Assembly (NCBI GenBank): GCA_963739325.1
Contig: CAVTZZ010000036.1
Location: 1,777 to 65,776 of the forward strand
Length of the DNA: 64,000 bases
Direction of reading: 5' to 3'
From: an uncultured delta proteobacterium
GTDB lineage: Bacteria; Desulfobacterota; BSN033; UBA1163
Below, piece by piece: positions 1 to 64,000 of this stretch. The position numbers were made by a program, and so were the translations under genes. Numbering within the stretch: position 1 is the stretch's first letter; each line of letters starts with the position of its first letter. Under the pieces are notes generated by a model. It made no database searches, was not told the origin of the DNA, and was given only the letters and a program-made list of their open reading frames with translations.

Positions 1-1
1 G

Positions 2-160
2 CACCTCCTCTCGGATGAAAGAGCACGGAAGGAGGTGGGAGAAAAAGGCTATCAATTTCTTCAGAAGCATCGAGGGGCAACCGAAAGGATGTTTGAGGAG
101 ATCAGACCGTTCCTCACTCAATTGCGGAATGCAGAATGCGGATTGCGGAATAGAGAGTAA
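2..160 (+). CDS. 3' end of a WaaA/KdtA-like Kdo transferase gene (partial; 5' end lies outside the window)
   Basis: The frame is open from the window edge: HLLSDERARKEVGEKGYQFLQKHRGATERMFEEIRPFLTQL..., stop TAA 158-160. It resembles a KdtA C-terminus and sits directly upstream of lpxK, its usual neighbour. Only 52 codons are visible. Confidence 0.4.
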   Translation, partial: HLLSDERARKEVGEKGYQFLQKHRGATERMFEEIRPFLTQLRNAECGLRNRE

Positions 161-255
161 TGGATTCGGATCTTTGAATAAGCTCAAAGTTCCTGCTGCA
201 GGGGCTGAAAGCTGAAAGTAAAAACTCTTTGAGCTTTGAGCTTGACGCTTTGAGC
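124..255. repeat. Stuttered intergenic repeat/hairpin locus 1
   Basis: GCGGAAT-GCAGAAT-GCGGATT-GCGGAAT (124-151). Then GCTCAAA (182-188), GCTGAAA x2 (204-217) opposed to TTTGAGC-TTTGAGC-TTGACGC-TTTGAGC (228-255). Confidence 0.7.
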
Positions 256-280
256 TAAGAAATGAGCTATTTTTTAACAT

Positions 281-1349
281 ATGCGAATTGACCGATTCCT
301 ATATCAAAAAGAAAAATCCTTCTGGATAAAGGTGCTTCTCTTCCCACTTTACATTCTCTCTTTTCCTTACGGAGGAGTGGTTCGGGCAAGAGGCCTTTTC
401 TATACTCTCGGTCTCAAGAGGCCTAAACGTCTCTCCTGTCCAGTCATCAGTGTGGGTAACATCACCGTAGGAGGGACTGGGAAAACCCCTTTAGTGATGG
501 CCTTAGCAAAGGGGTTGACGGAAAGGAAAATTCCAGTAGCCATTCTGAGCAGAGGGTATAAGGGAAAGAAGTCTTCTGGATCATTGGTGAGCGATGGCCA
601 GACTGTCTCTTCTCTCACCGGAGGAGTCAGGTGATGAACCTTTTCTGATGGCCAACTCCCTTAAAGGCATTCCTGTGTTCATCGGGAAAGACCGTTTCGT
701 CACTGGTCAGATGGCTCTTCAACGATTCAGTGTTCGTGGACTGCTCCTGGACGATGGTTATCAGCATCTGCAACTTTATCGAGATTTAAATATCCTGCTC
801 ATCGACTCACACATGGGTTTTGGAGACCGTCATCTTCTTCCGAGAGGTATCCTGAGGGAACCCTTGTCTCATCTTCGCAGGGCCCATCTCTTCCTCCTCA
901 CCAAAGTGGAAGATCCTGAGGAATGCCAATCTCTGGAAGCAAAACTCCGCGAGATCCATCCTTCATCACCCATTTTTCATAGCCATTATGAACCATTAGG
1001 TCTGATGGGTCCCCTGGGGGAATGGGAGCAACTTCATTCCCTCAAGGGGAAGAAGGTGCTCGTCTTTTCCGGAATCGCTAACCCTAACTACTTTTCATCC
1101 CTATTGAAGAAATGCGGGATGGAGATCGTAAAAGAAGTCATCTTCCCGGATCATCATCTTTATACCCCCAACGATTTAGCTTCTCTCGAAAAGCAAGGAA
1201 GAGGAACGGATGGGTTTGTTACGACGGAGAAGGATATGGTAAAATTAACGAGATTCGATATCCATCATCTTCCTATTCGAGCCCTTCGCATCGAAGTAAG
1301 AATATGGAAGGAAGAAGAATTTTATCAAAGGGTGATGGAAATATTTTGA
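281..1349 (+). CDS. lpxK: Tetraacyldisaccharide 4'-kinase LpxK, reading frame broken by a +1 shift near 605-635 (pseudogene or assembly indel)
   Basis: ORF 281-634 carries the LpxK P-loop [12 protein letters not shown] and ILSRGYKGK...[11 protein letters not shown] 594-1349, in the +1 frame, continues with [16 protein letters not shown]..., the expected next LpxK block. Together they make a normal-length (~355 aa) LpxK. Confidence 0.85.
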
Positions 1350-1387
1350 GTTATGAGTTAAGAATGACCTGAAGGAGAATTAAGAGG

Positions 1388-2914
1388 ATGAGTGAACTCG
1401 TTAAAATCTTTGATACGACTCTACGGGATGGGGAACAATCTCCAGGGGCGACGATGAATGTGGCCGAAAAGGTGAGGATCGCCCAGCAGTTGGAAAAGCT
1501 TAATGTGGATATTATTGAGGCAGGTTTTCCAATTTCTTCAGAGGGGGATTTTGAGGCTGTCAAGGTCATCTCTCAAACAATCAAGCGGTCAGAAGTAGCT
1601 GCTCTGGCCAGGGCAAATCCTCAAGATATTGATCGAGCCTGGGAAGCGATCAAAGAAGCAAAGTTTCCTAGAATCCATACTTTTATTTCTACCTCCGACA
1701 TCCATCTTAAATACCAATTGAAAAAATCGAAAGAGGAGGTCATCAAAATTGCTACCCAGTCTGTAGAGAGGGCAAGGCGTTATACGCCCAATATCGAATT
1801 TTCAGCCATGGATGCCACACGAAGTGATGTTCGATTTCTCTCTCGAGTGATCGAAGCAGCCATCCAAGCAGGAGCAAACACCATCAATATCCCTGACACA
1901 GTGGGTTACGCCATCCCTTCAGAATTCGGAAAACTTATCCAGACCCTTCGGCAGCAAGTGAAGAGAATCGAAAAAGTAATCCTAAGCGTCCACTGCCATA
2001 ATGATTTAGGATTGGCCGTTGCAAACTCTCTTTCTGCGGTCGAAAATGGTGCCAGACAGGTAGAGTGCACAGTCAATGGAATTGGTGAGAGGGCAGGTAA
2101 TGCTTCGCTCGAAGAAGTCGTGATGGCTATTCGGACACGAAAGGATCTGTTCCAGTTTCAAACACGACTCAACCCGAAGCACATCTTTTCCACAAGTCGA
2201 TTGGTTTCCAAAATCACCGGTATGTTGGTCCAGCCCAATAAAGCGATCGTGGGTGCCAATGCCTTTGCCCATGAATCTGGAATTCATCAGGACGGAATTC
2301 TAAAAGAGAAACTGACCTACGAAATCATGACTCCTGAATCGGTTGGAATCCCGAAAACTTCTCTTGTCTTAGGGAAACTCTCTGGCCGACATGCTTTCCG
2401 AGATCGGTTAAAGGATTTGGGATATTCGCTTTCTGATGAGGACTTGGAAAAAGCCTTTAATCGATTTAAACAGCTGGCGGATAAAAAACGCGACATCTAT
2501 GATGAGGATATCGAGTCGATCGTGGTGGAGGAAATCCTCCGGATGCCTAAGCGGTTTAAATTGGACTATCTCAATGTTATTACTGGAAATATCACCGTGC
2601 CGACGGCTACCGTCAAGATGGAAGTGGATGGAAAACTCATTCAAGAGGCTGGTTTTGGCGATGGACCTGTAGATGCTGTCTTCAAGACGATCAAAAAGAT
2701 TACCCGCACAAGATCAAAACTCTTGCAGTTTGCCATTAACGCCATCACCGGCGGAACAGAGGCGCAAGGTGAGGTAACCGTCAGACTGGAGGAGAAGGGA
2801 CAGACGGTCATCGGTCAAGGCGCGGACACCGATGTGATCGTAGCCAGTGCCAAGGCTTATATCAATGCCCTCAATAAGATGGAATTCAAAAAGCAGAAAT
2901 TAGTGGGAATGTAA
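1388..2914 (+). CDS. leuA: 2-isopropylmalate synthase (LeuA/CimA family)
   Basis: 508-aa ORF starting MSELVKIFDTTLRDGEQSPG (HMGL-like TIM barrel), with HCHNDLGLAVANS and a C-terminal LeuA dimerisation/regulatory domain. It lies next to leuCD. Confidence 0.92.
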   Translation: MSELVKIFDTTLRDGEQSPGATMNVAEKVRIAQQLEKLNVDIIEAGFPISSEGDFEAVKVISQTIKRSEVAALARANPQDIDRAWEAIKEAKFPRIHTFISTSDIHLKYQLKKSKEEVIKIATQSVERARRYTPNIEFSAMDATRSDVRFLSRVIEAAIQAGANTINIPDTVGYAIPSEFGKLIQTLRQQVKRIEKVILSVHCHNDLGLAVANSLSAVENGARQVECTVNGIGERAGNASLEEVVMAIRTRKDLFQFQTRLNPKHIFSTSRLVSKITGMLVQPNKAIVGANAFAHESGIHQDGILKEKLTYEIMTPESVGIPKTSLVLGKLSGRHAFRDRLKDLGYSLSDEDLEKAFNRFKQLADKKRDIYDEDIESIVVEEILRMPKRFKLDYLNVITGNITVPTATVKMEVDGKLIQEAGFGDGPVDAVFKTIKKITRTRSKLLQFAINAITGGTEAQGEVTVRLEEKGQTVIGQGADTDVIVASAKAYINALNKMEFKKQKLVGM

Positions 2915-2923
2915 CGCATTCGC

Positions 2924-3000
2924 AGGTTGAGGTTCAGGTTTAGGTTAAGAGGAAGATCAAAATCTTATTTCTTTCTTAACCTTAGCCTCAGCCGTAACCT
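2924..3000. repeat. Stuttered hairpin locus 2 (leuA-leuC spacer)
   Basis: AGGTTG-AGGTTC-AGGTTT-AGGTTA (2924-2947) opposed to TAACCT-TAGCCT-CAGCCG-TAACCT (2977-3000). Confidence 0.75.
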
Positions 3001-3039
3001 TTTGTGCAATGTAGACAGTATATGAAGAAAAAGAATCCA

Positions 3040-4311
3040 ATGACGATTACTGAAAAGATCCTCTCGGCCCATGCAGGTAAGAAGCACGTTTCTCCTGGCG
3101 ACCTCATTGACGCTCGGGTCGATCTGGCCCTCGGCAATGATATTACCGCGCCGCTTGCCATTCAGGCCTTTGAGGAGATGGGCGCAAAAAAAGTATTCAA
3201 TCGGAATCGTGTCGTCTTGGTCCCTGATCACTTTACACCTGCTAAGGACATCCTTTCTGCAGAACAATGTAAAATTCTCAGGAATTTTGCGAAGACCTAT
3301 CGCATCACCCATTATTTTGAAATTGGAGAATGTGGGATCGAACATGCCCTTCTCCCCGAGAAAGGGTTGGTTCTGCCGGGCGATGTGGTGATTGGGGCAG
3401 ACAGTCATACATGTACCTATGGTGCCCTTGGGGCCTTTTCAACCGGAGTAGGCAGCACAGACCTCGGGGCAGTCATGGCCACAGGGAGGCTCTGGTTTAA
3501 GGTTCCGGAGAGCATCAAGTTCATCTTTTATGGAAAGCTCAATCCCTGGGTCTCTGGAAAGGATCTCATTCTCTTCACGATCGGGCAGATCGGGGTGGAT
3601 GGAGCCCTCTATCAAGCAATGGAATTCTCTGGAGAGACGATCAGGACGTTGCCCATGGAGGGTCGATTCACAATGGCCAATATGGCGATTGAAGCCGGAG
3701 GAAAGAGTGGCATTTTTGAACCCGATCGAATCACCCTTCACTACATAAAGAAGAGGGCCAAGAGACCCTATAAGCTTTACTACAGTGATCCTGATGCTAA
3801 ATACAGAGAGGTGTATGAATATGATGCGTCGAAGATCTACCCACAGGTTTCACTTCCTCACATCCCTTCCAATACCAAAGATGTGAGGAAGGTTGGGAAG
3901 ATCGAGATTGATCAAGTCGTCATTGGCTCCTGTACCAATGGCCGTCTTGAAGACCTCCGCGTGGCAGCAAAGATTTTAAAAGGGAAAAAGATCGCCCCTT
4001 CGTTGCGACTCATTATCATCCCTGCCACTCAAGAGATTTATCGTCAGTCTTTGAAGGAAGGGCTCTTCGAAATATTTCTTTCAGCAGGCGCTGTCATCAG
4101 TCCGCCTACCTGCGGTCCCTGTCTTGGAGGACATATGGGCGTTTTGGCAGAAGGGGAGAAGTCATTGGCCACAACCAACCGCAATTTTCGCGGAAGGATG
4201 GGCCATGCCCAGAGCGAGGTCTATCTCGCTAGCCCCGCGGTAGCCGCAGCCAGTGCAGTCAAAGGAAGAATCTGCCATCCGGAAGAAGTGGTTAAGAAAA
4301 CCAGTCATTGA
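3040..4311 (+). CDS. leuC: 3-isopropylmalate dehydratase large subunit (aconitase family, short LeuC/HacA type)
   Basis: [13 protein letters not shown]..., [22 protein letters not shown] and CGPCLGGH (aconitase Fe-S ligand motifs). The start is placed at the third in-frame ATG, where homology begins; the ORF opens at 3004. Confidence 0.9.
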
Positions 4312-4336
4312 GTCATTGGATTATTGAGTTATTAGG
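4303..4336. repeat. Stuttered tandem repeat locus 3 (leuC stop to leuD RBS), no inverted partner
   Basis: GTCATTGA-GTCATTGG-ATTATTGA-GTTATTAG. The same word occurs at 16299-16330 and 58651-58680. Confidence 0.7.
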
Positions 4337-4361
4337 AGACTAAAACAGAACGGTAAAAAAC

Positions 4362-4865
4362 ATGAAGATCGAAGGAAGAATCTGGAAATTTGGATCTGAT
4401 ATCGATACGGATGCGATCATTCCCGCTCGTTACCTCAATCAGTCAGATGCAAAGGAACTGGCCAAACATGCGATGGAGGATGAAAGACCAGAGTTTCCAA
4501 AAGCAGTAAGAAAAGGAGATATTCTATTGGCCAGAAAGAATTTCGGCTGTGGTTCCTCCCGGGAACATGCACCCCTTGCCCTAAAGTCGGCCGGAATCTC
4601 CTGCATCATCGCAAAAAGTTTTGCTCGAATCTTCTATCGAAACGGGCTCAATCTCGGTCTTCCTCTTCTCGAATCCCCAGAAGCTTCGGAGGCTATCCAG
4701 GAAGGGGATCGGGTTCGAGTGAATCTTACGATGGGTGAGATCTTTGACATCACGCAAAAGAGAAAGTTTTTTGCAAAACCCATCCCAGCTTTTATGCAAG
4801 ATTTAATCAGGGATGGGGGCTTGATCCGCCATCTTCGGAAAAAAGGACAAAAAGGGAAGAGGTAA
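4362..4865 (+). CDS. leuD: 3-isopropylmalate dehydratase small subunit
   Basis: 167 aa with IWKFGSDIDTDAIIPARYL and NFGCGSSREHAP (aconitase swivel domain). It directly follows leuC. Confidence 0.9.
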   Translation: MKIEGRIWKFGSDIDTDAIIPARYLNQSDAKELAKHAMEDERPEFPKAVRKGDILLARKNFGCGSSREHAPLALKSAGISCIIAKSFARIFYRNGLNLGLPLLESPEASEAIQEGDRVRVNLTMGEIFDITQKRKFFAKPIPAFMQDLIRDGGLIRHLRKKGQKGKR

Positions 4866-5014
4866 ATTAAGATTTTCAGAAAACCACTCTTCCCTAATTA
4901 AAATGTTTTCCCAACCATTCTGAATCTTGCCCTGTTAAATATTAATTTTCGTAGTTTTCCTCGAGATTTGATCAAAAACTCCTCCGCTACCCCCTTTTTT
5001 TCCGTCTTGACATT

Positions 5015-5043
5015 TATATATAAAACATATATTTTTATATATA
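5015..5043. promoter_or_regulatory. Perfect 11-bp inverted repeat (TATATATAAAA-N7-TTTTATATATA) overlapping the vapBC promoter; putative VapB operator
   Basis: TTGACA at 5007-5012, the palindrome at 5015-5025/5033-5043, AAGGAG at 5044-5049, ATG at 5059. Type II TA operons are typically autoregulated at such palindromes. Confidence 0.45.
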
Positions 5044-5058
5044 AAGGAGAAACCGGGT

Positions 5059-5298
5059 ATGAGAACATTAGTAGATATCAATGAAAATGTTTTAAGAGAA
5101 GCCATGGAAGTGTCAGAAGCGACCACTAAAAAAGAGACGATTACACTGGCCTTGGAAGAACTTATCAAATCGAGGCTTCGGCAGAAATTAAAAGGTATGG
5201 CTGGAAGTGGAATCATAGAAACAAGGCTTTCTGAATTAAAAAGGCTTCGTAAGAGGCGAGAAAAAGGTCACAAGAGTCTTCGGACCGCAAAAAACTGA
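5059..5298 (+). CDS. vapB: Type II antitoxin, VapB-like
   Basis: 79 aa starting MRTLVDINENVLREAMEVSEATTKKETITLALEELI (typical VapB-family N-terminus). Its stop overlaps the start of the PIN toxin gene by 1 nt (TGATG). Confidence 0.75.
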   Translation: MRTLVDINENVLREAMEVSEATTKKETITLALEELIKSRLRQKLKGMAGSGIIETRLSELKRLRKRREKGHKSLRTAKN

Positions 5299-5696
5299 TG
5301 GATGACCTCGTCTTGATCGATACCAGTGGATGGATATGCTTCTTCTCCCGTCGAGGGTTCGAAGAGATTAAAAAGACTATATCCACTCTTCTTGATGAAG
5401 ACAGGGCTGCAATAGCAGGTCCTATCCTTGTTGAACTCATTCAGGGAACCCGAACCGAAAAAGAAAAAGAGAGCATCATGAGATATATAAGAGGTATTCA
5501 TTGGCTTTCAGTATCCGACGACCACTGGCACAAGGCAGCCGAGATGGCTTTCGATCTAAGAAGGAAAGGCATTACAAGTTCTGCCATCGATACCCTGATC
5601 GCTACATTGGCTATCGAATATCGCTGCATTCTGTTGCACAAAGATTCCCACTTTGAACTGATCGCACAAAATTCTTCATTGAAGTGTTATCAATAG
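5298..5696 (+). CDS. vapC: PIN-domain ribonuclease toxin VapC
   Basis: 132 aa with an N-terminal LIDTSGWI (first PIN acidic residue), later acidic residues, and the size and position typical of VapC. Confidence 0.82.
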   Translation: MDDLVLIDTSGWICFFSRRGFEEIKKTISTLLDEDRAAIAGPILVELIQGTRTEKEKESIMRYIRGIHWLSVSDDHWHKAAEMAFDLRRKGITSSAIDTLIATLAIEYRCILLHKDSHFELIAQNSSLKCYQ

Positions 5697-5827
5697 AAAC
5701 TTTTTCGCATTGGGAATATGGTAATTTTGTCTCCTTGGATTCAAACTTATTACCAATGTCCATTTATACGTGCTGGAACAAGTTCAAGATGACAAGAATT
5801 GAGACTTTACCGTATGGATGAAGAATA

Positions 5828-6994
5828 ATGGAAAGACTCTTTGCTGTCTGTGCTCCAGGACTGGAGCAATTCACCGCACTGGAACTTGATCAGTTAGGCC
5901 TGATTGGCAACCACTCCCCTTCCCAGTCAGAAAATTTTCTAACAGAAAGTGTGCCTCAATATGAATATGGGGGCATAGAATTTCAAGGCTCCCTTCATGA
6001 CGTCTATCGGGCCAATCTCTTTCTCCACACTGCAAGCCGCGTGTTAGTCCGGCTTGGCGAGTTTTACGCCTCCGCATTTCCTGAGTTCCGGCGGAAGGCG
6101 AGTCATCTGCTTTGGGGAAATTATCTTGTACTGGAACGACCGATTGCATTACGGGTTACCTGCCAAAAATCACGTTTGTATCACGAGGGCGCTGTAGCCG
6201 AACGGATAGCAGGGGCGATTGCCGACAGGCTGGGGAAGCCTCCATCCATTCAGAAAGTCCACGAAGACTTGGGCACAGAACTTCCCCAGTTGATCGTTGT
6301 ACGGTTAGTGGATAATCTCTGTACCATCAGCATTGATTCCTCCGGAGCGCTTCTTCACAGGCGAGGTTATCGGCTTGCCACAACGAAGGCACCTCTCAGG
6401 GAAACCCTTGCATCTGCAATGGTGATGGCTTCCGGATGGGATACAATCTCCCCCTTTCTTGATCCATTTTGCGGCTCAGGGACCATTCCTATTGAAGCGG
6501 CACTATTGGCCAGAAGGGTTCCGGCAGGTTATACCCGGCGCTTTGCATTTATGGATTGGCCTAATTTCGATTCCAAGCTCTGGGATAAGTTGCTGGCTGA
6601 TGCTGGTAAGGCGATCGTATCAGACATCCCAAAAATTATTGCCTCAGACAGGGATGCAGGGGCAATCCAGGCCTCACAAGCCAATGCAGAGCGGGCAGGT
6701 GTGGCAGATTGCATTGAGTTTTCAGGAAAAGCTATCTCTGCAATAGACCCTCCCCCTAGTCCTGGCTGGGTGGTGACTAATCCGCCCTATGGGGTACGAT
6801 TGAGTAAAACGAACGATTTGCGAAATTTGTACGCGCAACTTGGCAAAGTCCTCCGTACCAAATGCCCCGGCTGGCATGTGACCATGATCTGTGACAGTAT
6901 TCAGCTTATTCGCAGTACTGGGTTGGAGTTCGATAAGGGAATATCCATAATGAACGGCGGATTGAAGGTGAGGTTGGTAAGGTGTTTGGTTTAA
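5828..6994 (+). CDS. THUMP-domain class I SAM-dependent RNA (or N6-adenine) methyltransferase, RlmL/COG0116-like
   Basis: 388 aa. The N-terminal THUMP-like region is followed by FLDPFCGSGTIPIEAA (SAM motif I) and VVTNPPYG (motif IV). Confidence 0.8.
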   Translation: MERLFAVCAPGLEQFTALELDQLGLIGNHSPSQSENFLTESVPQYEYGGIEFQGSLHDVYRANLFLHTASRVLVRLGEFYASAFPEFRRKASHLLWGNYLVLERPIALRVTCQKSRLYHEGAVAERIAGAIADRLGKPPSIQKVHEDLGTELPQLIVVRLVDNLCTISIDSSGALLHRRGYRLATTKAPLRETLASAMVMASGWDTISPFLDPFCGSGTIPIEAALLARRVPAGYTRRFAFMDWPNFDSKLWDKLLADAGKAIVSDIPKIIASDRDAGAIQASQANAERAGVADCIEFSGKAISAIDPPPSPGWVVTNPPYGVRLSKTNDLRNLYAQLGKVLRTKCPGWHVTMICDSIQLIRSTGLEFDKGISIMNGGLKVRLVRCLV

Positions 6995-7031
6995 TCTTCC
7001 TTAACTTCTCGATCATCGCCCTGAGATGCTA

Positions 7032-7060
7032 GTGTAATGTTACAGTAATATCTTTACAAC
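7032..7060. repeat. IS630 left terminal inverted repeat
   Basis: GTGTAATGTTACAGTAATATCTTTACAAC compared with the reverse complement of the right end, GTGTAGTGTTACAGTAACGGCTTTACAAC. Confidence 0.85.
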
Positions 7061-7076
7061 TATCGAGTTTCGTGTT

Positions 7077-8172
7077 ATGCATGGGTTCATGTGGAACCCA
7101 GCCGAAAAATTGTCCATAACGGAAGAGGAGCTCAAGACCCTGAAAGCCTGGGTTACGGCCAAAACTAGTCCCCAACGGACCGTTTTGCGTGCGCGCATCT
7201 GCCTGTTGGCTGCGGAGGGTTTGCCCAACAGGGCCATTGCCAAAGCCTTGAAGACCAGTCGTCCGACAGTTGTGCAATGGCGCAAGCGGTTTGAAGAACG
7301 AGGCTCGCAGGGGCTGGCAGAAGATGCCCCCCACGGCCTGAGTTCCCGCGCCCTGCCCGCTGATAAGGTCAAGGCGATTGTGGAGGCTACTTTGCATACG
7401 ACGCCTCCTGATGCGACTCACTGGTCTACGCGGACGATGGCCGAAGCCATGGGCGTCAGCAACGCCACAGTCTCTCGGATTTGGGATGCGCACGGGCTGC
7501 AACCGCACCGCGTGGAAGGGTTTAAGCTTTCGAAGGATAAACGGTTTGTGGAAAAGTTGACGGACGTGGTGGGGGTATACCTGAACCCACCGGACAAGGC
7601 CGTCGTTCTGTGCGTGGATGAGAAATCGCAGGTGCAGGCTCTGGACCGGACGCAGCCCGGATTGCCGATGAAGAAAGGGCGTTGTGGGACGATGACGCAC
7701 GATTACAAACGCAACGGGACCACTTGCCTGTTTGCGGCATTGAATGTGCTGGAGGGGAAGGTCATCGGCTCTTGTTATCCACGGCATCGGAACATCGAAT
7801 TCCGAAAAATTTCTGCGACAGATCGACCGTGAAACCCCCAAAGACTTGGCCATCCATATGGTTCTGGACAACTACGGCACGCACAATCACCCCAAGGTCA
7901 GGGCATGGTTGCAAAAGCATCCCCGCTTTCATTGCCACTTCACCCCGACTTCCTCCTCGTGGCTGAATCTCGTTGAACGGTGGTTTGGGGAGATCACTCG
8001 TAAACGTATTCGGCGTGGTGTGTTCAGAAGTGTATCGGATCTGGTGTCTGCCATTGAAGAGTTTATCCGAGTGAACAACGCAAATCCAAAACCATTCGTG
8101 TGGACGAAAAACGTGGACGCAATCTTGGAAAAGGTCGCACGTTGTAAAGCCGTTACTGTAACACTACACTAG
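7077..8172 (+). CDS. IS630-family DDE transposase, encoded in two overlapping frames (7077-7832 and 7744-8172) joined by a +1 shift at an A5 run (7805-7809)
   Basis: The N-terminal HTH region, CVDEKSQ (first D), MVLDNYGTHNHPKV (second D) and SSWLNLVERWFGE (E) are all present. Skipping one A gives RHRNIEFRKFLRQIDRETPKD, which fits the family pattern RHR..EF..FL..ID. Confidence 0.88.
8141..8169. repeat. IS630 right terminal inverted repeat
   Basis: GTTGTAAAGCCGTTACTGTAACACTACAC followed by TA-G. Confidence 0.85.
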
Positions 8173-8333
8173 TGCGGTGTCTCAATAACGGCTTTACAAT
8201 AATCTGAGACCTGTCATTCCCGCCCCGTATCAAGTACGGGGTAAACTCCAGCGGGAATCCAGATTGAAAAGACTGGATTCCAGATCAAGTCCGGAATGAC
8301 AAAATGGGCAAATTCATTTCTGAGAAAGCACAC
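8172..8333. mobile_element. MITE-like element with IS630-type ends, directly abutting the IS and sharing its TA
   Basis: 8172-8200 matches the IS terminal repeat at 23/29 positions in left-end orientation. The far end, ...TTTCTGAGAAAGCACAC-TA-G (8333-8336), is a weaker right end (about 16/29). There is no ORF. The interior (8213-8300) folds as a closing stem GTCATTCC/GGAATGAC enclosing two hairpins: ATTCCCGC[CCCCGTA-TCAAG-TACGGGG]...GCGGGAAT and GGAATCCAG-N10-CTGGATTCC. Confidence 0.55.
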
Positions 8334-8436
8334 TAGAGCCATGCCATTGTTTTCTAATGATATCTTTAAAAAAGAAACTTAAAGATTCTTCATTTCCTGG
8401 ACTGACCCCTTTTCCTTTTCCCCATTAATTATTATT

Positions 8437-8739
8437 TTATTCAACTTTCAACTCAAGCCCGTCTTCAAATACAGGAACTCTGTCCAATAATTCCCTGAGA
8501 ACCGGGCGTATATAGATCTGGTCGAGGTCAAAATGTTTTACCGCCATTACCAAGGTCTTAATCCTATCCTTTACTGTTGCCTTAGAATTGATTATTAACA
8601 CATATTCTCCTTTTAACAGGCACAGCCCTCCGACCACATTTATTGAGTCCTCATCTTGCTTGATAGCTTCATAGCGGATTTGTATGCCAAATCTTTCAGC
8701 TAATTCTTCAAGATGATCAATGATGGTTCCTTCATCCAT
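8437..8739 (-). CDS. Hypothetical small protein (100 aa)
   Basis: Clean ORF with coding-like composition. I recognise no motif. Confidence 0.45.
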   Translation of the reverse strand: MDEGTIIDHLEELAERFGIQIRYEAIKQDEDSINVVGGLCLLKGEYVLIINSKATVKDRIKTLVMAVKHFDLDQIYIRPVLRELLDRVPVFEDGLELKVE

Positions 8740-8953
8740 ACCGTGTTCCTCAGAGACTAAACCTAACGCGGTATTTAGTCAATGGAAACATCCATAAAGT
8801 TATAAATTATTTAAATTTCGAGTCTCTGTTCCTTTGCTAATTTCTTTCCGCTCCTGACCGCAATGCTCACCGCCGACTACGGAGAGATGTTATCTTAAGA
8901 ACAGTAAAATGGAAAGCCTATTCAAATCATGTCTGTTTTTTTAAAATCCCTCC

Positions 8954-8982
8954 TTGACAATATCTCCTTTTTCTTCTATTAA
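8954..8982 (+). promoter_or_regulatory. Putative sigma70-type promoter upstream of asd
   Basis: TTGACA (8954-8959), a 17-nt spacer, TATTAA (8977-8982). Confidence 0.4.
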
Positions 8983-9010
8983 TAAAATGAATACGAGGGA
9001 GTATCTCGGG

Positions 9011-9044
9011 ACGGGGATGTCTTAAAAGATGTCCCCGTTTGTTT
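9011..9044 (+). terminator. Terminator-like hairpin plus U-tract inside the asd 5' leader (possible attenuator)
   Basis: ACGGGGATGTCTT / AAGATGTCCCCGT gives an ~11-13 bp stem including two G-U pairs. It is followed by TTTGTTT and ends about 17 nt before the asd start codon. Confidence 0.4.
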
Positions 9045-9060
9045 AAAAATGGAGAATTCG

Positions 9061-10083
9061 ATGAAGAAGGATAAGTACAATGTGGCCGTGGTAGGGGCAA
9101 CCGGTGCGGTCGGAAATGAGATGGTTGCCATTCTGCAGCAGAGAAACTTTCCCGTGGACAACCTAAAACTTCTTGCCTCCACAAGAGGTGCAGGCACGAG
9201 GATAGAGTTCAAAGGAAAGTCCCATGCGGTACAGGTGTTGGACGAGAACTCCTTTTCCGGAGTAGATATCGGCCTCTTTTCTCCAGGAGGTTCGGTGAGT
9301 GAAAAATTTGCGCCTATCGCTGGCAAGGCAGGCTGTGTGGTCATTGACAACACCAGCGCCTTCCGGATGGACCCTGAAGTCCCTCTGGTGGTACCAGAGG
9401 TGAACGCCCATGCGATTGCCCAATATTCAAAAAAGAATATTATTGCAAACCCGAATTGTTCAACGATCCAGATGGTCGTCGCTCTGAAGCCCATCCATGA
9501 TGTGGCACGGATTAAACGAGTTGTGGTCTCAACTTACCAAGCCGTTTCAGGTACCGGAAAGAGGGCGATCAAAGAATTGGAGTTACAGGTCCTTGCCATC
9601 TATAACCAGCAGGAGATCAAGAAGGAGGTCTATCCCCATCAGATCGCTTTCAACTGCCTCCCCCACATCGATGTCTTCTTTGATAATGGTTACACGAAAG
9701 AAGAGATGAAGATGGTCAATGAGACAAAGAAGATTATGGAGGATAATTCGATCGGTGTGACGGCCACCACAGTGAGGGTGCCGGTTTTCTATGGCCATTC
9801 GGAATCGGTCAATATCGAAACGGAGAAGAAATTGACAGCCCAAGAGGTGAGGGAGATTCTCTCGAAGGCACCGGGCGTGGTCGTCGTGGACAATCCCAAA
9901 AAGTTCGAATATCCTCTGGCCATTCATGCAGCAGGCAAAGACGAAACCTTTGTCGGAAGAATCCGGGAGGACGAGTCAATCCCGAATGGAATTAATATGT
10001 GGATCGTTTCGGACAATATCCGGAAGGGCGCTGCACTCAATGCCGTCCAGATCGCCGAGATCCTGATTCAGAAATATTTATAA
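9061..10083 (+). CDS. asd: Aspartate-semialdehyde dehydrogenase
   Basis: MKKDKYNVAVVGATGAVG (NAD(P) fold), IIANPNCSTIQ (active-site Cys) and VRVPVFYGHSE. The start is placed at the ATG preceded by GGAG; the ORF opens at 9049. Confidence 0.93.
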   Translation: MKKDKYNVAVVGATGAVGNEMVAILQQRNFPVDNLKLLASTRGAGTRIEFKGKSHAVQVLDENSFSGVDIGLFSPGGSVSEKFAPIAGKAGCVVIDNTSAFRMDPEVPLVVPEVNAHAIAQYSKKNIIANPNCSTIQMVVALKPIHDVARIKRVVVSTYQAVSGTGKRAIKELELQVLAIYNQQEIKKEVYPHQIAFNCLPHIDVFFDNGYTKEEMKMVNETKKIMEDNSIGVTATTVRVPVFYGHSESVNIETEKKLTAQEVREILSKAPGVVVVDNPKKFEYPLAIHAAGKDETFVGRIREDESIPNGINMWIVSDNIRKGAALNAVQIAEILIQKYL

Positions 10084-10112
10084 AAATCTTGTTCCATTTC
10101 AAAAGTATCTGA

Positions 10113-10143
10113 AAAGGCCGACCTTTGGATCGGCCTTTTTTAT
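10113..10143 (+). terminator. Rho-independent terminator after asd
   Basis: AAGGCCGA-N9-TCGGCCTT followed by a T-run. Confidence 0.7.
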
Positions 10144-10261
10144 TAATCTTATATGAAATACGACCATGCCCCATGGTCTTTATCATTTTTTGACAGGATA
10201 TGCATTGGAGTATTAAAATGCCTCTATACCTGAAAAAGTTAGGAAAATAGGACATCAAAAG

Positions 10262-10984
10262 ATGTATGAAAAACGGACCTATCGAAATTTGGTCAAGACC
10301 GATGATCTCGTCAAATTTGAGGTCATTGTTAAGGAGACAGACCTTCTTGTTCGGGCAGAGAGGGATCTTTCCAATGAGACCAGAGAATCGGTATTGAAAT
10401 ATCGTCATCAACTCGAAACCTATATCGAAGCAAACCCTGAGTTCCAAAGGAGCCTCATTCCCCTGAAGGATGATTCTTATGCCCCGGAGATCGTTCGAGA
10501 GATGATCCGAACCTCTCAGTTGGCTCAGGTAGGCCCGATGGCGGCTGTGGCTGGAGCCATGGCAGAATTTGTTTCCAAAGATCTGTTCCCCATCTCAAAA
10601 GAGGTGATCGTTGAGAACGGTGGGGATATCTATCTCGCTACCTCAAGAGAGCGCACCATCGGAATCTATGCTGCTGATTCTCCTCTCAGCCTTAAAGTAG
10701 GGGTTGTGATCAGCCCCAAAGATTCCCCTCTTGGCGTTTGTACCTCTTCAGGAACGGTTGGTCCCTCCCTCAGTTTTGGAAAGGCAGATGCTGTCTGTAT
10801 CCTCTCCAAATCTGCAGCGCTTGCCGATGCTGCAGCCACATCGGTTGGAAATATCGTCAAGGAAAAGAAAGATGTCGAATTGGGTCTGGAGAGAGGAAAA
10901 GAGATCGAGGGAGTTTCAGGAGTGCTCATCATCGTTGGGGAAAAGATGGGCGTCTGGGGAAATGTGAAACTGATACAGCTTTGA
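10262..10984 (+). CDS. UPF0280 / ApbE-like family protein
   Basis: 240 aa. The MYEKRTYRN... N-terminus and the Ala/Gly-rich core (PMAAVAGAMAEFV, ENGGDIY) resemble the UPF0280 family as I remember it. This is not verified. Confidence 0.5.
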   Translation: MYEKRTYRNLVKTDDLVKFEVIVKETDLLVRAERDLSNETRESVLKYRHQLETYIEANPEFQRSLIPLKDDSYAPEIVREMIRTSQLAQVGPMAAVAGAMAEFVSKDLFPISKEVIVENGGDIYLATSRERTIGIYAADSPLSLKVGVVISPKDSPLGVCTSSGTVGPSLSFGKADAVCILSKSAALADAAATSVGNIVKEKKDVELGLERGKEIEGVSGVLIIVGEKMGVWGNVKLIQL

Positions 10985-10991
10985 GTACATT

Positions 10992-11105
10992 AGAATTCAG
11001 AAGTCAGTAGCCAGAATCCAGAATAGAACCGATCAAATTTTGGAAATCCTTTGTGGACTTTTTTCCATTCTGGATCCTGACTTCTGGATTCTGGATTCTT
11101 GAATT
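10992..11105. repeat. Stuttered hairpin locus 4
   Basis: AGAATTC-AGAAGTC-AGTAGCC-AGAATCC-AGAATAG opposed to CATTCTGGATCCTGACTTCTGGATTCTGGATTCTTGAATT. Confidence 0.75.
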
Positions 11106-11111
11106 AAAGAT

Positions 11112-12449
11112 ATGACGACCATTTCCGTAGTCACCCTTGGTTGTAAGGTCAATCAATTTGAATCTGAGGCCCTCATGAGTGCCTTGGAACAGAGGGGGTA
11201 TGGTCTCGTCCCCTTTGGAGAAGGGGCGGATATTACGATTATCAACACCTGTACGGTCACTCATCGGGCTGACTTTCAATCGAGACAGATGATCCGAAGG
11301 GCTTTCCGTTCCAATCCAAACTCCCTGATCATCGTCACCGGATGTTATTCACAGGTAGAGCCTGAGGTGATGAAAAAGATCGAGGGAGTTCAATACCTTT
11401 TTGGAAATAAAGAAAAGGGTCAAATTCCTGAGCTTCTTCCCCTGATGCAAAAAGGCGAACTTCCACAAATTCAAGTTTCAGATATTCAGGAGGAGACGGT
11501 TTTTCGAGATATTCCTCTCCACTCTTTCCATCATCACACTCGGGCCTTCCTAAAAATTCAGGATGGCTGCAATGCCCGTTGCTCTTACTGCATCGTCCCT
11601 CATGCCAGAGGTCCATCGAGAAGCCTCTCTCCGGAGAAGCTCATCGAACATCTGAGGGTCTTGAAGGAAAAGGGATTTAAAGAGGCTGTGCTTACTGGAA
11701 TCCATATCGGCTCATATGGGTTGGACCTTACTTCTCCCTTCCCTTTAGAGACACTGCTCAAACGAATCGAAGAGGAGGAGACTCCTGATCGCATTCGGCT
11801 CAGTTCAATCGAGCCATTGGATTTTTCAGCCGATCTTATCTCCTTTCTCTCCCGATCGACCAAGGTCTGCCCTCATCTTCACATTCCCCTCCAGAGCGGA
11901 GACGATGAGATTCTAAGAAGGATGAATAGAGATTATAATCGTTCTTTCATCTCCAGTCTCATCCAAGAACTCCATCAGAAGATTCCAAAACTTGCAATCG
12001 GTGGGGATGTGATCGTCGGATTTCCAGGGGAGACAGAAGAGAAGTTTGAACGTACCTATGAGTTGATTGAATCCCTCCCTTTTTCTTATCTCCATATCTT
12101 CCCCTTTTCAAAGAGAAAGGGAACACCTGCCTCCCAATTTCCACAGAGAGTAGATGAGGCAGTGATTAAAAGGAGGGCCGAGAAGATGAGGGAGTTAGGG
12201 AAACAGAAACGCCAGGCCTTCTATCGTCAGTTTCTTCATCAGGAGTTGAGGGTTCTGGTTGAGGATCGCAAAGAAAAAGAGACTGGAAGATGGAAAGGAT
12301 TTTCACGCAACTACATCTCTGTATTCCTCTCTTCCGAAAGTGTCTCCCAAGAAAACCCAAATTGGATCAACCAGGAATGTCCGGTCATGGTGACTGAATT
12401 GACTGAAAATGGCGTGGTCGGAAGCCTGGTGGAGAGGTCGTATGGATGA
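11112..12449 (+). CDS. mtaB: MiaB-like tRNA methylthiotransferase (MtaB type), radical SAM
   Basis: UPF0004 N-domain (VVTLGCKVNQFESE, IINTCTV), radical-SAM CNARCSYC, and a C-terminal TRAM-like region. Confidence 0.82.
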   Translation: MTTISVVTLGCKVNQFESEALMSALEQRGYGLVPFGEGADITIINTCTVTHRADFQSRQMIRRAFRSNPNSLIIVTGCYSQVEPEVMKKIEGVQYLFGNKEKGQIPELLPLMQKGELPQIQVSDIQEETVFRDIPLHSFHHHTRAFLKIQDGCNARCSYCIVPHARGPSRSLSPEKLIEHLRVLKEKGFKEAVLTGIHIGSYGLDLTSPFPLETLLKRIEEEETPDRIRLSSIEPLDFSADLISFLSRSTKVCPHLHIPLQSGDDEILRRMNRDYNRSFISSLIQELHQKIPKLAIGGDVIVGFPGETEEKFERTYELIESLPFSYLHIFPFSKRKGTPASQFPQRVDEAVIKRRAEKMRELGKQKRQAFYRQFLHQELRVLVEDRKEKETGRWKGFSRNYISVFLSSESVSQENPNWINQECPVMVTELTENGVVGSLVERSYG

Positions 12450-13179
12450 GAAGAGATTAGCCTCATTAAAGGAATTGGAGGGGCGTCTCAGTTACCAATT
12501 TAATGAGATCGGATTGCTGGATAAAGCATTTACCCATCGGTCTTTTATCAATGAAACAGATTCCTCGGGGAAACAGTCCAATGAAGTCTTGGAATTTCTT
12601 GGCGATGCTGTCCTCAACCTTGCAGTGAGTCGTATGCTCCTCCAGAAATTTCCAGAGGCTCGAGAAGGAGCCCTTTCGATATGGAGGTCACATCTCGTCA
12701 AACAGAGCTCTCTTGCATTCCTTTCGAGGGAACTTCGTTTGGAAGAACATCTCCTCCTCGGAAAGGGAGAACTGCTCAATGGCGGGATGGAAAAATCCTC
12801 TATCTTGGCCAATGCCTATGAAGCCTTAATTGGGGCCATCTTCATGGATTCAGGATTCCATCGAGCCTTAGAAATCATCCAAGGTCATCTCGAACCCTAT
12901 CTCCAAACTCAAACTCCATCGGTACTATTTAATGATTATAAAAGCCTTCTCCAAATACATTCTCAACAGTTTCATGGATCCTCTCCTCAATATAAAGTTT
13001 TGAAAGAGTCCGGCCCAGACCATGATAAACGATTTCAGGCCTCTGTGGTCATCAGTGGCGAAGTCAAGGGAATCGGATGGGGAAGGACCAAAAAAGAGGC
13101 AGAGCAGGAAGCCGCCCAAAAAGCCCTAGAAGAGCTTAAATTGTCAAATGACAAAGTTCAAAGTTCAAATGAAATCTAA
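12442..13179 (+). CDS. rnc: Ribonuclease III
   Basis: NEVLEFLGDAVLNL (RNase III signature), ANAYEALIGAIF, and a C-terminal dsRBD (GPDHDKRF...KKEAEQEAAQKAL). The start is placed at the MDEKRL ATG and overlaps the mtaB stop. Confidence 0.92.
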   Translation: MDEKRLASLKELEGRLSYQFNEIGLLDKAFTHRSFINETDSSGKQSNEVLEFLGDAVLNLAVSRMLLQKFPEAREGALSIWRSHLVKQSSLAFLSRELRLEEHLLLGKGELLNGGMEKSSILANAYEALIGAIFMDSGFHRALEIIQGHLEPYLQTQTPSVLFNDYKSLLQIHSQQFHGSSPQYKVLKESGPDHDKRFQASVVISGEVKGIGWGRTKKEAEQEAAQKALEELKLSNDKVQSSNEI

Positions 13180-13336
13180 ATGACCAAGGTCAAAGCTCAT
13201 CCTTCGCCAAGGTCAGGATGGTGCTGTCCTGAAAAGAATTATGTATGAACAAATCATGGTGAGCCTGTCGAACCATGAAATTTGGAATTTGACATTGATT
13301 TGACATTTGGATTTTGAAATTTGACATTTGAGGTCT
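13141..13336. repeat. Stuttered hairpin locus 5 (starts inside the rnc 3' end)
   Basis: GTCAAATGACAAAGTTCAAAGTTCAAATGAAATCTAAATGACCAAGGTCAAAG opposed to AAATTTGGAATTTGACATTGATTTGACATTTGGATTTTGAAATTTGACATTTGAGG. The central hairpin is TCAGGA-N8-TCCTGA. Confidence 0.7.
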
Positions 13337-13337
13337 T

Positions 13338-14396
13338 ATGATCCCATTAATTATTCCCATTTTCCTTCCCAATCTGGGTTGTCGCGAACACTGTCTTTTC
13401 TGCAATCAAAAGGCAACGGCAGAAGGACCCCCATCCCCATCTTCCGTTCGGAGTTTCATCGGAGCCTCTCTTAACAATCTTCCCTCAGATAAAAAGTATA
13501 GAGAGAAACAGGTTGCTTTCTACGGTGGGAGTTTTACCGCAATCGCTAAAGAAGACCAAACCTGTTATTTAAAAGAGATTCAACCCTTCATCAATTCTGC
13601 TTTGATCGATTCGATTCGTATCTCCACTCGGCCTGATGCCCTTGACGAAGAAATCCTTGACCTACTTAAAGAGTATGGAGTAAAGACCGTAGAGCTTGGA
13701 ACTCAATCGATGATCGACGAAGTTCTCCTTCTTTCCAAGAGAGGCCATTCTTCAGAGGATACCATCTCTGCTATCTTACGATTAAAACAATGGGATATTG
13801 AGGTAGGTATTCAACTAATGATTGGGCTTCCGGGTGATACTTTCGATCGTTTCCTACAGACCCTCGATCGGATCATCGAACTCAAACCCGATTTCGTCAG
13901 GATTCATCCAACACTCGTGCTCAAGGGAGCCCTTCTCGAAAACCTCTGGAGGGTAGGAGAATATTCTCCAATATCTTTGGATGAGGCGATTCAATGGCTT
14001 AAAAAAGGAATCCTCAAATTAGAGAGCGCGGCCATTCCAGTAACCCGAGTTGGACTTCAGCCAACCAGGGATTTAGAAAGAAACCTCCTTGCAGGGCCTT
14101 ATCATCCCGCCCTTCATCAACTCGTCGATTCAGAAATCTTTTTTGATATGGCAAAACGTCTTCTTCAAATCTCTTCGAATGGATCTCAAGCTTTCTTTCA
14201 ATGTAATCCCAAAGAGGTCTCAAATCTTCGGGGACAGAAAAACGAGAATATTTTGAGACTAAAGGAGCACTTCAAACTCAGCGAGATCCTCATTCGTGAA
14301 AGAAAGGAATTGCCAAGAGGATGTCTTGTGATTCAGACCCAATCAGGAGAGGTTTCGATTCAAAGGGGCGAAAAAGGGGCAAGTTCTCTTTTTTAA
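13338..14396 (+). CDS. Radical SAM protein, ELP3-like family
   Basis: IPIFLPNLGCREHCLFCNQ (CxxxCxxC next to the N-terminus) and a TIM-barrel-like remainder. Confidence 0.7.
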   Translation: MIPLIIPIFLPNLGCREHCLFCNQKATAEGPPSPSSVRSFIGASLNNLPSDKKYREKQVAFYGGSFTAIAKEDQTCYLKEIQPFINSALIDSIRISTRPDALDEEILDLLKEYGVKTVELGTQSMIDEVLLLSKRGHSSEDTISAILRLKQWDIEVGIQLMIGLPGDTFDRFLQTLDRIIELKPDFVRIHPTLVLKGALLENLWRVGEYSPISLDEAIQWLKKGILKLESAAIPVTRVGLQPTRDLERNLLAGPYHPALHQLVDSEIFFDMAKRLLQISSNGSQAFFQCNPKEVSNLRGQKNENILRLKEHFKLSEILIRERKELPRGCLVIQTQSGEVSIQRGEKGASSLF

Positions 14397-14422
14397 AGAT
14401 TAGAACAACCCCTTTGTTATTC

Positions 14423-15220
14423 CTATTTGCCAAGCAATCCCTTTACCTTGTCGAGAACCTTCCCCCCTTCAGTCCCCTTGACGACAGATTCCACTTGCTT
14501 TTTTGCACCTTCGGTCGCTTCTTCTAAGTTCGTTCCCAGTGCCTTTAGTTCCTTATTCAGGGTATCGGTTACGGCAGAGGAAGTGATCTTTCCGTAGAGT
14601 GCCGCTAATATCTCCTCGGATACCTTGGCAGGTGATGCACCTCCTTTTTCGCCTCCTATATTCTTAAGATGGATATCCGGAAGTGCTACACTTATGCTTT
14701 TGCTCCCAAGGAATGCCGTGACGAGGGACACCTTCCCATCTTTTAAAACGAAATCTCTGATCAGCAATTTTTTGCCCTTCCCTTCCTCCTTTGATTTTTC
14801 TTTAGGAGACTCATCCATGCCCGCAGTTTTTTGAACATTGTCGATGATGGCCCTAAAGTTATCTGTACCTTTCGCCTTCTCATAGGTGATTTCAGGACCG
14901 GTAATCTCAATCCTGTCAATAATCATTGGGTCTTTCATCAGCGACTTCTCGTCAACATTCACGAAGATGGATCTCACTTTCATGGCTTCTGGTGACTTGA
15001 ATCCCTTTGGATTACCGAGATAAAACCCTTTGAGCTTAGCCTCCCCAGAAAATATCGATACACTCACATCTTCCAGGCGTACATCGGTTTTGGTTATGCC
15101 GGGACCGTAGGTATTCACTGCAGTCTTGATCAAGGGACCGATATTCGAAATCCCTATCACAAGGATGAGGATGATGATAACGATGACAGCCCCACTACCT
15201 ATAAGAATCCATTTTTTCAT
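14423..15220 (-). CDS. Membrane-anchored hypothetical protein (AsmA/DUF748-like N-terminus)
   Basis: 265 aa with an N-terminal TM helix, then repeated beta-rich segments and a Lys/Glu-rich linker. The family assignment is tentative. Confidence 0.4.
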   Translation of the reverse strand: MKKWILIGSGAVIVIIILILVIGISNIGPLIKTAVNTYGPGITKTDVRLEDVSVSIFSGEAKLKGFYLGNPKGFKSPEAMKVRSIFVNVDEKSLMKDPMIIDRIEITGPEITYEKAKGTDNFRAIIDNVQKTAGMDESPKEKSKEEGKGKKLLIRDFVLKDGKVSLVTAFLGSKSISVALPDIHLKNIGGEKGGASPAKVSEEILAALYGKITSSAVTDTLNKELKALGTNLEEATEGAKKQVESVVKGTEGGKVLDKVKGLLGK

Positions 15221-15461
15221 AATTTTCCCTCCCTTCTTAGGACTGAAAGATCTCTCTCGTAATCGTTAAATGGTTTCGATAACCTTGCCACTTCAGCCAT
15301 CGCGACTTCAAGAGCACAGTTGTAACCCAAAAGATTTCTACTTGAACGACCTTGTTCTAGGCGCGGCAATCAGTGTATGCTTGGAACATTTATTTATTCT
15401 ATGAATGGAGATATTTTATTTTGAAAAAAGGAGGGTGTCAATAAATATTGCTAAGAATTCA

Positions 15462-15490
15462 TTGAAATCAATAGATATCTTCGGTATAAT
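15462..15490 (+). promoter_or_regulatory. Near-consensus sigma70 promoter for rlpA
   Basis: TTGAAA (15462-15467), a 17-nt spacer, TATAAT (15485-15490), about 60 nt upstream of the rlpA ATG. Confidence 0.5.
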
Positions 15491-15553
15491 CGCACTACTT
15501 TGATGATTATCCCGAATTGATCATTCTCGGAGAGCTCTTCCAAGGAGTACTAC

Positions 15554-16261
15554 ATGAAGAGAATTTTTTTTATAGTCTTCTGTTTCTTGTTGATAGCTTG
15601 TGGATCGAAGCATCGCATCATCATTGAAAGAGAGAAGCCTCTTCCTGAAAAAAAAGAGGTGGTGAAGGAGGAGAGCAAGGAAGAGAAGCCGGCTTCTCCA
15701 GAAAAGATTGAGAAGAGGGAGAGCAAAGGGGTTCAATATGGGATTGCCTCCTGGTACGGAAGCGATTTCCATGGAAAACCAACCTCAAGTGGGGAAATCT
15801 ACGATATGTACCAACTCACCTGTGCCCATAATACCTTTCCTCTGGGCACCACGGTGATGGTCACCAATCTGGAGAATGGGAAATCCCTTGAGCTGAAAGT
15901 GAATGACCGGGGCCCTTTTGTTAAGGATAGGATCATCGACCTTTCCTATGCCGCCGCCAAGATTTTAGGAATGTGGGAAAAAGGAACGGCTTATGTCAAA
16001 GTAGAGGTCTTCGGTCCGTTGATCGAGCAAATTCAGCGATTCACCTTACAAGTGGGTTCCTTCATCGATGAAACCAATGCCAAGAAATTAGCTGATGAGT
16101 TGAAAAAAAGTTTTGAGAATGTCTACGTGACGACTGTGGAGACTCTCACCGAGAAATATCATCGGGTCAGAGTGGGACAATTCGAAACCAGGGAATCGGC
16201 CTTAAGCATAGCAGAAAAACTCTCCCAGATGGGCTTCAAGGTATTGGTGACGAGCCGGTAA
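15554..16261 (+). CDS. rlpA: Septal ring lytic transglycosylase RlpA (DPBB domain + SPOR domain lipoprotein)
   Basis: Lipobox LLIACG. GIASWYGSDFHGKPTSSGEIYDMYQLTCAHNTFPLGT...VNDRGPF (RlpA DPBB). C-terminal SPOR-like FTLQVGSF...YHRVRVGQF. Confidence 0.9.
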   Translation: MKRIFFIVFCFLLIACGSKHRIIIEREKPLPEKKEVVKEESKEEKPASPEKIEKRESKGVQYGIASWYGSDFHGKPTSSGEIYDMYQLTCAHNTFPLGTTVMVTNLENGKSLELKVNDRGPFVKDRIIDLSYAAAKILGMWEKGTAYVKVEVFGPLIEQIQRFTLQVGSFIDETNAKKLADELKKSFENVYVTTVETLTEKYHRVRVGQFETRESALSIAEKLSQMGFKVLVTSR

Positions 16262-16268
16262 TGAGAAT

Positions 16269-16368
16269 AAGCACCAAATTCCAAGCACCAATCCATGAAG
16301 TAATTAGGTCACTAAGTCATTAGTCATTAAATGATATAATTACTTAGTAACTTAATAACCTAAGGACT
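16269..16368. repeat. Stuttered hairpin locus 6
   Basis: AAGCACC-AAATTCC-AAGCACC-AATCC, then GTAATTAGGTCACTAAGTCATTAGTCATTAAATGATATAATTACTTAGTAACTTAATAACCTAAGGAC. Confidence 0.7.
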
Positions 16369-16460
16369 AAAAAATGTTTGGCATTTAGAACATAGGTTGT
16401 GAAGGGGTAATTTTTCTTCTATAATGGTTTTAAAAACCTCGTCTTGAAAGGAATTTCGTT

Positions 16461-18095
16461 CTGAAGACCAAAACCATTCTCCTCGCCTCTCCCATTCTCT
16501 TCCTCATCCTTCTGGTAATCAATATTGTCTTTGTTGGTTCTCGACCTCCACAGAAGGTCAACCAATTGATCATCAGTTCGATCGGCGATGCCTCCTTTCT
16601 CAATCCTATCCTTTCTCAAGACTCAGCCTCCAGTGATATCAACGGTTTTATTTTCAACGGACTGATCAAGTATGACAGGGATCTTCAAAACTTAATTGGA
16701 GATTTGGCAGAGTCCTGGAAGGTCAGGGAAGGGCCTGAACCTGAGATTACCTTCTTCCTCCGAAAAGGAGTCTTCTGGCATGACGGAAAGGAATTCACTG
16801 CGCAAGACGTAAAGTTTACTTTCGATAAGATTATGGATGAGAAGACCAATACTGTCCGCCGAAGTAGCTATGAATTAGTAAAAAAGGCCGAGGTGTTGGA
16901 TCCATACACTTTCAGAGTCACCTATAAACAACCCTTCTCCCCGGGGTTAGAGAGCTGGGGGATGGGAATCATTCCAAAACACCTTCTCGAAAAAGAGAAT
17001 ATCAATACGACTTCGTTTAATCGTAAACCCGTTGGGACAGGTCCATTTCGTTTTGTAGAATGGATCACGGACGAAAAGATTGTTGTTGAAGCCAATCCTC
17101 AATATTTCGAAGGGAAACCAAAGTTGGATCGTATCATCTACCGGATCATTCCTGAAACCGCTCTCAGTGAGATGGAGATTCTCACACAAGGAATTGACTA
17201 TTCAGGCATCTATCCATACCAATTCCAACGAATGACCCAAACCCCATATCTGAAGACCTACTCCCAGCCGAGCCTTGGATATACTTATATTGGTTATAAT
17301 CTCAAAAATCCTTTCTTTCAGGACAAACGCGTCCGACAGGCATTCACTTATGCGATCAACCGTGAGGAGATTGTCCAATATGTCCTCTATGGTCTGGGCA
17401 CCGTGGCGAGCGGCCCTTTTCCTAACCATCTTTGGTATGCAAACCCCTCTGTGAAACCCATTCCATACGACCCAACAAAAGCCCGCCAACTCTTGGCTGA
17501 AGCTGGGTGGAAGGATACCGATGGAGATGGAATTTTAGAAAAAGATGGGAAACTCTTTCGTTTTACCCTCATTACCAACAGCGGTAACGACACCCGTCGG
17601 GATGTGGGCGTCCTGGTTCAGAGGCAGCTTCGGGAGATCGGGATCGATGCTAAATTTGAACTTTATGAATGGAGTGTCTTTCTTAAAGATTTTGTCAATG
17701 TAAAACACTTCGACGCCTGCATCCTTGGTTGGTCTCTCTCTGTGGATCCGGATGCCTATGAGATCTGGCACTCCAGCCAGATTGAGAAAGGGTTCAATTT
17801 TGTCTCCTATCGAAATCCTGAGATCGATCGCCTCTGGGAGGAAGGGAGACGCGAATACGACATCGAGAAAAGAAAACGAATTTATTGGCGGATTCATGAA
17901 TTGATGGCTGAAGATCAACCCTATACTTTTCTCTATGTCCCTTTGAGCATCTCTGCACTTCAGAAGAAATTTTCCCTCATGGAAAAAGACCGAACAGGCA
18001 GGGAGACACTCAATGAAATTAAAATGGAGAAAGCCGGTTTGATGTACGATCTTATCAAATGGTATGTACCGAGGGGGATCGTTTTAGAAAGATAG
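16461..18095 (+). CDS. ABC transporter substrate-binding protein, family 5 (peptide/nickel; OppA/DppA-like); the start is probably a CTG
   Basis: The track ORF begins at TTG 16566 inside the mature domain and has no signal sequence. The same frame is open back to 16434 and encodes (M)KTKTILLASPILFLILLVINIVFV from CTG 16461, with GAAAGGA 8 nt upstream. Confidence 0.85.
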   Translation: MKTKTILLASPILFLILLVINIVFVGSRPPQKVNQLIISSIGDASFLNPILSQDSASSDINGFIFNGLIKYDRDLQNLIGDLAESWKVREGPEPEITFFLRKGVFWHDGKEFTAQDVKFTFDKIMDEKTNTVRRSSYELVKKAEVLDPYTFRVTYKQPFSPGLESWGMGIIPKHLLEKENINTTSFNRKPVGTGPFRFVEWITDEKIVVEANPQYFEGKPKLDRIIYRIIPETALSEMEILTQGIDYSGIYPYQFQRMTQTPYLKTYSQPSLGYTYIGYNLKNPFFQDKRVRQAFTYAINREEIVQYVLYGLGTVASGPFPNHLWYANPSVKPIPYDPTKARQLLAEAGWKDTDGDGILEKDGKLFRFTLITNSGNDTRRDVGVLVQRQLREIGIDAKFELYEWSVFLKDFVNVKHFDACILGWSLSVDPDAYEIWHSSQIEKGFNFVSYRNPEIDRLWEEGRREYDIEKRKRIYWRIHELMAEDQPYTFLYVPLSISALQKKFSLMEKDRTGRETLNEIKMEKAGLMYDLIKWYVPRGIVLER

Positions 18096-18105
18096 AGTTA
18101 AACAT

Positions 18106-18207
18106 CAATGAAAATTGTAAAATGCAAATTGAAAAATTCAAATTGGTTGAATTAAACTGTTGAGCCTTTTTCATTTTGCATTGTTAATTTTGTAATTTGC
18201 ATTGAGG
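18106..18207. repeat. Stuttered hairpin locus 7 (opp binding-protein/permease spacer)
   Basis: CAATGAAAATTGTAAAATGCAAATTGAAAAATTCAAATTGG opposed to TTTTTCATTTTGCATTGTTAATTTTGTAATTTGCATTGAGG. Confidence 0.75.
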
Positions 18208-18220
18208 AATTTCAAAGATT

Positions 18221-19180
18221 ATGGCTCAATACCTTTTTAGACGCCTCCTCTATACCCTGATCACTCTTATCGGGATCAGCATCCTTTCTTGGTTGATCAT
18301 TACCCAGGCCCCAGGAAGCCCGATCGCACTGACCCTCGACCCCAAGGTCTCACCCAAAATCATCGAACAGATGGAGAAGAATTACGACCTGGATAAGCCC
18401 GTCTACCAACAATACTTCCTCTGGCTGAAACGCCTCTTCACCGGGGAACTATACTCCTTCAAAGATGGAAGGCCAGTGATGAAAAAGATTGGTGAAAGGA
18501 TATGGAATACACTCCTTCTCAATCTCGTGGCTATCATCATCATCTTCTCACTCGCAATCCCTCTCGGCATCTTTTCAGCAAAACGACAGTACAGCTTCTT
18601 GGACAACCTGGGGACATTCGGAGCCTATCTGGGAATCTCCATTCCGAGTTTCTGGCTCGCCTATCTTCTCATTCTTGGAACGGTCAAACTTTTCGGCTAT
18701 CCTGTGCTTGGAATGAGATCCTTTGTCACCGAAGACTTCACCGGAGCCGAAGTCATTTTGGATCGCCTCTGGCACCTGATGCTTCCCTCGATCATTCTGG
18801 CGATCGGAGGCATTGCTGCCCTCTCCCGATACACACGCTCCAGCATGCTCGAGGTGATCCGACAGGATTATGTCCGCACTGCCAAGGCTAAAGGACTTCC
18901 AGAGGAGACCGTCTATTATAAACATGCCCTACGGAATGCACTGCTTCCCATTATCACTCTCTTCGGATTTCTCATCCCGGGACTCATCGGTGGTTCTATC
19001 ATTATGGAGACCGTCTTTGCATGGCCTGGGATTGGACGATTAGCTTATCAAGCCGTCCTCGCCAGGGACTATCCTGTGGTGATGACGATTAATACAATTA
19101 CAGCCGTGCTCGTGCTCATTGGAAACTTCGTGGCAGATATACTTTATGGGATCGCAGATCCAAGAATTCGATATGGATAA
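18221..19180 (+). CDS. ABC peptide transporter permease (OppB/DppB-like)
   Basis: 319 aa, six TM segments, N-terminal MAQYLFRRLLYTLITLIGIS, and an EAA loop region (RTAKAKGL). Confidence 0.9.
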   Translation: MAQYLFRRLLYTLITLIGISILSWLIITQAPGSPIALTLDPKVSPKIIEQMEKNYDLDKPVYQQYFLWLKRLFTGELYSFKDGRPVMKKIGERIWNTLLLNLVAIIIIFSLAIPLGIFSAKRQYSFLDNLGTFGAYLGISIPSFWLAYLLILGTVKLFGYPVLGMRSFVTEDFTGAEVILDRLWHLMLPSIILAIGGIAALSRYTRSSMLEVIRQDYVRTAKAKGLPEETVYYKHALRNALLPIITLFGFLIPGLIGGSIIMETVFAWPGIGRLAYQAVLARDYPVVMTINTITAVLVLIGNFVADILYGIADPRIRYG

Positions 19181-20031
19181 TGATGGAGTCTCAATTAAGA
19201 ACCTTTTGGCGCTATTTTAAAAGGAATCGGCTGGCAGTTGGAGGCATGGCCATGATTTTGGTCACCTTCCTGATCGCAGGCTTTGCTTCAGTTCTCGCCC
19301 CTAACGATCCCGGAAAAACAGAAGTTTCTCTCAAATTGAAACCTCCTTCCTTCGAGCATTACTTAGGGACAGACCAGTTGGGCCGGGATGTCTTCAGCCG
19401 GATGCTCTACGGGTCCAGAGTCTCTCTATCTGTCGGATTCGTCGCCGTTGCTATCTCCATTCTCATTGGGATCTTGGTGGGAGCGGTGGCGGGATACTAT
19501 GCTGGATGGGTGGACTCTTTTCTGATGCGCTTTGTTGATATCATGCTTTGTTTTCCTTCTTTTTTCCTCATTCTGACGGTTGTTGCCCTTCTGGGCCCCA
19601 GCCTCTTCAAGGTCATGGTTGTCATCGGAATCACATCGTGGATGGGAACCTCTCGGTTCGTCCGGGCAGAATTTCTTTCTCTGAGAGAGCGTGATTATGT
19701 CCAGGCCGCCAAAGCCCTTGGGATAAAGGATTCCAGGATCATCTTTCGACACATCCTCCCCAATGCGTTGGCCCCGGTCTTCGTCACTGCTACACTCGAT
19801 GTGGCCACAGCGATTCTGGTCGAGGCTGGCCTTAGTTTCCTGGGATTCGGAGTCCAGCCCCCTGCCCCCAGTTGGGGAAACATCCTCACTGAAGGGAGGA
19901 CATACATCTTCGATGCCTGGTGGTTGACTATCTTCCCAGGGATAGCCATTCTTATCACGGTTCTCTCTTTCAATCTTTTGGGGGAAGGATTAAGGGATGC
20001 ACTCGATCCGAGGCTTCGAGGAAGACGATAA
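19180..20031 (+). CDS. ABC peptide transporter permease (OppC/DppC-like)
   Basis: 283 aa with HYLGTDQLGRDVFSRMLYGSR and AAKALGIKDSRIIFRHILPN. Translationally coupled to the preceding gene. Confidence 0.9.
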   Translation: MMESQLRTFWRYFKRNRLAVGGMAMILVTFLIAGFASVLAPNDPGKTEVSLKLKPPSFEHYLGTDQLGRDVFSRMLYGSRVSLSVGFVAVAISILIGILVGAVAGYYAGWVDSFLMRFVDIMLCFPSFFLILTVVALLGPSLFKVMVVIGITSWMGTSRFVRAEFLSLRERDYVQAAKALGIKDSRIIFRHILPNALAPVFVTATLDVATAILVEAGLSFLGFGVQPPAPSWGNILTEGRTYIFDAWWLTIFPGIAILITVLSFNLLGEGLRDALDPRLRGRR

Positions 20032-20035
20032 CGTA

Positions 20036-20127
20036 TCATTGCATATTGCAAAATGCAAATTGCAAAATTCAAAATTAAGATAAAAACATTTTAAATTTTA
20101 CAATGCTAACTTTTCATTTTTCATTGA
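20036..20127. repeat. Stuttered hairpin locus 8 (opp permease/ATPase spacer), paralogous to locus 7
   Basis: CATTGCATATTGCAAAATGCAAATTGCAAAATTCAAAATT opposed to TTTTAAATTTTACAATGCTAACTTTTCATTTTTCATTGAG. Confidence 0.75.
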
Positions 20128-20134
20128 GTTACTT

Positions 20135-21133
20135 ATGAAGAATCCTCTTTTAGAAATTCGTTCCCTTTCCACTCATTTTTTTACAGAAGAAGGAGTGGTC
20201 AGGGCCGTGGAAAATGTGAGTTTTGAAATTCATCCTGGAGAGATCCTGAGCCTCGTGGGCGAATCCGGATGCGGGAAGAGCGTGACCGGTCTCTCCATTT
20301 TGAGGCTCATCACCAGTCCACCCGGCCAAATCGTCAGCGGCGAGATCCTCTTCAATGGAAGGAACCTATTGCAGTTAGAAGAAAAGGAGATGGAGCGGGT
20401 GAGAGGAAATGAGATCTCTATGGTCTTTCAGGAACCGATGACCTCTCTCAACCCAGTCTTTACGATTGGAGACCAGATCATGGAGACCCTTCTCCTCCAC
20501 CAGTCAGGATCGACCCGTACCGGGAAGCTGGATAAAACAGAGGCCAGAAGAAGGACCATGGAGATGTTGGATCGGGTGAAAATCCCTTCTCCTGAAATGA
20601 GGATCGATGCCTATCCCCACCAGTTGAGCGGAGGGATGAGACAAAGGGCGATGATCGCTATGGCTCTCTCCTGTCAACCGAAGCTTCTCATCGCTGATGA
20701 GCCTACGACCGCTCTGGATGTGACGATTCAGGCTCAGATCCTTCACCTGCTCAAAGAGATCCAGAAGGGGATGGGAATGGCCGTGATGTTGATTACCCAT
20801 GACCTGGGAGTGGTTTCAGAGATAGCCGATCGGGTAGCGGTGATGTACGCAGGTCGAATGGTGGAGGTTGCACCCATCGAACTTCTCTTTGGTCAGATGC
20901 GCCATCCCTACACCAAGGGGCTTCTCGACTCCATCCCTCAATTACAGGAGAAAAGAAGAAGACTGAATGCGATCCCGGGTCAGGTTCCGAACCCTATGGA
21001 TCTACCCGTGGGTTGCAAGTTCCATCCAAGATGTTATCTGATGATTGAAGAATGTAAAAAGGAAGAACCTCCTCTCTTCCAGATCAATGGGAATCACTAC
21101 AGTCGATGCATTCGGTGGAAAGATTGTTGCTAA
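20135..21133 (+). CDS. ABC peptide transporter ATP-binding protein (OppD/DppD-like)
   Basis: Walker A GESGCGKS, signature LSGGMRQR, Walker B LLIADEPT, and the oligopeptide C-terminal Cys-rich extension. Confidence 0.9.
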
Positions 21134-21137
21134 AAAA

Positions 21138-21210
21138 GCATAGCGCATGGAGCATAGGGCATAGCGTTTTCTTACTTCAAACGCTTTGCGCAATGAGCTT
21201 TGCTCTTTGC
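21138..21210. repeat. Stuttered hairpin locus 9 (between the two opp ATPase genes)
   Basis: GCATAGCGCATGGAGCATAGGGCATAGCG opposed to CGCTTTGCGCAATGAGCTTTGCTCTTTGC, with one mismatch per ~8-nt unit. Confidence 0.75.
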
Positions 21211-21224
21211 AAAGAAGAATAGAG

Positions 21225-22190
21225 ATGGCTGAAAACAATTTTTTGATTCAGGTTCGAGATCTTAAAAAATATTACTACAGGGAGCGGATCTTCTCTTCGG
21301 ATAAGAAGCCAACCCGTGCGGTCGATGGCATCTCCTTCTCTATCCGAAAAGGAGAGACACTCGGTTTGGTGGGAGAGAGTGGTTGCGGAAAGACCACTAT
21401 AGGCAAATCGATCTTGAGATTGATCGAACCGACCTCTGGCCAGATCTTCTTTAAAGACCAGGATATCCTCTCTCTCGATCGGAAGGCCATGAGAGGATTA
21501 AGACCCTTCATGCAGTTCATCTTTCAGGATCCCTATGAATCCCTCAATCCCAGGATGAAGGTGGGAGAGATCGTAGGAGAGGGCATGGAGGTCCATCGAT
21601 CTGCCCAAGGGAAAGAGAAGATTCGAAGAGTCTCAGACCTTCTGGAGAAGGTAGGCCTCTATCCCCAGGATGCCTTTCGTTATCCTCACGAGTTCAGCGG
21701 TGGACAGCGCCAGAGGATCGGAATTGCCAGGGCCATCTCACTCAATCCAGAATTGATCGTCGCGGATGAACCCGTTTCTGCCTTGGATGTCTCCATTCAG
21801 GCTCAAATTCTCAATCTCCTGATGGATTTAAGAGATCAATTGGGCCTCACCTATCTCTTCATCTCTCATGATCTTCGGATCGTCAAACATATTAGTGATC
21901 GAATTGCCGTGATGTATATGGGGAAGATAGTGGAGATGGCCAATGGGGAAGACCTCTTCCGTCGATCCTTACACCCATATACCCAGGTCTTGCTCGCTGC
22001 CATCCCGAAGTTGACGCCTCAAAAAAGAGAAGAAGCTCTTGTGAAAGAGGAACATCGTCCCATCCTTTCGGAAGGAGGATGTATCTTTCAGTCCAGATGT
22101 CCCCACCCGAGAGAGAGGTGCCAAATGGAAGAACCTCTCCTCTTAGACGAGGGGAATGACCACTTCGTCGCCTGCCATTTCTTATCCTAA
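21225..22190 (+). CDS. ABC peptide transporter ATP-binding protein (OppF/DppF-like)
   Basis: GESGCGKTT, FSGGQRQR, IVADEPVSALD. The start is placed at MAENNF; the ORF opens at 21186 inside a repeat hairpin. Confidence 0.9.
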   Translation: MAENNFLIQVRDLKKYYYRERIFSSDKKPTRAVDGISFSIRKGETLGLVGESGCGKTTIGKSILRLIEPTSGQIFFKDQDILSLDRKAMRGLRPFMQFIFQDPYESLNPRMKVGEIVGEGMEVHRSAQGKEKIRRVSDLLEKVGLYPQDAFRYPHEFSGGQRQRIGIARAISLNPELIVADEPVSALDVSIQAQILNLLMDLRDQLGLTYLFISHDLRIVKHISDRIAVMYMGKIVEMANGEDLFRRSLHPYTQVLLAAIPKLTPQKREEALVKEEHRPILSEGGCIFQSRCPHPRERCQMEEPLLLDEGNDHFVACHFLS

Positions 22191-22278
22191 TAACCCATAC
22201 CCTTTTACAACACTGAGGAAGTTCCTTGACCGAAGACCGGGAAGAAATCGAGAAGGAATGGCCAGAATGTGCAGGCAT

Positions 22279-23361
22279 TCACCGGCAGAGCACTGCCAGC
22301 TGATCTGGATCGAGCTTAATGGCGATTCTTTCGCTCACCGCATACGGAGTACGAACTTCACCCCTGGCACGAATCAGGTGGTTTTTGATTTTCAACTGAT
22401 AATCGATCAGCTCGCCTATATAGGATGCTCTGACCACCTCTGCTTCATAGAGGTTGGGCTCGTGTGGAGTAGTCTTAGCTTCGGCCGGGGATAAAAATTT
22501 TATGCTTTCAGGTCGTATCGCCACATCCACCTCATCGCCTTTCTTAAGCTCGTGGCCGCGGCCGGTGAGCGTGACACCATCATCGGTGGTCACTTCTGCA
22601 TAGTCCTTATCGAAGCTGATTACTTTGCCGTGAATGAAATTGGTCGTGCCCATAAAGCCTGCGACAAATTTATTGGCCGGTTTGGAGTAAATCTCCAACG
22701 GTATACCGAGCTGCATGATCCTGCCTTTTTCAAGGACCACGATCCTGTCAGAGATAACCATCGCCTCGGTTTGATCGTGGGTGACATAGATGGTCGTGAT
22801 CCCCGCCTGCTTGTGGATCTGGGCGATTTCGAATCGCATCTGCTCTCTGAGTAAGGCGTCAAGATTGCTGAGGGGTTCGTCGAGAAGGAGGATCTCCGGT
22901 TCCAAGACCAGAGCCCGAGCCAGGGCCACTCTCTGTTGCTGACCGCCGCTTAGTTGACGGGGATAGCGGTCTCCAAAACCCTCTAACTGGACAAGGGCCA
23001 GAGCACGCTCCACCTTCTGACGGATCTCGTTCTTGGAGAGCTTCTTAATCTGAAGGCCAAAGGCCAGGTTCTGAAATACTGTCATATGGGGCCATAGGGC
23101 ATAGTTTTGAAAGACCAGCCCAATCCCCCGCTTCTGTGGAGGAATTTCAGTGATTTTGCGATCTCCGAGGTAGATATCACCACTGTCAGGCTTGACGAAC
23201 CCTGATACACACCTCAAGACGGTCGTCTTCCCACACCCCGAAGGACCGAGCAAAGTCAACAATTCCCCCTCTCGGACTTCGAGACTCAGATCGTCTACCG
23301 CTTTCACTTTGCCGTATTTTTTTACGATGCGTTCCAAGTGGAGTGTGGGCATTGAATCCAT
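22279..23361 (-). CDS. ABC importer ATP-binding protein with C-terminal TOBE domain (PotA/FbpC-like)
   Basis: GPSGCGKTT, LSGGQQQRVALARAL, LLLDEPLSNLD, and a C-terminal OB-fold tail. Confidence 0.9.
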   Translation of the reverse strand: MDSMPTLHLERIVKKYGKVKAVDDLSLEVREGELLTLLGPSGCGKTTVLRCVSGFVKPDSGDIYLGDRKITEIPPQKRGIGLVFQNYALWPHMTVFQNLAFGLQIKKLSKNEIRQKVERALALVQLEGFGDRYPRQLSGGQQQRVALARALVLEPEILLLDEPLSNLDALLREQMRFEIAQIHKQAGITTIYVTHDQTEAMVISDRIVVLEKGRIMQLGIPLEIYSKPANKFVAGFMGTTNFIHGKVISFDKDYAEVTTDDGVTLTGRGHELKKGDEVDVAIRPESIKFLSPAEAKTTPHEPNLYEAEVVRASYIGELIDYQLKIKNHLIRARGEVRTPYAVSERIAIKLDPDQLAVLCR

Positions 23362-23388
23362 TCCTCCTGAAAAGAAGAATCAAGCACG

Positions 23389-24222
23389 TCAGCCCATCCC
23401 GCCTACGTACTCGGCCTTGAGCACCCTCTGGATCAGCGTCATGAATAGGATGCTGGGGATAAGTAAGATGATGGCGATCACTGAAGCAAACTGCATGTTG
23501 TAACCGCTGGACGAGTAAAGTGTCATCGGCAGGGTATTGACGAAAGGAAGGCCGATGAAGAAGGTCCCGGTGAACTCATCCAGAGAGGTGATGAACACGA
23601 ATACGCAACTGGCTAAAAGTCCAGGCGCTGCCAATGGCAGGGTAATGTGGAAAAATGTGTAAAGACTGCCTGCGCCCACGCTGTGGGCCGCTTCTTCCAG
23701 GTAGCTGGGGATGGATCGAAAGGTGGCGCTGGTGATCCAGACGCCAAAAACAAGGCCCACTAAAATGTGTACCAGGATGACCCCCTGAACGGTACCAGCC
23801 AAGCCCCAACGGGTGAAGATGTGCAGCAAATTGACGAAGATAGGCTGCTGCGGAAAGGCATTAGGCATCAAAAAGAGAAACATAATAAACGCGCCAAAAG
23901 GAATGCGGTACTTAGCCAATGCGTACCCTGCAGGGATGGCGATGAGCATGGAGATGATGACGACCACAACGGCGATCAACAGACTCAGAAGGAAGGCCGG
24001 CACAATACTGATGGTTCCGATGGCCAAACTCGTGTGCAATCCCAGGGCCTGCTTCCAATACTCAAAGCCCACCTCCTGGGGCAGGGTGTGCGGCCAATAC
24101 CAGCGGTGAGCGACAGACCAGATGAAGAGGCTCATCATCGGTCCTATAATGATCAGGAAGACCAGCACGAGCATGACGATCTCAGCGGTAAGGATCAGAA
24201 TGCGCTTGACAGACATGTTCAC
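23389..24222 (-). CDS. ABC importer permease (PotC-like)
   Basis: 277 aa, six TM segments, EAA-type loop (EEAAHSVGAGSLYTFFHITLP). Confidence 0.87.
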   Translation of the reverse strand: MNMSVKRILILTAEIVMLVLVFLIIIGPMMSLFIWSVAHRWYWPHTLPQEVGFEYWKQALGLHTSLAIGTISIVPAFLLSLLIAVVVVIISMLIAIPAGYALAKYRIPFGAFIMFLFLMPNAFPQQPIFVNLLHIFTRWGLAGTVQGVILVHILVGLVFGVWITSATFRSIPSYLEEAAHSVGAGSLYTFFHITLPLAAPGLLASCVFVFITSLDEFTGTFFIGLPFVNTLPMTLYSSSGYNMQFASVIAIILLIPSILFMTLIQRVLKAEYVGGMG

Positions 24223-25013
24223 CTCTCACTGGCTTGCGAACCGGTCACCTTTTTCACCGATGACTTCAGATAATAGACCGCTGTGGCCAAAACCAGAAGG
24301 TAGGAGAAGACGCCCAGCGTATTGGCAACACCGAAATCTCGAAAATAGTTGATGCGATGGGCGATGTCGACCGTGATGGTGGTAGGGATCTTCCCTCCGA
24401 TCAACATGTAGGGCAAGGTAAAGGTACCGACGATCTGGGAATAGACGAGGACGAGAGCGACCACGATGCTCGAACGATTCATTGGGATCAACACACGAGT
24501 GATGACCCTCATCAAGCCCGCGCCACAACTGCGGGCAGCTTCGATGTAGCTGTTGTCGATCATCTGGAAGCCGCCGTGAATAATCAGGACGGAGAAGGGT
24601 ATCATCTTCCAGATGAACCCGAAAGTCAGTCCATAAAAGTTGAAAAGCTGGAGAGGGTTTTTGATGTCGACCATCCCTACCTTAGCCAGGGTCAGGTTAA
24701 GCAATCCATGGGGAGCAAGAAAGGTGGTCATCATCTGGGCTACGACCACAAAAGGGATGAAGATGGGCAGCCTGTACAATCCTCCCAGTACTCGAGAAAT
24801 GGAGTTCTGTCTTAAGCGAAGATAGACAGCCAGAAGGATCGCCAGTCCAGCAGAAACCGCTGTGCTGAGAACAGTGACTGCGAAGGTGAACCCGATGTCT
24901 TTGAGATAGAGGTCCACCGTCTTCTGGTAGTTCTCAAAGGAAAATTGGCCCTGGCTATTGATGAAGCTCCGAGTGATGGATGAAAGGAAGGGGTAACCAT
25001 ACATGAGAAACAT
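24219..25013 (-). CDS. ABC importer permease (PotB-like)
   Basis: 264 aa with IEAARSCGAGLMRVITRVLIP. Overlaps the next permease by 4 nt. Confidence 0.87.
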   Translation of the reverse strand: MFLMYGYPFLSSITRSFINSQGQFSFENYQKTVDLYLKDIGFTFAVTVLSTAVSAGLAILLAVYLRLRQNSISRVLGGLYRLPIFIPFVVVAQMMTTFLAPHGLLNLTLAKVGMVDIKNPLQLFNFYGLTFGFIWKMIPFSVLIIHGGFQMIDNSYIEAARSCGAGLMRVITRVLIPMNRSSIVVALVLVYSQIVGTFTLPYMLIGGKIPTTITVDIAHRINYFRDFGVANTLGVFSYLLVLATAVYYLKSSVKKVTGSQASER

Positions 25014-25046
25014 GAAGGTTACCGCCGGGAGAAGTCAGTAGAAGGT

Positions 25047-25072
25047 AAGGAGGGAGAGAGATCCCCCTCCTT
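25047..25072. other. Intercistronic hairpin between the binding-protein gene and the permease genes
   Basis: AAGGAGGG-N10-CCCTCCTT (8-bp stem) sits 23 nt after the binding-protein stop on the minus-strand transcript. This is the classic position for differential-expression hairpins in ABC operons. Confidence 0.4.
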
Positions 25073-25094
25073 ACGGTTTGCTTTGCTTGCACAG

Positions 25095-26270
25095 CTACTT
25101 GACCCACTTCTCGTACGACTCCAGCATGGCGCTAAAGTATTCGCCCAGAGGGAAAGCACGTCCCTTCTTGGCAAGGTCGGCGGGTGTAACGTCCTTATAG
25201 ATCTTATTGAATGTTTCAGGTGGGATCGCTCCCTTCAGATGGGAGCCGTCGATTCCGGGATACCAGTTGAAGCGCGTAACGATTTCTTTAGCCTGGGTTT
25301 CTGGACTGGTGACGAACTCGACGAACCTCTTGGCTTCTTTTGGATGCGCTGCTTTCTTGAAAATCACGAAGAACATCGGCTGGCCGGGCATGCCAGGCTC
25401 AGGGAGAACCATCCTGGTCTTGGGATCCAGCTTGCCCTCGTTCATGAAGGTGAAGAACATGTCCACCCAGACAGGGCCCATCCAGATCTCCCCCCGGTTC
25501 AAGGCATCCAGGGTACCAACGTTGCCTCCCGTGATGGTCACATTTTTGTTGAACTCCCCTAAATCTTTAAAAGCCTGCTCCCATGTGGCTGCTTCGGCTT
25601 TGTCAAAGGGGCCAGTGACCGCATACTTTTCGTATTTACCCGTCTTCCAGTAGATCCAACCTACGGAAAATGCCACGCCGGACATGCCGCCCTTAATTCC
25701 GTTATAACCAAACTTGCGGGGATTCTGTTTGACCCATTCTACCAGATCGGCATAGTTTTTAGGTGGATCCTTCACGAAATCAGGATTGTAGGCCAGGGCT
25801 GTCTGGCTGTGGAACATGGGCATCACGTACCCTTCCACAGGAACACCTAAGGAATTCTTGGCAAAGGGAGAGGTGACGTACTTCCAGGTGCTGAGCTCCT
25901 TGGCGTAGGGCAGGAGGAGGTCTTTTCCTTCAGCCCATTTCAAAAAAATCTGGTGGACCATAGCCACGTCGACATCCCAGGTTGGCTTCTTAGACTCGGC
26001 CTCAGCCGAGATCTTCTCGAAGATCAGTCTTGAGCCCGCATCGCCAGGTCCGGTATGGACGGTCATCAGAGAGACGCCTGGATACTTTTTGGAGAATGCA
26101 GGACCGAGCACATTCTGTCCCAGCGCCAGCATGTTGACGTCACCCGCTGTCATGTAGACCAGCTTGATGGGTGCGGGTGCTGCTTTGACTTCCTTTTGAC
26201 CTCCCAGAACAAGGAGGCCGATTACCCCGAGGACGAAAAGGCAAACCAAAATAAATCTTTTTGGACTCAT
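25095..26270 (-). CDS. ABC importer periplasmic substrate-binding protein (family 1; PotD/AfuA-like), substrate unknown
   Basis: 391 aa with a signal peptide (MSPKRFILVCLFVLGVIGLLVLGG). Its size and position at the head of the PotABC-like operon fit this role. Confidence 0.82.
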   Translation of the reverse strand: MSPKRFILVCLFVLGVIGLLVLGGQKEVKAAPAPIKLVYMTAGDVNMLALGQNVLGPAFSKKYPGVSLMTVHTGPGDAGSRLIFEKISAEAESKKPTWDVDVAMVHQIFLKWAEGKDLLLPYAKELSTWKYVTSPFAKNSLGVPVEGYVMPMFHSQTALAYNPDFVKDPPKNYADLVEWVKQNPRKFGYNGIKGGMSGVAFSVGWIYWKTGKYEKYAVTGPFDKAEAATWEQAFKDLGEFNKNVTITGGNVGTLDALNRGEIWMGPVWVDMFFTFMNEGKLDPKTRMVLPEPGMPGQPMFFVIFKKAAHPKEAKRFVEFVTSPETQAKEIVTRFNWYPGIDGSHLKGAIPPETFNKIYKDVTPADLAKKGRAFPLGEYFSAMLESYEKWVK

Positions 26271-26366
26271 AAGAACCTCCTTTCTTAAAAAGTATTATAT
26301 GGATCAATAGAAATTGACCTACCTTATTCCTACTGCAATCTTGAGAAACTGTCAAGTTGTTTAAAA

Positions 26367-26402
26367 GGGATTCAACCCCCCGACCCCCAGAGTGCGATTC
26401 TG
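26367..26402 (-). pseudogene. Degenerate partial copy of tRNA-Ala(CGC) covering the anticodon arm to the T-arm; putative att-site remnant
   Basis: A 16-nt exact match, CCAGAGTGCGATTCTG, links 26387-26402 to 30746-30761 in the same orientation. By eye about 31 of 36-37 positions match across GGGATTCAACCCCCCGACCCCCAGAGTGCGATTCTG. The acceptor and D arms are absent. Confidence 0.55.
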
Positions 26403-26784
26403 AAAAGGTCAATTTGGTAATCCTTGGAAATCGAATGATTTCTTGGAATTATTTTTTTTGAGTGTATAGGTGATTGGGTCAGTTTAAGGTAGTTTGGATA
26501 ATTTTGGTGAGAAGATAGTGAAAAGAAATAGGTGTGGAGGAGAAGGGTTTGCGGGGATGCGGGGGTCGAAATAGGCTTATATCTGCTTTAGAAACTCTCC
26601 TCCCAAAAAGTTAAAGGGTCTATGAACCATCTTCTCCGAGTCCTTAATTAGTTCGCCTTAAAGACTCCTTCCTGAAGTCGAGATTCTTGAATTTTATCGG
26701 ATGCTGCAACCTTTCAACCAGTAATCCGCAATAGGATATATGGAGAAGGTAATAAAAGACGGGACTTCATTAAATCGAGAATAA

Positions 26785-27996
26785 TCAAGTGAGACTACGA
26801 TTCTGCAAAGAAGGGATACTGCTGAATTGCTCTGAGAGTTCATACGGAAGCAGTATCGGAATCAAGCCCTTCGAAAGAGCCGACTCGGCCTCTTCATTTG
26901 TGGAAACCCGTCTAATGAGGTCTCCTTTAGCCTCAAGCCCTAAGACCTCTACAAATGTGTCCAACATCCCTTTTGGAAAGGCGTATACAAAAAGGTGTCC
27001 CTCAACAATAGTGAATGTCGGGTTGAACTCAATTGTGAGTCCTCCTCCCACGGGTTTTGTCTTGAGCATACCCGCTTCTATAAGCTTTTCGGCAAACTTT
27101 TTCCGTGCCACCGACGATCTCTCGAGCAACTTCGCAATCTCCAGAAAGAGCTGCGGCATCCTTTGAGTCATTAGCTTTCTCGAAACATCGAACCGGAACC
27201 ACCACAGATCATAGCTAAAGAGAGATTTTCTTCTAGATACCTCGCTCATTTCTCCTGCATACATGTTTCTTATGTAGAGTTGGTTAGGGAAGTCAAAAAT
27301 AGCAGAAGGCATTTCCCTTGGGCAATCCTCAGAAGGAAATCTTTCTTCTACGATCAGTTTAGTTACGAGATCTTTGTTCCAGAAGCGCACTATCTTCTCC
27401 ATGAATCCCTGGTCTGCCTTGTAGCCAGACAGAAGAATTTTCGTTCCCTTGATCGCTTCTTTAGAGCTTCCCAGCAGAATAAAGATCCCAGGATTTTGCC
27501 CATCTCGTGGGAGAGCAATAAATCTGAAGACCATCTGTCCTGTGAAAAGGTAGACTGGAACTTGATTGAGAGTCAGGTAGGATGCCGCCAGTTTCAACCC
27601 CTCTCCGTAATATCCCCGCATCCAACATTCCTTGTCGCTTCCGCCTATACGAAGTGCTTCCACCGTAATCCCGCGTCCGCTATCTACGATCCATGTTCCG
27701 TGAGAGTCTTGCTCGATCCGGACATCAGGTCGGCCGTTTATCCTCTCCTCTTCGTCCAAAGCGTTTTGAAGTAGTTCCCTTATCGATATAAATAGGCTGA
27801 ACTCCCGCTTGTCCACGTAGTCCTTTGACAATCCGGTGGAGAAGAGAGCATCGTACCCGGCAATTTTAGACGCCAACTCGAGAGGTTCTTCAAGGTCTAA
27901 AAGGAGCCCTCTGCTTTCAGCTTCTTTCAGAGGTATGATTGACGCAGACATGGTAGGCGAGATATTGTAGGTGCGGAAGACGTCACTCATTTCCAT
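26785..27996 (-). CDS. Orphan GHKL (HATPase_c-like) ATPase-fold protein, function unknown
   Basis: 403 aa. N-box-like IRELLQNALDE, G1-like DSGRGIT, G2-like GYYGEGLKLA. No kinase dimerisation, MutL or HSP90 middle domains are recognisable. It is flanked by 0.4-0.5 kb of non-coding DNA on each side. Confidence 0.55.
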   Translation of the reverse strand: MEMSDVFRTYNISPTMSASIIPLKEAESRGLLLDLEEPLELASKIAGYDALFSTGLSKDYVDKREFSLFISIRELLQNALDEEERINGRPDVRIEQDSHGTWIVDSGRGITVEALRIGGSDKECWMRGYYGEGLKLAASYLTLNQVPVYLFTGQMVFRFIALPRDGQNPGIFILLGSSKEAIKGTKILLSGYKADQGFMEKIVRFWNKDLVTKLIVEERFPSEDCPREMPSAIFDFPNQLYIRNMYAGEMSEVSRRKSLFSYDLWWFRFDVSRKLMTQRMPQLFLEIAKLLERSSVARKKFAEKLIEAGMLKTKPVGGGLTIEFNPTFTIVEGHLFVYAFPKGMLDTFVEVLGLEAKGDLIRRVSTNEEAESALSKGLIPILLPYELSEQFSSIPSLQNRSLT

Positions 27997-28369
27997 AAGA
28001 GAACCGATTACATCCTCGTTATGTAGTATAACAAATAATACCCTTTTTGCCCAAGAAGATATGTCGGCAAATCAATTCCTGAAACAGCCTGCTAATTTTC
28101 TCTTGACACAGAATATGTTCTGCTTGGCCACATGGGTAATTAAGACCGGGGTAATACTCTTGCCGCTGTATAGGACTGGTTAATCTTTGCGATCGATTGT
28201 TTTCTTCCTGTAATTGTGATTTTTAAGTTTCTCTTCTTGAGACAACATTTCAAATGGAAATTAATAAGAAAATAAAATGATTGCCTCCACATTTTGACTC
28301 CACAAAGGAAGAGTCGAAAACCCCTTTACAAAGAAGGCACTATAAAATTAAAATACACAGAAACAAGAT

Positions 28370-29512
28370 ATGCCAATACATAGGATATTAACCCGTGATT
28401 TCATCCTCGGTTTTTTTGCACAATTTACTCTGGCATTCGTTACCCACATCCTCACCCCTACCCTTCCGATCTATCTTTCACGATTGGGATCTACAGAAGT
28501 AGAGATCGGGGTCCTTATTGGGATCTTCGGCGTCTCCTCATTGGTCCTCAGACCATTTATTGGAAGAGCCCTTTTAAAAATTCCCGAAAAAAAATTTATG
28601 ATCGCCGGGACCCTCCTCTTTGCCCTCACCTCCATTGCCTTTCTCTTAGCTCCCCCTTTTTGGCCTTTTTTGATAGTGAGGGTATTTCAAGGAATGGGGT
28701 TCGCATTCTTCCAAACTGCCTCATTTATATTGATCGCCAATATCAGTCCAGAGACCCATCGGGGACGAAGTCTCGGTTACTTTTTACTGGCCCCCAATAT
28801 CTCTTTAGCCCTGGCTCCTTCCTTAGGGATGTTCCTTATCAACCACTTTAATTTTACCCTCCTCTTCTTGGTTTGTTTAGGTATATCGTTATGCTCTCTA
28901 TTTATTACCAATAAATTGGGAAGGAGACAGGTCGTTCCATTGGAGGATTCCCCCATTGAGGATGGTTTCTTTCTCAGTTGGAAAGCGCTTCCACCGTCGA
29001 TCATCAGTTTCTTTTTCAGCTTCACCTTGGGAGCCATAACCGCCTTCTTCCCTCTTTATGCAATAAATCAAGGGGTATCTAATCCCGGGCTTTTCTTTAC
29101 CGCTATTGCCATTATGCTTATTTTGGGTCGTGCTTTTGGAGGGAAGATATTGGATCTCTATAGCAGAGAAAGGGTAATCCTACCTTGCCTCATTATGTCT
29201 ATTATTTCGATGAGCATCCTCGCTTTTTCCAAAACTCTACCAATGTTTATTCTTGTTGCAGTGATTTGGGGGATTGGACATGCCTTCATCCTCCCTTCTT
29301 TGGTGATCTATGTTCTTGATCGTACGGGTTCTTCTCGAGGTCCAGCTGTGGGGACATTCACAGCAATCACGGATTTGGGGATAGCCCTTGGGCCAGTGAT
29401 CATGGGGATCGTCATCCATTTGACCAGCTATCCGATAATGTTCCTCTGTTTAGTTCTCACTGGCGTAATCAATTTCAATTATTTCTATTTTTTCGTGAGA
29501 AAAAAAGAATAA
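28370..29512 (+). CDS. MFS transporter
   Basis: 380 aa, about 12 TM helices, with an MFS loop motif GRALLKIPEKK between TM2 and TM3. Confidence 0.85.
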   Translation: MPIHRILTRDFILGFFAQFTLAFVTHILTPTLPIYLSRLGSTEVEIGVLIGIFGVSSLVLRPFIGRALLKIPEKKFMIAGTLLFALTSIAFLLAPPFWPFLIVRVFQGMGFAFFQTASFILIANISPETHRGRSLGYFLLAPNISLALAPSLGMFLINHFNFTLLFLVCLGISLCSLFITNKLGRRQVVPLEDSPIEDGFFLSWKALPPSIISFFFSFTLGAITAFFPLYAINQGVSNPGLFFTAIAIMLILGRAFGGKILDLYSRERVILPCLIMSIISMSILAFSKTLPMFILVAVIWGIGHAFILPSLVIYVLDRTGSSRGPAVGTFTAITDLGIALGPVIMGIVIHLTSYPIMFLCLVLTGVINFNYFYFFVRKKE

Positions 29513-29850
29513 ACTTTTAATTATGAATAGTTACACCGATAATCGTTACTTCTAAAGCTATCTTAAAATGAACATTAGTAGGTGCTATACGTAACATATC
29601 CTGCTTTTTCTTGTGATATTAGTTAGTTACGAACTATTTTCCATTATCCATTTCCCCTTTATCCCTGTCAAACATTTCCGTTGACTTTTATCAACCAATT
29701 CAATACGCTTTTATCGAGACTAAGGCCCTCTAACAATAACCTTTAACCCCAGAGGGTAATATGTTGATAGATCATTATTAGACCCCATTTCTGAAAAGGG
29801 AATGGGGTTTTGTTTTAATAGCACTTGAATTTAGGGAGGAGAAACCAGCT

Positions 29851-30006
29851 GTGAAAATGAAAAATGTTGGAAAAGGAGAAGGAATTTTTCGTTCAATCAT
29901 AGGAGTTATATTGATAATCCTTGCTTTTTTCATTTCGGGAGTTTTTCAGTGGATTCTCGGATTAGTCGGGGTGGTAGTAATCCTTACGGCCATATTTGGA
30001 TACTGA
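29851..30006 (+). CDS. Small two-TM membrane protein, DUF2892 (YgaP C-terminal)-like; below the ORF-track cutoff
   Basis: GTG 29851 (or ATG 29857) lies 9 nt after AGGGAGGAG. The product is (V)KMKNVGKGEGIFRSIIGVILIILAFFISGVFQWILGLVGVVVILTAIFGY, stop 30004-30006. The preceding hairpin CCCCATT-N11-AATGGGG-TTTTGTTTT (29783-29818) isolates it as its own unit. Confidence 0.4.
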   Translation: MKMKNVGKGEGIFRSIIGVILIILAFFISGVFQWILGLVGVVVILTAIFGY

Positions 30007-30663
30007 CCCTGAAAAGGATTTATGCTGAAGGTCTTCAGCAAAGAAGGCGAAAAAAAGAGATAGGCATTTGGAGAATAAACACACTGTCGCACACAACAAG
30101 GTTCTGGTTATTGATGTTGAAACAGTTATTAGGGAAAATGGGTTAGAATTGGGGAGAGAGTAAAAAGAAAAAGAGGATGCCGTGAAAAAGATGAGAGCTT
30201 TGTATAAATAGAAATTAGGGGTTGGAGTGAGTCGATACAAATGAACCCAAGATTCAAAATTATTCTGACCCTCTTGATTTTAGCAGCAATGTTCGTAGTT
30301 TTTCTCCTTATCCCCATGTTTTTGGTGAAAAGATAGAAAACGCTGGAAGCCGGTGTTTACCCTAGAACCCCTTACGAGTTTGCTTGTGGAGAAGGGGATA
30401 TTCACAAAGGAGGAGTTTTTGGAGATGGTAAGAGTGGTAGATCGGGAGATGAAGAGAAAGGAGGTGAGTTGAATTACAATCCCCTCGGCCCTAAATAAAT
30501 CATCTCCTTAACCTTCAATGATAGAGACTTCCTGAACATCTGTTAAAAAAAGACACTCACTATCCCTCCATAACAGGGACGAATTTAACGTTCATGCAGA
30601 GCGTGCTGATAAAAAGATTCGGAACGGTCTCCTACCTGCGGCGAGGGTTTCTTTAGAAATGCT

Positions 30664-30700
30664 GAAAAAAGAAAAAAGGGTCGACCTATGTGTTCGACCC
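30664..30700 (-). terminator. Rho-independent terminator downstream of tRNA-Ala
   Basis: On the minus strand, GGGTCGA-N9-TCGACCC is followed by TTTTTTCTTTTTTC. Confidence 0.7.
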
Positions 30701-30712
30701 CTTGATTTCATT

Positions 30713-30788
30713 TGGTGGAGCAGAGCGGGATCGAACCGCCGGCCTCCAGAGTGCGATTCTGGCGCTCTCCCAGCTGAGCTACTGCCCC
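30713..30788 (-). tRNA. tRNA-Ala (anticodon CGC), CCA encoded
   Basis: Reverse complement: GGGGCAG-TA-GCTC-AGCTGGGA-GAGC-G-CCAGA-ATCGCAC-TCTGG-AGGCC-GGCGG-TTCGATC-CCGCT-CTGCTCC-A-CCA. It folds as a cloverleaf with the G3:U70 alanine identity pair and a TTCGATC T-loop. Confidence 0.93.
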
Positions 30789-30831
30789 ATTATTTAAAGT
30801 CAACTACCATCTGCTAATAACGATGGCTTGA

Positions 30832-30942
30832 GGGTTCGTGGATTCAAGGGATCAAGGGTTCAAGTAAAACCTTTTTAATCTATAATAATTCTTGAACCCT
30901 CGAATCCCTGCCTACGGCAGGCAGGCTTGGCCCCTGGAACCC
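30832..30942. repeat. Stuttered hairpin locus 10 (response-regulator stop to tRNA-Ala)
   Basis: GGGTTCGTGGATTCAAGGGATCAAGGGTTCAAG opposed to CTTGAACCCTCGAATCCCTG, plus CCTGCC-TAC-GGCAGG and CTTGGCCCCTGGAACCC. Confidence 0.7.
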
Positions 30943-31299
30943 TTATACAAGTCCTAAGAGTTTTCGGATCGTCGTTTTTAACTCGGTTAAATCAGCACAC
31001 TTGACCACATAGGCATCTGAAGCCCAGGTGGTGATATCTTGCTTATATTCACCATACGCAGAGCACATGATGATGGGAAGATGTCTCTCTCTTTCTCGGA
31101 TTCGTTTCAAGGTTTCAATCCCATTCATCCCTGGCATCTTGATATCGAGGGTGATGATGTCGGGTTTAAAGAGAGGAAGTTTCTCGAGGGCCTCCTCCCC
31201 ATTCTTTGCCAATTCTACCGTAAAGCCTTCCTCTTCCAATTCCTCTTTATAGAGAAATCGGATATTCTCTTCATCATCGACAATCAGGATCCTCTTCAT
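30943..31299 (-). CDS. Single-domain response regulator (CheY-like receiver)
   Basis: 118 aa with MKRILIVDDE, phospho-acceptor D in DIITLDIKMPGMNG, and the KCADLTEL region containing the conserved K. Confidence 0.9.
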   Translation of the reverse strand: MKRILIVDDEENIRFLYKEELEEEGFTVELAKNGEEALEKLPLFKPDIITLDIKMPGMNGIETLKRIRERERHLPIIMCSAYGEYKQDITTWASDAYVVKCADLTELKTTIRKLLGLV

Positions 31300-31357
31300 T
31301 GTTCTTTCTCCTACGAGTTGAAGGCTTTGCTCACAGGGTAATAGAACTTAAAACTTA

Positions 31358-33685
31358 TTACTTCTTCCTCTCTTCAGCGACCGGAAGGGTGATGATGAAC
31401 GTGACACTCTTTCCAGGGTGGTTGTCCACTTCGATCTGGCCCTGATGCGAGATGATAATTTTGTGGACAGTGGCCAGTCCTAAACCCAAACGGCCATCTT
31501 TCGTTGAATAGAAAGGGTTGAAGATGTTGTGAAGATTTCCGGGATCGATCCCCTTTCCAGTATCCTCCACCTCCACTCGGATAAAGGAAGAGCCGTTCTT
31601 TGATATGGGATGAATGCGGATGGAGAGCATTCCCTCCCCATTCATAGCTTGGTAAGAATTGCTGACCATGTTGAAGAAGGCATGCTTTAATTGATGGTAA
31701 TCTCCTTTCATCTTAGGAAGATCTTCAGCAAACTCCTTGGAAACAACAATTCCCCCATCATCAAATTTTTCTGAGATCATTGAGAGGGTATCCTCTAAGA
31801 TATTTCGGAGGTCACATTCTTGATAGGCCATGGATTCATTTCGAGTATATTGGTAAAGGTCGTTGAGAACTCTCTCGAGCCGTCCTACCTCTATCATAAT
31901 GCTTTGAGCATATCGTTTTTCGGACGCTTCGTCTTGTATTGCCCGATACAGTCGACGTGCAAATCCCCCAATGGAGACGAGAGGGTTTTTAATCTCGTGA
32001 GCAACAGCATCGCACAATTCTCCCAAGGCAGCCATCTTTTCTTGATGGACCAAAAGGTTCTGTGTCTCTTTAAGTTCCTGATGAATCTCCTCAAGATTTC
32101 GATAAAGAAGAACATTCTCAATGGCCAACCCTGCCTGGTTGGTAAACATACTGAGATATTGGATATCCTCATCTGTAATGGGGTTCCGATTGTAGAGGTT
32201 GTCCACCAGAATCACCCCAATCACCTTTCCTTTTCCCCAGAGGGGCATGGTTGCAAAGGAGTAGACTTTGGGATCGCGGCTGAGATGTTCGCTCACATAA
32301 CATCCCACCTCTGAACCCAAGTGGCAACCCCTTTCGCATCGGGTTTGAAGCCAAGCCTCTTCTGACTGGGGGAGTTGGATGTTGAAAGGTCTTCCTTCGA
32401 GAACGGTTCGTGAGAGAATGCATTCTTCCTGTTCGAGAGGAATCCGAAGCCCCTTCACAATCGAATTTAAAAGGGAGTTGCCCTGAGAGGGGAGTTGAGT
32501 AATTAAGTCTAAAATGGGCTCTTTCTTTTGGGAAAGAGTAGGCCAGATCCTCCCCGCCTCTTCGGCACTATCTGGCCCTACAGCCAGGGTTCCCTCTAAA
32601 ACTTGGTCTTTTTCATTGACCATAAAGAGCATCGCACGGTTGAAGCCCAATCCATCGCCAATGGTGATGGCGGTTAATGTCATATGGACGATCCGTTCAA
32701 AATTCACCGAGGTCAGGAGGGCCTTGTTGAGTTCCCAAAGGGTAGAGAGTTGTTTTACCCTCTTCCCATGTTCCTGTGCCATCTCCGAAGTTTCATGATG
32801 AATAAGGGCATTTTCAATGGCACAGGATATCTGGTTCGCCATGGCCAACAACAATTGAAAATCCCTCTCATTAAATTTTGGAGGATCGGCCTCTTTATCA
32901 TAAAAGGTCAGGGTCCCAAAACCTTTTCTATTGGAGAGAAACGGGGCACAGAGGACGGAGAGGGAAGGTTTCTCTTCACCGAAATGGTGGAGGAGAAGGG
33001 AGGTTTGGGTGTGAAAGACCCTTTTGGCTATCTTCTCATCAAGAGGGTTCAGAGGGACCTCTCCCAGACTACATTTGACATCCAGTTCTCCGGTTCTTCT
33101 ATCTAAAACTCTCAATACGCCAGTCTTGGCCTTCAAGGTTTTTAAACCGGTTGCGATGATTAATTTGAAAAGTTCTTCTAACTTCAATGACGAAGTGATC
33201 GCTTTTCCCATTTCGTGGAGAGCAGTTAATTCAGAGATGGTCTGCTCGGCCTTTTGATGAAGATGTCCATTTCGAATCGCCCCTTCTATCTCCTTTGCAA
33301 TGAGGAGGATGAGATCGGTCTCTTTTCCAGAGAACTTCCGTTCCTTTGAGAAACCGATATAGAAAATGCCTTGGCAAGAAGTCTCATCATACAAAGGGAT
33401 GCAACCAAACGAAGGGCAGAGAAGATCTTCCTCTTCTGAAAGAACTTCTTTTTTATTAAAAGAGGATCCCTGATCTACCCATAAGGGTTTTTTTTCTGAG
33501 GCGATACGGGAAAGAAATCCATTTTTATTGATCTGATCCTGCCTCAGGAAAAAACAACGGTTTGATTCAAAGGCATCTGAGATGGTTTGGAGAATGCCAT
33601 TCAGTTTGGCCTCGATGGAGATAGATGATGTGGAAAGGGGAATGATTGATTTCAGAAGATCATAGGGATCGGGATGAGTGGTCAT
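31358..33685 (-). CDS. Multi-GAF sensor histidine kinase (cytoplasmic)
   Basis: 775 aa with several GAF-like repeats, H-box AVAHEIKNPL, N-box FFNMVSNSYQAM, G1 DTGKGI and G2 GLGLATV. No TM helices are evident. Confidence 0.87.
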   Translation of the reverse strand: MTTHPDPYDLLKSIIPLSTSSISIEAKLNGILQTISDAFESNRCFFLRQDQINKNGFLSRIASEKKPLWVDQGSSFNKKEVLSEEEDLLCPSFGCIPLYDETSCQGIFYIGFSKERKFSGKETDLILLIAKEIEGAIRNGHLHQKAEQTISELTALHEMGKAITSSLKLEELFKLIIATGLKTLKAKTGVLRVLDRRTGELDVKCSLGEVPLNPLDEKIAKRVFHTQTSLLLHHFGEEKPSLSVLCAPFLSNRKGFGTLTFYDKEADPPKFNERDFQLLLAMANQISCAIENALIHHETSEMAQEHGKRVKQLSTLWELNKALLTSVNFERIVHMTLTAITIGDGLGFNRAMLFMVNEKDQVLEGTLAVGPDSAEEAGRIWPTLSQKKEPILDLITQLPSQGNSLLNSIVKGLRIPLEQEECILSRTVLEGRPFNIQLPQSEEAWLQTRCERGCHLGSEVGCYVSEHLSRDPKVYSFATMPLWGKGKVIGVILVDNLYNRNPITDEDIQYLSMFTNQAGLAIENVLLYRNLEEIHQELKETQNLLVHQEKMAALGELCDAVAHEIKNPLVSIGGFARRLYRAIQDEASEKRYAQSIMIEVGRLERVLNDLYQYTRNESMAYQECDLRNILEDTLSMISEKFDDGGIVVSKEFAEDLPKMKGDYHQLKHAFFNMVSNSYQAMNGEGMLSIRIHPISKNGSSFIRVEVEDTGKGIDPGNLHNIFNPFYSTKDGRLGLGLATVHKIIISHQGQIEVDNHPGKSVTFIITLPVAEERKK

Positions 33686-33691
33686 AGAGAA

Positions 33692-34687
33692 TTATTTTGC
33701 CTCCCTCAAATACCGGGCTGCCTCTTCAGGAGGGGTGGGGTTGATATAAAATCCTGTCCCCCATTCAAAACCTGCCACCTTGGTCAGCTTAGGCATGATC
33801 TCAAAATGCCAGTGGTAATGGTCGTTTTCCAGCCCTGAAAAGGAGGAGGTATGGATGATGTAGTTATAGGGAGGGTCGTTGAGCACCTGACGCAACCGGT
33901 GAAGGGTCTCGGAAAGGATTTGAGCAGCCTGTTCATAGAGAGGGGATTCCATATGCTCGAAACTCGGATAATGGGTTTTTGGGAGAATCCATGTCTCAAA
34001 TGGAAATCGGGAGGCGAACGGGGCGATCGAGAGGAAGGCTTGATTTTCAATGATAAGACGGTTTTTCTGCTGAAGCTCTTGCCGGATGATATCACAGAAG
34101 ACACAGCGGTCTTTATAATGAAAATAATTTTTTGCCCCTTCGATCTCTTCGTTCACCCTTGTTGGGACGATGGGGAGGGCGATGATCTGAGAATGGGAAT
34201 GCTCCAGAGAGGCGCCGGCTGCCACCCCGTGGTTTTTAAAGACGAGAACGTATCGAAGCCGCTGATCACGCCTCAGATCGGTCATCCGCTCACGGTAGGC
34301 CCAGAGGACATCCTTCACAGCCTTCAACGGGAGCGTAGATAACGTCTCATGATGCCGAGGCGTCTCGATCACCACTTCATGGGCGCCCAGTCCGTTCATT
34401 TTATCGTAAATTCCATCTCCCTCTCGGTTCAACTCTCCTTCTATCCGGAGGGCAGGGAATTTATTGGAAACGACTCGAAGTGTCCAGCCAGGGCTGTTTG
34501 GAGGGGTTCCATTGTCTCGAAATGCAATGATCTCCGGAGGGGTTTTATCCTCATTTCCTTCGCAGAGAGGACAGAAGCCACCGATCGGTCTTTGCTCTTC
34601 TGTAACGAAATCAGAGGGTCTTCTTCCCCTCTCTGTGGAGATGATCACCCACCTTCCATGGATGGGATCTCTTCTGAGTTCGGGCAT
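33692..34687 (-). CDS. galT: Galactose-1-phosphate uridylyltransferase family (GalT/HIT superfamily) nucleotidyltransferase
   Basis: N-terminal zinc motif CPLCEGNE and active-site HSHSQ (HxHxQ) in GASLEHSHSQIIALP. 331 aa. Confidence 0.82.
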   Translation of the reverse strand: MPELRRDPIHGRWVIISTERGRRPSDFVTEEQRPIGGFCPLCEGNEDKTPPEIIAFRDNGTPPNSPGWTLRVVSNKFPALRIEGELNREGDGIYDKMNGLGAHEVVIETPRHHETLSTLPLKAVKDVLWAYRERMTDLRRDQRLRYVLVFKNHGVAAGASLEHSHSQIIALPIVPTRVNEEIEGAKNYFHYKDRCVFCDIIRQELQQKNRLIIENQAFLSIAPFASRFPFETWILPKTHYPSFEHMESPLYEQAAQILSETLHRLRQVLNDPPYNYIIHTSSFSGLENDHYHWHFEIMPKLTKVAGFEWGTGFYINPTPPEEAARYLREAK

Positions 34688-34718
34688 GATGGATTTCCTT
34701 TGGAAGGGAGACAGGAGT

Positions 34719-35117
34719 TTAAGAAGGGAAACTACCTCTGGCCTTCCCCCCTCTCAACCTTTCTGTCCGCTCTTTCTTTTCTTCCTCTGTTTTGCAATCG
34801 ATGCATTGGGTCGTCACAGGTCTGGCCATCAGTCTCTTTTCAGAAATGGGCTTTCCACAGGATTCACAAATTCCAAACGTTCCGTTGTCAATCCGATCTA
34901 ATGCCTCTTTAACCTTCATGATCAACTTCCTCTCACGATCCTTAATCCTGAGAAGGAAATTTCGGTCCGATTCCAAAGAGGCTCGATCCGTTGGGTCAGG
35001 AAAATCTCCATTATTGTCCTGGCGCATGTCGCTGCATGTCTTGCCGGCTTCCTCTAATAGGACATGAAGTCTTTCCTCAAGCAACCCTTTAAAGAAGAGA
35101 AGCTTTTCTTGATCCAT
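34719..35117 (-). CDS. DksA/TraR-family C4 zinc-finger protein
   Basis: Coiled-coil N-terminal half, then CESCGKPISEKRLMARPVTTQCIDC (the CxxC-N17-CxxC of DksA). Confidence 0.85.
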   Translation of the reverse strand: MDQEKLLFFKGLLEERLHVLLEEAGKTCSDMRQDNNGDFPDPTDRASLESDRNFLLRIKDRERKLIMKVKEALDRIDNGTFGICESCGKPISEKRLMARPVTTQCIDCKTEEEKKERTERLRGGKARGSFPS

Positions 35118-35319
35118 TCAGATCCTCCTAAGGCGTTCACCAACTCCTCAAAAGGAAGAGTATCTTTAAATCTCATAAGATTAATATATCTCTTCGAAGA
35201 AAGTCAACTCTTCGACACCTTTCGACCTCTTTTCGACTTCTCAAAAATTTATAGGAGGCTAAATTCCAATGAGGCTTAAGGGGGGACGATCTATCGATAT
35301 GTATCCAAAGCTCATTTTC

Positions 35320-35880
35320 TTAAAATGGGATAAAGAAATTCACTCCTTTGTCAGAGGAAGGGGTTATATTCATCTCTATAAAAATCAATTCCGCTTTTGG
35401 GTTAAAAGAAAGATTGAATAATATAAATATTTCTGTCTTCTTTAATTTAGATTGGAGCAGTTCAAATGTAACCTGGGCTCCCCCTTCTTCAAGATATCGA
35501 TTCCCATTTGAATACGGATTCAAAATGGATGGTCCATATTCTAAATTGAGGTGTTTTGTTTCTTTGAATCCTTGGGAATCTAAAAATTTATATCTCCATT
35601 TAGGTTCAGCAAACTTGTAGATCGAGAAAATTTTCTCGAGGGATTCAGTCAATGTGAGTTTCTTTTTTACTTTTGGTCTTTCAAAAAAAGCGCTCTCTGG
35701 TACTTCCTCATCGTCTTTGCATGATATACCAGGGTGAGGCCTCTCTTCAATTTCGTTCATTTTAATGACACTTCCTTCATAAAAAGTCCCTTTTAAAGTT
35801 CCAGTTGTATCGGCCCATACCTGGATGACTATGCAAAAAATGAACAGTGTTAACAAAATTGCGATTCTTTTAATGATCAT
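35320..35880 (-). CDS. Hypothetical secreted protein
   Basis: 186 aa with an N-terminal signal-like helix (MIIKRIAILLTLFIFCIVIQVWA). I recognise no motif. The gene is AT-rich. Confidence 0.4.
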   Translation of the reverse strand: MIIKRIAILLTLFIFCIVIQVWADTTGTLKGTFYEGSVIKMNEIEERPHPGISCKDDEEVPESAFFERPKVKKKLTLTESLEKIFSIYKFAEPKWRYKFLDSQGFKETKHLNLEYGPSILNPYSNGNRYLEEGGAQVTFELLQSKLKKTEIFILFNLSFNPKAELIFIEMNITPSSDKGVNFFIPF

Positions 35881-36180
35881 CCCTCCAAAAATCCTCCAAC
35901 ATATTTTAAGAAAAAACTTTTTTTGACAAGGACTTACTCTCTTTTATGATTTTTGTTCATAAAAATGGTCAAATTCTATTTAAAGAATGAGCAATTTAGA
36001 TGCCAAATATATCCATTGTTAGAATACGTAAAAAGGAATAAAATGAATGAAAAGGGAATCAATGGGAGACCATTCAATTTTTCCAAGGTATTTAATTTTT
36101 TCCTATCCCAACCTTTAAACTTTTATGAACATTCTTTTATAATAAAGCATAGCCATTGCCATCGAAAGGATGAAACCATC

Positions 36181-37081
36181 ATGAGAATTCGAAATCCAGG
36201 AAAAGTTCGAGACCGACTCTGGTTTTTGGGCCGTGAAGAATCAGGAGTCTATCTTCTGGAGGGGAACGATGAATTCATGATCCTGAGTGGAGGCATGAGC
36301 TACATCATTCCGGACTTGCTTCAGCAATTTAAGGAATTCGATATCGATGAGAAGAGGATTAAAAAACTTTTAATCCTCCATGCCCATTTCGATCATGTGG
36401 GAATCGTCCCCTTCTTCAAGCGCCGGCATCCAAAACTGGAGGTCTATGCCTCCCAAAGGGGCTGGGAGATCCTTCAGATGGAGAAGGCCATCAACACGAT
36501 CAATGAGTTCAGCCAAACCGTTACAAAAAAATTGGGAAAAGAAGAGGTCTATTCCACCTATGATCTGGATTGGCGAGAGGATGTAGTGGGTAAGACCGTC
36601 TGTGAAGGGGACCGAATCGATCTCGGCGGTTTGGAGGTCACCATCCTGGAGATCCCAGGCCATTCCTCCTGCTGTATCGCAGCCTATGTCCCTGAGTTCA
36701 AGGCCTTGTTCCCAACAGATGGAGGGGGCATCCCTTTTGATAAAACCATTATCACCTCTGGAAATTCCAATTACACCAAATATCAGCAAAGTCTCGAAAG
36801 ACTGAAGACTCTTGAGGTGGAGTACTACTGTGCTGACCACTATGGATACGTGACAGGAGAGGAGGCCAGGGAATTTATCCCGAGAACGATCGAGATGGCA
36901 AGACAACATGCGTGCCTGTATCGAGGAGGCTTACCGAAGCACGAAAGATATCGATAGGACCGCCCAGAAATTGATCTCCTCCTTTTATGATGAAAGCCCT
37001 GACTACTTCCTTTCTCCTGAGATCTTTCTGGACGTCTACCGCCAGATGGTTCGTCATATTGCCAATGTGATGGAAGGATGA
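36181..37081 (+). CDS. MBL-fold metallo-hydrolase; the 3' end continues in the +1 frame after ~36900 (frameshift or indel)
   Basis: MRIRNPGKV..., HAHFDHVG (HxHxDH), GHSSCC. The track ORF ends at 36957 with an implausible tail. The +1 frame reads MRACIEEAYRSTKDIDRTAQKLISSFYDESPDYFLSPEIFLDVYRQMVRHIANVMEG to TGA 37079-37081. The N-terminal extension from 35953 is rejected because it is AT-rich and has no homology pattern. Confidence 0.72.
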
Positions 37082-37126
37082 TAATACAATTTTAAAAACG
37101 TATCGAAAATGAAGAAAGGAGCAAAG

Positions 37127-37984
37127 ATGGAACCCTCACGAGGAACGGCCTTGGTAACAGGAGCAAGCAGCGGGATCGGAAGGGAAACGGCCATCCGACT
37201 GGCCAAAGAGGGCTTTCAGGTAATCGCTGTTGCCAGAAGGAACGAACGCCTGGTAGAACTTGCAAACAAAACTCAAAACATCGTTCCCAAGGTGATCGAC
37301 CTTTCGGATGCTCCAGCCTTAGAAAATTTCTGTCATGAAATCTCAGAACTTCCCGAACCTGTTTCTGTTCTCATCAACAGTGCGGGATACAGTATTCGTG
37401 GGGCCATCGAAGATGTCTCCCTCGCTGTAATCAAGCGTCTCTTTGAGGTTAACCTCTTCGCTCTCATCCAAGTGACCCAGGCCTGTCTGCCAGGGATGCG
37501 ACGGCTCAGGAAGGGAACAATCGTCAATCTCAGTTCCATGGTAGGGAAATTCCCTTTCCCCACAGGCGGAGTCTATTCAGCCACGAAGCATGCTGTGGAG
37601 GCCATCAGCGATGCCTTGCGCATGGAGGTACGCCCCTTTGGTATTCGGGTGGTGACGATCCGTCCCGGTGTGATTGCCACTGAATTTAACGAAGTCGCCA
37701 ATCGTCTGACTGGAGACCTCTTCTCCAGGACCACTCCTGACTACAAACCTGTGTACCAGGCTTACGGCGGAGGAATGGCCAAACTCTTTTCTAATGTCTC
37801 CATTCCGGGCCCAGCGGTCATTGCCGACCTCATTCTCGAGGCTGTGCTTTCAGGCTCTCCTAAGGCTGTCTATGCCGCAGGTCCTTTTGTCAAGGAAATT
37901 CTTGGATCCCGAAACCAATTGGATGACGACGCCTTTGATCTGTTCCTGACTGAAATGACGGGCTTGAAGGGCCTGAAGGTTTAA
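37127..37984 (+). CDS. Short-chain dehydrogenase/reductase (classical SDR)
   Basis: TGASSGIG (cofactor motif), NSAG and YSATKHAV (catalytic YxxxK). The start is placed at the ATG 5 nt after AAGGAG; the ORF opens at 37109. Confidence 0.9.
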   Translation: MEPSRGTALVTGASSGIGRETAIRLAKEGFQVIAVARRNERLVELANKTQNIVPKVIDLSDAPALENFCHEISELPEPVSVLINSAGYSIRGAIEDVSLAVIKRLFEVNLFALIQVTQACLPGMRRLRKGTIVNLSSMVGKFPFPTGGVYSATKHAVEAISDALRMEVRPFGIRVVTIRPGVIATEFNEVANRLTGDLFSRTTPDYKPVYQAYGGGMAKLFSNVSIPGPAVIADLILEAVLSGSPKAVYAAGPFVKEILGSRNQLDDDAFDLFLTEMTGLKGLKV

Positions 37985-37997
37985 GAGAAAGGTCTTT

Positions 37998-38498
37998 CTA
38001 TTTTTTTAGGACTTCGACGACTTCAAATTTACTGAAAAGCCATTTCTTTTCGACCTTTTTGAGGAGGGATTCAAGTTCGTGGGCCTCGTCGATATATTCT
38101 CCACTGCTCGACTTTCCTGTCACCCTGGCCGTTAAGGTAACTTTTGCGATTCCCTTATCTGGAAAGGTAATATCAAGGTCATAAAATTTCAAATCGAGTT
38201 GTGATAATGATAACCGGCCGCTGCCGGCATAACCAGAGATCTCTTCAGGCGTATAATTTCCTGAAAATGAATATGCAGGAATCTTAATTTCACAGGTTCC
38301 ATCGAAGAGCGTCCCGATATTTTTGATCTTATAGACCATGGTGATGGGGTTCTCGCCAGGCTCTTTCGAAACCCACCCCGCCAGTAGACGAAACTGCTTC
38401 TTGACCTTCTTCTCTTCACTTGGAAAGAGATAGAGGATCACCCATATTCCAACCACCACAATCAATGCACCTACGATGATCGATCTGAACTTTACCAT
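37998..38498 (-). CDS. Membrane-anchored hypothetical protein (possibly NTF2/SnoaL-like fold)
   Basis: 166 aa with an N-terminal TM helix. Overlaps the lepB stop by 7 nt, suggesting an operon. Confidence 0.4.
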   Translation of the reverse strand: MVKFRSIIVGALIVVVGIWVILYLFPSEEKKVKKQFRLLAGWVSKEPGENPITMVYKIKNIGTLFDGTCEIKIPAYSFSGNYTPEEISGYAGSGRLSLSQLDLKFYDLDITFPDKGIAKVTLTARVTGKSSSGEYIDEAHELESLLKKVEKKWLFSKFEVVEVLKK

Positions 38499-38992
38499 AA
38501 TGGCCCACCGATGATACGTTTCATGGAAGTCTGCCCAAAGAGATGATTTTCTATCGCCATATTTCGATTATCTCCCACAATATAAACATGATCTTTTTCC
38601 ACTTGTCGAGGTGGAAGGTTCCAGTGACAGGGGTAGCGAACATAAGGTTCACCCATCTCTTTCTCATTCAGGAAAAGTTTTCCATGACGAAATTCGACTC
38701 GTTCACCCTCCAATGCCACGATGCGTTTCAGAAGCATGATCTTGCTACCGGCAAACCGCACGGCGACCACGTCATATCTTTTAGGCTTTGAAAAGAGGGT
38801 GCCCCACTTCCAACAGAAATTGACACTTCCATCTCGATAAGTGGGCTCCATACTGCTTCCCTTAATGCGTATGGGAGTACAGATGTGACCGAAAAATAGA
38901 TAAGCAAAGAGTGCAACAACTGAGACTCTGATCAAGAATTTAGGAGTGAAGGAAGGAAAGAAGAATTGGCGAATCTTTTTGTTCACAACCAT
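38492..38992 (-). CDS. lepB: Signal peptidase I (S26 family)
   Basis: TM helix, then IKGSSMEPT (catalytic Ser box), LKRIVALEGE (Lys box) and YIVGDNRN. Confidence 0.8.
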   Translation of the reverse strand: MVVNKKIRQFFFPSFTPKFLIRVSVVALFAYLFFGHICTPIRIKGSSMEPTYRDGSVNFCWKWGTLFSKPKRYDVVAVRFAGSKIMLLKRIVALEGERVEFRHGKLFLNEKEMGEPYVRYPCHWNLPPRQVEKDHVYIVGDNRNMAIENHLFGQTSMKRIIGGPLW

Positions 38993-39029
38993 TTGTCAGA
39001 GACGAGCTTTCCCGTATCTCCGTACACCC

Positions 39030-39572
39030 TTACCAAGTGGGTGGGAATATTCTTTCAATCTTAGTGATCACTCCATTCTTGAAATGAATCACGGTGGTCC
39101 TTTCTCCGAGGTCGGGATCGCCAATATAATAGTACCTTTTCACCAGGACTTCCCTTTTTAAAATTCCCTTCTGAGTGAAATGACCTTCTACTTCAGTTTC
39201 ATCTTTCGTCACCTGAGTAGGTGGGCCAACCCGGCTCAAAACCTCAGCTTCGCTCATTCCCTCCGTAAGGTATATGAATTTATTAAAAGGTATGAACCCA
39301 GAAGGGGGTCGTAAGGGTGCAATCTTTGGTTTCTCCGGTTCAGCGATAGAAGGCACGGGAGTCTTTTCTGAAGGTTGCACGGGTTCATCAACACTATCCG
39401 GAACAATGATCTTTTGGATCTGATCTCTAAGTTTCTCTGGGATTTGGTACAAGTCATCGCTCAGATGAATGAGTCCTTTCTCATCAACCCATTTATAAAC
39501 CACTTCGGCTAATGCCAAGGCTGGCACCCATGGCAAAGCCAAGCAGCAGATGAATATGAGAATCCTTTTCAA
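39030..39572 (-). CDS. DUF4124-domain periplasmic protein
   Basis: Signal peptide followed by VYKWVDEKGLIHLSD, the DUF4124 signature. Pro-rich linker. 180 aa. Confidence 0.6.
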   Translation of the reverse strand: MKRILIFICCLALPWVPALALAEVVYKWVDEKGLIHLSDDLYQIPEKLRDQIQKIIVPDSVDEPVQPSEKTPVPSIAEPEKPKIAPLRPPSGFIPFNKFIYLTEGMSEAEVLSRVGPPTQVTKDETEVEGHFTQKGILKREVLVKRYYYIGDPDLGERTTVIHFKNGVITKIERIFPPTW

Positions 39573-39814
39573 CGGGCCGCTTCGTATCCTATCGTCCTCA
39601 TTTATTTATAACACCCTGAAACAAGAATGCAATGATTTTAATAGGGCAGCAATGGGGAGTTGCCTTCTCTCACTTTTCTTTGTAAGATGGAAAATACAGA
39701 AAGAGTTTACGGATGGATTTTAATCGCTTGGTTTGAAAAAGGGAATGGGATGATTTGCCCACCCGATTGATTCAGATCCCAACTGAAAATCAAAGTGATG
39801 GAGAGGAGGAATAG

Positions 39815-40390
39815 ATGTTAATGAGACCTTTTTCGATGGATCTCGATTTTAAAACAGGTGAACTGACCCCCCATGACCGAACCAACATAAGAAAGCTGAG
39901 TGATATGAAGGGAATGTTTCTCGATGCCGAGTCAGAGCGTCGAATTCTTGAAAAGGAAGACCCGATGATCTACTCTTTTAGCGAAAGGATATTACCTGAA
40001 CAGAATGGTCATCTCCAGCTCGCTACCACCTCGATTCGCCCTGGAAAGATTGGCCATGAATATTTCATGACCAAAGGCCACTACCACAAACGACCTGATA
40101 CTTCAGAGGTCTATCTGGGATTGGAAGGGGAAGGGTGCCTTTTGATTCAGACCGAGAAAGGAGATCTGGAATCCATCGACATTCGACCAGGCGTTGTGGC
40201 TTACATCCCTCCCTACTGGGGACACCGCATGGTGAATACGGGATCAACACCTTTTGTTTTCTTTGCTGTCTATCCTGGAGATGCAGGCCATAATTATGGT
40301 GATATTGAGAAAACCGGGTTTGCTAAGATCCTTATCGAAAGGAATGGGAAACCTCTTTTCATCAATAACCCAAAATGGAAAAGAGGATGA
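39815..40390 (+). CDS. pgiA: Cupin-type (archaeal-type) glucose-6-phosphate isomerase
   Basis: 191 aa. By eye it is collinear with Pyrococcus-type cPGI as I recall it: RKLSDMKGMF, EKEDPMIY, TKGHYH...SEVY, YIPPYWGHRMVNTG, YPGDAGHNYG, NNPKWK. Confidence 0.85.
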   Translation: MLMRPFSMDLDFKTGELTPHDRTNIRKLSDMKGMFLDAESERRILEKEDPMIYSFSERILPEQNGHLQLATTSIRPGKIGHEYFMTKGHYHKRPDTSEVYLGLEGEGCLLIQTEKGDLESIDIRPGVVAYIPPYWGHRMVNTGSTPFVFFAVYPGDAGHNYGDIEKTGFAKILIERNGKPLFINNPKWKRG

Positions 40391-41004
40391 AACTCGACCT
40401 TCAAAAAATTTTAAAGGAGTTAAGTGCTTATCGGGAGAGGAAGGCCGTGATAGACCCAAAGCATGTTGCTCTCCTTGTCATCGATATGCAGAACTATTTC
40501 CATCAGATTATTCAACCCGTTTTGGGCAATATCTTGGAGGCCATTCAATCCTGTCGGAAGACGAATATTCCGATTATCTTTACCCAGCATGGTCATACGG
40601 ATCCGGCCTCAGATGGAGGACTCCTTGGGAAGTGGTGGGGGCAGATGATCATTGAAGGAACAGAGGATTGGAAATTCCTTCCAGAGATCAAAATCGAACC
40701 AAAGGATATCATCCTTCCTAAGAAACGTTACAGCGCCTTCTTTGAGACCGATCTGGAAACGACTCTACGATCAAGAGGGATTCAAGACGTTATCCTCTCA
40801 GGAGTGATGACGAATCTCTGTTGCGAAACCACCGCCCGAGATGCCTTCGTGAGAGATTACCGAATCTTCTTTCTGATTGACGGGACAGCGACTGGAAGAA
40901 GTGAGCTCCACCTCGCCACCCTGAAGAACTTAGGATTTGGCTTCGCCTACCTCATTACCTGTGACGAATTGATTAAGACCTTAAGCACTTTGAGACGTTC
41001 CTGA
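40375..41004 (+). CDS. Isochorismatase-family cysteine hydrolase
   Basis: ALLVIDMQNYF, FTQHGH, and GVMTNLCCETTARDA (catalytic Cys). Overlaps the pgiA end by 16 nt. Confidence 0.8.
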   Translation: MEKRMKLDLQKILKELSAYRERKAVIDPKHVALLVIDMQNYFHQIIQPVLGNILEAIQSCRKTNIPIIFTQHGHTDPASDGGLLGKWWGQMIIEGTEDWKFLPEIKIEPKDIILPKKRYSAFFETDLETTLRSRGIQDVILSGVMTNLCCETTARDAFVRDYRIFFLIDGTATGRSELHLATLKNLGFGFAYLITCDELIKTLSTLRRS

Positions 41005-41119
41005 AAACAGTTTCATTCCAATTTGGACTCTTCAAGTCTCTTCTTTCTGGGAAAGAAGACCAAGGCCTGCAGGTACACTTGCCCGTTTAAGAACCGTCTT
41101 CCTTTTACTCCGCAAGCGA

Positions 41120-42463
41120 TCAACCCTTCTCAACCTTCCTTAGAACCTCCTCTAAGATCGTGAGGGCAATATCCGCTTCTCTCTGGGTCATAATCAAAGG
41201 CGGGCTAATGCGGATCACATTCTCTCCGCATCCTAAGATAAGGAGCCCCTTTTCGAAACAGCCTTGAATGACCGCATTCCTCTCTTCGATTGCCTTCTTC
41301 TTTGTTTTCCTATCCTTGACCATTTCGATTCCAATCATCAACCCCTTTCCCCTCACATCGCCAATCAGACGAAATTGTTTTTGGAAATCTCTCAGATTTT
41401 TGAGAAGGTACTCCCCCTGTAGGATGGCATTTTGGATAAGTCCTTCTTCAAGAAGTTCGATCGTTGTCAGGGCAGCTTGGCAACTGATGGGATTGCCACC
41501 GAACGTGCTTGCATGAGAGCCGCGCACCCAATCCATCACCTCGCTTTGAGAGACCATGGCTCCCAGTGGCATTCCAGAGGCGATTCCTTTTGCCAAGGCA
41601 AAGATATCGGGTATGACACCCCAGTGTTCAATGGCCATCATCTTCCCGGTTCGTCCCATTCCACTCTGAACCTCATCGGCTACGAAAAGAATCCCGAATT
41701 CCTTTGCCAGGTCATAGAGTTTTTTGTGAAACTCTGGGGGAGGAACGACATATCCACCTTCTCCTTGAATGGGTTCCACAAAAATGGCGGCAACCTCCTC
41801 TGGAGGAATGCTCCGTTTGAAGAGGTCTTCACGAATCCACTCCACGCAGGCAAGACTGCATTCCGGGTATTCGTGCTGATGATAAGGACAGCGATAGCAA
41901 TAGGGGTAAGGGACGTGTGTCACTCCGGGAAGAAGGGGGGAAAACCCTTTCTCGAAAATTGCTTTGCTTGCCGTTAAAGAGAGAGCGCCCATGGTACGTC
42001 CATGGAAGGCTCCGAGGAAGGCCAAAATGAAGGGTCGTCTTGTATGAAACCTCGCCAGCTTGAGGGCAGCCTCAATGGCCTCTGCTCCAGAATTCCCGAA
42101 GAAAACCTTCTTCTCTTTTGGCCCGGGAGTGATCTCGGCTAATTTGGCAGCAAGGGTAGACTGCGCCTCATAGTAGAAATCGCTGCCTGACATATGGATG
42201 AGTTGTTCGGCCTGACGATGAATGGCCTCTACCACCTTTGGATGGCAGTGGCCAGTATTGCAGACAGCTATCCCTGAATTAAAATCGAGGAATCGATTTC
42301 CATCGACATCCTCTACCCACATCCCTTTGGCCTTTTTAACCACCAAGGGATAGACTCGGGTATAGGATTGAGAAACGAATTCTTGATCCCTCTCGAGGAC
42401 CCTCTTTGCGCAAGGTCCGGGAAGTTCTGTAAGGATGGAAGGAATCTGTTCAAATTTTTTCAT
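41120..42463 (-). CDS. Class III pyridoxal-phosphate aminotransferase (GABA/acetylornithine type)
   Basis: 447 aa with NSGAEAIEAALKLAR, FVADEVQSGMGRTGK, and ALAKGIASGMPLGA (PLP Lys). Confidence 0.88.
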   Translation of the reverse strand: MKKFEQIPSILTELPGPCAKRVLERDQEFVSQSYTRVYPLVVKKAKGMWVEDVDGNRFLDFNSGIAVCNTGHCHPKVVEAIHRQAEQLIHMSGSDFYYEAQSTLAAKLAEITPGPKEKKVFFGNSGAEAIEAALKLARFHTRRPFILAFLGAFHGRTMGALSLTASKAIFEKGFSPLLPGVTHVPYPYCYRCPYHQHEYPECSLACVEWIREDLFKRSIPPEEVAAIFVEPIQGEGGYVVPPPEFHKKLYDLAKEFGILFVADEVQSGMGRTGKMMAIEHWGVIPDIFALAKGIASGMPLGAMVSQSEVMDWVRGSHASTFGGNPISCQAALTTIELLEEGLIQNAILQGEYLLKNLRDFQKQFRLIGDVRGKGLMIGIEMVKDRKTKKKAIEERNAVIQGCFEKGLLILGCGENVIRISPPLIMTQREADIALTILEEVLRKVEKG

Positions 42464-42641
42464 AGAAAATCCTTTTTTGAATATATTTTGTTTTTATAGT
42501 CAAGTCACGGCTCTCTTCCCCCTTAAAGGTTGAAGATTACCCTCGGTCCCAAGACATGGGTACTGTCAAAGGCCCAATGCAATTCTATCTACTCTTTTTA
42601 TATATTATATATCTCTTTTGGTTTGAATGAAAACAAGAAAA

Positions 42642-42664
42642 GCCCATTTTTTTCAGAATGGGCC
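42642..42664 (-). terminator. Rho-independent terminator after rex
   Basis: On the minus strand, GGCCCATT-N8-AATGGGC is followed by TTTTCTTGTTTTC. Confidence 0.6.
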
Positions 42665-42684
42665 TTCTTACCCCAATCTACTCT

Positions 42685-43327
42685 TTATGGGTTTGATAAA
42701 AGGTAGGCCAGATTGTCAAGGATGGTGGTGAAAAAGACATCTTTCACCACAAATCCATCTGGGACTGTAATCTGTACCGGCGCAAAGTTTAGAATTCCTC
42801 TTATTTCTGCATCGACCAAGAGATCGGCTACACTCTGAGCCTCTAAAGGAGGAGCTGCAATGAGACCGATTTCGATCTTCCTTTCTTTCGCTACTTCCTT
42901 GAGTCGATTGATGTGAAGGACCTCCACGGGTTTGCCCAACTTTTCCGAAACCCTCCCGATCACTTTTGGAGGATCGATATCAAATGCCGCCACGATCTTA
43001 TAATTCTGTTTTAGAAAATCCTTGTAGGAGAGGAGGGCAGAGCCCAAATTTCCAACACCGATGAGGGCCATCCTCCACTCTTTGTTCAATCCCAATATCC
43101 GTCTAATATCGGAGAGTAGGTCTTTTACATAATACCCTACACCTCGAACTCCAAACTCACCGAAATAAGCCAAGTCTTTTCTCACCTGAGCGGCATTCAC
43201 CATGCATCTGTTGGCTAATTGCGCAGAAGAAACGACCTTTTCCCCCTTTTCATCCATCTGTTCCAAACACCTTGCATATCTCGATAATCTCCGAATGGTC
43301 GCTTCTGGAATCTTTAGAATACTTCAA
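42685..43327 (-). CDS. rex: Redox-sensing transcriptional repressor Rex; the 5' end needs a 1-nt frame correction near 43312 (or a non-canonical start)
   Basis: VSSAQLANRCMVNAAQVRKDLAYFGEFGVRGVGY (wHTH) and ALIGVGNLGSAL (Rossmann). The in-frame upstream codons read SILKIPEATIRRLSRYARCLEQ but have no start codon. A TTG at 43327 gives MKYSK in the adjacent frame, and joining the two yields MKYSK-IPEATIRRL, the canonical Rex N-terminus. Confidence 0.85.
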
Positions 43328-43329
43328 TT

Positions 43330-43347
43330 TTGTGACTCCCTTCACAA
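43330..43347. promoter_or_regulatory. Rex operator (ROP box) immediately upstream of rex
   Basis: TTGTGACTCCCTTCACAA compared with the published consensus TTGTGAA-N4-TTCACAA: 1 mismatch. A putative promoter on the minus strand has -35 TTGACA (43384-43389), a 17-nt spacer and -10 TAAATT (43361-43366), which places the box just downstream of the start site. Confidence 0.65.
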
Positions 43348-43438
43348 GATATTTGAAAAAAATTTAATAAATTCTCAATTCTTTGTCAAGCTTTCTGTTT
43401 ATATTAAAAAATCCCATTTAAATCCAACTCTTACGTTC

Positions 43439-45574
43439 CTACTTCTTTTTGGCCAACTGTTTGATCGCTTCATCCAATCGATTATTTGCAAATTCTAATA
43501 ACTCTTCTGTATATTCGAGGTTATGGACGCCTTTCCCATTCTTCGCCAGATTATAATTAAATTCTGCCTCTCCAAACAATTTCCGATAGACAAAAGTATG
43601 TCCTCTTCGGCGATCAATCTTCTCTATCTCTTCACGGACACGATCGATCTTAGGGGCCACCTTCTTCAATAAATCCTCAGTAACCGTTTTCCACCGGACG
43701 ACCATCTCCCCATAACTCTGGTCATGACATTCGATACAACGTTTCTTAATCGCATCGAAGGTGTCCCTCTTTTTGCTACTTATACCACGATGACAATCGA
43801 TACATTCAACAACATCGAGCTTATTGCTCGGTCTCTCTTTAACACCAATGCCTCCCTTTCCCTGAACCAGTCTTTTAACAGAGACATGGCAGTCTTCACA
43901 TTTGACTTTCTTTCCCACTTTTCCATGATGGCATTCTGCACAATTCTTCTGAAATGTCTTTCCGTGGTTTTCGCGTGGGGAATGGCAGTCGGAACATCTC
44001 ATCCCGTGGCCTGCTACATGGGTGTCATGGGAAAATTTAGTATCGTTGAAGGGAACGGTCCGCCTCTCCATTCCAACATGGCAGAGGGATGTACAGGTTA
44101 AATGAGTCTTGAACTCCCGAGACTTGTAACCTTTATCGATTGCCGCCAGAGCTTGTTCGGTCTTATTATTAGCCGCATTGAGGAGTTTGAAGGCATATTC
44201 AATGTTATGAGTGCCTTTACCCAACAGGACAAAGCTGTAATTGTGGCGTGCCTCATTGAGAAGGTTTTGGGCTTTTTTGAACTCCGTGGCCTCCCCTTTA
44301 TTTCTCTCAAGATCGTATAACATCTTCTGAACATTAAAGATCCGTTGATCGGTCTCATTCTGCGCTTTTGAAAGAAGGGCTTTCCAATGTTTCAAGGTAT
44401 CATCAAACCCTTCACCATGGCAATCCACACAGGCTTTCCCGATTGCCATTTCCATATATTTTGTGGTATGAAGTGCAGCCTGACTCTCTTCACCCTTTCG
44501 ATGGCAGGCGATACAGTCGACGTTGGTGATAAACATCAGACTGGGAGAGTCAGGAACTCCAATCCCCCCTCTCCCACGGTATAACTCTCCTGGCCCCAAA
44601 TGGGTCTCCTGGCTATGGCACTTATCACAACTCGATGGGGCAGGATGAATAGTTGGAATCGTCCCAATCTCATGTCGGAGCGGGGTGTGGCAATCGGTGC
44701 ATTCGATCTTATGGTCAGTGACATGATTCTTGTGCATGAATTGAGAGGTATACTTGGTGCTCAGTATCTCTGGTTCATTATGACACTGGACACATTTTCC
44801 TTCCGGAACATGTCCATCCCCTTGAACAACACTAAGATGGCATTTCTCACAGGTAACCCCTCTTTCAATATACTTCCGATGATTGAAACTCCATCCATCA
44901 ATTTTAATATCTCCTTGTGGTGCGAAGTGACAAGAGGTGCAACTCCCTACAGCACATGAAAGGCACTCCCCTTCCCCTTTGGGACCAGCCTTGTAGTAGT
45001 GGCAGATGAAACAGTTGGTTTCATGAACGGTGAGGTGCACTCCCTGAACGAGCTGGGCGTGACAGGAGGTGCATCGAAGTTCCATCCCCCTTCTCAACTC
45101 ACCTAAATGTTTTCTGTGTGAGAATGCAACATTCTTATAAATCATATCCTTTTGTAGATCATCGACCCTGTGACAACCTTTTTGGAGGCAACTCGCATCA
45201 CTGATCTCTGCATGGGGCCTCTCTGGCGTCTTGCCAGAAATGAAATAAGCTACTGATACCTGGCCATCCACCCATTTGCCCTTCAGATGATTGAAAAAAC
45301 CAGGCTCATAGTGACATTTCGTACAGTTCACATGCTTATGACTTGAGGCCCTCCATGATGCCATATAAGTATTCATCTGGTGGCAAAGGCCACAAAAGGT
45401 TGGACTCTCTGAAAATTTAAGTAAAACTGCAGAGATAACAAGAAAGGAAATGATGCAGAAAACAAGTAAGACCTTTATTGCTTTTAGGTGGGTTTGGGTC
45501 CCTCTCTTTAACGCTTTAAAAAAATCGATCCAAAGGATTTTGACTAAATGATAATAATTTTTCAATTTCTCCAT
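43439..45574 (-). CDS. Membrane-anchored multihaem cytochrome c, NapC/NirT-type N-terminus, 16 CxxCH + CX4CH + CX3CH (paralogue B)
   Basis: 711 aa. One TM helix, then SPTFCGLCH...CTKCH. I counted 16 canonical CxxCH, plus CLQKGCH and CTSLCH. Two internal helical modules end in GxHNxEY. Confidence 0.9.
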   Translation of the reverse strand: MEKLKNYYHLVKILWIDFFKALKRGTQTHLKAIKVLLVFCIISFLVISAVLLKFSESPTFCGLCHQMNTYMASWRASSHKHVNCTKCHYEPGFFNHLKGKWVDGQVSVAYFISGKTPERPHAEISDASCLQKGCHRVDDLQKDMIYKNVAFSHRKHLGELRRGMELRCTSCHAQLVQGVHLTVHETNCFICHYYKAGPKGEGECLSCAVGSCTSCHFAPQGDIKIDGWSFNHRKYIERGVTCEKCHLSVVQGDGHVPEGKCVQCHNEPEILSTKYTSQFMHKNHVTDHKIECTDCHTPLRHEIGTIPTIHPAPSSCDKCHSQETHLGPGELYRGRGGIGVPDSPSLMFITNVDCIACHRKGEESQAALHTTKYMEMAIGKACVDCHGEGFDDTLKHWKALLSKAQNETDQRIFNVQKMLYDLERNKGEATEFKKAQNLLNEARHNYSFVLLGKGTHNIEYAFKLLNAANNKTEQALAAIDKGYKSREFKTHLTCTSLCHVGMERRTVPFNDTKFSHDTHVAGHGMRCSDCHSPRENHGKTFQKNCAECHHGKVGKKVKCEDCHVSVKRLVQGKGGIGVKERPSNKLDVVECIDCHRGISSKKRDTFDAIKKRCIECHDQSYGEMVVRWKTVTEDLLKKVAPKIDRVREEIEKIDRRRGHTFVYRKLFGEAEFNYNLAKNGKGVHNLEYTEELLEFANNRLDEAIKQLAKKK

Positions 45575-45667
45575 AAAACATACTTGCTCCAGACAAATAT
45601 TTTAACGACTTTTTATAAATGATCCCATGGAGTATTTCAAGTTGAATAGGGATTATAATTTGGAGAG

Positions 45668-47764
45668 CTACTTCTTTTTGGCCAACTCTTTGATAGCCTC
45701 ATCCAATCGATGATTAGCAAACTCCAATAATTCTTCTGTATATTCCAGGTTATGGACGCCTTTCCCATTCTTAGCTAAATTGTAATTAAATTCTGCCTCT
45801 CCGAATAATTTCCGGTAGACAAAAGTATGTCCTCTCCGGTGATCAATTTTTTCTATCTCTTCCCTGACACGATCGATTTTAGGGACCACCCTCTTTAATA
45901 AATCCTCAGAGGCCGTTTTCCACCGGACGACCATCTCACCATAACTCTGGTCATGGCATTCGATACAACGTTTCTTAATCGCATCGAATGGGTCTCTCTT
46001 TTTGGCACTCACGCCACGATGGCAATCGATACATTCGACCACATCGAGCTTATTGCTTGGCTTCTCCTTGACGCCGATGCCCCCTTTCCCTTGAACCAAT
46101 CTTTTGACCGAGACATGGCAGTCTTCGCATTTGACCTTTTTGATCTCCTTCCCGTGATGGCATTCAGCACAATTCTTCATAAACGTTTTGCCATGATTTT
46201 CACGGGGAGCATGACAGTCAGAACACTTCAGCCCTTTGCCTGCACTGTGGGTTTCATGAGAAAATTTGATGTCGTTAAAAGGGACGGTCCGCTTCTCTAT
46301 CCCAACATGGCAGAGGGTCGTACAGGTCATCTGGGTTTGAAATTCCTTTGGCTTATAATTTTTGTCGATAGCCGCGAGAGCCTGTTCAGTCTTATTGTTC
46401 GTCGCATTGAGGAGTTTGAATGCATATTCGATATTGTGAACGCCCTTCCCCAAAAGAACAAAGTTGTAATTGTGACGGGCTTCGTTGAGAAGATTTTGGG
46501 CCTTTTTGAACTCCGCGGACCCCCCTTTATTCTTCTCAAAATTGTATAACACCTTCTGAACATTAAAGATCCGTTGATCAGTCTCATTCTGTGCTTTTGA
46601 AAGGAGCGCCTTCCAATGCTTCAGTGTATCATCGTATCCCTCACCATGACAGTCCACACAGGCTTCCCCTATCGCCCTTTCAACATATTGGGTGGTATGG
46701 AGAGCAGCTTCACTCTCCTCACCCGTTCGATGGCAGGCAATACAATCCACATTCGTCGTAAACATAAGGCTTGGGGAGTCAGGAACTCCAATCCCCCCAC
46801 TCCCGCGGTATAACTCTCTCGGCCCCAAATGGATTTCCTTACTGTGGCACTTGTCACAATGGGTGGGAGAATGAACAAAGGTGAGAATCGGTCCGATCTC
46901 ATGACGAATGTAAGTGTGGCAATCTGCGCATTCGATCTTGTGGTCGGTGACATGATTCTTATGCATGAATTGAGAAGTGTATTTGGGGCTTAGTCCTTCA
47001 GGTTCCTTATGGCACTGGAGACACTTTCCTTCAGGGACATGGCCATCCCCTTTAACGACATTGATATGACACTTTTCACATGCCACCCCTCTTGCAATAT
47101 ATTTCCGATGATTGAAGCTCCAGCCTTTGACATTAATATCCCCTTTGGGCTCAATGTGGCAAGATGAACAATCACCTACGGCACACGAAATGCACTCTTC
47201 TTCCCCTCTTGGACCAGCTTGATAGAAGTGACAGACAAAACAGTTAGTTTCGTGAACAGTGAGATGGGCTCCCTGGACGAGCTGAGCATGGCAGGTGGTA
47301 CACCGGAGTTTCATTCCTCTCCTCAACTCGCCCAGATGTTTCCCATGGGGAAAGTTTACATTCTTAAATATCATATCCCTTTTTAGGTCTTCGCTTTTAT
47401 GACACCCTTTTTGCAAACAATTACCATCATCAATTTCATAATGGAGTTTCTTTATGCCTTTCCCGATAATGATATAAGTCAATGCGAGTTGGAGATCTTC
47501 CTTTTTTCCTTTGAGATGATTCAAAATACCTGGCCTGCGGTGACAACTGAGGCAGGCCACTTCATTGTGCGAGGAGGTTTCCCAAGACTCGACATATTCC
47601 TTCATATTGTGACATAGGCCACAAAATGATGGGCTTTCTGAATATTTAAAAATTCCTGCAAAAAATACTAACAAAAGCAAAAAAAGAAGGCCATAAAGAG
47701 CCTTCTTTTTACCTTTATAAAACCATTGCATTATCCTAAGTGGAAGGCTTAATAAAGGATTCAT
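45668..47764 (-). CDS. Membrane-anchored multihaem cytochrome c, NapC/NirT-type N-terminus, 16 CxxCH + CX4CH + CX3CH (paralogue A)
   Basis: Same architecture as 43439-45574. The start is placed at MNPLLSL (47764) because the longer ORF (to 47821) would overlap the upstream gene. Confidence 0.9.
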   Translation of the reverse strand: MNPLLSLPLRIMQWFYKGKKKALYGLLFLLLLVFFAGIFKYSESPSFCGLCHNMKEYVESWETSSHNEVACLSCHRRPGILNHLKGKKEDLQLALTYIIIGKGIKKLHYEIDDGNCLQKGCHKSEDLKRDMIFKNVNFPHGKHLGELRRGMKLRCTTCHAQLVQGAHLTVHETNCFVCHFYQAGPRGEEECISCAVGDCSSCHIEPKGDINVKGWSFNHRKYIARGVACEKCHINVVKGDGHVPEGKCLQCHKEPEGLSPKYTSQFMHKNHVTDHKIECADCHTYIRHEIGPILTFVHSPTHCDKCHSKEIHLGPRELYRGSGGIGVPDSPSLMFTTNVDCIACHRTGEESEAALHTTQYVERAIGEACVDCHGEGYDDTLKHWKALLSKAQNETDQRIFNVQKVLYNFEKNKGGSAEFKKAQNLLNEARHNYNFVLLGKGVHNIEYAFKLLNATNNKTEQALAAIDKNYKPKEFQTQMTCTTLCHVGIEKRTVPFNDIKFSHETHSAGKGLKCSDCHAPRENHGKTFMKNCAECHHGKEIKKVKCEDCHVSVKRLVQGKGGIGVKEKPSNKLDVVECIDCHRGVSAKKRDPFDAIKKRCIECHDQSYGEMVVRWKTASEDLLKRVVPKIDRVREEIEKIDHRRGHTFVYRKLFGEAEFNYNLAKNGKGVHNLEYTEELLEFANHRLDEAIKELAKKK

Positions 47765-47784
47765 CTTAAGTTTTTTGTAAAAAA

Positions 47785-48366
47785 TTAAGAGGAGGATTTC
47801 ACTGGGATCTTCGTATGGCATTTCATGCAGGATTCAGGTCCTCCTTGAATCGCCTCTTCATGGCACTCGATACAGGTTAATCTGCGGGGCCGGTTCGTTC
47901 CGGCTTCCATTTTTTCGTGTGCGATATTTCTATGACAATCGATGCATTTCAGCTTTGATTCTTCGACATGGAGCTTATGGGCGATCTTCATATGGTGAGT
48001 TTCTTCTATCTCTTTCCCCGCCACATGTTTATGACAAACAAGGCAATTATCATTGACTTTCTCATCGGCGTAAAAATCTCGGGGAAACAATTGACCGGGT
48101 CTTGCATGACAATTCACACAGGTCACACGGACAGGATGAGTGGCAGAGCGCGACCACATGGAGATACTGCTCTGTCTTGCATGACATGAAAGACAGATCG
48201 TCGGATGGGCAGTCAACGTGTGCCCCACCCAGATCACCAAGATGACTCCTATCAGAGTGAGGATGGGGCCGACACCAAAAATAACCCATTTTGATTTCAA
48301 TAGGAGCATGATGTTTTTGACGTTTATCGTCGACATCAACCATTTTCTCATACTCAATACTTTCAT
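47785..48366 (-). CDS. Membrane-anchored hexahaem cytochrome c (NapC/NirT/NrfH-like)
   Basis: 193 aa. TM helix, then six CxxCH (CLSCH, CVNCH, CLVCH, CIDCH, CIECH, CMKCH). Confidence 0.85.
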   Translation of the reverse strand: MKVLSMRKWLMSTINVKNIMLLLKSKWVIFGVGPILTLIGVILVIWVGHTLTAHPTICLSCHARQSSISMWSRSATHPVRVTCVNCHARPGQLFPRDFYADEKVNDNCLVCHKHVAGKEIEETHHMKIAHKLHVEESKLKCIDCHRNIAHEKMEAGTNRPRRLTCIECHEEAIQGGPESCMKCHTKIPVKSSS

Positions 48367-48378
48367 CGACTCATTCCC

Positions 48379-50634
48379 TTACGCCTTCGAAATTATGACC
48401 AAAGTATCGTTCCAGGCCTCTCCACCACCAATTGGGTCTGAATTTCCCGAGATGATGTGATTGGGTGAGATGCCATTCCCTTCTTTTTCCCACCAGACTA
48501 AATTGGTGTTAGGATCCTTACTCTTGAATCTTTTGGCGCGAGCAATATGTCCATATCCCCAATGACCGAAATTTCTTTCGATAGCGACTACTCTTGGGTG
48601 GATGCCAAAGGTTAAACGAGCATCCGTCACAAACGATCCGGTTTTTGTAGAAATTTTAATACGATCTCCTTCTTCAATATGAAGCTGTCTAGCAACATCC
48701 TTATTGAGCCAAACAGGATTTTGATGTTTGATCTCGGCCAGCCATCGAAAATTTCCTGTTCTTGGTCCCATCACATTCGGTTCAAAAGTCACGAGGACGA
48801 ACTTACCTTTAAGATCTCCATGATCTGGAATAGGTTCATAGGTGGGAAGAGGTTGAAATCCTTTCCTTCTCAAAGTCTCTGAATAAATCTCAATCTTTTT
48901 CGAAGGGGTGTTAAACCCTTTCGACTCATACGATTTGTATCTGGGTTTTACATTGGGATCGAACCAGACTCCATTCTCTTTTAAGTATTTGAAACCCCCC
49001 GCTTTTTCCAATTTCTCAATTCCTGAGGCGACCTTCTTGATATACTCTTCTGTGGAATTGAACTTGAAGTATCGCGGTAGGCTTCCACCGATCCTGTGAG
49101 CAAGCTCTATACAAATATCTGAGATCGGGACAGATTTGCCAAACGGGGGCACGATGGGCTGCTGGAGTCCAATAAAAGGAATCAAGTCCAACGCGGGAGA
49201 TGAATCGATCCTCCAGCTCTCCAAGTAGGTGGCAGTGGGGAGGACGATGTCAGCTAATGCAGCCGTTTCGGTCATATAGTTATCTGCAACCACAATATAG
49301 GGAACCAACTTTTCATTCTTCAATACTTCAGAGGTCAACCCGCTCTCAGGGTTTTTATAAGCAGGATTGGATTCATAAACGAAATAAAATTGGGGGGTTA
49401 ACTTTCCACGTTTCACCATGGAGATAAACTTCTGTGGAGTGACCCTGATCTTTTCCAAATCGAAGGCCTTCTCTTTTTGGGGAGATGGCTTTAAGTCTGG
49501 TTCTTCAAGACGGTAAGCCTTAGGAAGACAATATCCCCCTAGGCTGTCAATACCTCCTACAAGGGTATTCAAAAGGAAGATACACCTTTCATTATAGACT
49601 CCGTTCAAATGGCTACTGACACCACGGCCCGAAATGGCTACAGCAGGCATCGAGAGAGCAAATTCCTTGGCAATCCTTTCGATATCCGATGCGGCAACCC
49701 CGCTTGTCTTCTCCGCCATCTCAGGAGTAAACTGAGATAAGTGCTGTTCGATTGAAGAGATAGGGGTATTCGTCCACTTTTGGATAAAATCTTTATTGTG
49801 AAGATTAGCCTTGACGATGACATGGGCCATAGCCAAGGCTACGACTCCATCGGTTCCCGGGCTGATCGGAAACCATTCCTCGCTATTACCAGCTGTATAG
49901 GATAGCCTCACATCAAAAGTCACTAGCTTGGCCTTCTTTTGCATCCGGCCTTCAATCAATCTTCCTATGAAACCTGTGTAATATTCGTGTGTCTCGTAAA
50001 AATTGGAGCCGAAGTTGAGGATATAATGACTATTCGCTACATCAGGGACTCCCCTTTCCTCCCCCCAGGTAAGCCGTTGACCCCAGTCCCTATTACCAAA
50101 GTTGAGGCTATCCTCATTGAGGATGAGGGTTTTACCAAAGGCTTCCAAGAACCGCTCTATGATGCCATCAGGCTCGTGTTCTGATTGGAAGACGAAGTCC
50201 TCCCTCTTTCCGCTCTGATATATTGCTTTCAATCTGGACGCGATTTCACTATATGCCTTCTCCCAAGAGATCTTCTCCCATTGCCCTTTTCCTCTTTCTC
50301 CCTTCCTGATCAATGGAGAGGTCATTCGATCCGGATCATACGCCATATTCACGGCGGCCAGACCTCTGGCACATAATTTTCCGAGATTGTTGGGATGTTT
50401 TGGATTCCCTCCAATCTTCACCAGCTGATCGCCCTCTAAAAAACCGATGATTCCGCAATGGGCAGGACAAAGTTGGCAGATGCTTGAAATCCCTTTCAGG
50501 GGCTTCCCCGTATGTCGCGATACCTGTTTTCCTCCAAACACCTCCTTGGCATAGGCAGAGAGCCCAAGATAATGCTGGAACAGGAATACCTGCATGCTGA
50601 CCAGACAAAATTTCAAAAAATCGCGACGAATCAT
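48379..50634 (-). CDS. Tat-exported molybdopterin (bis-MGD) oxidoreductase catalytic subunit, Psr/Phs/Ttr/Arr-like; substrate unknown
   Basis: 751 aa. Twin-arginine MIRRDFLKF. N-terminal FS0 motif C-X2-C-X3-C-X27-C (CQLCPAHC...KLC). MopB-type domains and a C-terminal barrel. Confidence 0.88.
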   Translation of the reverse strand: MIRRDFLKFCLVSMQVFLFQHYLGLSAYAKEVFGGKQVSRHTGKPLKGISSICQLCPAHCGIIGFLEGDQLVKIGGNPKHPNNLGKLCARGLAAVNMAYDPDRMTSPLIRKGERGKGQWEKISWEKAYSEIASRLKAIYQSGKREDFVFQSEHEPDGIIERFLEAFGKTLILNEDSLNFGNRDWGQRLTWGEERGVPDVANSHYILNFGSNFYETHEYYTGFIGRLIEGRMQKKAKLVTFDVRLSYTAGNSEEWFPISPGTDGVVALAMAHVIVKANLHNKDFIQKWTNTPISSIEQHLSQFTPEMAEKTSGVAASDIERIAKEFALSMPAVAISGRGVSSHLNGVYNERCIFLLNTLVGGIDSLGGYCLPKAYRLEEPDLKPSPQKEKAFDLEKIRVTPQKFISMVKRGKLTPQFYFVYESNPAYKNPESGLTSEVLKNEKLVPYIVVADNYMTETAALADIVLPTATYLESWRIDSSPALDLIPFIGLQQPIVPPFGKSVPISDICIELAHRIGGSLPRYFKFNSTEEYIKKVASGIEKLEKAGGFKYLKENGVWFDPNVKPRYKSYESKGFNTPSKKIEIYSETLRRKGFQPLPTYEPIPDHGDLKGKFVLVTFEPNVMGPRTGNFRWLAEIKHQNPVWLNKDVARQLHIEEGDRIKISTKTGSFVTDARLTFGIHPRVVAIERNFGHWGYGHIARAKRFKSKDPNTNLVWWEKEGNGISPNHIISGNSDPIGGGEAWNDTLVIISKA

Positions 50635-50650
50635 ATCGTTTCTCCTCCCC

Positions 50651-51565
50651 TCAACTCAAAGGAACGTATTGCCCGCCGAAAACCATCACATATCTCATGA
50701 TGAATACGCCGATGGAGGCCAATATAGCAGCAATCAATAATAAGAGAAGAGATTTCCGTGTCCTCTTAAAAATAATGATGATGGAAGGGACAATGTTCCC
50801 CAAGACATTATCTACCCAGATGTATAAGAAGCTGAATTTACCAAGACGGACAAGCTCCACCGTCTCAAAGGCATCCTCAGTATGGTAATACATCACGGTG
50901 AGGTCAGAAAACACATAGAAGACATTTAGAATCATGAACCCTGCCATCCATTTTGCAAGGAGATCGATGATATTGAGATCCTTCTCCCTCTGCTCCAGGG
51001 TTTTATCGTTATATGTGAAACGGTAACGAATCAACGCTACGATGAGCATAAAGGCCATCCCGGAAATCATTGCCGAGGCCAAGAAGTAAGAAGGCATAAC
51101 AGCGGTGTTCCATAAGACCCTGGCTTTGGCGAATCCTAAGACGAAACCTGTATATCCGTGAACACCAATAGCAGTAGGGAGGCTGATGACTCCGAAAATT
51201 TTTGACCATTTCACATTGTTTTTAAATAAAAAGTAGATATAGATCCCTGTGAAGGTGGGGTAAGCGCAAAGGATGAAAGTTCCCCAACTGAGGGGCGAAG
51301 TGGGATTGAAGTGGAGGAAGAGATACCAGAAACGTAAGGGTTGAAAAAGATCGGTTAAAAGAAAGATAGGGGATATGGAAAAGAGGATGATGACAAATAT
51401 GGCTCCGATCTTCGCCACCGGTTTATATTCATTTTTTCCAAGTAAGGTGGCAGTAATCGACACGATGGAACACCCGGCATGGAGTCCAACGATGTGAAAG
51501 TAGATGGCAATCAACATGCTGACCGCTTCATAATGGAATACATTGTAGAGAACTTGTACTTCCAT
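50651..51565 (-). CDS. NrfD/PsrC-family integral membrane quinone-interacting subunit
   Basis: 304 aa, about 8 TM helices, located between the FeS and molybdopterin subunits. Confidence 0.82.
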   Translation of the reverse strand: MEVQVLYNVFHYEAVSMLIAIYFHIVGLHAGCSIVSITATLLGKNEYKPVAKIGAIFVIILFSISPIFLLTDLFQPLRFWYLFLHFNPTSPLSWGTFILCAYPTFTGIYIYFLFKNNVKWSKIFGVISLPTAIGVHGYTGFVLGFAKARVLWNTAVMPSYFLASAMISGMAFMLIVALIRYRFTYNDKTLEQREKDLNIIDLLAKWMAGFMILNVFYVFSDLTVMYYHTEDAFETVELVRLGKFSFLYIWVDNVLGNIVPSIIIIFKRTRKSLLLLLIAAILASIGVFIMRYVMVFGGQYVPLS

Positions 51566-51582
51566 AATTTTCCCTTTTTCAA

Positions 51583-52275
51583 TTATAATTTTTCATATTC
51601 CGGATGGTAGTAGTGTTTTTCCCATCCTTTTAGCGGATCAGCCACATCCTTGTCCAGGCCAATATAATAGACATTTGGATAGGTAGCCATTTCTTTTTTA
51701 AGAACTTGGACTTTCTCCTTTGAAAGCAGTTGAGACACTTTACTGCTCGGATCCTTCAAATTCCCAAATACCATTGCATTGGTTGGACAGGTCTCCACAC
51801 AGGCCGGTAGAAGTCCAGAATCAACCCGATGAACACAGAAGTCACACTTCTGGATCATACCGGTAATTGGGTTCGCGAATCTCACATTATAAGGACACGC
51901 CGCTCTACAATAGTTACAACCGATACAGCGGTGAGGATCAATCAAAACAATACCATCTTCTTTCCGCTTATAGGCAGCCCCTACTGGACATACAGTATTA
52001 CAGATAGGTCGATCGCAATGGTTACACAGCCACGGCAGGAAAAGAACAGACATTCGAGGGTACCTCGCTTCTTCGGGACGCTCACAGTATGCGCAATCCC
52101 AGGGCAATTTAAGGGTAGCCATTTCCGGGTACGTTCCTTTTTGAATGGTTTTCACCCAAATTCTCCAAACACCGAGAGGGGTCTCATGTTCAGCTTTACA
52201 CGCCACTTGGCAGGCAAAACATCCCACACAACGCTTGAGATCAATCACCATTCCCCATTTAACTTCTTTTTGCAT
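51583..52275 (-). CDS. 4Fe-4S ferredoxin-type electron-transfer subunit (PsrB/TtrB/NrfC-like)
   Basis: CVGCFACQVACK, CNHCDRPICNTVCPVGA, CIGCNYCRAACPYN, CDFCVHR...PACVETCPTNA. These are four cluster motifs. Confidence 0.9.
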   Translation of the reverse strand: MQKEVKWGMVIDLKRCVGCFACQVACKAEHETPLGVWRIWVKTIQKGTYPEMATLKLPWDCAYCERPEEARYPRMSVLFLPWLCNHCDRPICNTVCPVGAAYKRKEDGIVLIDPHRCIGCNYCRAACPYNVRFANPITGMIQKCDFCVHRVDSGLLPACVETCPTNAMVFGNLKDPSSKVSQLLSKEKVQVLKKEMATYPNVYYIGLDKDVADPLKGWEKHYYHPEYEKL

Positions 52276-52302
52276 GAAAATCTCTCCTTGAACAGTAAAG
52301 AT

Positions 52303-53136
52303 TTATTTAACCTTAGAAGTGATTTGATATTTCTTGCTGAGATCCTTATCGAAGGCAACATCTCTCACGGTATTCGAATCAAGATCTACCTCAAAATACC
52401 ATCCCTGGGTCTTATTTTTGACCCTATCTTCCTGAGTTTGATATCGAAAAGTCACAAAATATATGGCGTCACTATAGTGGTAAAAATGTGTCATGATCCC
52501 CGAGGCCTTCTCTATTTCTTTGTCGATATCATCCACCACTTTTTTTGCCTCTTCGGATAGATCTTTTGCTTTAACTATACCTTTACCTCGGGGGACTAAA
52601 TAAAACTGAATGGACACATATTCCTCTTTGAGTCTCTTAATCCTTGAAGCAAAATATTTCGGATCGTTTTCAAGGAGCAATTCGGAAGCTGGACTTCCAT
52701 CTATTAAAAAACCTAAATCTTTCAGTTTGACTAACCCTCTTTTGATCTTCTCCATAGACCCCTTGAAATCATCTATTAATCTGCCCCCGAATCTTTCGGA
52801 ATCATACAATTGACCCGAATGGATGGCACTGTCAGCTTGCCATCCAATGATTTTCACATCCCCTTTAATCTTTTCCGCTATATTTTGGGCATCCCCATAG
52901 ACTTCATCCTTTCCTCTTGCATACTTTTTCGCCAATTCTATCGCCCTCTCTTTTCTCTCCATCTCCGCTTCAAAAAATCTCTTTGTCTCTTTAGAGGGAG
53001 GCTCAACAGGAAACCTATCAAGAACAATCGATTTATAATGGTAAAAAGCCGTAATCTGATAGACAAGAAAAAGGAAAATTGCTATCGCCACTGCCAACAT
53101 TGATATCACTACAATCTTGTTACTTGTCCCCGGCAT
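52303..53136 (-). CDS. Membrane-anchored hypothetical protein, first gene of the oxidoreductase/cytochrome operon
   Basis: 277 aa with an N-terminal TM helix and a Lys/Glu-rich soluble part without Cys/His motifs. It ends 27 nt before the FeS gene. Confidence 0.45.
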   Translation of the reverse strand: MPGTSNKIVVISMLAVAIAIFLFLVYQITAFYHYKSIVLDRFPVEPPSKETKRFFEAEMERKERAIELAKKYARGKDEVYGDAQNIAEKIKGDVKIIGWQADSAIHSGQLYDSERFGGRLIDDFKGSMEKIKRGLVKLKDLGFLIDGSPASELLLENDPKYFASRIKRLKEEYVSIQFYLVPRGKGIVKAKDLSEEAKKVVDDIDKEIEKASGIMTHFYHYSDAIYFVTFRYQTQEDRVKNKTQGWYFEVDLDSNTVRDVAFDKDLSKKYQITSKVK

Positions 53137-53444
53137 CTTGCACCCGTCCCTTTCTGAAAAGGAAGATTCCTTTCTTGAATATTCCTAACCACGTCAATGA
53201 ACTAGGTTAATGTAGAGATAAACTTAACTTAGGTTACTTCTTCGAAAACCCCACCCTTATAAAATAATAACCTTCTATCACCTTTTTATTATTATTTCAA
53301 GAAAAAATATTTTTCCACAAACAAGAGACCGATTGACTTGATTTCAAACTTGAAACTTGGTAAATTTGAAATTAGAAAAATTGGAGGGGTTAGAGTTTTT
53401 ACTTTTTTTTGGTAATTCTTTCAAAGGTTTATATTGGAAGACTG

Positions 53445-54125
53445 ATGGACAAATATTTTTTATTTGATCGTAAATGGCTCCTATTGGGGATTTCAGGCTT
53501 TTGCCTCCTTCTTTTAGGGGGAAAGGCCGATCTTTTTCTCCCCAAAGAGGGAGAAGATCCAATGGAGCGGAGAGAAGAAAGATTAAAAGTATTTCGAGAA
53601 CATAAGGATCGGTTTTTTAAAGAAGACACTCACTCTCCGTTGAAGGAAACTGACCGAAAGAAATTTAAAGGTCTCCTTTACTACCCGATCAATCTTCGAT
53701 ATGCGATGACCGGACCCATTGAACGATATCCGACTGAACCCAAACCCACCTATGTCAGCCTCCCTACCAGTAAAGGAAGGGAAAAAAAATATGTGAAATA
53801 TGGTCGGTTCCGATTTAAATGGGAGGCGAAAGAATATGTACTCCAGATCTACCGGCCTTTGGGAGGTGGGGAACTTTTTCTCCCCTTCAAGGATAAAACT
53901 TCGGGAACGGATACCTATTTGGATGGTCGTTATCTCTTTATCGAACCAATCCCTGGAGGGTCGGAATCGACTCGTACCGAGAAGGTTCTGATCGATTTCA
54001 ATCGGGCCTATAATCCCTTCTGCGCCTACAATGAAAAATATACCTGCCCTTTTGCACCGAAGGAAAATTGGTTGGAGATTACTATTCCAGCAGGAGAGAA
54101 GCATTTCCCACTATCCAAAAAATAA
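53445..54125 (+). CDS. DUF1684-domain protein with signal/anchor sequence
   Basis: FKEDTHSPL, FKGLLYYPIN, YNPFCAYNEKYTCPFAPKENWL and IPAGEK are all DUF1684-typical. The start is placed at MDKYF. Confidence 0.78.
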   Translation: MDKYFLFDRKWLLLGISGFCLLLLGGKADLFLPKEGEDPMERREERLKVFREHKDRFFKEDTHSPLKETDRKKFKGLLYYPINLRYAMTGPIERYPTEPKPTYVSLPTSKGREKKYVKYGRFRFKWEAKEYVLQIYRPLGGGELFLPFKDKTSGTDTYLDGRYLFIEPIPGGSESTRTEKVLIDFNRAYNPFCAYNEKYTCPFAPKENWLEITIPAGEKHFPLSKK

Positions 54126-54179
54126 CTTTTCTTGATTTCATAATATCAATCTGGTAGATAAATCAAAGGTGGGGTTCCC

Positions 54180-55763
54180 TTGAAAATCAGAAGAGTTCCA
54201 ATCCTCTTGGTTGCGGTTCTGTTGATGGGTTTGTCTCAAACACCACTTGGTCAAACTGCACCCAAAGTCCAATTCAGTATCGTTTACACTAATGATGTAA
54301 TGGGTGAGGTCGAGCCCTGTGGGTGATTCAGGAGCCCTCTTGGTGGTATCGCCAAGAAATCGACTCTTATCTCCCAGATAAAAAAAGAGGGGAGAAAGAT
54401 CCTTCTCCTCGACACTGGAAACCTCCTCTTTCGAAAACTTCCTCAAACGGAAACCAAACGAAGAGATGCTCTTCTTCGTGTTGATCTCCTCCTTCAATCC
54501 TATAATGATATGGGATATGATGCGGTCAATGTGGGTGAGAAGGATTTGATGATGGGGCTAAAATTCCTCTCCGATCTGAGCCAAAAGGGCAAATTTCCAT
54601 TCATTTCAGCCAACCTTGTGGATAAAAAGACTCAGAAGGAAGTTTTCAAACCTTTTGTGATCAAAGAAATGGCTGGGCTGAAGATTGGGATTATTGGACT
54701 CCTGGATGACTTATACAACCCAACTCTTCAGGAAAAAGACCCTGGACTGATCATCTTAGAACCTCTATCGAGATCAAAAGCTCTGACTAAGAGCCTTAGG
54801 GAATATTGTGATGTGATCGTCGCCCTCTCCCAATTGGGCGAGTCAAAGGATAAAAAACTGGCCAGAGAAAATCACGAGATCGATCTGATTCTGGGAGGAG
54901 GGGGGGAATCCAAAAGGGCTGTCATTGAAAGGGTGAACGAAGTCCCCATTTATCGAATGGAACCAAGGGGAGGATATTTAGGTCGGATTGACTACTCCTT
55001 GGTCGATGCTAAAAAACCTGTCAAATTTATCATTACCAGTGAACGGGATGAGATGGAAAAGAGATTGGAAAGGTTGATCACCCGGTCAACACAACTTAAA
55101 TCAGAGATAGCGAAATCTGCGAAACAAGATGATATGAAGGTCAAGGAACTGAAGGTCTTGGAATCGAAACAGAAGGAATTGGAGAAGACCCTCTTGGCCT
55201 TCCAAGATAAAAATTTTTATAAACACATTTCGATCCCTGTCCAACTCTCTGTGAAGGACGATCCTAATATCATGAAGGGAGTGGAGATCTACCGAGCCGA
55301 ATCAGCAAAATTATACAAACCAAAAGTGGCGGCCCTGCCAGAAAAAGAGCTACCGGAGAAAGAGATGGTCGCCCGAATTCCTAAAGAGAGCCCTTTTATT
55401 GGAGCGATCTCTTGCAAACGATGCCACGAAACAAATTATCGAAATTGGCTGAAGACCAAGCATGCGAAGGCCTCCCAGACTATCGTCGCCTCTCCTAAAT
55501 ATGCCCAAGAGGAGTGTCTCATTTGCCACTCCACCGGTTATGGAAAGATGGGAGAATATGCCACAGTGGAAGAAATCCCTTTCTTCCTACGAGGGGTACA
55601 ATGTGAAGCCTGTCATGGGGAAGGAAAGGGACATCCTGGAAAGGGAGGAATTGAGAGAAAAGTTACCCTCGGCATCTGCCGAAACTGCCACACCAAAGAT
55701 CAGAGTCCTGTTTTTAATTACGTTGCCTATCTCGAAAAGATCGGTTGTAAAATCTCAAAATAA
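54180..55763 (+). CDS. Secreted degenerate metallophosphatase/5'-nucleotidase-like domain fused to a tetrahaem cytochrome c domain; in-frame TGA at 54324-54326 (candidate selenocysteine)
   Basis: TTG 54180 follows AGGTGGGG. The signal peptide is (M)KIRRVPILLVAVLLMGLSQTPLGQTA, followed by FSIVYTNDVMGEVEPCG-TGA-FRSPLGGIAKKSTLI. This is in the same frame as track ORF 54510-55763. The C-terminus carries CKRCH, CLICH, CEACH and CRNCH. Confidence 0.6.
54338..54357 (+). promoter_or_regulatory. SECIS-like hairpin downstream of the in-frame UGA
   Basis: UCUUGG-UGGUAUCG-CCAAGA starts 11 nt after the UGA, and its apical loop contains GGU. Flanking GAG/CUC could extend the stem across an internal loop. 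Confidence 0.35.
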
Positions 55764-55767
55764 AAAA

Positions 55768-55850
55768 GGGTTCAAGGATTCGAGTCATAGTCTAAGTGTT
55801 TCCTTTTAAGATTTTCACTCGAACCCTCGACCACTTGGCCCCTTGAATCC
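55768..55850. repeat. Stuttered hairpin locus 11, same word family as locus 10
   Basis: GGGTTCAAGGATTCGAGTC opposed to ACTCGAACCCTCGACCACTTGGCCCCTTGAATCC. Confidence 0.7.
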
Positions 55851-56009
55851 TTCCAATTTACTATCCAAGGAATTCCCACCCAATCAGGAAGACGCAGAGA
55901 AGCCCGATGGCCAGCATGGCAAATCCTACGACGGTTGAGAAAAGATCGGCCATTGCACTGGGATATTTATCCCTGATAGGTCTCCAATGTCTTCTCTGCC
56001 AACATACGC

Positions 56010-57836
56010 TTATACTGCTCCGATCCGTTCCTCCACCAGTTCATATTTGGGAAATCTTCCTGTGAAGATCACCGTATCGATCGGGAACTTCGAAGGCCGA
56101 AAATGGGTATTGAAGAAATGGACTGTAAAGATGAAGCCAGAGGCTAACAATGCCTCATCCGAATGGACGATCGTTGCAATATTGAGTATCCATCCTGGCA
56201 TGAAGATGGTGAAGAATTCCGGAAACCAGAGCATCAGTCCAGAAAGTCCGATGGCGAACATCCCCCAAAAGACAGCTAAAAAGTCGAACTTCTCCCAGTA
56301 GGTCCATCGATCAAACTGGGGTTTTGGCCCTTTGTTAAAGAACCATTGGATCATACCAATGATGTCTTGCACATCCTTCCAACGAGGGCAGAGAGAATCT
56401 GGACCAAAAAGTCGCTGGAGTGGATTGGGATTTCCTTTAATCTTTTTGAAGAAGAGGAAGTAGAAGATATAGGTGATAGTGCTGCCAAAATAGCCAAAGG
56501 TAATGGCTGCACAGATGCGATGGATTAATCCTGCCATTTTAGCCCCTCCCAGAAAATGCATCAACCCACTGGCCCAGGGCGCATGGGAGAATTTTAAAGG
56601 AAGCCCGGTGAGAACAAGACCGATGAAGGTGACCATCATGGTAAAGTGAATCACGATGTCGAAGGTACTAAATCGACGATAGATGTGACCCGCTTCATCC
56701 GGCCTCACATGTTGTGGGAAGAATATTCCTTTGGCCCTTAACTCCCTCTTCTCCCAGAAGTCTTTCCGCCACCAGAAAAAGGTATGGATCCAAAAGACTC
56801 CAAAGACAGAAACCAGGAGGCCAGTCATCAGAATGAAAGTCCCATAAAGGACTGGCTCCCGCTCTGGATCGGTATGGGTTGCATGTGCGAGCCACTGAAC
56901 GAAGTTGACATTGGCCCGTGGGTGGCACTTTCCACAGGTCTCTACCAACCGAGCCTCAGAGATAAGGGACTTTGGATTATCTGGAGGCAGAATGCTATGA
57001 AAACCATGGCAGTCCGCACAACCTGCCACCAATGAAGGATAGCCTAATTCCTCAACTTTTCCGTGGTAACTTTCATAATAGGTCTGGGTAGCAATGAGAA
57101 AAACCTTATTTCGTTCCATCATCTCGTTATCGGCATGGCACTTCTGACAGACCTCTGTATGAAACTCCTTCCGCAATGCCACCACTTTTGGCTCATCCCC
57201 CTTTAATATGGGAACCTTGTGAAGACCATGACAATCACTGCAGGTAGCAGAATCCGGGTTCCCAGCAAGGACAGATTTGCCATGGACGCTTTCAGAGTAA
57301 CCATCGTCGGAATGGCAAGTTGTGCATTTCTGGACCACTCGGGTTTTATCCCCTTTCCATGGGGTCATCTCATGGATATCTTGATGGCAGTCCTTACATT
57401 GAACATCGTTGATGAAGTGGGCGCTTGCATAATGTTCGGCCCCTTCCTTTTTATGACATCGATGGCAGGTAATTGGTTCGGCTTGGATTCTTGCCCCTTT
57501 TGCCTTCACATGGGTTTTGACGTCAGTAATGTCCCAGTGGCAACCGTTGCAGGAATTGGCTCCATGAACCGACTGTGCAAATTTCCTCTCGCTGATCTTA
57601 TTGTGGCACCCGAGACATTCCGAGTTGTCGATACACTCTAAACAATATTCTCGACCCTTAATAATAAATTTCTCCCCCTTTTTTCCGGGTTCGGGAGTTT
57701 TGGTCACCCCTTCCGGTTTAGGACTCTCTTTTTCAGCAACAGGATTTGCAGACCAAATTAATCCAAGGCTTAAAGATAGAAGAATACCAGAAATGATAAA
57801 AAAGATGAAAATTGAAATTTTAAACTTCGATTTCAT
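56010..57836 (-). CDS. CbcL-like fusion: periplasmic nonahaem cytochrome c domain + HydC/FdnI-type dihaem cytochrome b membrane domain
   Basis: A signal/anchor, then nine CxxCH, then IYRRFSTFDIVIHFTMMVTFIGLVLTGLP (the b-type cytochrome entry motif). Further TM helices carry conserved His residues (IHRICA, IVHSDEA, FTVHFFNTH). An alternative start lies at 57854. Confidence 0.82.
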   Translation of the reverse strand: MKSKFKISIFIFFIISGILLSLSLGLIWSANPVAEKESPKPEGVTKTPEPGKKGEKFIIKGREYCLECIDNSECLGCHNKISERKFAQSVHGANSCNGCHWDITDVKTHVKAKGARIQAEPITCHRCHKKEGAEHYASAHFINDVQCKDCHQDIHEMTPWKGDKTRVVQKCTTCHSDDGYSESVHGKSVLAGNPDSATCSDCHGLHKVPILKGDEPKVVALRKEFHTEVCQKCHADNEMMERNKVFLIATQTYYESYHGKVEELGYPSLVAGCADCHGFHSILPPDNPKSLISEARLVETCGKCHPRANVNFVQWLAHATHTDPEREPVLYGTFILMTGLLVSVFGVFWIHTFFWWRKDFWEKRELRAKGIFFPQHVRPDEAGHIYRRFSTFDIVIHFTMMVTFIGLVLTGLPLKFSHAPWASGLMHFLGGAKMAGLIHRICAAITFGYFGSTITYIFYFLFFKKIKGNPNPLQRLFGPDSLCPRWKDVQDIIGMIQWFFNKGPKPQFDRWTYWEKFDFLAVFWGMFAIGLSGLMLWFPEFFTIFMPGWILNIATIVHSDEALLASGFIFTVHFFNTHFRPSKFPIDTVIFTGRFPKYELVEERIGAV

Positions 57837-57872
57837 AATCCCCCCAAAATCCAAACTTGATTAATTACCAAT

Positions 57873-57975
57873 GAGATTGCTTCCCTGCCTGCCGTCAGGC
57901 AGGGGTTCCACCTCGCAATGACATGAGTGATTATTGTCATTTTGACCCCGTATTAAATACGGGGGAGGAATCTCG
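57873..57975. repeat. REP/MITE-like structured palindromic element related to 8213-8300
   Basis: It contains the hairpins CCCTGCCTG-CCGT-CAGGCAGGG, AATGACA-N11-TGTCATT and CCCCGTAT-TAA-ATACGGGG. The last matches CCCCGTA-TCAAG-TACGGGG at 8223-8241. The closing arms are GAGATT.../...AATCTC. It accounts for the spurious ORF 57861-58043. Confidence 0.55.
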
Positions 57976-58263
57976 TTTTTAAAAAGTTTTGAAATCAATA
58001 GAGTTAAAAAATCTATGAGGAAAGAATGTGAATTTTTTAACACAATGAAACTGTGAAGTCAATAAATTTTCTCCTTTTTAACCAACCAACGTCATTCAAT
58101 TGTCCTCTTGAATCTTTTGAGCAATTTGCATAGATCTTCGATTCAATCGCTTGTCGATCTCTTCAGCATTCTATTATAATAACACAAGGCTTTCTCTCTT
58201 GACAATTTATAAGCCAATACTCAATATATAATCTAAAAACGTTGGGCGCATCGCTGAAAAAAT

Positions 58264-58599
58264 ATGCCAACTTATGAGTACAGAGCCGCTGATCCAGAAA
58301 AAAGTTGTGACTATTGCAGATCTGGTTTTGAGGTTACCCAGAAAATAACCGAACCTGCTTTAACTCTCTGCCCTCATTGTAAAAACCCAATTTTTAGAGT
58401 TCTCTTCGCTCCTGCCGTGGTAATTAAAGGAGGTCCGGTCACGGAAACGGAACGAAAGGTCAAGGAGTATGAAAAAGAGGGGAAATGGAGCCATGCTGCC
58501 GAATTAGCAGATAAAGAGTCGGAAAAGACGAAGAGAGAGGATCTGAAGACCCGCGCCTTAGAAAATTACAAGAAAGCAGGATATCATTTTGATAAATAG
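58264..58599 (+). CDS. FmdB-family zinc-ribbon protein
   Basis: MPTYEYR...CDYCRSGFEV...CPHCKNP (the CxxC...CxxC FmdB signature) with a charged C-terminal tail. Confidence 0.8.
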   Translation: MPTYEYRAADPEKSCDYCRSGFEVTQKITEPALTLCPHCKNPIFRVLFAPAVVIKGGPVTETERKVKEYEKEGKWSHAAELADKESEKTKREDLKTRALENYKKAGYHFDK

Positions 58600-58617
58600 G
58601 ATACCTAACCCACGCCC

Positions 58618-58738
58618 AAATGGAATGTCAAAGTCTAAATTGCCCATATAGTCATTGAGTCATTGGTCATTAGTTATTGAATGACCTAATGACTGAATAA
58701 CTTAATGACCAAAATTATATTTAGACATTTGAAATTGG
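58618..58738. repeat. Stuttered nested hairpin locus 12
   Basis: The outer arms are AAATGGAATGTCAAAGTCTAAAT / ATTTAGACATTTGAAATTGG. The inner sequence is GTCATTGAGTCATTGGTCATTAGTTATTGAATGACCTAATGACTGAATAACTTAATGAC. Confidence 0.75.
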
Positions 58739-58744
58739 AATCAA

Positions 58745-60757
58745 ATGATTACTCTTAGTCATGTTCAGAAACAGTTCGGAAGTAAAATCCTTTTTAAGGA
58801 TTGTTCCCTTCAGATCGGGGTGAGAGATCGGCTCGGCCTCATCGGTCCTAATGGCTCTGGAAAGACGACCCTCTTTAGGATGATCTTAGGAGAAGAACCG
58901 ATGGATGGAGGAGAGATCCTTGTTGCCAAAGGAGTAAAGATTGGCTATCTCCCCCAGGAAGTCATCTCTCTTACAGGAGATAGAGTCCTGGATGAGGTGT
59001 TAAAAAGTTTGATAAGCATCACATCCCTCCAGGATAAGATGAAAATTTTTGAAGAAGAATTGTCATCCATAGAGGATCCGAAAGAACAAGAGAGGCTGGC
59101 GAAAGAATATGGGAAACTTCAAGAAAGGTACACCCTCCTCGGAGGATATGGACTGGAGGCTGAGGCTAAGCGTATCCTTCAAGGATTAGGATTTAAAGAG
59201 AGGGATTTCAATCGGGCAACCGATGAGTTGAGTGGCGGCTGGTTGATGCGAATTGCTTTAGCAAAGATTCTTCTTCAATCTCCTGACCTTCTTCTTTTAG
59301 ATGAACCCACCAACCACTTAGATCTATCATCTCTCATCTGGCTGGAAGAATTTTTAATCAATTATCCAGGTGCCATGATCATCGTCTCACACGATCGGGT
59401 ATTTCTCAACCGTCTCATCGATCGAATTGCAGAGATTGGGACCCAAAAGATCGATCTCTATTATGGTGATTATGACCAATACTTAGAGGAGAAAGAGGCC
59501 CGAGGGCAAATCCTCGAGGCTACTTATAAAACCCAGCAAAAGAAAATTGAACAGACAGAAAGGTTTATCGAGCGATTCCGGGCTAAAAATACAAAATCGA
59601 GCCAAGTTCAAAGCCGAATCAAGATGCTCGAAAAAATTGAGCGGATCGAGCTTCCGCAAGAGAAAAAAGAGATTCGTTTTCATTTTCATGCTCCTGAAAG
59701 AAGTGGACATAAAGTTGTGGAGGTTAAAAATCTTCACAAAAGTTATGGTGAAACAGTCGTCTACCAAGGAATTGGCCTCCATCTCTACCGAGGAGATAAA
59801 GTGGCTCTGGTTGGCCCCAATGGAGCTGGTAAATCAACACTTCTCAAGATCTTGGCTGGCGTTCTTGATTTTGAGGAGGGAGAAGTAGAATGGGGGAAGA
59901 ATGTGACCCGGGCTTACTTCGCCCAACACCAGTTCGATCTCCTTCATCCCGGAAACACAGTTTTCGAAGAACTCCTCTCTGTCGCCACCGATGAAAGCCA
60001 GACAGAACTCAGGACCCTCCTGGGCACATTTCTCTTCAGTGGGGATGAGGTTGAAAAGAAAGTCTCTGTGCTGAGTGGCGGCGAGAAGAGTCGACTGGTC
60101 TTAGCAAAGATGCTCCTCAAACCTGCCAACTTCCTTCTCTTGGATGAGCCGACCAGCCATCTCGATATTCCTTCGCGAAATGTCTTAGAGATGGCCCTCA
60201 AGCAATTTCAGGGGACCCTCTGCCTGATCACCCATGACCGTCATCTGATCAACCAGATGGCTAACAAAGTAATTGAAGTTGATGATGGAGTCCCTCATCT
60301 CTTTTTTGGAAATTATGACGATTACCTATATAAAAAGAAACAAATCCAATTGGAAGAAGCGAAGAAAGAAGTGAAAGAAGAGGTTAAGGTTAAGCATGAG
60401 GAAAAAGGAAAATCTGAAAAAAAGAAGTCAAACGATAGGGTTAAAGAGGAGAGGAGAAGGACGGTTCAACAGATGGATCAATATCGACGGCAACTTGCAA
60501 GTCTCGAAAAGAGATTCCAGGAGGTCGAAAAATCCTTACAAGATGCCACACAAACTTTGGATCGTCTGAATCAAAGACTGTCCGATCCAAATCTTTATTT
60601 AAATCAGAAAGAGACTTTCGAGACCATTGGGACTCATAAGCGGGTGAAGGAGCAGGTAAAAGAACTGACCCAAGTTTGGGAATTTCTCGCTTTAGAACTA
60701 GAAGAGATGAAAATGATGAATCTCATGTCCAGTGCCAAAGATCAAAGTTCAAATTAG
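58745..60757 (+). CDS. ABC-F family ATPase (two ABC domains, no TM; translation-factor type) with a long coiled-coil C-terminus
   Basis: GPNGSGKTT and GPNGAGKST (Walker A twice), LSGGWLMR and [19 protein letters not shown] and [11 protein letters not shown]. 670 aa. Confidence 0.92.
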
Positions 60758-61056
60758 ACAATAAAACAGAAGACTTCAAGATGTGAACCCAGCATCACTC
60801 GTTCTTCCTTACTTCCAAAAATTCAAAATGAGGTGTATATTACAACCAGAAATTGACAATGGGAATATACCCCAAGCTCTAATTTCGGTTGGCAGAGTGA
60901 CCACGGTGAAAACACTGCGGGTTATCGCAGCCGGTGGGCTTACATTACCTACATCTGGATTGATGAAGTGCTAAAGAAATGAATGGGATATTAGGCTTAG
61001 ATTGTGCTCCCTATGGTCATCAGGTCGATGAAGAAGGGGGAGGAAAGGAATACAAA

Positions 61057-62013
61057 ATGGGAACTGTATTAGTCACTGGGGGAACGGGTTTTATCGGCAG
61101 GCATACTGCCCGCAGTTTGGCCGACGCGGGGGAACAGGTCGTGGTCACTTACCGAAGGGCATTCCGTGTCCCTCAACTCTTCTCAGATGTTATAGGATCC
61201 CGGGTCAAAGCAATACGCTGTGATGCCTTAGACCTCCCTGAACTTTATAGAGTGATTTGTGACCATGGTGTGGAAAGTATAGTACATTTTACACACATCT
61301 CCCTCTATGAGGGGACATTATATCAAGCGATGCAAACGAACGTGCTGGGCACGGTCAACATGATGGAAGCAGCCGCTTTCGGATCTGTCAAGAAGGTCAC
61401 TTATATCAGCTCTGGAGGAGCAACGAGTGATCCGGAAGGGTATTCCGTGGGAGCTGAAGACGAGATTGTACCCATTGCCTCAGTTGCTGGCAATGTGGTC
61501 TCACCCTCTAAGAAGGCCGGAGAGGTTCTGAGCCTCTTTTACGGGGCCACATTTGGTATCCCGGTCATCATTGTGAGACCCGGTGGTAATTCTTACGGCC
61601 CTTATAGTGAATCGGAAATGGATCACACCAAAGTATTGCGTAGTATTTTAGAAGAGGTGCTTAAGGGAAAACCTGTTGACTTGCCTCATGTAGGCAAAGA
61701 TTATCAGTTCCATCTAACCTATGTGCGGGATATGGCCGCAGGTATCAGCCTGGTACACAAAGCTCCTAGGAATCAGTACCGGGTGTATTGCATCACTGAA
61801 GAGAAACCGACCAGCTGGGGGGAGATCGCAGAAGTCATAAAGGAACTCGTCCCCGGCTCAACCATAAAATTCGGCCGGAGTATCCTGCCGACGAGAGTTC
61901 AACCTCTTCCTGAGGAACTGAGAATAACCAGTGAATTTGGATTTAAGCCAAAGTACGGGCTGAAGGAAGGGTTGCGGGAGTATATCGAGTGGTACAAGAA
62001 TGGGCAGCCTTAG
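61057..62013 (+). CDS. NAD-dependent epimerase/dehydratase (extended SDR)
   Basis: MGTVLVTGGTGFIGRH. A variant catalytic region reads SPSKKAGE instead of YxxxK. The start is placed at MGTV; the ORF opens at 60979. Confidence 0.8.
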   Translation: MGTVLVTGGTGFIGRHTARSLADAGEQVVVTYRRAFRVPQLFSDVIGSRVKAIRCDALDLPELYRVICDHGVESIVHFTHISLYEGTLYQAMQTNVLGTVNMMEAAAFGSVKKVTYISSGGATSDPEGYSVGAEDEIVPIASVAGNVVSPSKKAGEVLSLFYGATFGIPVIIVRPGGNSYGPYSESEMDHTKVLRSILEEVLKGKPVDLPHVGKDYQFHLTYVRDMAAGISLVHKAPRNQYRVYCITEEKPTSWGEIAEVIKELVPGSTIKFGRSILPTRVQPLPEELRITSEFGFKPKYGLKEGLREYIEWYKNGQP

Positions 62014-62031
62014 ACAAAAGGAGGCGTCGTT

Positions 62032-63252
62032 ATGCAGAATAAACCTTATCTCAGTTTGAAAGAGCGTGACCGGCGTTATAAGCTGGTCAGACAGGCCATG
62101 CGAGAGCGCGGCCTGGATGCGCTGCTGGTCTGGGGTGACTCGGGGAAGTGGGATTGGAAGATGGCTAACATACATTATCTGAGCGGGATGGGTGGCAACG
62201 GAGACGAAGGACTTATGGTCTTTCCGCCCGAAGGGGACCCGATCATCATTCTATGGAGTGGTCAAATGGCATCCATGGTTGAGGCTTGGATTGAATACGG
62301 TTCCTGGATCAAAGACTTCCGTTCCCGAGAGGATGGCATGTATGTTAAGCCCTTAGTTGGAATATTGAAGAAATTAAAGCTTACAAAGGCCACCATCGGT
62401 ATTCCTGGGCTCCTCGAACAAGACAGAATCATGTTCCCCTCGGGTATCTCCACAGCGCTACGTGCGGAGTTGCCCAAGACAGATTTCAGAGATGCTTCCG
62501 GTCTTATTGAAAATATCCGTGCGGTGAAAAGTCCCGAGGAGATCACTCTAATGGAAAAGGCAAATCAGATCGGCGAGGCCGCGATCGACACTGTGGGTAA
62601 AGTAGCCAGGCCTGGAGTCCCTGAGAACGAAGTGGTCGCGGCCATGTTCAATACCATGGTTTCCCAAGGAGCAGACCTCCCGGTCATGTTCCTTTGGAAC
62701 ACGGGGAGACCTAACTATGTGGCTCGTCTTGTTTTTACCCGGAGGCGCCCTCTTCAAAAAGGAGACATCATCTGCATTGAGTTCAGTCCCAGGGTTCACG
62801 GCTATGCTTCTCATTTGAATCAGTCGGCGGTGGTCGGTGATTGGCCAGATGATATATACGAGAAGCTTTACTATGCGTCCATGGCTACAAACCGTGCTGG
62901 CTTTAAGGCTATGAAGGCCGGTATTACTGTTGGCGAGGTTTCCAAGGCTTGTCATGAGGCACTGGCGGTGACTGGCTTCAAATGGTCTGAGGGAGGGGCT
63001 CCTGGTGGCTTTAGATACGGTTCGGCTTTCTTTCATGGAGTGGGCCTGGGCAATGAGGCACCGATAGGCAGCTGGCCAATCCCGAAAGAACAGGCTTCAA
63101 TAGTGATACGAGAAGGGACGACTTTTGGTTTTGAATCGGGGGCATGCTCACTGGACAATAAAAAAGGAATTAATATGGGGGATACGGTGGTCATAACCCG
63201 TGATGGCGCACGTCGGCTGGGGAAAGAGGCTAAAATCGTGATATGTAAGTAA
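62032..63252 (+). CDS. M24-family metallopeptidase (Xaa-Pro aminopeptidase/creatinase-like)
   Basis: 406 aa with a creatinase-like N-domain and a pita-bread C-domain (GDIICIEF, HGVGLGNEAP, GTTFGFESG). Confidence 0.82.
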   Translation: MQNKPYLSLKERDRRYKLVRQAMRERGLDALLVWGDSGKWDWKMANIHYLSGMGGNGDEGLMVFPPEGDPIIILWSGQMASMVEAWIEYGSWIKDFRSREDGMYVKPLVGILKKLKLTKATIGIPGLLEQDRIMFPSGISTALRAELPKTDFRDASGLIENIRAVKSPEEITLMEKANQIGEAAIDTVGKVARPGVPENEVVAAMFNTMVSQGADLPVMFLWNTGRPNYVARLVFTRRRPLQKGDIICIEFSPRVHGYASHLNQSAVVGDWPDDIYEKLYYASMATNRAGFKAMKAGITVGEVSKACHEALAVTGFKWSEGGAPGGFRYGSAFFHGVGLGNEAPIGSWPIPKEQASIVIREGTTFGFESGACSLDNKKGINMGDTVVITRDGARRLGKEAKIVICK

Positions 63253-63458
63253 CTGCGTCAGGGCATATAAACGAGGACTTTGGGAACGTTAGCACATGGT
63301 AGGCACATCGAGGATTACTATGGGGGCTCTTAGATAGAGGGCCTTTCTCGAGTTCAGGTTATTATGAGTGGTTTTAGTATAGGCAATAGATATAATCATT
63401 GCTATCAGGTTATTGTGATTGGCGAGGAAAGAATCTTCGCCTATGGAGGCAGGAAACA

Positions 63459-63917
63459 ATGACGGAACAGTTACCATTTTCAAAAGTCGACCAAATTGGC
63501 GTAGTCGTCAGGGATCTAGACAAGGCTGTTGAGCATTATCAGTCGTTGGGTATAGGACCATTTAGTAGCGTACGAAACGTAATTCGTATAGAAGCAGAAA
63601 TGTGGGGGAGGCCGGTTGATGTTGATAGTTTTAAGGTAAACATAAGAAGTGCCAGGATAGGTGCAGTCGTTCTCGAGTTGATGCAGCCCATTGAAGGAAA
63701 GTCTTTTTGGAAAGATTTTCTAGACACTCATGGTGAAGGCGTACACCACCTCGGCTTCTACGTGGATGATGTGGAAAAGGAAACGGCAAAACTGGAAAAG
63801 AAAGGTTTCAAGGTGATTTACAGAGCTCGGTTCCGAGACGGCGGCGCCGCTACGTTCATCGATACGAGCAGGGTCGGGAGCTTTTTTATGGAACTCATCC
63901 AGCGGGGACCCGAATAG
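63459..63917 (+). CDS. VOC/glyoxalase-family protein (methylmalonyl-CoA epimerase-like)
   Basis: VDQIGVVVRDLDKAVEHY, GVHHLGFYVDD, FMELIQ. The start is placed at MTEQL. Confidence 0.78.
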   Translation: MTEQLPFSKVDQIGVVVRDLDKAVEHYQSLGIGPFSSVRNVIRIEAEMWGRPVDVDSFKVNIRSARIGAVVLELMQPIEGKSFWKDFLDTHGEGVHHLGFYVDDVEKETAKLEKKGFKVIYRARFRDGGAATFIDTSRVGSFFMELIQRGPE

Positions 63918-64000
63918 TGTTTAACCCACTGTCTTTCTCTTTATATGAAACCACCCTATTTTCTAAACAATCCTAAGAGATTCCTCTATCACTTTCTCAG

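Follow-up and report, generated by a model that had tools for sequence, protein, structure and literature searches.

Organisation of the locus

The gene analysed here lies on the forward strand of a 64-kb stretch of DNA, which we refer to in its whole length as the window. Reading the sequence codon by codon, we found a single frame of 528 codons that opens with TTG 54180, closes with the TAA ending at 55763 and has a TGA at 54324–54326 as its sole interruption, confirming the original prediction on the extent of the frame, on the CxU spacing at the TGA and on the four CxxCH motifs. A Shine-Dalgarno-like sequence, AGGTGGGG, occupies positions 54167–54174 of the same strand and leaves a 5-nt spacer to TTG 54180. 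The N-terminus, MKIRRVPILLVAVLLMGLSQTPLGQ, displays by eye the layout of a signal peptide, with MKIRR, VPILLVAVLLMGL and SQTPLGQ following one another over 54180–54257 (forward strand), in agreement with the signal peptide that had been proposed to precede the UGA. The N-termini of full-length homologues are likewise hydrophobic, and some of them carry a lipobox Cys.

The translation reads MKIRRVPILLVAVLLMGLSQTPLGQTAPKVQFSIVYTNDVMGEVEPCG up to the stop and FRSPLGGIAKK beyond it, the peptide immediately around the stop being FSIVYTNDVMGEVEPCG on one side and FRSPLGG on the other. A Cys codon at 54318–54320 lies two residues before the TGA, and the three codons TGT GGG TGA (54318–54326, forward strand) would thus encode Cys-Gly-Sec with a C-x-U spacing. 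They are part of EPCG-TGA (54312–54326), which directly follows a degenerate motif I of the N-terminal domain and contains the P-C-G-U/C motif of the family described below, PCGC in its Cys forms. Toward the end of the protein are four CxxCH motifs, CKRCH, CLICH, CEACH and CRNCH. Based on this translation and on a family profile match, we annotate 54180–55763 as the complete coding sequence of an UshA-like (seleno)protein of 527 residues plus stop, in which UGA 54324–54326 would be Sec48. Scanning the 64-kb window for other genes with an in-frame TGA gave ordinary gene ends only, and none was convincing.

Just upstream, on the same strand, is a DUF1684 gene (53409–54125; PF07920, E 8.5e-42). 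Most related loci have a DUF1684 match at this place, as a rule in the same orientation. When 53200–56100 was scanned for promoters and terminators, nothing rose above shuffled expectation, with no promoter-like site between the DUF1684 gene and the gene starting at 54180, and the two are possibly co-transcribed. On the other side, in convergent orientation, Pfam identifies a gene (56010–57854, reverse strand) whose product joins a multihaem c-type cytochrome to a membrane domain of the cytochrome b561 type (Ni_hydr_CYTB). Using tblastn, we found this cytochrome-b/multihaem fusion adjoining the gene, at 81–94% identity, in 21 of 23 close loci that carry the TGA. Farther upstream, the window also encodes a PhsA/Psr-like molybdoenzyme, accompanied by Fe-S and NrfD-like subunits, as well as three additional multihaem cytochromes.

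The gene belongs to a known selenoprotein family

With U replaced by C, the 527-residue protein scores 487.7 bits (cutoff 275; E 3.8e-146) against the NCBIfam equivalog NF041198, 'UshA_like_PCGU', defined as UshA-like (seleno)protein, residues 11–514 aligning on profile positions 3–518 of 519. Since the match spans nearly the entire 519-position model, the curated NF041198 family already includes the four-haem C-terminus. 'UshA-like protein, COG0737, CxU' is a listed selenoprotein family (Zhang & Gladyshev, 2008; PMC2398784), and the GOS selenoproteome table of that study counts 76 Sec and 92 Cys sequences of the COG0737 UshA-like CxU type. The UshA-like CxU selenoprotein is found again in a catalogue of 2022 (PMC9312934) and in one of 2026, where NF041198 is named (PMC13188914). 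A cultivable bacterium, Desulfurivibrio alkaliphilus, is among the carriers of NF041198, and its protein WP_013162925.1 is cited in PMC9312934. The gene is therefore a member of an already known selenoprotein family: its recognition as a selenoprotein gene was correct, while the claim of a novel family with an undescribed architecture was wrong, given a full-length match above the cutoff and a literature listing since 2008.

Among the features tested, we observed no difference between the window gene and NF041198. They share the P-C-G-U motif, the UGA of the window gene falling on the Sec position of a family that comprises Sec and Cys forms, and both join a 5'-nucleotidase-like N-terminal domain to a four-haem C-terminal domain. 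The window thus contributes a further member, encoded by an uncultured Thermodesulfobacteriota/Syntrophaceae-like genome, to a selenoprotein family that was already catalogued. A literature search returned no biochemical function for the UshA-like 'PCGU' family, which is not mentioned in the 2007 Olavius symbiont paper either.

We also considered NF049981 (UshA-like family 2), likewise an UshA-related selenoprotein family. Membership was rejected at 57.1 bits against a cutoff of 140. This model differs by being shorter, with 262 positions, and its motif spacing is CxxU (PMC13188914).

The TGA is conserved and pairs with cysteine in homologues

We then scanned species-representative genomes for homologues and obtained 29 loci, of which 24 are close (~68–80% identical) and come from species-level Thermodesulfobacteriota/Syntrophaceae metagenome-assembled genomes. 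The codon at the site is TGA in every one of these 24 loci. Around it, codons vary without changing the motif: 14 loci use TGC and 10 use TGT for the neighbouring Cys, and the Gly codon is GGG, GGC, GGT or GGA. Over the 17 codons before the TGA, the variable columns of the close-locus alignment number 6, 1 and 16 at the three codon positions, a pattern indicating that this stretch is under protein-coding selection in this very frame. The same TGA is present in four distant members (L030, L033, L034 and L035), which are only ~26–30% identical, and in all 24 close loci as well as these four the coding sequence is conserved on both sides of the UGA.

The pairing of Sec with Cys at this position was borne out by the distant full-length members: almost all of those checked carry Cys aligned to the UGA, within PCGC, PCSC or NCGC, the codon being TGC in L026 and TGT in L036. 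A few members have another residue. L020 and L021, both Arg forms, show PSGR instead of PCGU and retain the four haems; an 82%-identical homologue, P0001/L032, has CGA at the site together with a broken haem motif; and the distant representative P0226 has Trp (PCGW), as would result from reading its UGA as a Trp codon.

Of the 120 top-ranking homologues in the database, as many as 119 have been called too short at the N-terminus, with lengths of 413–471 aa, and many other representatives begin precisely at (M/L)GGL after the site, the footprint of a gene caller halted by the TGA. The same mis-annotation affects the window, where the right gene model is 54180–55763 with Sec at codon 48, as opposed to the 417-residue ORF of the annotation track.

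A SECIS-type hairpin follows the UGA

The hairpin that had been noticed beginning 11 nt after the UGA is real. It lies within the coding sequence at 54338–54357 (forward strand), where UCUUGGUG (54338–54345) pairs with CGCCAAGA (54350–54357) in an 8-bp stem closed by the loop GUAU, with a free energy of −10.1 kcal/mol. When its 68-nt context was folded alongside 200 shuffles, none of them reached the same stability (z-score −3.2). Bacterial SECIS elements (bSECIS) have been described by a 3–9 nt loop, a 4–16 bp stem, a distance of 16–37 nt from the UGA and a free energy of at most −7.5 kcal/mol, with a G within the first two positions of the loop followed by G or U (PMC13188914). On all four counts the window hairpin falls within these published limits, with its 4-nt loop starting in GU, its 8 bp, its 19 nt from UGA to loop and its −10.1 kcal/mol. 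A perfect hairpin of this kind (at most −7.5 kcal/mol) occurs after only 32 of the 2,606 TGAs present on both strands of the window, and one as good as that at 54338–54357 after only 6; coding continuity across a TGA and a bSECIS-type hairpin coincide solely at 54324.

The hairpin follows the TGA across the family. We found it in all 24 close TGA loci, with free energies between −8.2 and −12.0 kcal/mol. Two Cys forms (L026, L036) and two Arg forms (L020, L021) lack it, despite the similar or identical GG-containing peptide that they encode there; L032, with CGA at the site, retains it. The stem is built on a Leu codon, CTT, and a Lys codon, AAG, neither of which varies among the 22 aligned loci, and the changes seen elsewhere in the stem are wobble-compatible only. 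In L020 and L021, these Leu and Lys codons are TTA and AAA. Double compensatory changes were not found within the close clade, a result that is uninformative when set against the shuffle control. Outside this clade, L033 keeps the register of the helix while using another sequence, GAUGGGGG/UCCCCGUC, four pairs being changed on both sides, and in L030, L034 and L035 the helix is shifted by one base and closed by a GGUCU loop. Support from covariation comes from one distant sequence, together with synonymous-site conservation and the loss of the hairpin in four non-Sec genes.

With Rfam, we obtained no SECIS family and only chance-level matches, either for the whole window at the gathering threshold or for 54280–54420 at a permissive E-value. 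As in the E. coli fdhF-type SECIS and the bSECIS consensus, the stem-loop is located inside the coding sequence right after the UGA, with a small apical loop starting with G then U and a spacing within 16–37 nt. In contrast to fdhF, it is a minimal 8-bp form without the bulged U, of unrelated sequence, and no Rfam model covers it. For the minimal fdhF element, the reported spacing to the hairpin is 11 nt, equal to the gap observed here.

In bacterial recoding, a SECIS hairpin recruits SelB carrying Sec-tRNA(Sec). By this established mechanism, UGA 54324–54326 would not be taken as a stop during translation; the hairpin 54338–54357, with its apical loop 19 nt past the UGA, would serve as the SECIS that recruits SelB-GTP-Sec-tRNA(Sec), and selenocysteine would be inserted as residue 48. 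The product would be secreted to the periplasm, where four c-type haems would be attached to its C-terminal cytochrome c554-like domain.

Alternative readings of the in-frame TGA

Three other explanations of the interrupted frame deserve to be weighed against selenocysteine. The gene could be a pseudogene, or the TGA could be a sequencing or assembly error for TGC or TGT in a gene that normally encodes Cys. Cys forms of the family do exist, and P0001/L032, with its CGA and broken haem motif, indicates that damaged or erroneous copies occur. However, the same error would have to recur in every one of 24 independent close assemblies and in four distant ones, next to flanking codons that vary synonymously, ahead of a downstream frame that is intact and conserved, and together with a co-conserved hairpin after the TGA. 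Conservation across genomes has effectively refuted this explanation already, and we regard it as extremely improbable. Equally improbable is that the locus makes two products, a 48-residue peptide ending at the TGA and a separate haem protein starting, for example, at ATG 54510, the start given in the annotation track. Gene callers do annotate almost every homologue in this manner, but the starts that they choose vary among homologues (413, 417, 461, 465 and 471 aa), as arbitrary choices would, and the segment 54327–54509, which would lie between the two products, is conserved as protein. A product starting at 54510 would lack a signal peptide, although haem attachment is periplasmic, as well as beta-strand 1, motif I and helix 1 of the fold, and the full-length Cys forms are single proteins.

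The UGA could also be read as an amino acid other than Sec, either Trp or Gly as in genetic codes 4 and 25, or through near-cognate suppression. The Trp of P0226 is in line with such a reading, as is the outcome of our search for selA, selB, selD and tRNA-Sec, of which none lies within the 64-kb window (Pfam on ~40 window ORFs; ARAGORN found a tRNA-Ala only). Against it, TGA terminates 11 of the 44 annotated genes of the window, and since it is an ordinary stop for these genes, the code of this genome is standard and not reassigned. Moreover, the residue found at the homologous position is Cys rather than Trp or Gly, and the SECIS-type hairpin is specifically tied to the TGA forms. The related genomes are Thermodesulfobacteriota, a phylum named among those richest in selenoprotein genes (PMC13188914). 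From this, and from the maintenance of the TGA across 28 genomes, we infer that the Sec machinery is probably encoded in this genome. Overall, we consider a non-Sec reading very improbable.

Taken with the conservation of the TGA, the Sec/Cys pairing and the analysis of the hairpin, which all support the predicted single exported protein of ~527 residues, UGA 54324–54326 almost certainly encodes selenocysteine as judged from sequence comparison. It is highly probable that the gene 54180–55763 is a Sec-containing member of NF041198 and that it encodes an exported selenoprotein of the UshA-like 'PCGU' family.

A nucleotidase-like fold without its metal site, joined to a four-haem domain

The original prediction described the N-terminal part of the protein as a calcineurin-like domain. 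The Pfam Metallophos model gives no match to this domain; NCBIfam, a PDB profile search and a fold search nevertheless reveal its kinship with 5'-nucleotidases, UshA and SoxB. Searching PDB with the family profile, we retrieved 5'-nucleotidases (E ~1e-34) and SoxB (E 1e-20), along with cytochrome c554 (1bvb, E 2e-22). The AlphaFold model of the 82%-identical homologue P0001 (mean pLDDT 85.6, pTM 0.82) has E. coli UshA as its top Foldseek match (1oie, 1ush; E 4e-22). From these three sources, we place a 5'-nucleotidase-fold (metallophosphoesterase-like) domain at 54267–55004 on the forward strand. According to the model and the alignment, the UGA comes only after the codons for its first beta-strand (FSIVYTND) and for motif I, so that the N-terminal domain cannot be made without reading through the stop. 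The Cys-Gly-Sec sequence would be located in the loop before helix 1 (GGIAKKSTLISQIK).

This domain is followed by a long helical hairpin predicted at 55035–55190 (forward strand), which corresponds to helices 294–321 and 326–345 of the P0001 model (P0001 numbering) mapped with an 8-residue offset, and then by a four-haem c-type cytochrome domain at 55413–55691 (forward strand), supported by Pfam and PDB, with the CxxCH motifs at residues 412–416, 446–450, 475–479 and 500–504. The cytochrome is the sole domain that Pfam sees in the protein (PF13435, Cytochrome_C554; E 7e-14, 52.9 bits against a gathering threshold of 20.8). In the family alignment, the four CxxCH motifs are invariant, and the invariant columns consist almost wholly of these haem motifs and of two extra histidines.

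The two-metal site of the N-terminal domain has been lost. Compared with snake-venom 5'-nucleotidase (5h7w), the family consensus changes DxH to Dxl, GD to Gn, GNHE to Gek, H to s and GGH to ggg. At the corresponding motifs the window protein reads NDVM, TGN, GEKD, SQ and GGGG, instead of the DxH, GD, GNH(D/E), H and GH of a two-metal site. With the His/Asn ligands gone, a phosphoesterase role becomes very unlikely, and the window protein is thus very unlikely to be a functional 5'-nucleotidase. The one feature that this domain preserves family-wide is the Cys-x-Cys/Sec pair, which nearly all full-length members have kept. It is placed in the loop that immediately follows motif I, where metal was once bound. 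The window protein therefore resembles E. coli UshA, CD73, related periplasmic 5'-nucleotidases and SoxB by the fold of its N-terminal domain and by its predicted export, and differs from UshA, CD73 and SoxB by the replacement of the two-metal His/Asn ligands and by the presence of Cys-Gly-Sec after motif I. In place of their nucleotide-binding C-terminal domain, the window protein has the helical hairpin and the four-haem cytochrome.

A possible role in periplasmic electron transfer

The loss of the metal ligands, combined with the retention of the Cys-x-Cys/Sec pair, points to a periplasmic redox protein in which the Cys-Gly-Sec centre would occupy the former active-site region. We lean, by a small degree, toward the Cys/Sec pair acting as a redox or ligand-binding active centre that exchanges electrons with the four haems. 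These haems would link the centre to the electron-transfer chain of periplasm and membrane that is encoded nearby, formed by the cytochrome-b/multihaem fusion and the PhsA/Psr-like molybdoenzyme, and the gene neighbourhood as a whole fits a respiratory role. A more specific proposal is that the family is an uncharacterised periplasmic respiratory enzyme in which the phosphoesterase site was replaced by Cys-Gly-Sec and wired through the haems to the conserved quinol-linked cytochrome-b/multihaem module next to it, its substrate being possibly a sulfur, selenium or metal species. We put this forward tentatively, as rather unlikely to hold. If true, the respiratory-enzyme chemistry of the family would be new, though the selenoprotein itself is known.

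Three observations may serve as clues to the function of the family: the lost phosphoesterase metal ligands, the steady presence of the cytochrome-b/multihaem fusion next to the gene, and the natural variants that have neither the Cys nor the Sec. They leave the existing knowledge of selenoproteins unchanged. As to the variants, the Arg forms L020 and L021, in which PSGR goes along with four retained haems, indicate that some members of the family can do without the Cys/Sec pair.

Mis-annotation and variants of the UshA-like (seleno)protein family

Among the 120 closest database homologues of the selenoprotein gene (54180-55763, +; TGA at 54324-54326 almost certainly read as Sec48), 119 are annotated from arbitrary downstream starts, giving proteins of 413-471 aa, a result of gene callers treating the Sec codon as a stop. 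The family is systematically mis-annotated across metagenome-derived protein sets. The sole full-length call is P0001, an 82%-identical homologue encoded at L032:65-1672 in JGI metagenome 3300051196. In this locus the motif codons read TGT GAA CGA, giving PCER in place of the Pro-Cys-Gly-Sec motif (PCGU), the SECIS-type hairpin is still unbroken, and the third haem motif has become CEARH through a TGT to CGT change. L032 appears to be a copy that is either in recent decay or laden with errors.

We also found homologues in two related genomes (L020:91-165 and L021:3100-3174), both intact, ~63% identical and retaining four of four CxxCH haem motifs. Here PSGR (TCC GGT CGA) replaces PCGU, so that neither Cys nor Sec remains; the SECIS hairpin is missing too, and the downstream neighbours are not the same, being Fe-S and NrfD-like genes. 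These variants suggest that some family members work without a Cys/Sec centre or have acquired a new role.

Genomic context and other ORFs of the window

The selenoprotein gene is convergent, in nearly all related loci, with a gene (56010-57854, -) whose product joins a multihaem c-type cytochrome to a cytochrome b561/Ni_hydr_CYTB membrane domain. This fusion is 81-94% identical across the related loci, a higher conservation than that of the selenoprotein itself, and it is presumably similar to the quinol-linked cytochromes of the CbcL type in Geobacter.

A respiratory gene cluster (43439-52275, -) includes three multihaem cytochromes whose N-termini are NapC/NirT-like. It also encodes a PhsA/Psr-like molybdopterin oxidoreductase (48379-50634, -), an NrfD-like membrane subunit (50651-51565, -) and a 4Fe-4S subunit (51583-52275, -). 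Two of its multihaem cytochrome ORFs, 47785-48366 (-) and 45668-47821 (-), overlap by 37 nt; they could be a single gene interrupted by a frameshift, which may be among the four single-nucleotide frameshifts suspected in the original prediction, or the overlap could be genuine.

Elsewhere in the window, the LpxK ORF (594-1349, +) matches its Pfam profile only over positions 91-325 of 328, so that ~90 N-terminal residues are absent from the ORF as called, possibly owing to a frameshift or a misplaced start upstream. Finally, the ORF at 7077-7832 (+), which lies within the span of a long antisense ORF (7029-7871, -), carries the transposase-typical domains HTH_23, HTH_32 and HTH_29 and may be a mobile-element remnant.
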